Assembly: GCA_054661495.1 (NCBI GenBank)
Contig: BAAFSQ010000018.1
Span: forward strand, 30,001 to 62,000
From: Zygophlyctis sp. KS116
Lineage: Eukaryota > Fungi > Chytridiomycota
Length of the DNA: 32,000 nt
Direction of reading: 5' to 3'
Notes under the pieces: generated by a model
Seen by the model: the letters and a program-made list of their open reading frames with translations, nothing else
Told to the model about the DNA's origin: nothing
Database searches by the model: none
Made by a program: the position numbers and the translations under genes
Shown here: piece after piece, positions 1 to 32,000 of the stretch
How positions within the stretch are numbered: position 1 is the stretch's first letter
Layout of the letters: each line of letters starts with the position of its first letter

Positions 1-452
1 GGTATCTCAGAGAACAGTATGAGATAAAGAGAAGCAATGCATTTGATGAACTAGATGAATAGATTTCAAACCTCCAGGATCGAGGTTTCGGACAGATCGG
101 ATTTATCTATCAAATAGCCTAACTGATAATAAATGCACCATGTCTGATCATCATAAGAATTTATTTTTATTTTTGAGAATTATGGATGTACTGTTCCAAC
201 ATATCGCCCTAATGCTTTTTATTAATTGTTATAACGGGGATTCGGACGAGCGATTGTGAATCCATCAATACAAGGAAAGGGATAATTAAAAATAATATGA
301 TATCCGTGCCAATCGATTAATCATGTTGGATTTTCTTCTAAAAGGAAGTTTTACTTTACCATGCAGTATTTCGAACACCATGAATTATGGCGCATTGTCC
401 TCACGTCGATTGTCAAATAACTCTAAACTTTCGTAAACAATAAACAAAAAAA

Positions 453-849
453 ATGCTGCTTTAATCTCTCAAGAATTATATCGGGACGTTTGCTCTCACT
501 GTAATGATCTCAGGGACTGATGCAGCGGTTTCATGTGATTCAAGATCTTGTCAATGCTGCTGGGTTGTCCGATCATGGCAACTGATGGGGAAAAGCACAT
601 CAGTTTCTTCTACTAGTAGCACTGCATGTTGTTCGTTGAGTGGTGTGAGCTGTTCTGGATCTTCAGTTACAGAGATTTATTGGAACTCGAAATATCTTAC
701 AGGGACAATTCCTGCAGAACTCGGAAAGTTGACAAGTTTGACTTTACTGTAATTAAGTTCCAAATTTAAAATTCATGTTATCTGTACAACAACGATCTCA
801 GCGGATCAATTCCTGCAGAGTTTGGAAATTTGGGAAATTTAGTATACCT
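453..849 (+). pseudogene. LRR receptor-like gene family member (copy A), pseudogene
   Basis: ATG453 reads MLL*SLKNYIGTFALTVMISGTDAAVSC...CCWVVRSWQLMG, colinear with the intact paralogues (28 residues to the first Cys; exon 1 453-748 is 296 nt as in copy C). In-frame TAA at 462-464. Intron 749-777 ends CATG instead of AG. The 72-nt LRR exon 778-849 (YLYNNDLSGSIPAEFGNLGNLVYL) has no following GT donor, and no TM/tail exon follows. Confidence 0.8.
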
Positions 850-1014
850 CATCATATGCCTCTAATTGCAAGGCTACAGTGGATGAAATGACCGATAAAA
901 TGAGTAAGTAACAAATTTGGAAGATATCAATACTGCTATTGATCGCTCACAAAAAAGAAAAGAGAACTACATTAAAATCCTTGCGGTCTATCGCCATAAT
1001 AACTATGCGGTATA

Positions 1015-1474
1015 TCATCCATGATATTCTGCCTTTGTACTCCTTACAACTACAAGAATAGCTGTTCGCAATCCTCCTTGTTTGATTCCATACTTTTCAA
1101 GTTTCTCATCAGTCAAAGCAAGATCATCACTAGCCATAAGTTGATCATATTCAATATCTTCCTTATAGAATACTGCGCGTACTTGTTTCATCTGTTGTGG
1201 TTTTTTCACTGGATTCTTCAAAGCTTCTTCCAATTTTCCAAAGAATTGCTCCATTTCAGGGCTAAATTCAGCTACAGTTAGATACCGACTATTACCAATC
1301 TCCAACACAGGTATATTCATATCAACATCTTTATTTGCTTTCATAAAATTTAGTAACCTAGAATTAATAAAGAAAATATAACCTGTCTAGCTTTTCATTT
1401 TGAGAATCTAGTTTTTCATCAATCTTTTCCAACTCTTGCCGATTTTTGTCAATCAACTCTTCCAATAGATCCAT
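1015..1474 (-). CDS. Small protein with N-terminal coiled coil and C-terminal SAM-like domain (~144 aa)
   Basis: Exon 1474-1383 (MDLLEELIDKNRQELEKIDEKLDSQNEKLDR), 25-nt GT-AG intron 1382-1358, exon 1357-1015 in frame. The C-terminus F-KEDIEYDQL...LTDEKLEKYGIKQGGLRTAIL matches the SAM consensus (F..e.Id...L..Lt.e.L..lGI...G.R..Il). Confidence 0.65.
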
Positions 1475-1596
1475 CCTACGCCGCGACCGGAACCACAGTA
1501 TCGTTTAGAGAAAACTGCAAGTAAATTCCTTTGATTTTTTCAAACATCAAATTTTTGTCACAAAATAAACGCAAACACGAACCGTTCAACACGACA

Positions 1597-2512
1597 ATGG
1601 TTGACAGTATGTACGAGCCCACTCCGCCAAAGAGACTCTGTTTGGTCAATGAGTCAAGTTCCCCATCATTCTCTGAACTGTCAGTCAACAATGAACAAAA
1701 CACTTATAGTTTACGAAAAAAACGCCAACATTCTCCAATTAAATCTAGACTGCGGATTCGTGCCTTGTTAGATTACGGATTTGAAGACCCCGAGGCAAAT
1801 GGAATTCAACCACAAAAGGACGGTATTCAGATTGAAAAGCGGGTTACAAGGAGTAGTAATATTGAAAATGGTATCTATTCAGACTTAAATTTTAGAAGAT
1901 CAAAAGATTGCATTACCACTTATACCTCTAGATTCAAATCTAGTTGTTTCAATTACAGATTCAGACTATATAAGGGGGATTGCTGAATTATCAGTACATA
2001 TATTGATTGATAGTAATCTAAGTATACCAACAAAAACTGATATTCTAACTCCAAATTTCTCAATTATTTCTCAAAATATGCAAAATCATTCATTAAACTC
2101 TATAGAAGATATTTCTGATTCATCATTTATTAATAGGCACAGGAAGAAGGAATTGTTTGAGAAGAAAACAAAGAATCGTGCAAAAGAAGTTTATAGATAT
2201 GAATTGTATTCTAAAATGCTCAAAGAATCAAGTTCAAATTTAAAGAGTGAATCTTCACTAGTCAATTTTGAAAAAAACGTAGAAACAGATCAAGAATGGT
2301 ACAAGGATTTAATTCAAGGGAAGGAAAAGGCGGTTTTTAGAGTTGGAGTGTTTAATGGACAAGAATTATGGGGAATAGAACAAGATCGGTTAGAGGAATT
2401 GATCAAATCAAAGGAAATTCAGTCTGATTATTTACCTGTAAATACACCTATAGAGACTATGGAATTATCTTGTAAAAAGGATAGATCAACAAGGAAAAAA
2501 ATATCAAAATAA
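1597..2512 (+). CDS. PEHE/SAS4-like motif protein (possible MYST HAT complex subunit), ~296 aa
   Basis: A 25-nt intron 1871-1895 joins the two ORFs in frame. ILTPNF...IEDISDSSFINRHRKKELFEKKTK resembles the PEHE motif of MSL1/KANSL1 (I.vPsW...EdlsD..F.kRH.k.E..E). Confidence 0.55.
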
Positions 2513-2581
2513 ATTGTTTTTTGTTCATGTTTTGCTAGTGTGACGTTTACGCTACGTCATTTTTAATTTTTACAGCTGAAT

Positions 2582-4007
2582 ATGCTTCATGAGCCACAAA
2601 TTTCAAATGAAGCCATCAAACTTAATTGGCCAAATGAATGTCAAACGATTGTAAAACTATGTCCGCTTCTTCTAGCTGGGATGTCTGGGAATAGACCAAC
2701 TATGCATCATTTGATAAAATCTGAAACTAATCTAAATTCAAGCCTGCCATGCCAAGAGAAAATAAATCTACCAAACTTGAATTCTGAAAGAATAATGATG
2801 CTCAAGAGTAATGGCAATAATGGCAATGATGGGCGAAAAGCCCCAGGCTCTCAAAGAGCCGTAATTCATTCCAAAAAACTGTTTGAAGAATTGATCATGC
2901 CGCCAATACCCCATTCTCCCAACGATAATCAAACAAATGTTAAAAGTAATCATAAGCCTACTAGTTATATTCCTGCAGATAGTACGGCTTCGCAATCAGA
3001 TACAAGGACGATTTTAAGACCTGCCAGAAGGATAAAAGACTGTATATATAAATTTGGAAGAAATGAAACTCAACAAGCATCACCTCGTTTAATTCAAGCT
3101 GATAAAATCCAATCTAATCAAGACTTATTCATAGATGATCGTAATTTTACTAGATCCTATTATAATCGAAAAAATGAAAAGGATATTTATTCAAAACCGC
3201 CAAATATGCGTAGAGTTCATTTAAAAATTAGTGCTAGCGATCCAGAATATGGAATAAACCAGAATTGGATCACATCTTGGGAACCAACCGATGAATTTAT
3301 CCATAAATCTTTGAAAAATGTCTCCCTTAAATCGGCGAATGGGGAACTAATGAAGAGAAGACAAATTCAGTCTCAGCAAAAGAATCAAAGAAATAAAGAT
3401 TATCTCAAACCTCAAGGCGAAATAACCAAGGATTCATATGGCCCATATTCTTTACCAAAACGACAAGAGTACAAACCGCTAGATGGTGAGTTTGTTGCCC
3501 ACTTGGTAGAAGTTCAAACGGGCCATGTCGCTCATCATCATCGAAAAATGAGACCAACTCTGGGAGTTTCAAAGTTGCAAAAGGAGACGAAACTGATTCA
3601 TATTGGGCCTTCAACAAAACAAATGAATCAAAGTTTTTTGAATGAAGATCCTGATGACCTGGATCTTGCATTACAGATTTGCAACTTATCTCTAGAAGAA
3701 AAATCATTTATTCAAGATCTATCAAATTTAACTCATAAACTGGAATTGTCCTATAGAAGAGCTAAAAACAAGAGAAAGAAGAAAAGTTCTCACTTGTTCC
3801 GAAATCTTCAATCCCATGTCGAACATTTAGTTAATTCAGGAACTTGCGATAACATGGCTGATGTTCTACGATCTCAAATGGAAAAATTCCTAAATGCTTG
3901 TAGAAAAGATCAGATATTTTTAGATGTAAGTTTACGCTGAAGGTAAAAATTAGACGATAAGTTTGGATTACAATCCATGGGCTAAAAACGATTCTGAAAC
4001 ATCTTAA
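2582..4007 (+). CDS. Hypothetical basic, largely disordered protein
   Basis: 452-codon ORF. Likely 28-nt intron 3926-3953, then terminal exon TISLDYNPWAKNDSETS* (TAA 4005-4007). No recognised domain; start uncertain. Confidence 0.6.
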
Positions 4008-4129
4008 TTTATTTTTCTGGTTTTATAGCTTTTTTTAATAGATCTGACTTGATAGACATTTCTAAATCGGTTGCAGTTGACTGAAGTTTAGATGCGATGC
4101 TAGAGTCTAAATATTAGAGTGATTTACGA

Positions 4130-4671
4130 TTAATTACTTTTAAGAATATTTGCACTGTATAGATCAGAAACTTCTGGTCTTGCTTCCATTTCTTTCTTTA
4201 ATGCATCTGCTTTAATTGCTTTTTCTAATTCAACCGCATTCTTCTGAAGCAACGGCGCAATTCCTTGAGCCGGCATGATAGACTTTGAGATTTCTTCATT
4301 TCTTTGAGAAAGATTATGTTTCAATGTGTCGACGGCAATGGCTTTTTGCAATGATTCTGCATTGGACTGTAGACTAGGTGCCAGCGATGTATCTAAACGT
4401 TAGATCGAATCATTAAAATACTCTTCAACACATTCATTTCTACCAAATCTTCCTTTTTTGGTCTATGATCAATAGCATTTTCAATCATGGCTGAGCTTGC
4501 ATGCAAAGCTGGTGCGACTGAAACTGGAGCTAATGGGTAAAAGTAAAATATCAACCTTGCAGAATATGATTCTCAAGTAAAGTGGATGGGGACGGACGAT
4601 CATGAAGTTTTTTCTCAAGGATCTTTACTGCATCTGATGATTAAGATGTTGGTAGTTTTACCTGAATTCAT
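4130..4671 (-). CDS. RPEL-repeat protein (G-actin-binding motif family)
   Basis: Four exons splice in frame. Repeats LEKKLHDRPSPSTLLENHIL, IENAIDHRPKKEDLVEMNVL and LKKEMEARPEVSDLYSANIL, with APALH/APSLQ/APLLQ linkers typical of fungal RPEL proteins. Confidence 0.8.
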
Positions 4672-4742
4672 TTATGAACGTTTGTTTACGTTTTGTCATA
4701 TGATCAAACATTCAACATATAATATGAAAAATATCTATTAAT

Positions 4743-7376
4743 TTAAGCAGCTATTGGTCTATTGCGGCTTATTGGGATCTTTTTTTGATTTCTTCGCTGA
4801 GTATTCTTTTTTGCATTATAATATGGAAGGGAATCAGGATCTTCTGCAGACATTCTCTCTAATTGTAGCCGATCAAACTTTTCTCCAATATCTAAAACAT
4901 CCTATAATTTAGGTTTTTATAATTACCTCTCCTTGAGAATTTAATATAGTTTGAGCATAACGCTGTCCGCCGCCATAAATTGATTCATACCATAGTTCAA
5001 ATTCAGTCATGAATTTTTCACGGCATTGATCTACTAAATGATTGCAGTAATCAATTTCTGATCGGACATTCTTAAGATCTTCATGGATCTTTTGATATTC
5101 TTGTTTTAGAGGTTTTATCGACTGGATCATTTTATATTCTTCTTCATCAATGATAACTTTTTGAGCCACTATTCCTTTTGATACTAAAGTTAATCGTAAG
5201 TTTTAATACCCAATGCTTCTCGTTCAGCTTTTCTAGAATCTATCTCGGTTTTGATTGAGTCCATTTTTGTTTTTAAATTATTTAGTTTCTCTGCAGTGTC
5301 TCTTGCAATCTTTCTTTTTTCCTTCAAATTATCTAATAATAAAACATTGAAATATTTACTCTTGTTCTCAATGAGATTTTGATACATATGAAGACCCTTT
5401 TCAGCTTTAAATGTCTCAAACTCTTCAGCACGACTTAGTGGGGCTCCAGGACGACGATCCTTTCTAAAAACATTTGTATCTGAAATTTCTACTTGGCGAA
5501 GTATAGTTCCCGGAGTTTCTAAAAGTGTCTAGTTTAAGATACATTAGTGTCTTACCGTATGTGTTTCTTCAAGTAGGTTTGTCAGTGAATTCTTGGCAGA
5601 ACCAGATGACAAAACTTGTTGCAAGGTTTTTCTTGAAGAAGGCTTCCGGACAAGTTCCTTATGAGGCGTTTTAAAACTACCCGTTTTGCCTCCACTTGGC
5701 GCCTTGTCATTTATAAAGCAATATTTTACCAATCCAATTCCAAAACCAGCTCCATCAACCTCTCCCACGCCATCATCTTTATCAGACTCAATCGGTATAC
5801 GCTTTGATTATAAACAACTTTCTTACATTATTTACTTCAGCTGCAGTATTGGCATTAGTTTCCCGCCTTCCACTTACACTTGATGGATTCCGAATCAGGC
5901 TATCTTTTTCGGCTTCAATTTCCTTATAAATATTTTTAAATAGGTACATTATCTCTCTGATTTGTCTTAAATTGATTATCTAGAAATTAACATTTCATTT
6001 CTACCTCGACTTCTTCGGCTTCACCATTTAAAAATGTTTTGATTTGTTTTTGTAGATCAAACCTTTGAGCATCTGAATAGGCTTCATATTGAATATGACT
6101 TCTGTTTGACAAGGTATCATGCATTGATAATTCTTGCTTCAAATCTCTAATTTCTCTTTCATATTTCTTGATTAAGGCCAACGGATCATATTGAACATTG
6201 ATTTCTGGAATATTGGTAACACACATCATTCGAGTAGCAAATCTTAGGGTAGATATGGTTTCTTCTATGTGTTCTTTTTCTCCCCATATATTTGCAATCA
6301 TAAGTGTATTACAATTTCCACCTAATGAATCTTTTAATACATGTGTCATTTTAGATTGTCTGTATGGAATATGATCTCTAAAGATAAATTATAAGAGTTA
6401 CCTTTTTTTGTCTGCCAAAGCAATAATTACTTGTTCAAGAAAGGTTAATGACCTATTAATGTACATTGCCTCTTTTAACGTAATACCATTAGTTTCAGTT
6501 TTTGAAAGTCTTTCAGATCCAGCCAAATCTACCAAATTTAACTTTGATGATATGACTTTTTCTGATGACTCTACACGAGATCTAGATTCAAGATGAATTG
6601 TAAAAATGCAATGAGATCTATAATAAGTGTTAAAAGGCTCGAAATTACCTTGATGAAATTTTGTTTAGCTGATGCTCAGAAATCGATCTATTCATTTCAC
6701 CTTCAAACAAAAGATTTAATGCCTCTTCTTCAGAAGTCACTAATGCAGTATTAAGACCTTTTACATAAGTAGATCCTATAATTTAAAATGATTAAAATAC
6801 CATTTTTCTCTTCGACAACTGTTAACTGATTTGAATATTTATTTTCTTCTGAAAGATTAGAAAGCAAATCAATCATTGATTCCTTATAAATTTCTACATA
6901 AGATATCCGGACATTAAAAGCTGATTGTGGCCTATCTGCAATTTCTTTAAACGTTTGTGCTATAGCTCTTGGGATTATTCCCCGATGTTTGAAATTTTCA
7001 GTGGCACCAGTCCTATCATATTAAAGAGAATTTAGAAGGAATATAATAAAAAAAAATCTTACATTGTAAATGTTTTCCCTGCTCCAGTTTGCCCATACGC
7101 AAGAATAGTCCCATTATATCCATCTAATAGATTTTTAACAATCGGAGCTCCACATTCTTCATAAACCATCTCTTGTGAAGCATTATGCATTAGATGATCA
7201 AATCTAAAATCCCAATCTTCTTGCTGATTGTTAATATAACCTCCGTCTGCATTCTTTGGAATATGTATATGAATATGTTTCTTGTCTTTAGAGAAATTTA
7301 GAATATCCTGAGCAAATGCTGCTGTTGGTCTTGTCCGAATCACAACTTTTACATGTTTAGACTTGAATGAATTCAT
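4743..7376 (-). CDS. KIF9: Kinesin-9 family motor (KIF9/Klp1-like, axonemal), multi-exon
   Basis: P-loop [48 protein letters not shown]9-type N-terminus ([13 protein letters not shown]...[10 protein letters not shown]) and C-terminal coiled coil; stop TAA 4743-4745. Confidence 0.9.
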
Positions 7377-7563
7377 TTCAAGGAAGTTTTACGAATGACG
7401 TCAAATAGTAAAGTGATGCACTTTATGTTTTTATTACTGATCGGCATTTATACTAATCTTGATTATGATTAACGGGATGTATTTATTGCGTGTTAATACT
7501 TACATCAGTAGCTTATGATCGTTGGAAAATCATGATGGATCTTATTTTGGACAGAATGCAACC

Positions 7564-10500
7564 ATGATAGGTTTTAAAACAGGATGGATAGAAAGATCAA
7601 GCAGATCAAACAGATCATATCACTGGAAAAGGTCAAGGAAGCAGAAAATAAATCCTTGCAAGTTAATTAGAATGTCCTCTACTTGGACATGCAACAAAGT
7701 TCGGAAAACATTTATTGATTATTTCTCTGGTAATGGACACACTTTTATCCCTTCATCGGCAACAATTCCATTTGATGATCCGACGCTGCTATTTACTAAT
7801 TCTGGAATGAATCAGGTAATTAAAGATCTAATCTCTAGTTTAAACCGATATTTCTAGGAACCGTTGATCCAAACTCTGATTTCTCTAAATTAACTAGAGC
7901 GGCCAACTCACAGAAATGCATTCGTGCTGGTGGGAAACATAATGATCTGGAAGATGTTGGAAGAGACACTTATCATCATACATTTTTTGAAATGTTGGGG
8001 AATTGGTCGTTTGGAAACTATTTTAAAAAGGAAGCAATTCAAATGAGTTGGGAGCTTTTGACCAAGGTTTACGGCCTTTCTCCTGATCGTTTATATGTGA
8101 CTTACTTTGAAGGAGATGCAAGTTTAAAGTTATTGCCAGATCTAGAAGCAAAACAATTATGGTTAGATGTCGGTGTGCCAGAAGATCATATCATTCCTGG
8201 TAATTCAAAAGATAACTTTTGGGGTAATCTATTATATTTTAAGTATACAGAAATGGGAGATCAAGGTCCATGTGGTCCTTGCTCTGAAATTCATTTCGAT
8301 CGTATTGGAGGTAGAAATGCCTCCTCTTTGGTAAATCAAGACGATCCAGATGTTTTGGAAATTTGGAATTTAGTTTTTATGCAATTTAATAGGGAATCAG
8401 ATCGATCCTTAAAGGCCTTACCAAACGCTCATATTGATACGGGTATGGGTTTAGAACGATTAGTCTCTGTTTTGCAGGATAAAAGATCTAATTATGATAC
8501 TGATGTGTTTACTGGGATTTTTTTTAAGATTCAAGAGTTAACAGGCGCTAGGAGTTATAAAGGTCTGGTCGGAAAAGATGATGTGGATGGGATTGATACT
8601 GCTTATCGTGTTGTAGCCGATCATGTGCGTACACTTACATTTGCACTTAGTGATGGTGGAATACCGTCAAATGATGGAAGGGGTTATGTACTTCGTAGAA
8701 TATTACGTAGAGGAGCTAGATATGTCCGAAAAAAGTTTGATGTGCCGATTGGAAATTTCTTTTCTAGATTAGCAGATACCGTTATTGAGGAAATGGTATA
8801 TTTTTATTTCTTAATTATAGGGTGGAGCATTCCCAGAATTGACAAGGCGTGTAGATGAAGTCAAGGAAATTCTTGATGAAGAAGAGAAAAGTTTTGCAAA
8901 GACTTTGGATCGTGGCGAACGACTTTTTAGTGATTATTTGGAAAAAACTAAATCTTCTGGAGCAAAGGTTATGAATGGTGCAGATGTCTGGAGACTTTAT
9001 GATACTTATGGATTTCCATCTGATTTGACTCGGCTCATGGCAGAAGAAAGCGGAATGAAAATTAATGAAGAAGAGTTTGAAAAAGAAAAAGAGATCTCAA
9101 AAGAAAAATCGAAAGGAATCAGTTCTAAATCTGGGGATGAAATTATTGCGCTGGATATTCATGCTCTGGGTGATTTGGAGAAACATTTAAAAATTCCTGT
9201 AACTGATGACAGTTTTAAATATGGTAAGTACGGTCGAATTTTATATTTAGGATCTGATGATATCGATTCCAATATTTTGGCGATTCATTGCAAAAAATCA
9301 TTTGCTCAGAACTTTAACAATCTCGAGGGTCAGCGTGTTGGATTGGTTCTTGATAGGACTAATTTCTATGCTGAATCTGGAGGTCAAACATTTGATACTG
9401 GCTCAATTACAATTGATGGAAAAGCAGATTTTTGTGTGGAAGAAGTTCAGGTATTTGGTGGATATGTTTTGCATATTGGATATCTTAAATACGGAGAAAT
9501 TGCTGTTGGGGATAAAGTGGTTTGTTCATTTGATGAGCTCAGACGATGGCCACTTCGTAACAATCATACTGGAACTCATATACTGAATTACGCTTTATTG
9601 GAAACAGTTGGATCTGGGGTTGATCAAAAAGGCTCGCTTGTAGCCCCCGATAAGCTTCGATTCGACTTTTCTTGCAAATCAGCATTAAATATTAACCAGG
9701 TTAAAAAAGTAGAGGACATAGTTAATGAAAAGATTAAGAGGAATGTTAAAGTTTACTATAAGGATATCCCACTATCAATAGCAAAATCAATATCCGGAGT
9801 ACGTGCAGTATTTGGGGAGGTAGTCTTTTATTTGTAAAAAAATAGGTGTATCCAGATCCAGTAAGAGTCGTGTCAGTTGGATATGATATTGACGAAATTC
9901 TCAAGAACCCTGCTGATCCTAAATGGTCCGATACTTCAATTGAATTCTGTGGTGGTACTCATGTTTATCAAACTGGAGATATCATAAGATTAACTATACT
10001 TGAGGAAACAAGTATCTCCAAGGGGGTCCGCCGTATTATCGCTGTAACCGGTGAAGAAGCGTCTATTTTTCATCGAATCGCAGATGACTTCCAAAAAAAG
10101 ATTTTGTCTTTGGAGAAAATGAATGGTAGTGATTTGGGCTCAGCAATAAAGAATCTAGCCAAAGTATGCTATATTTTATCATAATATTCATAGGAACTAG
10201 ACTCAACATCAATGCCTATATTGAGAAAACATGAATTGCGTGAAATGTTCACCACCATCAAGAAGAGATTTGCAGATGAAGACAAGGCACTTAAAGCCAA
10301 AGAATCAAAAGAGGTATTTAATATAGACTTAATTATAGGCGATTGAATCAATTAATAGTTATTTTGAAAAAAATCAGGATTCTTCTTTTATTGTTAAAGT
10401 GGTCTCAAAAACTGGGAATGCTAGTGCTGCTAATTCCGCGATACAACATGTTAAATCTCTTAAAGATAAAGCAGCTCTTTTCATGGCTGTAGATCCGGAA

Positions 10501-10738
10501 TCGTCAAAAATTACCCATATGTGTGTTGTCTCTCCTGTAAATATACTTATATTTTAATTTGAAGGTATTAGTTGAAAAAGGATTGAAGGCGGTGGATTGG
10601 GCAGCAGTTGTGTCTGACAAAATTGGAGGAAAGAAGGGTGGAAATGAAGGATCAGCTCAAGGGGCGGGAACCAATGTAGACCAAGTAGATGAAGCAATAA
10701 AATTGGCTACTGATTTCGCCCATAAGCTCTTAATATAA
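7564..10738 (+). CDS. ALA1: Alanyl-tRNA synthetase (cytosolic start 7672; possible mitochondrial isoform from 7564)
   Basis: [52 protein letters not shown], editing motifs HTGTH and EFCGGTH, C-terminal GGKKGG...AQGAG. Multiple short introns; stop 10736-10738. Confidence 0.95.
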
Positions 10739-10795
10739 AAAGTTTTTATTTTTACTTTGAAATGATTGAATATCATATTTATCGTGAGATATTTT

Positions 10796-11985
10796 TCACT
10801 CCAATTCCCTTGAATTATGATCAACTAGTTCAATTTTCGATTCAGTTGAACTTTGCTCCACTTCTTTGACATTTAACTCCATTGAATCTTTTTCGACTGT
10901 TTCAGCATTTGACTCCATTGAGCCTTGTTCGACTGTTTCAGCAGTTGAATCCATTACCATTTCAGAATTAGATTCGATTTCGACGGAATCTTGTTCAACC
11001 GCCAAAGTCTTTGATTCCTTTTCTCCTAAATCTGACAAATCATTTAATGATTCCTTAATGACAGATTCTACAAAATTCGTAATTTGATCATTAGAATGAT
11101 CATTTACTTGATCTTGTAAAATTGATCTCCACTTATTCATTAAAATGTGAGCTCTATTCACAATGTCAAAAGAATCTTGAGGTAATTCTAATTTCGAGAC
11201 AAACTTTAACACTTTTCCAATTTTCGATTCTTTAAAAAGTTGATAATCTACTGGAAATTCTTCTGCTTCCTTCATATAAGCATCCACCTTTACAAAATCG
11301 TGTTCAGTCTTTGTTTGAGAGTTTATAAACTTTTGTAATTTGACTCGAAGTCTCAACAAATTTTCTAAACTTGATTTTTTCTCTTTGGGTAGTAGAGTTT
11401 GATTATTTATAATTTTTGCGACTGATGTCTTTTCCTTTTTCTTCCCTGGAGGTTGTAAAGAATCTTTTCTTTTTCTTGAATTTTTAAGATTTGAAACTTC
11501 CTGATTATAGTCTTCTTCCTCCTTTTTCCTCAATTCTGATTCCTTTTCCAACTTTTTAGCCTTTTTCTTTTCAGCCTTTTCAGCATTTTTAGCAGCCATA
11601 GAATTCTTGTAGAGTAATTCATTCTCTTCAAATCGGGCTTGATCAGCAGCTCTTAATTCTGGATCAGAAGCCAATTGTACAGCGGTTTGATAATATTTAG
11701 TTTTTTGATTTGGCTTGTACATTTTGTCATAGTTTTCCTTGAAATCAAAAAGGTTAGAGGATGCGACCCAAGAAAAGTCTCGAGAACCAAAGAAATGTAT
11801 CAAAATATTCTCTGGCGGTGCCACAAGTCCTTTATTTTTAGGTTGGGCTTCCATCACTGAGTGGGGTGCAGAGGAAGGAGGTACCAACTATACTTTATTT
11901 TATCCCAACTTACTTCCCCTGGCCATTCTGGATATCCTTTGACTTTTGCCCAGACGATATCTCCAATCGCAAACTCCCTTGACAT
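10796..11985 (-). CDS. PWWP-domain chromatin protein with central helical (TFIIS-N/IBD-like) domain and acidic tail
   Basis: Exon 1 11985-11914 reads MSREFAIGDIVWAKVKGYPEWPGE; 26-nt intron 11913-11888; then IHFFGSRDFSWV (PWWP) and LFKESKIGKVLK...AHILMNKW (TFIIS-N-like). Confidence 0.85.
10845..11000 (-). repeat. Coding tandem repeat, ~36-nt (12-aa) unit, in the PWWP protein tail
   Basis: tcgactgtttcagca recurs at 10893 and 10929; protein AETVEQGSMESN / AETVEKDSMELN / VKEVEQSSTESK. Confidence 0.7.
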
Positions 11986-12159
11986 TTTTCAGCTTTGTAA
12001 ATCCTAATAATTGCTTTAAAAATTCTAATAATACGTGCTATAAAATCCTAATAAAATTCTGCGTGATTTAGACCAGACAAAGAGTTTTTAGGGAGATCAT
12101 ATACTGTGACAAATTAAATCTAGTAAAATCATTCTTCTAAACAATGACTATCAATAAAT

Positions 12160-12982
12160 TTAAAGCTGTTCGCTCTTTATAGCTAAAATTTCAGGCTGAT
12201 CACTGTTAGTCGCCTTACGTTCATAGTCATCCGTGCCTTGAGCCGTTCTCTTTTTAGCATGATACTTCTGTCTGATTTTGTAGACTATTACTCCCAAAAT
12301 ACCCAGGCCTAAAAATCCGAATCCAAGACCTAAGCCCAATTGAAAGGGCCATTCAGGGAATAATTCTCTGTTATTGTCTGCAGATTCAGTCTTTAAGGTT
12401 ATCCGTTCACGAATATCGGCAGGGATATCGCTGTATTCGAATTTATTTCCAGTTAGAGATCTATAATGTTAATTTCAACTTTCTTACATAAAAGATAATG
12501 AATCTAATTTTTTGATTTCTGGAGGGATCGGCAGTGAGAGTTGATTGTTATTTAGAGAACTAACTTTAATTTCAAATATTGTACAGGGAGGATAAATGAG
12601 GCAAATTTCCAATTTCCATGGGAATCGGGCCTGATAACTGATTTTGGGAAAGATCGCTATAATTTGACAACAATAACAATTACAGTACAGTCAAACTTGT
12701 CAAATTTCCAAGTTCTGGAGGAATAGATCCAGAAAGACGTTTATCAACCCAATATATGAAAGTAACATTGTTCTCATCAGAGCAAGTAACTCCCAGCATA
12801 TTACAACATTCAGTACTACTGCTAGAAGAAACTGTCGTAGATTGTCCCATCAATTGCCATGATCGGACAACCCAACAGCAGTCCAAAGACGTTGAATTAC
12901 AAGTTGCCTGGGCTTGAGTTCTAGCGATAAATGCAGACATAGCTATTGCTATTAAAGACTTTTTATTCCCATCAAAGATCAT
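12160..12982 (-). CDS. Plant-type LRR receptor-like single-pass membrane protein, copy B (247 aa)
   Basis: Exons 12982-12684 (299 nt), 12656-12585 (72), 12559-12488 (72), 12460-12160 (301); GT-AG introns of 27, 25 and 27 nt, all phase 2; spliced ORF is open. Signal peptide, Cys-rich cap, LxLxxNxLSGxIPxxxGNL repeats, TM LGLGLGFGFLGLGILGVIVY followed by KIRQK, tail ending PEILAIKSEQL*. Confidence 0.88.
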
Positions 12983-13040
12983 TTGGTTGGTTTTAGATTT
13001 ATTGTTAATTTCCCGGCCATAAATTAAACTTTTTTATTCA

Positions 13041-13285
13041 TTAATACTTTGTATACATCCCGTTTGCCTTTTTTAATGCCACCAATCGCTTCTTATAATC
13101 TCCACAATATCGAGTACAAAATTCATCAGGGATTTTCCCAAATTTCAGAAAAAAAACGGTAAAGTTCATCTTCGCTCGCAGCAGGAGGGTCATCTGAATA
13201 TAGTCTAAACTTCATCCAAGCCCAAATATTCTCTATAGGATTCATATCAGGACTGTAGGCTGGCCATCTGAAAACGTGACACCAA
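13041..13285 (-). mobile_element. Tc1/mariner (DD34E-type) transposase C-terminal remnant
   Basis: WPAYSPDMNPIENIW catalytic-E motif. After a frameshift near 13133 it continues IPDEFCTRYCGDYKKRLVALKKANGMYTKY* (TAA 13041-13043), the canonical Tc1 end. N-terminal part and TIRs not seen. Confidence 0.85.
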
Positions 13286-13562
13286 TAGTAGATGACGTCG
13301 TGATGACACAATACATGTAAACTTGAAGTCTTTAAGTCTTAATAGAGCATGTGGTGTTGTATAATTTGAGTTGAGATAGTAGCACTAACAACTGGCTATG
13401 TTAAAACATTGCCAAGGTTGAATACATGTTCTAAGAAAAAGTAGGTTATTGCTATAAATCCTAATAAAATTCTAGACCAGACAAAGAGTTTTTAGGGAGA
13501 TCATATACCGTGACAAATTAATCTAGTAAAATCATTCTTCTAAACAATGATTATCAATAAAT

Positions 13563-14472
13563 TTAAAGCTGTTCGCTCTTTATAGCTAAAATTTCAGGCT
13601 GATCACTGTTAGTCGGCTCACTTTGGTGCTGATCAGTGCCTTGAGCCGTTCTCTTTTTAGCATAATATGCCTTAAATTGAATAATACCCAGGCATAACAA
13701 TCCAGTTCCAAGACCCAAGCCCAATTGAAAGGGCCATCCAGAGAACAGATCTCTGTTATTGTCAGCATGTTCAGTCTTTAAGGCTATCCATTCTCGAATA
13801 TCGGCAGGGATATCTCTGTATTCGAATTTATTTCCAAATAGAAATCTATAATTTCAACATCTAACTTTCTTACATAGAAACTAATGAATCTAATTTTTTG
13901 ATTTCTGGAGGGATCGGCAGTGAGAGTTGATTATCAGCAACATCACTTTAATTTTAAATTAAGAAATAATTACAAAAATTTTAAATTAGTTAGATTCCCA
14001 ATTTCTGGTGGAATCGTTCCTGAAAGTTGATTTTTGTTTAAACTTCTTTAATATTAAATTAAGAATCATGTTACAACAAGCCCAAACTTTTCAAATTTCC
14101 TAATTCTTTAGTAATTTGTCCCGAGAGCTGATTTTGAGAAAGATCCCTATTATTTAACAACAATTATAATAATTACAGCCAATTCAAATTTGGTAAATTT
14201 CCAATTTCAGGAGGAATAGATCCAGAGAGTTTTTGATTTGACCAATCTATGGCAGTGACATTTGAACCTGTACATCTCACACCACTCATTTTACAACATG
14301 CAGTACTACTGCTAGAAGAAACTGTCGTAGATTGTCCCATCAATTGCCATGATCGGACAACCCAACAGCAGTCCAAAGACGTTGAATTACAAGTTGCTTG
14401 GGCTTGAGTTGCAGCGATAAATGCAGACATGGCTATTGCTATTAAAGACTTGCTGGGCTTAATAGAGATCAT
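13563..14472 (-). CDS. Plant-type LRR receptor-like membrane protein, copy C (264 aa)
   Basis: Exons 14472-14177 (296 nt), 14146-14075 (72), 14045-13974 (72), 13945-13874 (72), 13845-13563 (283); introns of 30, 29, 28 and 28 nt, all phase 2, GT-AG. Same architecture as copy B with one more LRR exon and a TM/juxtamembrane segment 6 aa shorter. Confidence 0.88.
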
Positions 14473-14808
14473 TTGGTTGGCTTTATTATTAATCAGAAGA
14501 GAACGGCAGGTGTGGGATGATTATGTTATTCTAAAAATAGAAATGACTTGATCGATTAAGGAATAATTCCTAAAGATAAGCCCCAAACTATACTGAAACC
14601 ATACTGAAACTCATGAGCGCCCTATAAAATGATTAGACTTTTGCTCTGCGATCTTCCCGCCGATTATAGCATTTTTGGTAAATCTAAAAATCAATGTATA
14701 AAAATCATTTCTGAAACTGTCGCTCTTCATTCAATACAATTCAACGACTGACCAACATTTTTATATGGTTATATTATAAAAGTTTTAAAATCTTATAATC
14801 TCTTTAAG

Positions 14809-15466
14809 CTACCCCTTCCTAGACCAAATTGCAATTAGTTCTTGATGTTCTCCATTAACTCTTCTCTCATAAGTAGACAATGGTTTTTCCGCATATTCAA
14901 GAGTAAAATTTCCACTTAAAAGTTCTTTTAGTAGCTCTAGAGAGAGTGCAAAAGGCGGACCTATAAAATTTTATAATTTTATAATTACCATCCTTTTTCT
15001 CTGAATTTATTGGCCAAATATATGTCACTAATTTCCCATTAGATTTTATAATTTCAGCATATTTCTCCGCCCATTCCAGTCTTTGTTTTGGCTGTAAAGC
15101 ACAAAGAAATAAATGATCAAACGCTAAATCATATTGTTCTGTAATCCCAAAGAAATCCTCTACTTTGAATTTAGCTCTATCAGAAGAATTTTGAGATGCG
15201 ACTTGAATCGCCTTTTCAGAAATATCAATTCCAACTGCAGACCAATTTCTAAATTTACTTATCCAAACCACTTCATAGCCTGATCCACATCCAGGAACCA
15301 GTGCCATCCCTGAATCTCCAAACTTTTCCAATTGAAATAAATCTATTAGTCCTGGAGCCGGCTCTCCTAAATCCCATGGAGTATAATTCTTTTTCCATCT
15401 CTCATCCCATCTTGAGTTGTATTCCTCAATAGACATGTTTACATAGTCTGCGTTTGGATCTGTCAT
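14809..15466 (-). CDS. SAM-dependent thiol/thiopurine methyltransferase (TPMT/HOL-like)
   Basis: W..RW....TPWD.G.P.P, ALVPGCGSGYEV, GIDISE, DFF, FDHLFLCAL. A 28-nt intron 14988-14961 restores GPPFAL; stop TAG 14809-14811. Confidence 0.85.
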
Positions 15467-15529
15467 TATAAAATCAACCGCCCTTGCACTCAACTTTTGA
15501 CATTTACTCAAATAGAAAAAAATTCCAAT

Positions 15530-15991
15530 TTATTGAGCTACAGCTTCTCCTTTTGGAATGATATCAGAATCCCCACCATCAATAATAGATAAAATACCAA
15601 CTCTAAAGTATTTACCACAAGCAGTTCCTAGATCGATATTGTTTCCAGAGTAGTGATGTACACCAGTCTTTGCAAGCATTGCATAGTATTCAATTTCTGA
15701 TTTTCTTAGAGGGGGACAATTTCCAGCAATAAGAATCAATTTAGCTAAAAGATTAGTTGTAAGAAACTTTTTCAGAATTAGATGCAATTTCGTTCCACAT
15801 TTAGTTCAGAACAGGTCTGAAAATATAATCATCACAAAAAGTTGTAAAAAATTACCTTTTCCTGATCTAATAGTCTTTAGAGTAGATTTGTATCCTAGAG
15901 AATATTTTCCAGATTTGATTGCAAGCGCAAGTTTTGAATTTATAGATTCTTGAGACTTTTTAATCTTTTTTGGTGGAGCCGTCGGTGCCAT
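15530..15991 (-). CDS. RPL30: 60S ribosomal protein eL30
   Basis: [25 protein letters not shown] | [24 protein letters not shown]...[12 protein letters not shown]; single 111-nt intron 15855-15745. Confidence 0.97.
15765..15843 (-). ncRNA. Intronic box C/D snoRNA, U25/SNORD25 (yeast snR56)-like
   Basis: C box GTGATGA (15835-15829), guide CAGACCTGTT (15819-15810) directly before D' CTGA (15809-15806), terminal D box CTGA (15775-15772), flanking stem AACTTTT/AAAAGTT. The guide complements conserved SSU rRNA AACAGGUCUG. Confidence 0.85.
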
Positions 15992-15999
15992 TTTTTTTC

Positions 16000-16140
16000 T
16001 AAAAGCCTGCACTTGAAACCTTTAACCTATTGTTTTTTCTTTCTAAACCTACTTTTTCTTATAAAACCTACATTTCATGTTCTAAACCTGTTCTTAAAAC
16101 CTACTTTTTCTTTTTCATGTAAAACCTACTTCACCTAGCC
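16000..16140. promoter_or_regulatory. Cluster of AAACCT(A/G) motifs upstream of RPL30
   Basis: About 7 copies of (A)AACCT(A/G/T) within 140 nt just 5' of the RPL30 ATG; regulatory function is inferred. Confidence 0.4.
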
Positions 16141-16212
16141 AGACGTCATGATAATTGATTTATGAATTACTTTTGATTTATTCAAAATAAAAATGCCCAG
16201 TTTTTAAGGAAT

Positions 16213-17208
16213 TTAGTCTTCCTTTAACCGATGCTCAAACTGATTTCCTGTAAAAGAATCTCCAGAATCAGTATTTACCATCATTCCTATAACCATTATT
16301 AACAACAGTACTAGGACAATACTAGTCCAAAATATAATCTGAAAAGGAACTGAAATATCCTGAAACTCACATTGACTCCCAGCCCATTTCACAGGAGAAT
16401 CAAATCCAGGAATAAAATTCCCATCATCATCAGTAATTGGCGTAGAAATACAATTACATACCCAACAATCCTTATTTTTCCCTAATTTCCTAGATATACA
16501 TTTCCCATGACGTGAACAATTGTTATACATTCTTAATTTTAGATTTATAGTAAAAATTTACGATAAACATTCAGTCTCACTTGCAGCACAAGAAGAAATT
16601 TGTCTTGTATATAGTGATTTTGAATTTATCCACTTTGAAACTGTAGAAATCAACAAAATATGATCATTTCCAGTATTTTTAAATCGTAAAAGTTCCTGTT
16701 CCAACAACTCTAACCCAATCTTGTATTCTTTAGAGTCTTTTGGAATTTCCTGCAGTCCTTTAACAATTATTACAAAACTTGAAAAAGAATTTGGATCAAT
16801 TCTTCTTAGAGAAACAATTTCCGCGGCGAGAGTGTGATATTTCCCTAGAATTGGAATTGTCTCCATAGAGTCTGATTTTTCTAATTGAATTTCCAAAACT
16901 CCAAAATCTTTAGAGTTTTTAAAAGCCTTAAAAAGAATTTCCTCGTCTCTCGTCTTAAATTGTCCATTATAGTCTTGTATTCCAGCAATAATAATCCATC
17001 CTCTCTTTGAATATTTCCAATTTGAATATGAAATTTTGGGAATTTTATTCAAAATTTCAGCGCCAGAATGTTGAAAATTGGACTCTAGCAGAATGGAAGT
17101 TTCAAAACTAGAAATTTCAGTGGTGTCTAGAGATACTAGAGGATAAAAAGTGTTTACCAAGACACTAGAAACTCTTGTCAGAAATAAACTCAAAAACCAC
17201 AATTTCAT
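16213..17208 (-). CDS. Type I membrane protein with C-terminal Cys-rich DUF3844 (Vps3844-like) domain
   Basis: Signal peptide MKLWFLSLFLTRVSS; 30-nt intron 16561-16532; C..SETEC...NNCSRHGKC...CWVCNC...WAGSQC...DISVPFQIIFW followed by a TM helix. Confidence 0.75.
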
Positions 17209-17302
17209 TCTAATTTTAACCCAGCCCTTGGGATTACCCTAATTTGTAAACTGCTAAACTTGTAAGTTTTACTAGGACCCTGCCCTAGGACCCTGTCATC
17301 GA

Positions 17303-19126
17303 ATGCAGTCACTCTTAAAAAGTCATTATTGCAGGGATATTAAAAATGGTCAAATTGTTAAACTCGCAGGATGGGTTTCGAATTTAAAAAGAATCGGAAA
17401 AGATTTGTTTTTTATTTCACTCAGGGATGAAACTGGGACTGTTCAGGTTAAATTCTCTAATGATTTAACTAGTTTCAAGGACAAGTTGAATAGTCTAAGT
17501 TTAGAATCTGTGATTTCTATTCAAGGAAAAGTGGTGCAAAGGCCTGGATCTGAGCTTCCAGTACAAGGACTAGGAAAGTTGGAGGTTGAAGCGGATCAAT
17601 TTACTCTACTTAACTCTGCTGCAAAATTACCATTTGGTTTATTGGAAAAATCTATAAATGAGGAAATTAGACTGGAATTTAGGCATGTGGATTTAAGAAG
17701 GCCATTCATGTTTAATAATATACGGAAAAGGCAAGAGGTTGTAAGGATTGTTAGGAGGAGTTTGGAAGATGATTTTGGATTTCAGGAATTTGAGACTCCT
17801 CTACTATTCAAGTCAACTCCAGAAGGTGCAAGTGAATTTTTAGGTATTTTACTAAAATTATTAAAAATTTAATAGTAGAAGCAAATGATAAAGGGGAATT
17901 TTATGCTCTTCCGCAAAGTCCACAGCAAATGAAGCAGATTTTAATGTAGGATATTAGAAATTTAAAAAGATTATAGGGCTTCAGGATTTGAAAGATACTA
18001 TCAAATTGCTAAATGTTTTCGTAATGAGTCACAAGGGGCTTTTAGGCAGCCAGAATTCACTCAAATAGATTTAGAAATTGCGTTTTCTACTCAAGATTCA
18101 CTCATGGAGATTGTAGAAAATATAATTCAGAAAATTTGGGAAAAGTTTTTTACAAGGATAGAGGTACCAATCAAGAAAATAGACTATCATACTGCAATGA
18201 TGCGATATGGAACTGATAAACCAGATACAAGGTTTGGGATGGAAATTATGAATCTTAATCAACATATAAATGTTTCTAAATTAACTAATCCAAATACCTT
18301 GGTTGAAGCCATTGTAATACCTCAAGGGAAAACACTCTTTAAACAAAAAGAATTAAATCAAATACGCTCTCAGGTTTTGAATGAAACTTTTCCACATTTG
18401 GGGCCAGTCAATGCTAAAGACTTGCTGGTTGTTTTAGCAAAGGATATTTTCGAACCTAAATTAAGTCGTTTTTTGCCAGAACTAAATTTAAACGCTGATC
18501 ATCCATTGAAATCTTTAGACTCGGAAGCTATAGTTATCTTGAATCGACGCAAGCCTGGGTATTTGGGCGGGCATACAATTCTAGGAAGAGTGCGTGCATT
18601 ATTGGGATACCTTATGGAAAAGAATGGCATGATATCATCTACAAGCCATAATTTTCTCTGGGTTCATTCATTTCCCATGTTTGAGCCAACTGTTGAAGAT
18701 GGTAAAACTAGATGGACAGCTAGTCATCACCCATTTACTGCCCCGGCACCTGAACATTATGAACTTGCATTATCTAATCCTGGTAAAGCTATTGGACAAA
18801 ATTTCGACTTGGTATTAAATGGAGTTGAATTGGGAGGAGGTTCAATACGTATCTTTGATCCCATCTTTCAGGAACAAATATTTAAGCAAGTCTTGGGCAT
18901 GTCATCATCAAAAGTGGAAAAAGACTTTGGACATCTACTACAAGCATTGTCGCATGGTTGTCCGCCGCATGGTGGCTTTGCAATTGGTTTAGATCGCCTA
19001 ATGTCAGTTATCTGCAATACTCCAAATATTAGAGATGTAATCGCCTTTCCAAAGCTGGCTGGTAAAGACTGTCTTGTGAAATGTCCCTCTCCATTAAACA
19101 ATGCCAACAAACAAAAGAAAGCATAA
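17303..19126 (+). CDS. DARS2: Mitochondrial (bacterial-type) aspartyl-tRNA synthetase
   Basis: OB fold (AGWV...FISLRD), TPEGA, ALPQSPQ, YYQIAKCFRNE, RQPEFTQIDLE, GTDKPDTRF, HHPFT, ELGGGSIRI, GCPPHGGFAIGLDRL; two ~31-nt introns near 17844 and 17946. Confidence 0.95.
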
Positions 19127-19198
19127 TAGATTGATTACTATATTTTAAGATCAGATCTTAAATTAAAGCTGTGAAAATTAACAACATTTTTAATTTCA

Positions 19199-20139
19199 TT
19201 AAATATTATCTAAAGAAATTAACCGCTCTGAAACATCAGTGGTTGTAATTATTCCCAAATCAGTGAAAAGTAGCGATATTAGAGATGGAGGGGTATAATC
19301 CACTAGTGGTAAACAAGCCTAAATATAAACAAAAATTACTTTTTTACCTTTATTTCTGCGTCTGGTTCTTCTAGAAACTTTAATTGATAATCTTTATTTG
19401 GCAAATCAGACTGACAAAGAGGAAACCTGTGAACAAATTTAAAAGATTCTGCAACTACATAAAGCGGCACATTTGTATAAGATGCTAATACCGCAATTTG
19501 ATAAGTCCCAATTTGATTTATAATCCCTCCATTTTGTACTACACCTTCAGCTCCAACAAATACTGCATCTACATTATCCATATTAAAACCAACTGCAGCA
19601 TCCGGAATCAAAACACATGATATTCCAGCATTCCTTAATGACTTTATAATTCTTTTACCATCATAAGGAGTAAAACATTCAGTCACAATAACCTTAAATC
19701 TGATCTGATTTTCCCTGGCTTTTTTTAGTAGCGCCATTACTACTCTTGAATAAGAATGCACGAGTATAACCATTCCATCTTTAATAAACTTTACTCCAAC
19801 GTTTGCGGCCTGAGACCTGAACCCACTAATCTTTTCCAACACCAGCCGGCCCTCTTCTGCAGCCAAATTCTTCCAATCTATAAAATCAGTCTCTACTGAA
19901 CTTAGTATCGGTTTTGTAATAAATCTTGTAAACATTTCAGTCCCAGCAACGACCCCAATCTGATGATGATTCAATAGAATTTTTTCCATTTCTGCCTTAA
20001 ACTTGAGCATGTACTCTGACATTGTTGATGCATCAGACTCTGTTGTCCATTTTAAAAGCGCTTTGAAGACTGCGCTTGGTTGAGAATCAGAAATATCATT
20101 GCAGGCCTCATCTCTTATCAGCGACTTAAAATACTCCAT
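19199..20139 (-). CDS. GCN3: Translation initiation factor eIF2B alpha subunit
   Basis: ILVHSYSRVV, VFVGAEGVVQNGGIINQIGTY, VVAESFKF.RFPL.Q; terminal exon VDYTPPSLISLLFTDLG with stop 19199-19201. Confidence 0.9.
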
Positions 20140-20294
20140 ATGCCCCCAAACCTCATTGGTTGGCCTTTATCAACTTTTAACATTCCAAAATACTTGTAAG
20201 TATTCAGCGGAATGCTTTGAAGAGCCATTTGTTAATTTAATGAAATACTAAACTCTTATATTAACTTGAGAATTTACTGTAAAATAGTAAAATA

Positions 20295-20789
20295 TTACAA
20301 TGTCCGAAATTCTTCCAAATGTTCATTATTTCCTAATTCTTGATCCCAGTCTTGATAATCTTCATAGGTGCAATCCTCATAATCCTCATCCTCATCATAA
20401 TAATCCTCATCATCATCATAATAATCATAATCCTCATCATCATCATAATCGTAATCCCCATCAAACTCCTCACTCTCTTGTCCATTATCGTCCAAATCCA
20501 AATGCTGATCATCAGAATCATCAAAATCACAAGAGTCATACTCATCAGATTCATTTTGATTCAGATCTAGATCTTCTAGATCCAGAGTCTGATCTGACCC
20601 ATATTTCTTTACAAAAGCAGCCTTGCTGTCTATGCATTCTAGAGTATCTTTGCAAATGCTAATGTTTGCGCATACTGATGACGCTGTATTGCAAATCTTT
20701 GCTAATTTACAGCAATCATTAACTTGAATAGATTCACAGTTTATATTTTGGACTAATGCAATCATTATCATTACCAATACAAGAAGCAT
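20295..20789 (-). CDS. Small secreted protein: Cys-rich N-domain plus Asp/Glu/Tyr-rich tail
   Basis: Hydrophobic signal MLLVLVMIMIALVQNINC, clustered cysteines, then a DYDYDDDEDYDYYDDDEDYYDEDEDYED low-complexity region; intronless ORF. Confidence 0.7.
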   Translation of the reverse strand: MLLVLVMIMIALVQNINCESIQVNDCCKLAKICNTASSVCANISICKDTLECIDSKAAFVKKYGSDQTLDLEDLDLNQNESDEYDSCDFDDSDDQHLDLDDNGQESEEFDGDYDYDDDEDYDYYDDDEDYYDEDEDYEDCTYEDYQDWDQELGNNEHLEEFRTL

Positions 20790-20863
20790 TTTAGAATATT
20801 AATAATGAAATTACGTATTCTATTGTTTACATTGTCCCAATTCCAACTTTGCACTATCTCAAG

Positions 20864-20917
20864 AAAGATTATATTTATTAAAAGATTATATTTATTAAAA
20901 GATTGTATTTATTAAAA
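20864..20917. repeat. 17-nt tandem repeat x3 in divergent intergenic region
   Basis: aaagattatatttatta aaagattatatttatta aaagattgtatttatta. Confidence 0.85.
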
Positions 20918-20970
20918 TATAAAGAGTTGTACTTGTATAGACGTAGAGGTATGAGTTTCAAGTTTAGGAA

Positions 20971-21504
20971 ATGCAAGTTCCATTCCATTATACACATGTA
21001 GAGTATGAGAAGGGAGATCTTTTAGGATTTCTATTGTCTCTCTTGTCTCTATTGCCTATATTTCTACTAATTTCTTATACAACTTTAATACTAGAGAAGC
21101 CCAGGACTCTTCTAGTTTTGGGACTCTTTGGACAATTGGTGAATGAAGGTTTAAACAGTTTATTAAAGAATTCTATGAAAATTCCAAGGCCTCAATTAAA
21201 AGGAAAAGGATATGGATTTCCATCTTCTCATTCTCAATTTATGGGTTATTTTATGGGTTATTTTTTAATAATCATTATGACAAGGAAAATTCCAAAAATT
21301 TACTATTTATACTATTTGGGACTCATGATTGCTGGATTAGGAACTGCGTACTCTAGAACATATTTGAATTATCACACGCTAGATCAGGTTGTGGTAGGTT
21401 TAATTTTAGGAGCAGGATCAGGGCTTTTATGGGGGTTTATCTCTTTAAAGTTTGAAAAGATTCAAAGAAATGGTGGATATCAAAGTAGCAAAATTAAAAA
21501 ATAA
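20971..21504 (+). CDS. CAX4: Dolichyl pyrophosphate phosphatase (PAP2 family)
   Basis: K......RP, GFPSSHSQFM and SRTYLNYHT..QV PAP2 motifs; N-terminal PFHYTHVEYEKGD typical of DOLPP1/CAX4. Confidence 0.85.
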   Translation: MQVPFHYTHVEYEKGDLLGFLLSLLSLLPIFLLISYTTLILEKPRTLLVLGLFGQLVNEGLNSLLKNSMKIPRPQLKGKGYGFPSSHSQFMGYFMGYFLIIIMTRKIPKIYYLYYLGLMIAGLGTAYSRTYLNYHTLDQVVVGLILGAGSGLLWGFISLKFEKIQRNGGYQSSKIKK

Positions 21505-21607
21505 ATTTTAAGCTGATATTGATCTATTATTTAAGAATGTTTTATAATAATTATAATTTTTGAGATTTTTATAAAGTAAAATATACACTGATTTCTGATC
21601 TCTGATT

Positions 21608-22959
21608 TCAGGCACACTTTATCCCCATTTTTTGAATGTCTCGATAATCAGACAGTAATTTGGTTTGTAATTGATTATCAAAAGTATCAAATAGAGTTTT
21701 AAACTTGTTTTCAAATATTTTGTGTCTTAAATGGTCTCTAAATCTTTTGTTGTGGATCGTCTTTTTAAATAGGGAGAGTGATAAGTTTGGTTTTCCAATT
21801 AATTGAAGGATTTGTGCAGTTTGGATTTGATTTAAAGTAAATTTAATTGAATCTGGTCCATAATGCTCTAGTAAAAGGTTATTTAATATCTTTTGTTGAC
21901 TTAATGCTTGTTCAAATTTCATGACTTGAATCAACATTTGTACGTAATGATTCTAAAAATTAAAAATCTTAAATTACTCCAAGAGAAATAAAGAAATTCA
22001 ATTCATCTCCATTTAAAGATTCGTATTTTAGAGTATTTAATGTAGATTCTTCTGCAATTTCCAATGCATGATTTACATCTTCTTTACGTAGTTGATTGAT
22101 AAGCAAGATCTTTAATTTGAGAGTTTTAGAAATATCTCTAGGATTTAGAGAATCATTCAATTCATTTGCCATTTTTAAGTACATTAGAGATTTTTCCATT
22201 TCACTAGATAATCCAGAAATCTGATTCATTCTTAAAAGTATTTCCAAATGATCATTTTCATCAGTATAAAGTTTCTTTTCTAAAATTTCAGAGTATTTCT
22301 CTAAAGCTAAAAGATAAAGATTTTGAGAATCAAATAGTTCTGCCATAGTTCGGACGTATAAATAGTCTAATTTGTCACTAGAAATATTAAAACAAGTTGA
22401 TAGTGAGACTCCCTTTTTTAAAAGATCGCTTGCTTTATTAAATCTAGAAATTAATCATTGTTTTAAATTACTTTTTTTGAGATATGTTTCCTCTTGCAAT
22501 CAAAAAGTATGCCTTGATCTTGAATTCTAGAGTCTGGTTATTTTGAGGTAAAGTTGAGATATGCTTTAACAGAGTACAAGAATGATCGCTTGCTTGATCA
22601 TACAGTTTTCTACTATAATACATATCTGCAAGATCAGATATTGCCGACAACGTTTTAATATCAATGCTATTTAAAATATATAATTTTGCGATAAGAATGG
22701 ATTGAAGAGCACATGCATGCATCATATCTCCTAGTTCAATATCGGATTTTATCTTTAATTCTAGATCATGCAAGCCATCCGATGATTCCCGAACTGACGC
22801 TGAATACAATGGTCGTACCAACGATGAGGGAAATCCGAGATCAGACTCAAAAACCAAAGTTTTACTTTTTACAGATTTAGCAAGGATTAATGCATCATCG
22901 ACTTGCTTTGAAAGACTCTTGATATCTTCAATAAGAGCACATATATCATCAACAGCCAT
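21608..22959 (-). CDS. Helical-repeat (TPR-like) hypothetical protein, 3 exons
   Basis: Three ORFs join in frame through short GT-AG introns near 22471-22444 and 21977-21953; TPR-like pattern (LADMYYSRKLYDQA). Confidence 0.6.
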
Positions 22960-22986
22960 TCGGAAGTTTAGGTGGGTGGGACAGCA

Positions 22987-24282
22987 ATGAGCAAAGAGTT
23001 GAATATCAATCTTTCTCTTGATCGTATTAGGCTACTACTTGATGCATTGGGAAATCCATTCGAAGATCTTAAAATAATTCATATTGCCGGAACAAATGGT
23101 AAAGGATCAGTTTGTGCATTCATGGCTAGCATTTTAAAAACTTGCGGATACAAAACTGGACAATTTAATTCTCCTCACTTTTTAGATCCGTCCGATTCAA
23201 TTCTTATTGATGGAAAACCATCCGTATTGTATGCCGATATCTACTCCAAAGTTTTTAAATTATCAGAATTACAAAACTTTAAATGCACACCGTTTGAAAT
23301 CATGACAGCAACTGCATTCATGATTTTCAAGGAAGAAAAAGTAGATATTGCTCTGGTAGAAGTAGGACTCGGTGGTAGATTGGATGCTACAAATGTCATT
23401 CCTCCTCCATTAATTGCTGTTATTACAAGTATTTCATTAGATCATATGGAATACCTGGGTGATACTGTTCAAGATATAGCAAAGGAGAAATGTGGTATTA
23501 TTAAAAATGGTTCAAAAGCTGTAATTGTTTCAAGTCAGTCTTTTGATCAAGTGAATGAAATTGTTGAATCTTTTACCGACAAATGCACCGACTGCGAGGT
23601 AATTTAGCTTTTATCTTAAGAGTAGATAGTTAAAGTAGTCTTAAATTCTATAGAAATTAATTCTGAAAAAGATTGTGATTGGATCAGGATTTATTATTTT
23701 TCTGAACCATGTTATTTACCTATAAAACTTTATGGAAATCATCAGATTAATAATGCATGTACATCTCTTTTAGCACTCTCAAGACTTGAAAAAATTGATG
23801 ATAAATTCTCTTTTTCTTTTGAAAATATCTACAAAGGAATGGAAAATGTGTATTGGCCTGGAAGATTAGAAAAAATCCAATTTAGAAATAGATCAATCTT
23901 TGTAGATGGTGCACATAATGTCGCTGGAGCTAAATCTGTAAAAGAATTTTTAAAAAAACAAAATTATACCGCTATAACATGGATATTGGGATTCTCTTTG
24001 AATAAGGATTTGAATGGAATTTTAAGAGAATTAGTCGGAGAGAATGATACCGTCATTGGGATGCCTTTTAAAGCTCCTGAAAATATGCCTTGGATTAAAT
24101 GTATTTCTCCTTTTGAAATAGGAAAAATAGTAAAGAGTATGTCACTTGAAGTAGTATATCTTGAAGCAGCTGATTTTGATGATGCCTTCAAGTTTGCTGA
24201 TCAGTCAAGTTCCCAGATTGTATTATGTGGATCATTGTATTTAGTGTCACAATTTCACTCTTGGCGGCTGAATTCATCTTGA
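22987..24282 (+). CDS. FOL3: Dihydrofolate synthase / folylpolyglutamate synthase (FolC family)
   Basis: IHIAGTNGKGS, FNSPHF, EVGLGGRLDATN, ISLDH..LG, WPGRLE, VDGAHN, LCGSLYLV; 27-nt intron 23599-23625. Confidence 0.9.
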
Positions 24283-24450
24283 TTTTTAACATGTTTAGAT
24301 TCGAAAACTAATTGAAAATAAAATCGGACATGCGACTTTTTAAAAAGTGTTACACGTAAACACTCCTAATTTCTACCCTAAAAATCCTCTTAACCCAGAA
24401 AATGGGAATTAGAAGAAACAGTAACCTAGTACCGAGCCTGCTCCTAAAAA

Positions 24451-27400
24451 ATGAATTTCTCAATTTTGTAAGTGAATTAAACTAATTGCAAGAAATCAGA
24501 CGATCGCACTTGAGCCAGACTTTGAAAACTCTCGGATGATGGTAAAATAATATGTCAACTCATTCCAAGGGCTGGACTGATCTCACAATCTCACCATCAT
24601 CAATGGACTTTAAACAATTTCGAATAAATTGTCGTCAGGCGGAAATTCTTTCAGTGTTTGTCAATTCTGTACCAGCGCTATTTAATCATTGTGATCCGCT
24701 TGCAGATATTCTCCCAGACAAGAATCCGTTTCATCATTTAGAGGCTTCAGAACTATTGGCAAAAGCAGTTGTAGAGGGGGACAAGGGAGAACTATTGATT
24801 TATATTCCTGAATCTGTAGAAATTACTAGGATTGATGGGCTGGATGCAGTTGAAGATAATCCAGGTAACTACTAGAAATTTAGAGAAATTTAGAAAATGA
24901 AAATAATGAAGCTTCGAATTTTACGCCGTTGGTGGTCAAAATAATATATTGTTTAAATAATCCAAAGTATGGACTATACTTTGTGCTGCCAGATGATGTG
25001 GGTGCTGCAGATGTAGATTTGGTTTAAAATATCTAATTTTTAGAGACTGCCTCACCTTTACGTTAATAATGGGGCTTGGGGACCAAGATCATGGGTTCCA
25101 TGTGTAGATAAAGATACTGTAAAGTGTACTTGGGGTTTGGAAATTACAATTCCAGTTAATATGGATACGGCATTAGGAAGAAAAACTAATTTAAATAGGA
25201 ATATGGTTGCAATTGCTTCTGGAGATCTAGTTGATCATCTCATTCATCCTCTTTCTGAATCAAAAAAGATTTTTGTGTATTCTATTTCGACTCCAGTAGC
25301 TGCTTCAAGTATTATATTAGCAATTGGGCCTTTTGAATCTACAGGAATAAAAGGATGGGGGAGATCTAACTCGTTACAAGTAGATTCATCAGTTCCAGAT
25401 TTGGAAGAAATTGATAGACCTGCCGAAGGTAGATTTTCTGGTGGGGGAAGAACTTTTTATTTACACGGACAAAGAGCAAGAATAGAACAATCGACTGGAT
25501 TTTTATGTCATGCGCTGGATTTTCTGGAGCAATATATGGGATCATATCCCTTTTCTTCTTATAAGCAGGTCTTTGTCGATGACACATACTCTGTAGTATC
25601 AACAGGAGCTACTATGGCTATTTTGAATTCTAGTTTGTGCTTGGAAAAGGACAATATAGATTATATATATGATAGTAGAAGACAAATAACTCGAGCATTA
25701 ACATCACAATGGATTGATCACTATCTCAGTTTTGCTAGCTGGGCTGATGTTTGGCTATCAATAGGTTTAAACAATTATGTCACCGCATTATTTCTGCAGA
25801 AGCATCTCGGAAATAATGAATTTAGATATCGTCTAAAATCGGATATAAGGAAGGTTTGTAGTCTTGACATTTCCCAGCTACCTCTATATCCTATTCCTCC
25901 GGACACAAAGGACATCCCATTAGAACCGAAATATCTTCACGCTTATTTGTTTGATAGAGAAAATCTATTCAGCTCCCAAAGACACCAATTACTTAATCTT
26001 AAAGCACCAATAATTCTTTACATGTTTGAAAGGTGGCTTGGAAAAGGATTGGTTCAAAAGACATTGAATAAATTTATGGTTAGTGCAATGTCAGATGAAC
26101 TTCCCAACGGTATATCAACTGCTCAATTTCTGAAAGTTGCTCGAAAAATTTGTGCCAAGGTTGAAGTAAAGACTTTTGCAGATCTTTGGATTTATGGTGC
26201 CGGATGTCCTCGTTTCAATATAAAATTCTTTTTTAATAAGAAAAAGATGGTTGCAGAATTTAAATTTGTTCAAGAATGTACAAACACTAATAGCGGGACT
26301 AGATTCTATGGACCTTTGACGATTCGGCTCATTGAGCCTGGTGGAATATATGATCAGCAGATTTTAATTCAGGACATACAAAAGAAATATATATTACCAT
26401 ATAATACCAAATATAAGCGGCTTAAAAAAAGTATTAATATACGATCCGGAGAAATAGATGGGGTCATACAAGATGTCGTGGAGCTAATAGAAGTATCGGA
26501 TGATGAGCCAGATTCTGAAACAACTCTTAGGGTTATTTACGAGTGGATAAGAATTGACCCGGAGATGGATTGGCTATGTGAGCTAACTTTTGATCAACCA
26601 GAGATAATGGCAGTGACTCAGCTTAAAAATGATAGAGATGTTATTGCTCAATATGAAGGAGTAAGGACTTTGGGAAAGTTTCCTTCTGCTCTTACAACAG
26701 CTACGCTTGTGTCTATTATTAAGGACACAAATATATTTTACAGAGTTCGAATGGATGCAGTTTACGCCTTAGCTCAACATGGAAATCATACTGCGGAAAT
26801 GATTGGAGTGAATATTATCAAGCGCTTGTATAGAGATCAGTTTTGTAGACCAATGAGAGATGTCAGGGGAGCATTTTTCCCTAAACAAAATAATTTTCAA
26901 ATAATTCAAAATTATTATGTTCATAAGGTAAAAAAAAAGAGTTTTTGTTTGCTTATATCTAGGCTTTATTGCAGGTGATGGGAGAGACTAGAAATGATAA
27001 AGGAATCGTTCCTTTCGAATCAAGGCAAGTTCTTCTTGATGCTCTGATTTATAACGATAACTCTCTCAACGACTTTTCTGACGAATATTTATTATCAACC
27101 ATGCTAACTGCTCTTTGTGACTCATTTTTACCGGAAGATGTAACTTTACCGCAGCAGGAGCTGACAAGAAATCTTCAGATATCTGACGTAGAAATTTTAG
27201 ATTTCCAGGGGAAAAGGAATCCATCCGCTCAGATGAATAAGACTGAAATGGCATTTCTAAAACTCATGTTCAATGAATTTGAACGGTTGAGAGATAGTGA
27301 CCGTTTGGTTCAATCATATCATAATATAACCACCAATACTGTATTACAGGTATCTTGAATGTTTTAAACTACAGTGTTATTTCAAATGGATGATGTTTGG

Positions 27401-29220
27401 GCTGATACCAGTTGATATACCAACATTTTTAGGATATACTCGCTATGGAACGTTTTACGGTCTGAGAATTTACGCAACTGATTGTGTATTGCTGCTAAAT
27501 GGGCTGAAAAACGAAGATATTTTACAGTACTTTTTGTATATGATGGTACACGATCCAGATCCAGCATTCAGGTACCATTTGATATCATCGTTCTCTAAAA
27601 TAATTCGGCTTAAATCTCTGAATAACAATTTAATGCGATATAGAGATCAAAATGATCTTTGGTCTTATATAGATCCCGAATTCTTGGCATCGGAAGAGCT
27701 TGGAAAGCATATATGGTCTCTTTTAATGTATGGTTGCATTTATTTAACTTAAAGTTCCCCAACAACTGATCGTCGTACAAAAAGTGAGGCGCTATTAATT
27801 TGTGAAAATCTCTATATTTTGCCACAAGAATTGATAATTCAACCTGCTCAAAAATTAAAACTGAAGGTGGTGCCAGTCAGCACAGATGATGCCCTTGTAA
27901 CTTTCTTTTAATTTATGTATAGATGAGTGATAATACTGTGCCAGCTCAAGATGAGTCATTACAAAATGAAGTTAATGGCACTCTTACGCAACCTTCTTCT
28001 GAGCCGGAAATTGATTATGAAGCCATGAATCCTACAGGAGTTCTCATCATCAAAAGACTAAGAGAAAATATCAATGCGGGACCTTTTCTTGAGCCCGTTG
28101 ACGAATTGATGGTCCCGCGCTACTATTCAGTAATCAAAAATCCAATGGATTTACAGACAATTTCAGAAAATATGAAGAATGGTGTTTACGGAGAACGATT
28201 AGCTACGCTTTTGGTCGATATCAGGCAAATTTTCAAAAATTGTTACCAGTTTAATTTGAAGGATAGTGCTATTTATCAACACTCGGAACGTTTGGAGCAG
28301 TATTTTGAGCGAGAACTTTTACCAGAAGCGGTTCCTGAAATGGCAGCAGTGCTTCCAGTACATCAAAATGAACCAAAAGCTTCGCCTTCTACAACTACTG
28401 TTGAAAAAACCATTGTAAAAAAAGAGCCTGTGAATCGTGACATTGTTCCAGAAATCGACTACCCTTGTTTGGAAATTCAACCTACAGTTAAATCAGAAAC
28501 TCCTTCCACTCTAAGTCTTAATGAATCCAACAGTTGCCGACGCATTCTAAACAAAATATCCAACAATGAAAGCAGTTTTTGGTTCCATGCTCCAGTAAGA
28601 TAATATAAAGTTTATATTAGGTGGATCCTATAGCTCTTGGAATTCCTCATTATTTTGATATTATCAAAACTCCCATGGATTTTGGCACAATCAATAACAA
28701 ACTGAACACCTCAATCTATTCTCATGTTCAAGAATTTATCAATGATGTCGAACTGGTTTTTAATAACGCAATGGCTTTCAATCCTCCAGATTCTCCAGTT
28801 TTCCGGGCCGCCAAATCTTTATTGAACTACTTTGAAAAGAACTTTTCAAAGCAAAAACTAAAGGAAATCAAGACAAAGTTGGAGAATCCAAATGACCCAT
28901 ACTCAAACATTAGCAGAATCATTTCCAAACTAAAGGAACATCCCGATGGATCAATATTTCTATTTCCTGTGGACCCTATTATATATCCAGACTATCATAA
29001 GATAATAACCAATCCGATCGATCTAGAGACAATGTCAGATAAACTTGAAAACAATCAGTATTCAACAGAGAATGATTTTAAGAGTGATATGGAGCTGATG
29101 ATTAGAAATTGCTTTCGATATAATCAGCCCGGAACGATTGGATACGTGATGGGGATTAGATTCGAAAAGGCATTCAAAAAAGAATGGGAGAATCTTGTTA
29201 AAAGAAGCAAGAAAACTTAA
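24451..29220 (+). CDS. TAF2: TFIID subunit TAF2 fused to three C-terminal bromodomains
   Basis: M1-aminopeptidase-like TAF2 motifs (RSWVPCVD, YPFSSYKQVFVD, LGNNEFRY, WIYGAGCP, WIRIDPEMDW, DRDVIAQYE, YNDNS.N.FSD). In-frame splicing (introns 27728-27754, 27897-27922) links this to three bromodomains (YYSVIKNPMDL, YFDIIKTPMDF, YHKIITNPIDL). Confidence 0.88.
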
Positions 29221-29283
29221 TACTATGAAAAAGATGAATTTTATAATTGCTATATACCAAGTTTAGCTGAGCGGAGATTTTGA

Positions 29284-32000
29284 ATGACGTCTTATCGGAT
29301 GGATTCATCATCTAAACGAGTGACATTTGGTGAGTCAAACATCCAGAACGAATCTATTTATTCAGCTCGATGTACAATTAAATCCATCTTTACTGATGAT
29401 GAATTGGGATCGCTTCCTCAAAATCTAAAGACTGCGATTGAGCGATCAGAACATAATCATTTAGCAAAAATACACTTGGGAAAACTCTTGAAGAATGGAC
29501 GATCTAGTCTTTTAAACAATAGACAGAAATTTAGCAGGTAGTAATTATTATTTTACCTGAAAGAGCGTTGGGAATTATGGGATATGAACAGCTTCCTTTA
29601 AAACCTTTGGATGTAGTCATTGTAATAAGCCTGTTATAACGTTAGGCGACAAGAGAACGACGGCTGCAGTCAAGTACTTTAACGGAGAATCGTATTTTTA
29701 AAATGATTGATCATAGAGAGAAAGGAATTGAATTCAATTGATCAAATGAATTTAAAAGAACTAATGATGACTATTATTGACGAAATTAAGAATTTTAATT
29801 GGCTAACGGAATCCGAAAAAATCGATATTGTATTTTTATTGATTTTAAGTTTAAGGTTCACACTTTCTCAAGTGAAATCGCTACAAGATTTAATGATATT
29901 CAGTTATTAATGGACACAAACATATCACCAATTCACAATCGGAGGATGTTTATATGTATATTCAGAAAAATAAGAATTATTCGTGATCATGCATTAAATG
30001 CATGCAGGAAAAAAAAGATTAGTAAGATTCGTTTTTTAATGTAAGAAATGGAAAAATGTGCTATATTTAATGAAGAGATTAATAGTGGAAGAATAGTTTC
30101 TAATTTCAGGATAGAATTCAATCAGAGGTAAATTTGGGGCTGAAATATTAAAACTTAGGATGAATATGCCTAGAATTGTTGAAGAGGCTAAAATGGAGGT
30201 GGAGAAATTGAACAACAATTTTGAAGGGGAGAGTCTACCAGAAACAGATAAAAATGACGGAGTAAATTTATATGATCCTTTTATATTTAGATTTCTGAAG
30301 CCATTGCAAAGATTTTTCATGAAATGCCAGCTCTTCCCCCAATACCAGACAAAATTATGCTTGACTATAATCTTCGGCATAATAGGAGCAAATCTATTCA
30401 GGACTCAAAAATACCTCAAAGATATAAGCGCAAATCATCTATATTCCAATCTCAAAAAAAGGAAAAAATATTGGACCCGTATGCTAATATTTTACATGAT
30501 CTTGGGAGGATTCGAAAAAGAAACGAAAAATCTTCCCAGCGAAGAAGAAGTAAACTTAATGATAGTGACTCTGATAATGATAATTGGTCTGATTTAGACC
30601 AAACGGATGTTAACACTGTAGAGAATCCAGTTTTAAGATCGCATGTCGAGATGGTAAAAAAACTCAAATCCAAAAAGGAAGATATTCCCAGTAAGCCACC
30701 CGAGAGGTATCTTCCAAAAAGTATGTTTGCTAGCAAATCAATATTTGTGGTTGACAATAACGTAATATTTGTTTAATAATCATCAGGAAACAACTTTTGA
30801 AGACGAAAAATCTCTCAATTTGGAATACACTGAATTGATTATGCCTAACAAGGTGATTCGTCGAAATTAAAGTCAAGGCTATATTCCGTTCCATGAATAC
30901 TATGGCTTCAGAAAGGATACCAAAGGGATTGTTTGATCTTTCGAATAGTCATTCATTTGGCCTGTCATTTAATGAAGATGATTTTGATCAACTAGGTACT
31001 TAATTCTTTATTTGATGTCTAAGATGAAAAATGGAAAAGATTTAAAGAAGTAGAAGAGCTTTATGATGAAATAATGAAAAGTATTGTTGGGAGTCATTCT
31101 ATGACAAAGGACAGTAGGCTAATTTATATGTTTAACACAAGATGATGATACATCTATTTATGGTTGTAATACAGCACCATATGATCCCCATGTTCAATTC
31201 TCAGAAGCGTTCCTTGGCTTCCGGCCCAACTACAGGAGAATGCTTGAAATTCAACTAACGATGCAAAAAATGGCAAGTATTATTGAAAAGCCGACCTCTA
31301 AAGCACAAAATGAAACCAACAAGAAATCTAAAAAAGAAGAAGAAGCTGCAGACTTTGGTATTTCAGATTATAAAGATTTCTTGAAAGTCAGAAAGTTGGA
31401 TTTTATCTCTGATCTAATTGTGGGAACTGAAGAATCAGCAAAAGCGATATTAGACGACGAAGAAAGACGCCTTAGAGAAGAGGCGGTGTCACAGAAACGA
31501 GAAGAAGAAGAAACGAGAAGAAAAGAACGTCACGAATCTCTAGAATTCCGTCGTGGAACCTGGAATTCAAAAATCATCAATTATATTGGTGATATGAAGA
31601 CTCGTAATGGACTAATCATCATAGAAGAAACTGAATCAGCTTCAATTGATGCATCGACAGCAAAAATTAGCCAATCGCCTAAAAAAATCAGTCTATTCTC
31701 CAATAATACTCCACAATCTAGTAGTATAGCGTTAGTTCAAGACTTGCAGCAAAGATTTGAGATCATTTGGTCAAATCTAAAAATGCCATTAGACCAGAAA
31801 ATCGACATGGTAAAACTTATTTTTCCTAATTTCCAGGCAATTAAACATGGCAATCACCGCAATTCATCCATATCATCTGTAAGAAATTTATTTTAAATAT
31901 TTCAGAAATCATTATCAATGTGGCAAACTGCTTCTGATCTTATCCTTGCTCGTGAAAAAATCTTGTCTGATATTTACAAATTTGAATCCGAATGCCTTCA
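29284..32000 (+). CDS. CCDC87-like coiled-coil protein, many exons, runs off the window
   Basis: Successive short exons splice in frame. EVEELYDEIMK, DYKDFL...DFI, GTWN and LQQRFEIIWSNLKMPLDQKIDM|AIKHG...WQTASDLILARE resemble my recollection of the CCDC87 C-terminal region. Confidence 0.6.

Follow-up and report, generated by a model that had tools for sequence, protein, structure and literature searches.

Tandem cassette-built LRR genes of a freshwater zoosporic fungus as a predicted membrane-anchored subtype of a large extracellular LRR family

According to comparative genomics, fungi lack classical LRR surface receptors almost entirely, and only single cases are known from chytrids and zygomycetes (PMC2939053). 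Two neighbouring genes in the stretch of DNA analysed here (the window, 32,000 nucleotides in length) encode small plant-style LRR proteins. An earlier note on this DNA had described both genes as intact, as built from one-repeat-per-exon cassettes of 72 nt and as encoding a signal peptide, a Cys-rich cap, LRRs of the plant-specific type, a transmembrane (TM) helix and a short kinase-free tail, and it had proposed a modular, diversifying cell-surface recognition system of a zoosporic fungus. The host is a flagellated, early-diverging fungus: the best named matches of eIF2B-alpha are chytrids and other early fungi (45-52%), and a radial-spoke head gene is present.

Gene models and predicted protein anatomy

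Both genes were modelled twice independently, by anchoring on intron sequences and by phase-aware dynamic programming, and the two routes gave identical results (Table 1). Removal of the seven introns, all of which are bounded by GT..AG and lie in phase 2, leaves in-frame coding sequences of 744 nt for gene 1 and 795 nt for gene 2, each closed by a TAA stop, and all five internal exons measure exactly 72 nt. In the motif LxxLxLxxN, each intron interrupts the codon of the Leu at position 4. The introns of gene 2 are 30, 29, 28 and 28 nt long in gene order, and the donor of the second intron of gene 1 is of a type found in only 2 of 102 family introns. The tandem gene pair with its cassette LRRs is real and looks intact, as had been claimed, and judged from its sequence it would represent a receptor-like-protein-style subtype with a function predicted on the same basis.

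Table 1. Features of the locus in window coordinates
Feature	Position	Strand	Description
Third family copy	465-862	(+)	cap exon lacking a signal peptide and a proper start; one LRR cassette
Gene 1 3' flank	12030-12159	(-)	82% identical to gene 2 3' flank (13433-13562)
Gene 1	12160-12982	(-)	247 aa; signal peptide, Cys cap, 4 LRRs, TM, 39-aa tail; 4 exons, 3 introns
Gene 1 exon 1	12684-12982	(-)	299 nt; signal peptide, six-Cys cap (CCWVVRSWQLMG ... CC.M.GV.C), LRR1
Gene 1 intron 1	12657-12683	(-)	27 nt, GTAATT..TATAG, phase 2
Gene 1 exon 2	12585-12656	(-)	72-nt LRR cassette
Gene 1 intron 2	12560-12584	(-)	25 nt; atypical GTAC donor
Gene 1 exon 3	12488-12559	(-)	72-nt LRR cassette; orthologue is gene 2 exon 4, 85% nt identity
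Gene 1 intron 3	12461-12487	(-)	27 nt, phase 2
Gene 1 last exon	12160-12460	(-)	301 nt; degenerate LRR4, juxtamembrane region, predicted Gly-zipper TM helix, basic stop-transfer
Transposase remnant, Tc1/mariner type (DDE_3)	13041-13311	(-)	between gene 1 and gene 2
Gene 2	13563-14472	(-)	264 aa; layout of gene 1 plus one extra 72-nt cassette; 5 exons, 4 introns
Gene 2 exon 1	14177-14472	(-)	296 nt; signal peptide, cap, LRR1
Gene 2 exon 2	14075-14146	(-)	72-nt cassette
Gene 2 exon 3	13974-14045	(-)	72-nt cassette
Gene 2 exon 4	13874-13945	(-)	72-nt cassette
Gene 2 last exon	13563-13845	(-)	283 nt; LRR5, TM, tail

The end of the duplicated unit is recognizable from the 3' flank of gene 1, and the third copy at the beginning of the window is probably a relic. 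Within the transposase remnant that separates the two genes, the ORF at 13126-13311 matches PF13358 (E 5e-8), and the adjoining ORF at 13041-13193 is known from the ORF list alone. An intron of the same tiny class as those of the two genes also interrupts the alanyl-tRNA synthetase gene of the window, at 8796-8820.

Signal peptides and TM helices were assessed by hydropathy (Kyte-Doolittle, 19-residue mean, usual threshold 1.6) and by simple rules. In both genes the predicted signal peptide consists of a basic start, a hydrophobic core of 12-14 residues and a cleavage-type motif, AQA/T, and the cap that follows carries six Cys, at 28, 35, 36, 59, 60 and 67. The predicted TM helix of gene 1 has a mean of 2.26 and contains overlapping GxxxG motifs followed by KIRQKYHAKKR, and the tail encoded by the same exon ends in SDQPEILAIKSEQL; the corresponding segment of gene 2 is 6 residues shorter and, with a mean of 1.59, borderline, just below the threshold. 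Both tails measure 39-40 aa and are kinase-free, the last exons being blank in Pfam, and the Pfam scan of single exons gave no matches, as expected for such short pieces. Each ectodomain contains three N-x-S/T sequons. Between the last LRR and the TM segment no Cys was found in gene 1, and the sole Cys of gene 2 lies inside the TM segment. Hydropathy and alignment support the anatomy that had been read from the bases, with a borderline TM helix in gene 2.

The consensus LxxLxLxxNxL(S/T)GxIPxxLGxLxx defines the 24-residue plant-specific LRR class. When a profile of 27 cap exons (genes 1 and 2 and 25 other family members) was compared with the PDB, the top matches were plant LRR-receptor-kinase ectodomains only, and cap positions 51-98 aligned to the CxWxGVxC N-cap and LRR1 of FLS2, RGI, GSO1, PEPR1, ERL1 and SERKs. 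This alignment is weak (best single stretch E ~0.02, 25-40% identity over 40 residues, half of the cap), the same search found no plant counterpart of the first half of the cap by sequence, and Pfam LRRNT_2 did not match the cap exon at E<=1. An AF2 model of the cap consists of a helix, then strands, with which Foldseek matched plant ectodomains, but at E>=0.1 and with none at E<=0.001; the nearest cluster in the ESM Atlas is streptophyte LRRNT_2+LRR_1, a weak agreement. The label 'plant-style' is apt as a description, given that all top PDB matches are of this kind and that the second half of the cap aligns to their N-cap.

The family across the genome and among relatives

The two genes are part of a large family, matches to the gene 1 cap exon numbering at least 92 in the 12.7-Mb genome; the earlier count of two is right for the intact genes and has to be widened by these cap copies and by the truncated third copy in the window. 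The family is characterized by the cap motif CCW(V/A)(V/I)R.W.LMG ... CC..GV.C with LRR cassettes of 72 nt behind it, and both window genes align along the whole cap. Searching 28 loci (68 kb), we counted 139 phase-2 LRR exons of 72 nt between AG and GT, against 0 in shuffled sequence, which extends the strict cassette rule of the two genes to the family at large; the consensus of all 139, genes 1 and 2 included, is xLxxNQLSGSIPxxIGNLxNLxx, in agreement with the plant-specific class. The introns between family cassettes (n=102) are 24-31 nt long, and the normal introns of the host genome measure ~25-30 nt. An in-frame stop is present in 101 of the 102 and a length that is not a multiple of 3 in 79, which together with the uniform tiny size argues that these introns are real.

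TM-anchored members are a small minority of this family, about 5 of at least 92 (genes 1 and 2 and the paralogues C778, C406 and C852), and the TM tail exon has 5 matches only in the genome. In at least 14 other members a Cys-rich domain forms the C-terminus and a TM helix is missing, so that they look secreted; endings modelled as 'short/other', many of them probably contig ends or modelling failures, were left uninterpreted. C778 and C406 model as proteins of 430 and 434 aa with a signal peptide, the cap, 12 LRRs, a Cys cap (C..C) and a TM helix, and they share the juxtamembrane motif G.G.GFG.LGL..KIR(Q)K with the window genes. Relatives of the TM tail were found neither in a set of 5.8 billion proteins (55-173 aa range only) nor in JGI contigs, so that its function is not transferable from anything known. 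Among 145 Pkinase matches in the genome none lies downstream of a cap match on the same strand, and the genome yielded no LRR-kinase partner from the cap-LRR family. The tree of cap sequences is poorly resolved, with one starred branch only. The proposed surface-receptor system is narrowed to a predicted anchored subtype within a family of which at least 14 members lack a TM helix.

Relatives also occur as intronless ORFs of 273-783 aa in the JGI contig series Ga02552xx/Ga02562xx and in two ENA runs, and cassettes with introns are found in the contig series Ga0315905/6 and Ga0164294/5. Five of the intronless-type contigs retain one intron of 29-32 nt (GTAA..AAAG), exactly at the predicted phase-2 position. 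Judged by this structure rather than by sample metadata, the intronless-type environmental contigs, which stem from a related taxon, are probably RNA-derived, and relatives of genes 1 and 2 are, on the same structural grounds, probably spliced and expressed. Two of the transcript-like JGI contigs, L053 and L069, are at most 84% identical to G000 at the DNA level, L053 has only exon 1 in common with the genomic contig L050 (95.6%), and no exact cDNA/gDNA pair was found among the transcript-like and genomic contigs compared.

Divergence, proposed role and alternatives

Divergence between genes 1 and 2 is mosaic. The first 200 nt of exon 1 are 88% identical and the flanks 82-88%, whereas the middle cassettes resemble each other only as much as cassettes drawn at random from the family; dS is 0.13-0.21 in the cap, the last cassette and the tail and 0.5-1.2 in the middle. 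For the cap, a dN/dS of 0.34 shows purifying selection; the sole orthologous cassette gives a dN/dS of ~1.5, a value derived from 2 synonymous and 9 non-synonymous changes. Among the 139 family cassettes no near-identical donor was found for the middle ones, the best matches (47-50 of 72 nt) being at background level, and recent shuffling into genes 1 and 2 is therefore unsupported. Cassette entropy peaks at repeat positions 1, 3, 4, 22 and 23, which form the concave strand next to the introns, and strain variants from other lakes show non-synonymous changes at strand positions of LRR1 and LRR2. Between C778 and C406 the LRR exons (61-78% identical) are less conserved than the introns (72-97%), a difference that is to be read against a background intron identity of already 74% and may be due in part to constraints that splicing imposes on tiny introns. 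The diversification that the earlier note had suspected is thus visible both in the variable concave-strand residues adjoining the introns and in diverged middle cassettes between well-conserved flanks.

Our preferred reading, which we consider fairly probable, is that the tandem duplicates of this freshwater zoosporic fungus represent a rare form with a membrane anchor within a large extracellular LRR family that is lineage-specific, and that they have a role in binding or adhesion. The spliced product would be a type-I membrane protein with a small, N-glycosylatable ectodomain, composed of the family-specific Cys cap and 4-5 LRRs of the plant-specific type and approximately of the size of the SERK/BAK1 ectodomain. 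It would be anchored by a glycine-zipper TM helix and end in a short basic tail devoid of an enzymatic domain. Its likeliest role would be cell-surface ligand binding or adhesion, for instance in the recognition of host, substrate or non-self, and signalling would be possible only via a partner, plausibly recruited by the glycine zipper of the TM helix. In the germline, whole 100-nt units of exon and intron would be gained, lost and replaced, with the frame kept throughout because all cassettes share the length of 72 nt and phase 2; in the concave beta-strand, the residues adjoining the introns would change fast; and terminal exons, encoding either the TM tail or the secreted Cys-rich domain, would recombine with different caps. 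If the proteins are located on the surface of zoospores or sporangia, they would be concrete candidates for chytrid recognition of host, substrate or non-self, and this long-standing question would become directly testable. A more far-reaching version strikes us as speculative and rather unlikely: the anchored members (genes 1 and 2, C778, C406 and C852) would act at the cell surface as one arm of an innate recognition system of the fungus, bind either ligands or secreted family members loaded with a ligand, and signal via a partner recruited by the glycine zipper, as an independently assembled analogue of plant RLP/SOBIR1/BAK1 complexes whose repertoire is renewed by the turnover of cassettes and perhaps also by their alternative splicing.

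It is unlikely, in our view, that genes 1 and 2 are instead young pseudogenes, duplicates that are silent or in decay at a site disturbed by transposons and whose intact frames are left over from a recent duplication. Such a history would be in keeping with the transposase remnant between the genes and the truncated copy in the same window, with the weakened TM segment of gene 2 and the atypical GTAC donor of gene 1, and with the in-frame stops seen in some transcripts of relatives (L054, L067). In addition, a search of sequencing runs gave no RNA run with the locus. However, none of the seven splice sites and neither frame is disrupted despite a dS of 0.13-1.2 between the copies, and the cap evolves under the purifying selection described above. 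The locus exists in nature, as contigs covering it are present in four freshwater DNA metagenomes from three studies, data that bear on presence and strain variation rather than on splicing, and divergent strains from other lakes have kept it, with synonymous and non-synonymous changes and with indels only in introns or flanks.

We regard it as quite improbable that the proteins are effectors or decoys that mimic the ectodomains of host LRR receptors, as proposed for fungal secreted sLRR proteins, and not the fungus's own receptors. Plant-like LRR proteins that are secreted and that act as suppressors of plant immunity are found across fungi, and an example from Globomyces was chosen for testing (bioRxiv 10.1101/2025.08.22.671746); the members of the present family that lack a TM helix and end in the Cys-rich domain, at least 14 in number, and the lake-dwelling organism, which may parasitise algae, would suit such a role. 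For genes 1 and 2 themselves, the predicted TM helix and the hydrophilic tail of 40 aa argue for a product retained on the membrane of the fungus.

Very unlikely, too, is a scenario in which the symmetric cassettes serve combinatorial exon skipping or somatic rearrangement and provide many receptor isoforms per gene. Skipping of any 72-nt phase-2 exon would leave the frame intact, and alternative splicing of LRR exons of this kind has been reported for brown-algal ROCO genes (PMC11378527). Against this, 25 transcript-like contigs of relatives were either completely spliced or retained one intron, no two isoforms differed by a cassette, and the 2-3 internal cassettes of genes 1 and 2 would allow few isoforms. 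A clean cassette-skipping joint was likewise not found in DNA contigs from four metagenomes; the sides of the joints there are short (25-47 nt), and the joints look like paralogue chimeras. The earlier statement that any exon can be skipped, duplicated or swapped in frame is correct in that the symmetry preserves the frame, while no evidence of skipping or of any somatic or combinatorial mechanism was found, the transcript-like contigs of relatives showing intron retention only.

Recent acquisition from a plant or alga by horizontal transfer is highly improbable: best solved-structure matches that are exclusively plant LRR-RK ectodomains, the streptophyte nearest cluster in the ESM Atlas and the occurrence of one LRR per 72-nt phase-2 exon in plant SERK and ERECTA genes as well would speak for it, but the match to the plant N-cap is weak, covers half of the cap and comes without LRRNT_2, the introns belong to the tiny class that is the host's own, protein P0023 (NCBI source) combines an analogous cap with LRRs of the same type, and the cap also occurs in many environmental relatives and in the chytrid Globomyces pollinis-pini (KAI8896052.1), which argues for a wider distribution.

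Comparison with known systems

Considered as an anchored subtype of a fungal LRR family, the predicted proteins resemble plant RLPs (Cf-9, CLV2, TMM) and SERK/BAK1 in their signal peptide, in an N-cap whose terminal CC.x.GV.C-type motif can be aligned to CxWxGVxC, in 24-residue LxxLxLxxNxLSGxIPxxIGxLxx repeats, in a single GxxxG TM helix and in a short basic tail without a kinase, and their ectodomain of 4-5 LRRs is like that of SERKs. They differ from plant RLPs in having a cap whose first half (C..CCWVVRSWQLMG) is specific to the fungal family, with LRRNT_2 undetected, and in that genes 1 and 2 have neither an island domain nor a C-terminal Cys-pair cap, of which C778 and C406 possess the C..C; compared with Cf-9 and CLV2 they also contain far fewer LRRs (4-5 versus 20 or more). 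The match to the Cf-9/CLV2 class drawn in the earlier note is overstated, as the many LRRs, the island domain and the C-terminal Cys cap are all absent. Unlike plant LRR-RLKs, the genes encode no fused cytoplasmic kinase, the tail ending after 39-40 aa. The host here is a fungus, and homology to the plant proteins is unproven beyond the generic LRR fold.

Within the Chytridiomycota, LRR expansions (PMC13618815) and secreted plant-like LRR proteins (bioRxiv 10.1101/2025.08.22.671746) have already been reported. Our family is similar to these in its high copy number and in its plant-like LRR ectodomains with signal peptides, and Globomyces pollinis-pini KAI8896052.1 contains related cap-LRR modules. 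The published families differ in that automated annotation labelled them as LRR-RLK or secreted sLRR, and neither report describes exon cassettes, a CCWVVRSWQLMG-type cap or TM-anchored kinase-free forms (PMC13618815; bioRxiv 10.1101/2025.08.22.671746). The LRR expansions and secreted LRR proteins of chytrids were thus known, while the cap, the cassettes and the anchored forms go beyond these two reports. What is added is a freshwater zoosporic fungus with a small genome that carries at least 92 predicted extracellular LRR genes, a handful of which have the full receptor-like-protein layout.

The cassette design itself is not new. In the brown-algal LRR-ROCO genes each LRR occupies its own 72-bp exon and all introns are in phase 2 (Teng et al. 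2024, PMC11378527), and shuffled LRR exons in these genes are attributed to Zambounis et al. 2012, as cited in PMC11378527. There, as in the fungal family, exon numbers vary among paralogues, the concave face holds the residues that are variable or positively selected, and recognition repertoires have been proposed (PMC11378527). The algal proteins differ in being cytoplasmic LRR-ROC-COR GTPases with another LRR consensus and ordinary-sized introns (PMC11378527), whereas the fungal ones are predicted to be extracellular or membrane-anchored and have LRRs of the plant-specific type and introns of 24-31 nt with conserved sequence. No ROC-COR domains follow the LRRs in the two genes, whose last exons encode the predicted TM helix and the tail and contain no Pfam domain, and alternative splicing of cassettes has been shown for the algal genes (PMC11378527), whereas contigs of the fungal relatives gave intron retention only. 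The 72-nt phase-2 cassette design is now seen together with introns of 24-31 nt that are more conserved than the exons, and the fungal family would provide a clean natural example of repeat-protein diversification by germline cassette turnover, in parallel to the brown-algal ROCO genes.

Gene models, splicing and source organism

Two genes lie on the minus strand at 12160-14472, of which the ORF list picks up the first exons alone. When GT..AG introns of 27, 25 and 27 nt are spliced out of gene 1 and of 30, 29, 28 and 28 nt out of gene 2, open frames of 247 and 264 codons result, and the same exons were recovered identically by an independent phase-aware modeller. Each of the five internal exons measures 72 nt, and the seven introns are all in phase 2, each cutting the same Leu codon (4th position of LxxLxLxxN). 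Both proteins start with a signal-peptide-like sequence (a basic residue, a 12-14-residue hydrophobic core and AQA followed by T) and a cap, the family-specific Cys-rich N-terminal region, with six Cys residues (28, 35, 36, 59, 60 and 67). One LRR is encoded in exon 1, one in each 72-nt exon (hereafter cassette) and a degenerate one in the last exon, giving four in gene 1 and five in gene 2. Each protein has three N-x-S/T sequons and a glycine-rich hydrophobic segment, then a basic cluster; the 19-residue Kyte-Doolittle mean makes the transmembrane (TM) call strong for gene 1 (2.26) and only borderline for gene 2, which has a segment six residues shorter and reaches 1.59. The C-terminal tail of about 40 residues was without a Pfam domain in the Pfam scan, bearing out its earlier description as kinase-free. 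Since the frames are open after splicing and follow the 72-nt/phase-2 rule, the anatomy given in the earlier note is correct.

Coordinates of features in the window, in contigs of the KS116 genome (C numbers) and in family loci (L numbers)
Feature	Sequence	Coordinates	Strand	Remark
Gene 1	window	12160-12982	-	247 aa
Gene 2	window	13563-14472	-	264 aa
Cap core, genes 1 and 2	window	12840-12933, 14344-14437		
LRR intron with consensus	window	13946-13973		one of several
Transposase fragment	window	13041-13311	-	Tc1/mariner-type DDE_3, separates genes 1 and 2
Third family copy	window	465-862	+	
Alanyl-tRNA synthetase intron	window	8796-8820	+	25 nt
Ribosomal protein L30 gene intron	window	15745-15855	-	about 111 nt, unusually long for this genome
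Cys-rich C-terminal domain	C543	408-998		sequence match
Cys-rich C-terminal domain	C300	296-811		sequence match
Cys-rich C-terminal domain	C406	3811-4323		sequence match; 11 more places
Recurring cassette pair	L004 (C778)	845/946, 1247/1348	rc	
In-frame stop	L054	265-269		first LRR
In-frame stop	L067	231-235		first LRR

The reality of the introns in genes 1 and 2 was judged from comparative evidence. The cap exon of gene 1 has 92 matches across the 12.7-Mb genome, so the family-size check by cap that had been proposed finds more than these copies alone. In 28 family loci (68 kb) we counted 139 exons of exactly 72 nt that are AG/GT-flanked, open in phase 2 and carry the LRR motif at a fixed offset, while shuffled sequence yielded none. 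The 102 introns separating adjacent cassettes are 24-31 nt long (mode 28-29) with mostly GTAAT donors; 101 contain an in-frame stop and 79 have a length that is not a multiple of three. The intron of the alanyl-tRNA synthetase gene belongs to the same tiny class, and its removal yields a continuous Pfam-profile match for that enzyme.

Among 1.8 billion proteins, a profile search picked out the full-length relatives P0108, P0129 and P0125, each a single intronless ORF on a contig of about 2 kb. Scanning JGI contigs with the cap profile gave 28 loci, cleanly divided by sample series: Ga0315905/6 and Ga0164294/5 contigs show a short cap ORF and then intron-bearing 72-nt cassettes, and those of the Ga02552xx, Ga02562xx and Ga0180032 series mostly hold ORFs 183-783 aa in length that run through as many as 18 contiguous LRRs, without cassette-flanking AG/GT. 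Seven further contigs of the latter series have one break each (a retained intron or an in-frame stop). In five intronless-series contigs a single 29-32-nt intron (GTAA..AAAG) is retained at the predicted phase-2 site, and its excision restores the frame. From this contig structure we infer that the Ga02552xx, Ga02562xx and Ga0180032 contigs are RNA-derived, some of them partly spliced; because their DNA identity to the KS116 genome is at most 84%, they come from a related taxon, not from this strain. On this reading splicing and expression are shown at the family level, in relatives, and are predicted for genes 1 and 2. The stops in L054 and L067, transcript-like contigs of relatives, are not caused by intron retention and may reflect expressed pseudogenes, sequencing errors or read-through.

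That the organism is a probable chytrid was well founded, as a zoosporic, chytrid-like fungus is indicated by three observations. The best named matches of eIF2B-alpha from the window are early-diverging fungi (Basidiobolus, Rhizophlyctis, Gorgonomyces, Entophlyctis and others; 45-52% identity), with no sequenced close relative among them; the presence of a gene for a radial-spoke head protein (E 2e-88) shows that the organism is flagellated; and the locus is present in freshwater and lake metagenomes from several studies.

Predicted membrane-anchored and secreted members, and likeness to plant ectodomains

The last exon, encoding the degenerate LRR, TM helix and tail, matches only five genomic places: genes 1 and 2 and, more weakly, one each on contigs C406, C778 and C852; relatives of it were found neither in the public protein set (55-173-aa length window) nor in JGI contigs. 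Genes on C778 and C406 model as 13-exon proteins of 430 and 434 aa with signal peptide, cap, about 12 LRRs, a C..C cap, a TM helix (Kyte-Doolittle 2.3) and a short tail, and share the motif G.G.GFG.LGL...KIR(Q)K with gene 1. A Cys-rich C-terminal domain without TM helix occupies at least 14 genomic places and is also found in P0108 and most transcript contigs. It spans about 170 aa (...VCGCA...DCLN...CG.W...; residues ~430-590 of P0108) and has no matching Pfam family. Given five TM-tail matches against at least 14 places with the Cys-rich domain, the TM-anchored genes are a minor subtype within a family whose members are predicted to be mostly secreted. The receptor-like-protein type assigned earlier therefore fits the layout of genes 1 and 2 but describes a minority of members. 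In the genome, none of the caps is followed on its own strand by a kinase domain, and hence this cap-LRR family contains no receptor kinase. On the cap-exon tree the five TM genes do not form one group, a single well-supported branch forcing at least two changes on an otherwise unresolved tree; this scatter would fit terminal exons recombining with different caps.

Other arrangements were also seen. The third copy in the window, a cap exon without usable start or signal peptide and one LRR cassette, is probably a truncated relic. Some relatives (L052 and L076 from JGI contigs, and P0027 from Globomyces pollinis-pini) string two to six complete cap-LRR array-C-cap modules per protein, so the cap is not exclusively N-terminal, and in the KS116 loci L036, L037, L039 and L042 it is preceded by mucin-like or Cys-repeat regions.

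The cassettes share the consensus xLxxNQLSGSIPxxIGNLxNLxx, that of the 24-residue plant-specific LRR class. Top PDB matches to a profile of 27 cap exons are plant LRR receptor-kinase ectodomains alone (RGI, FLS2, GSO1, PEPR1, ERL1/2, HSL1, TDR, BRI1, PSKR and SERKs), and profile positions 51-98 align to the plant N-terminal CxWxGVxC cap and first LRR (e.g. FLS2 36-75). The cap stretch alone reaches E ~0.02 against these ectodomains, the repeats inflating whole-protein E-values, and the cap exon had no match to LRRNT_2 in the Pfam scan. Its AlphaFold model is moderate (pLDDT 81-85 at residues 31-70), with a helix at 33-44 and then strands; Foldseek again listed plant ectodomains, but at E>=0.1, and the nearest ESM Atlas cluster (streptophyte LRRNT_2+LRR_1, 0.91) is a lead only. 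The chytrid Globomyces pollinis-pini has related cap-LRR modules in its protein KAI8896052.1, and the protein P0023 has an analogous cap ahead of the same LRR type. Our reading is that the family is a lineage-specific variant of a widespread LRRNT-capped ectodomain with plant-specific-type LRRs: 'plant-style' describes it fairly but gives no evidence of a plant origin.

Divergence of the repeats and conservation of introns and cap core

Genes 1 and 2 are a tandem duplication whose unit begins at the start codon and reaches some 130 nt beyond the stop, gene 2 having one extra cassette. They are 88% identical in the first 200 nt of exon 1 (dS 0.17 for the cap), 85% in the last LRR cassette (dS 0.13), 82% in the last exon (dS 0.21 for the juxtamembrane part) and 82% in the 3' flank; dS is 0.5 in the LRR1 part of exon 1. 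The middle cassettes are 61-65% identical (dS 1.2 between the two exons 2), equal to the family background of 62.5%. This mosaic suggests either that the flanks were homogenised or that the middle was replaced, and no recent donor for the middle was found among the 139 cassettes. In the single clearly orthologous cassette all amino-acid changes fall within the set of repeat positions 1, 3, 4, 22 and 23 (dN/dS ~1.5, on small numbers), and these positions also have the highest entropy family-wide and are the concave-strand residues flanking the intron. Variants of gene 1 in two other lake metagenomes are non-synonymous on LRR1/LRR2 strand positions and synonymous in the cap.

LRR introns average 74% identity family-wide versus 62.5% for exons, and between the C778 and C406 paralogues LRR exons are 61-78% and the intervening introns 72-97% identical. 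The intron consensus, GTAATTATTTTCTAAATTTAAAATTAAAG, derived from KS116 loci L003-L043, was absent from housekeeping-gene introns within the window. Together, the mosaic, the variability at the five positions, the lake variants and the exon-versus-intron divergence point, at the sequence level, to germline diversification of a binding face on a conserved scaffold. The modular, diversifying system proposed earlier is upheld as far as germline divergence at concave-strand positions goes, but nothing indicated exon skipping or somatic rearrangement.

In the gene at locus L004 two consecutive cassettes recur about 400 nt on with identical peptides, which marks a block of four cassettes as recently duplicated in tandem within this gene. 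In the cap core, about 30 nt encoding W-V-V-R-S-W-Q-L-M-G have nearly invariant synonymous sites (across 35 cap copies, Val GTT 33/33 and GTC 30/31, Arg CGA 30/32), the codons are identical in L044, a transcript of a related taxon, and metagenome contig depth is ~27x that of the flanks. Such a pattern could stem from gene conversion, or from a function of the nucleotide sequence itself as an RNA or DNA element.

Overall reading and known systems

The observation of two cassette-built LRR genes is confirmed, and its first interpretation is partly supported. We consider it reasonably probable, ahead of other readings, that the genes encode functional LRR proteins which sit at the surface in type-I orientation and serve in extracellular binding or recognition. 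Any signalling by their products would proceed via a partner, and diversification would combine germline cassette turnover with selection on the binding strand.

When 49 fungal genomes were surveyed, LRR receptors proved almost wholly missing; Batrachochytrium and two zygomycetes were the exceptions, with single TM-LRR proteins (PMC2939053). In a Lobulomycetales genome (2026), LRR-RLK-labelled orthogroups are top in abundance and common to other chytrids (PMC13618815), and secreted plant-like LRR proteins across fungi, Globomyces included, have been described as host-receptor mimics (2025 preprint, bioRxiv 10.1101/2025.08.22.671746). Brown-algal LRR-ROCO genes have 72-bp phase-2 exons with exon shuffling, concave-face selection and alternative splicing, and vertebrate gonadotropin receptors have phase-2 LRR exons (PMC11378527). 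The cassette principle is thus already published for the brown algae; the novelty lies in three features occurring together, namely a fungal extracellular LRR family bearing this cap, its construction from tiny-intron cassettes, and a membrane-anchored, kinase-free subtype within it.
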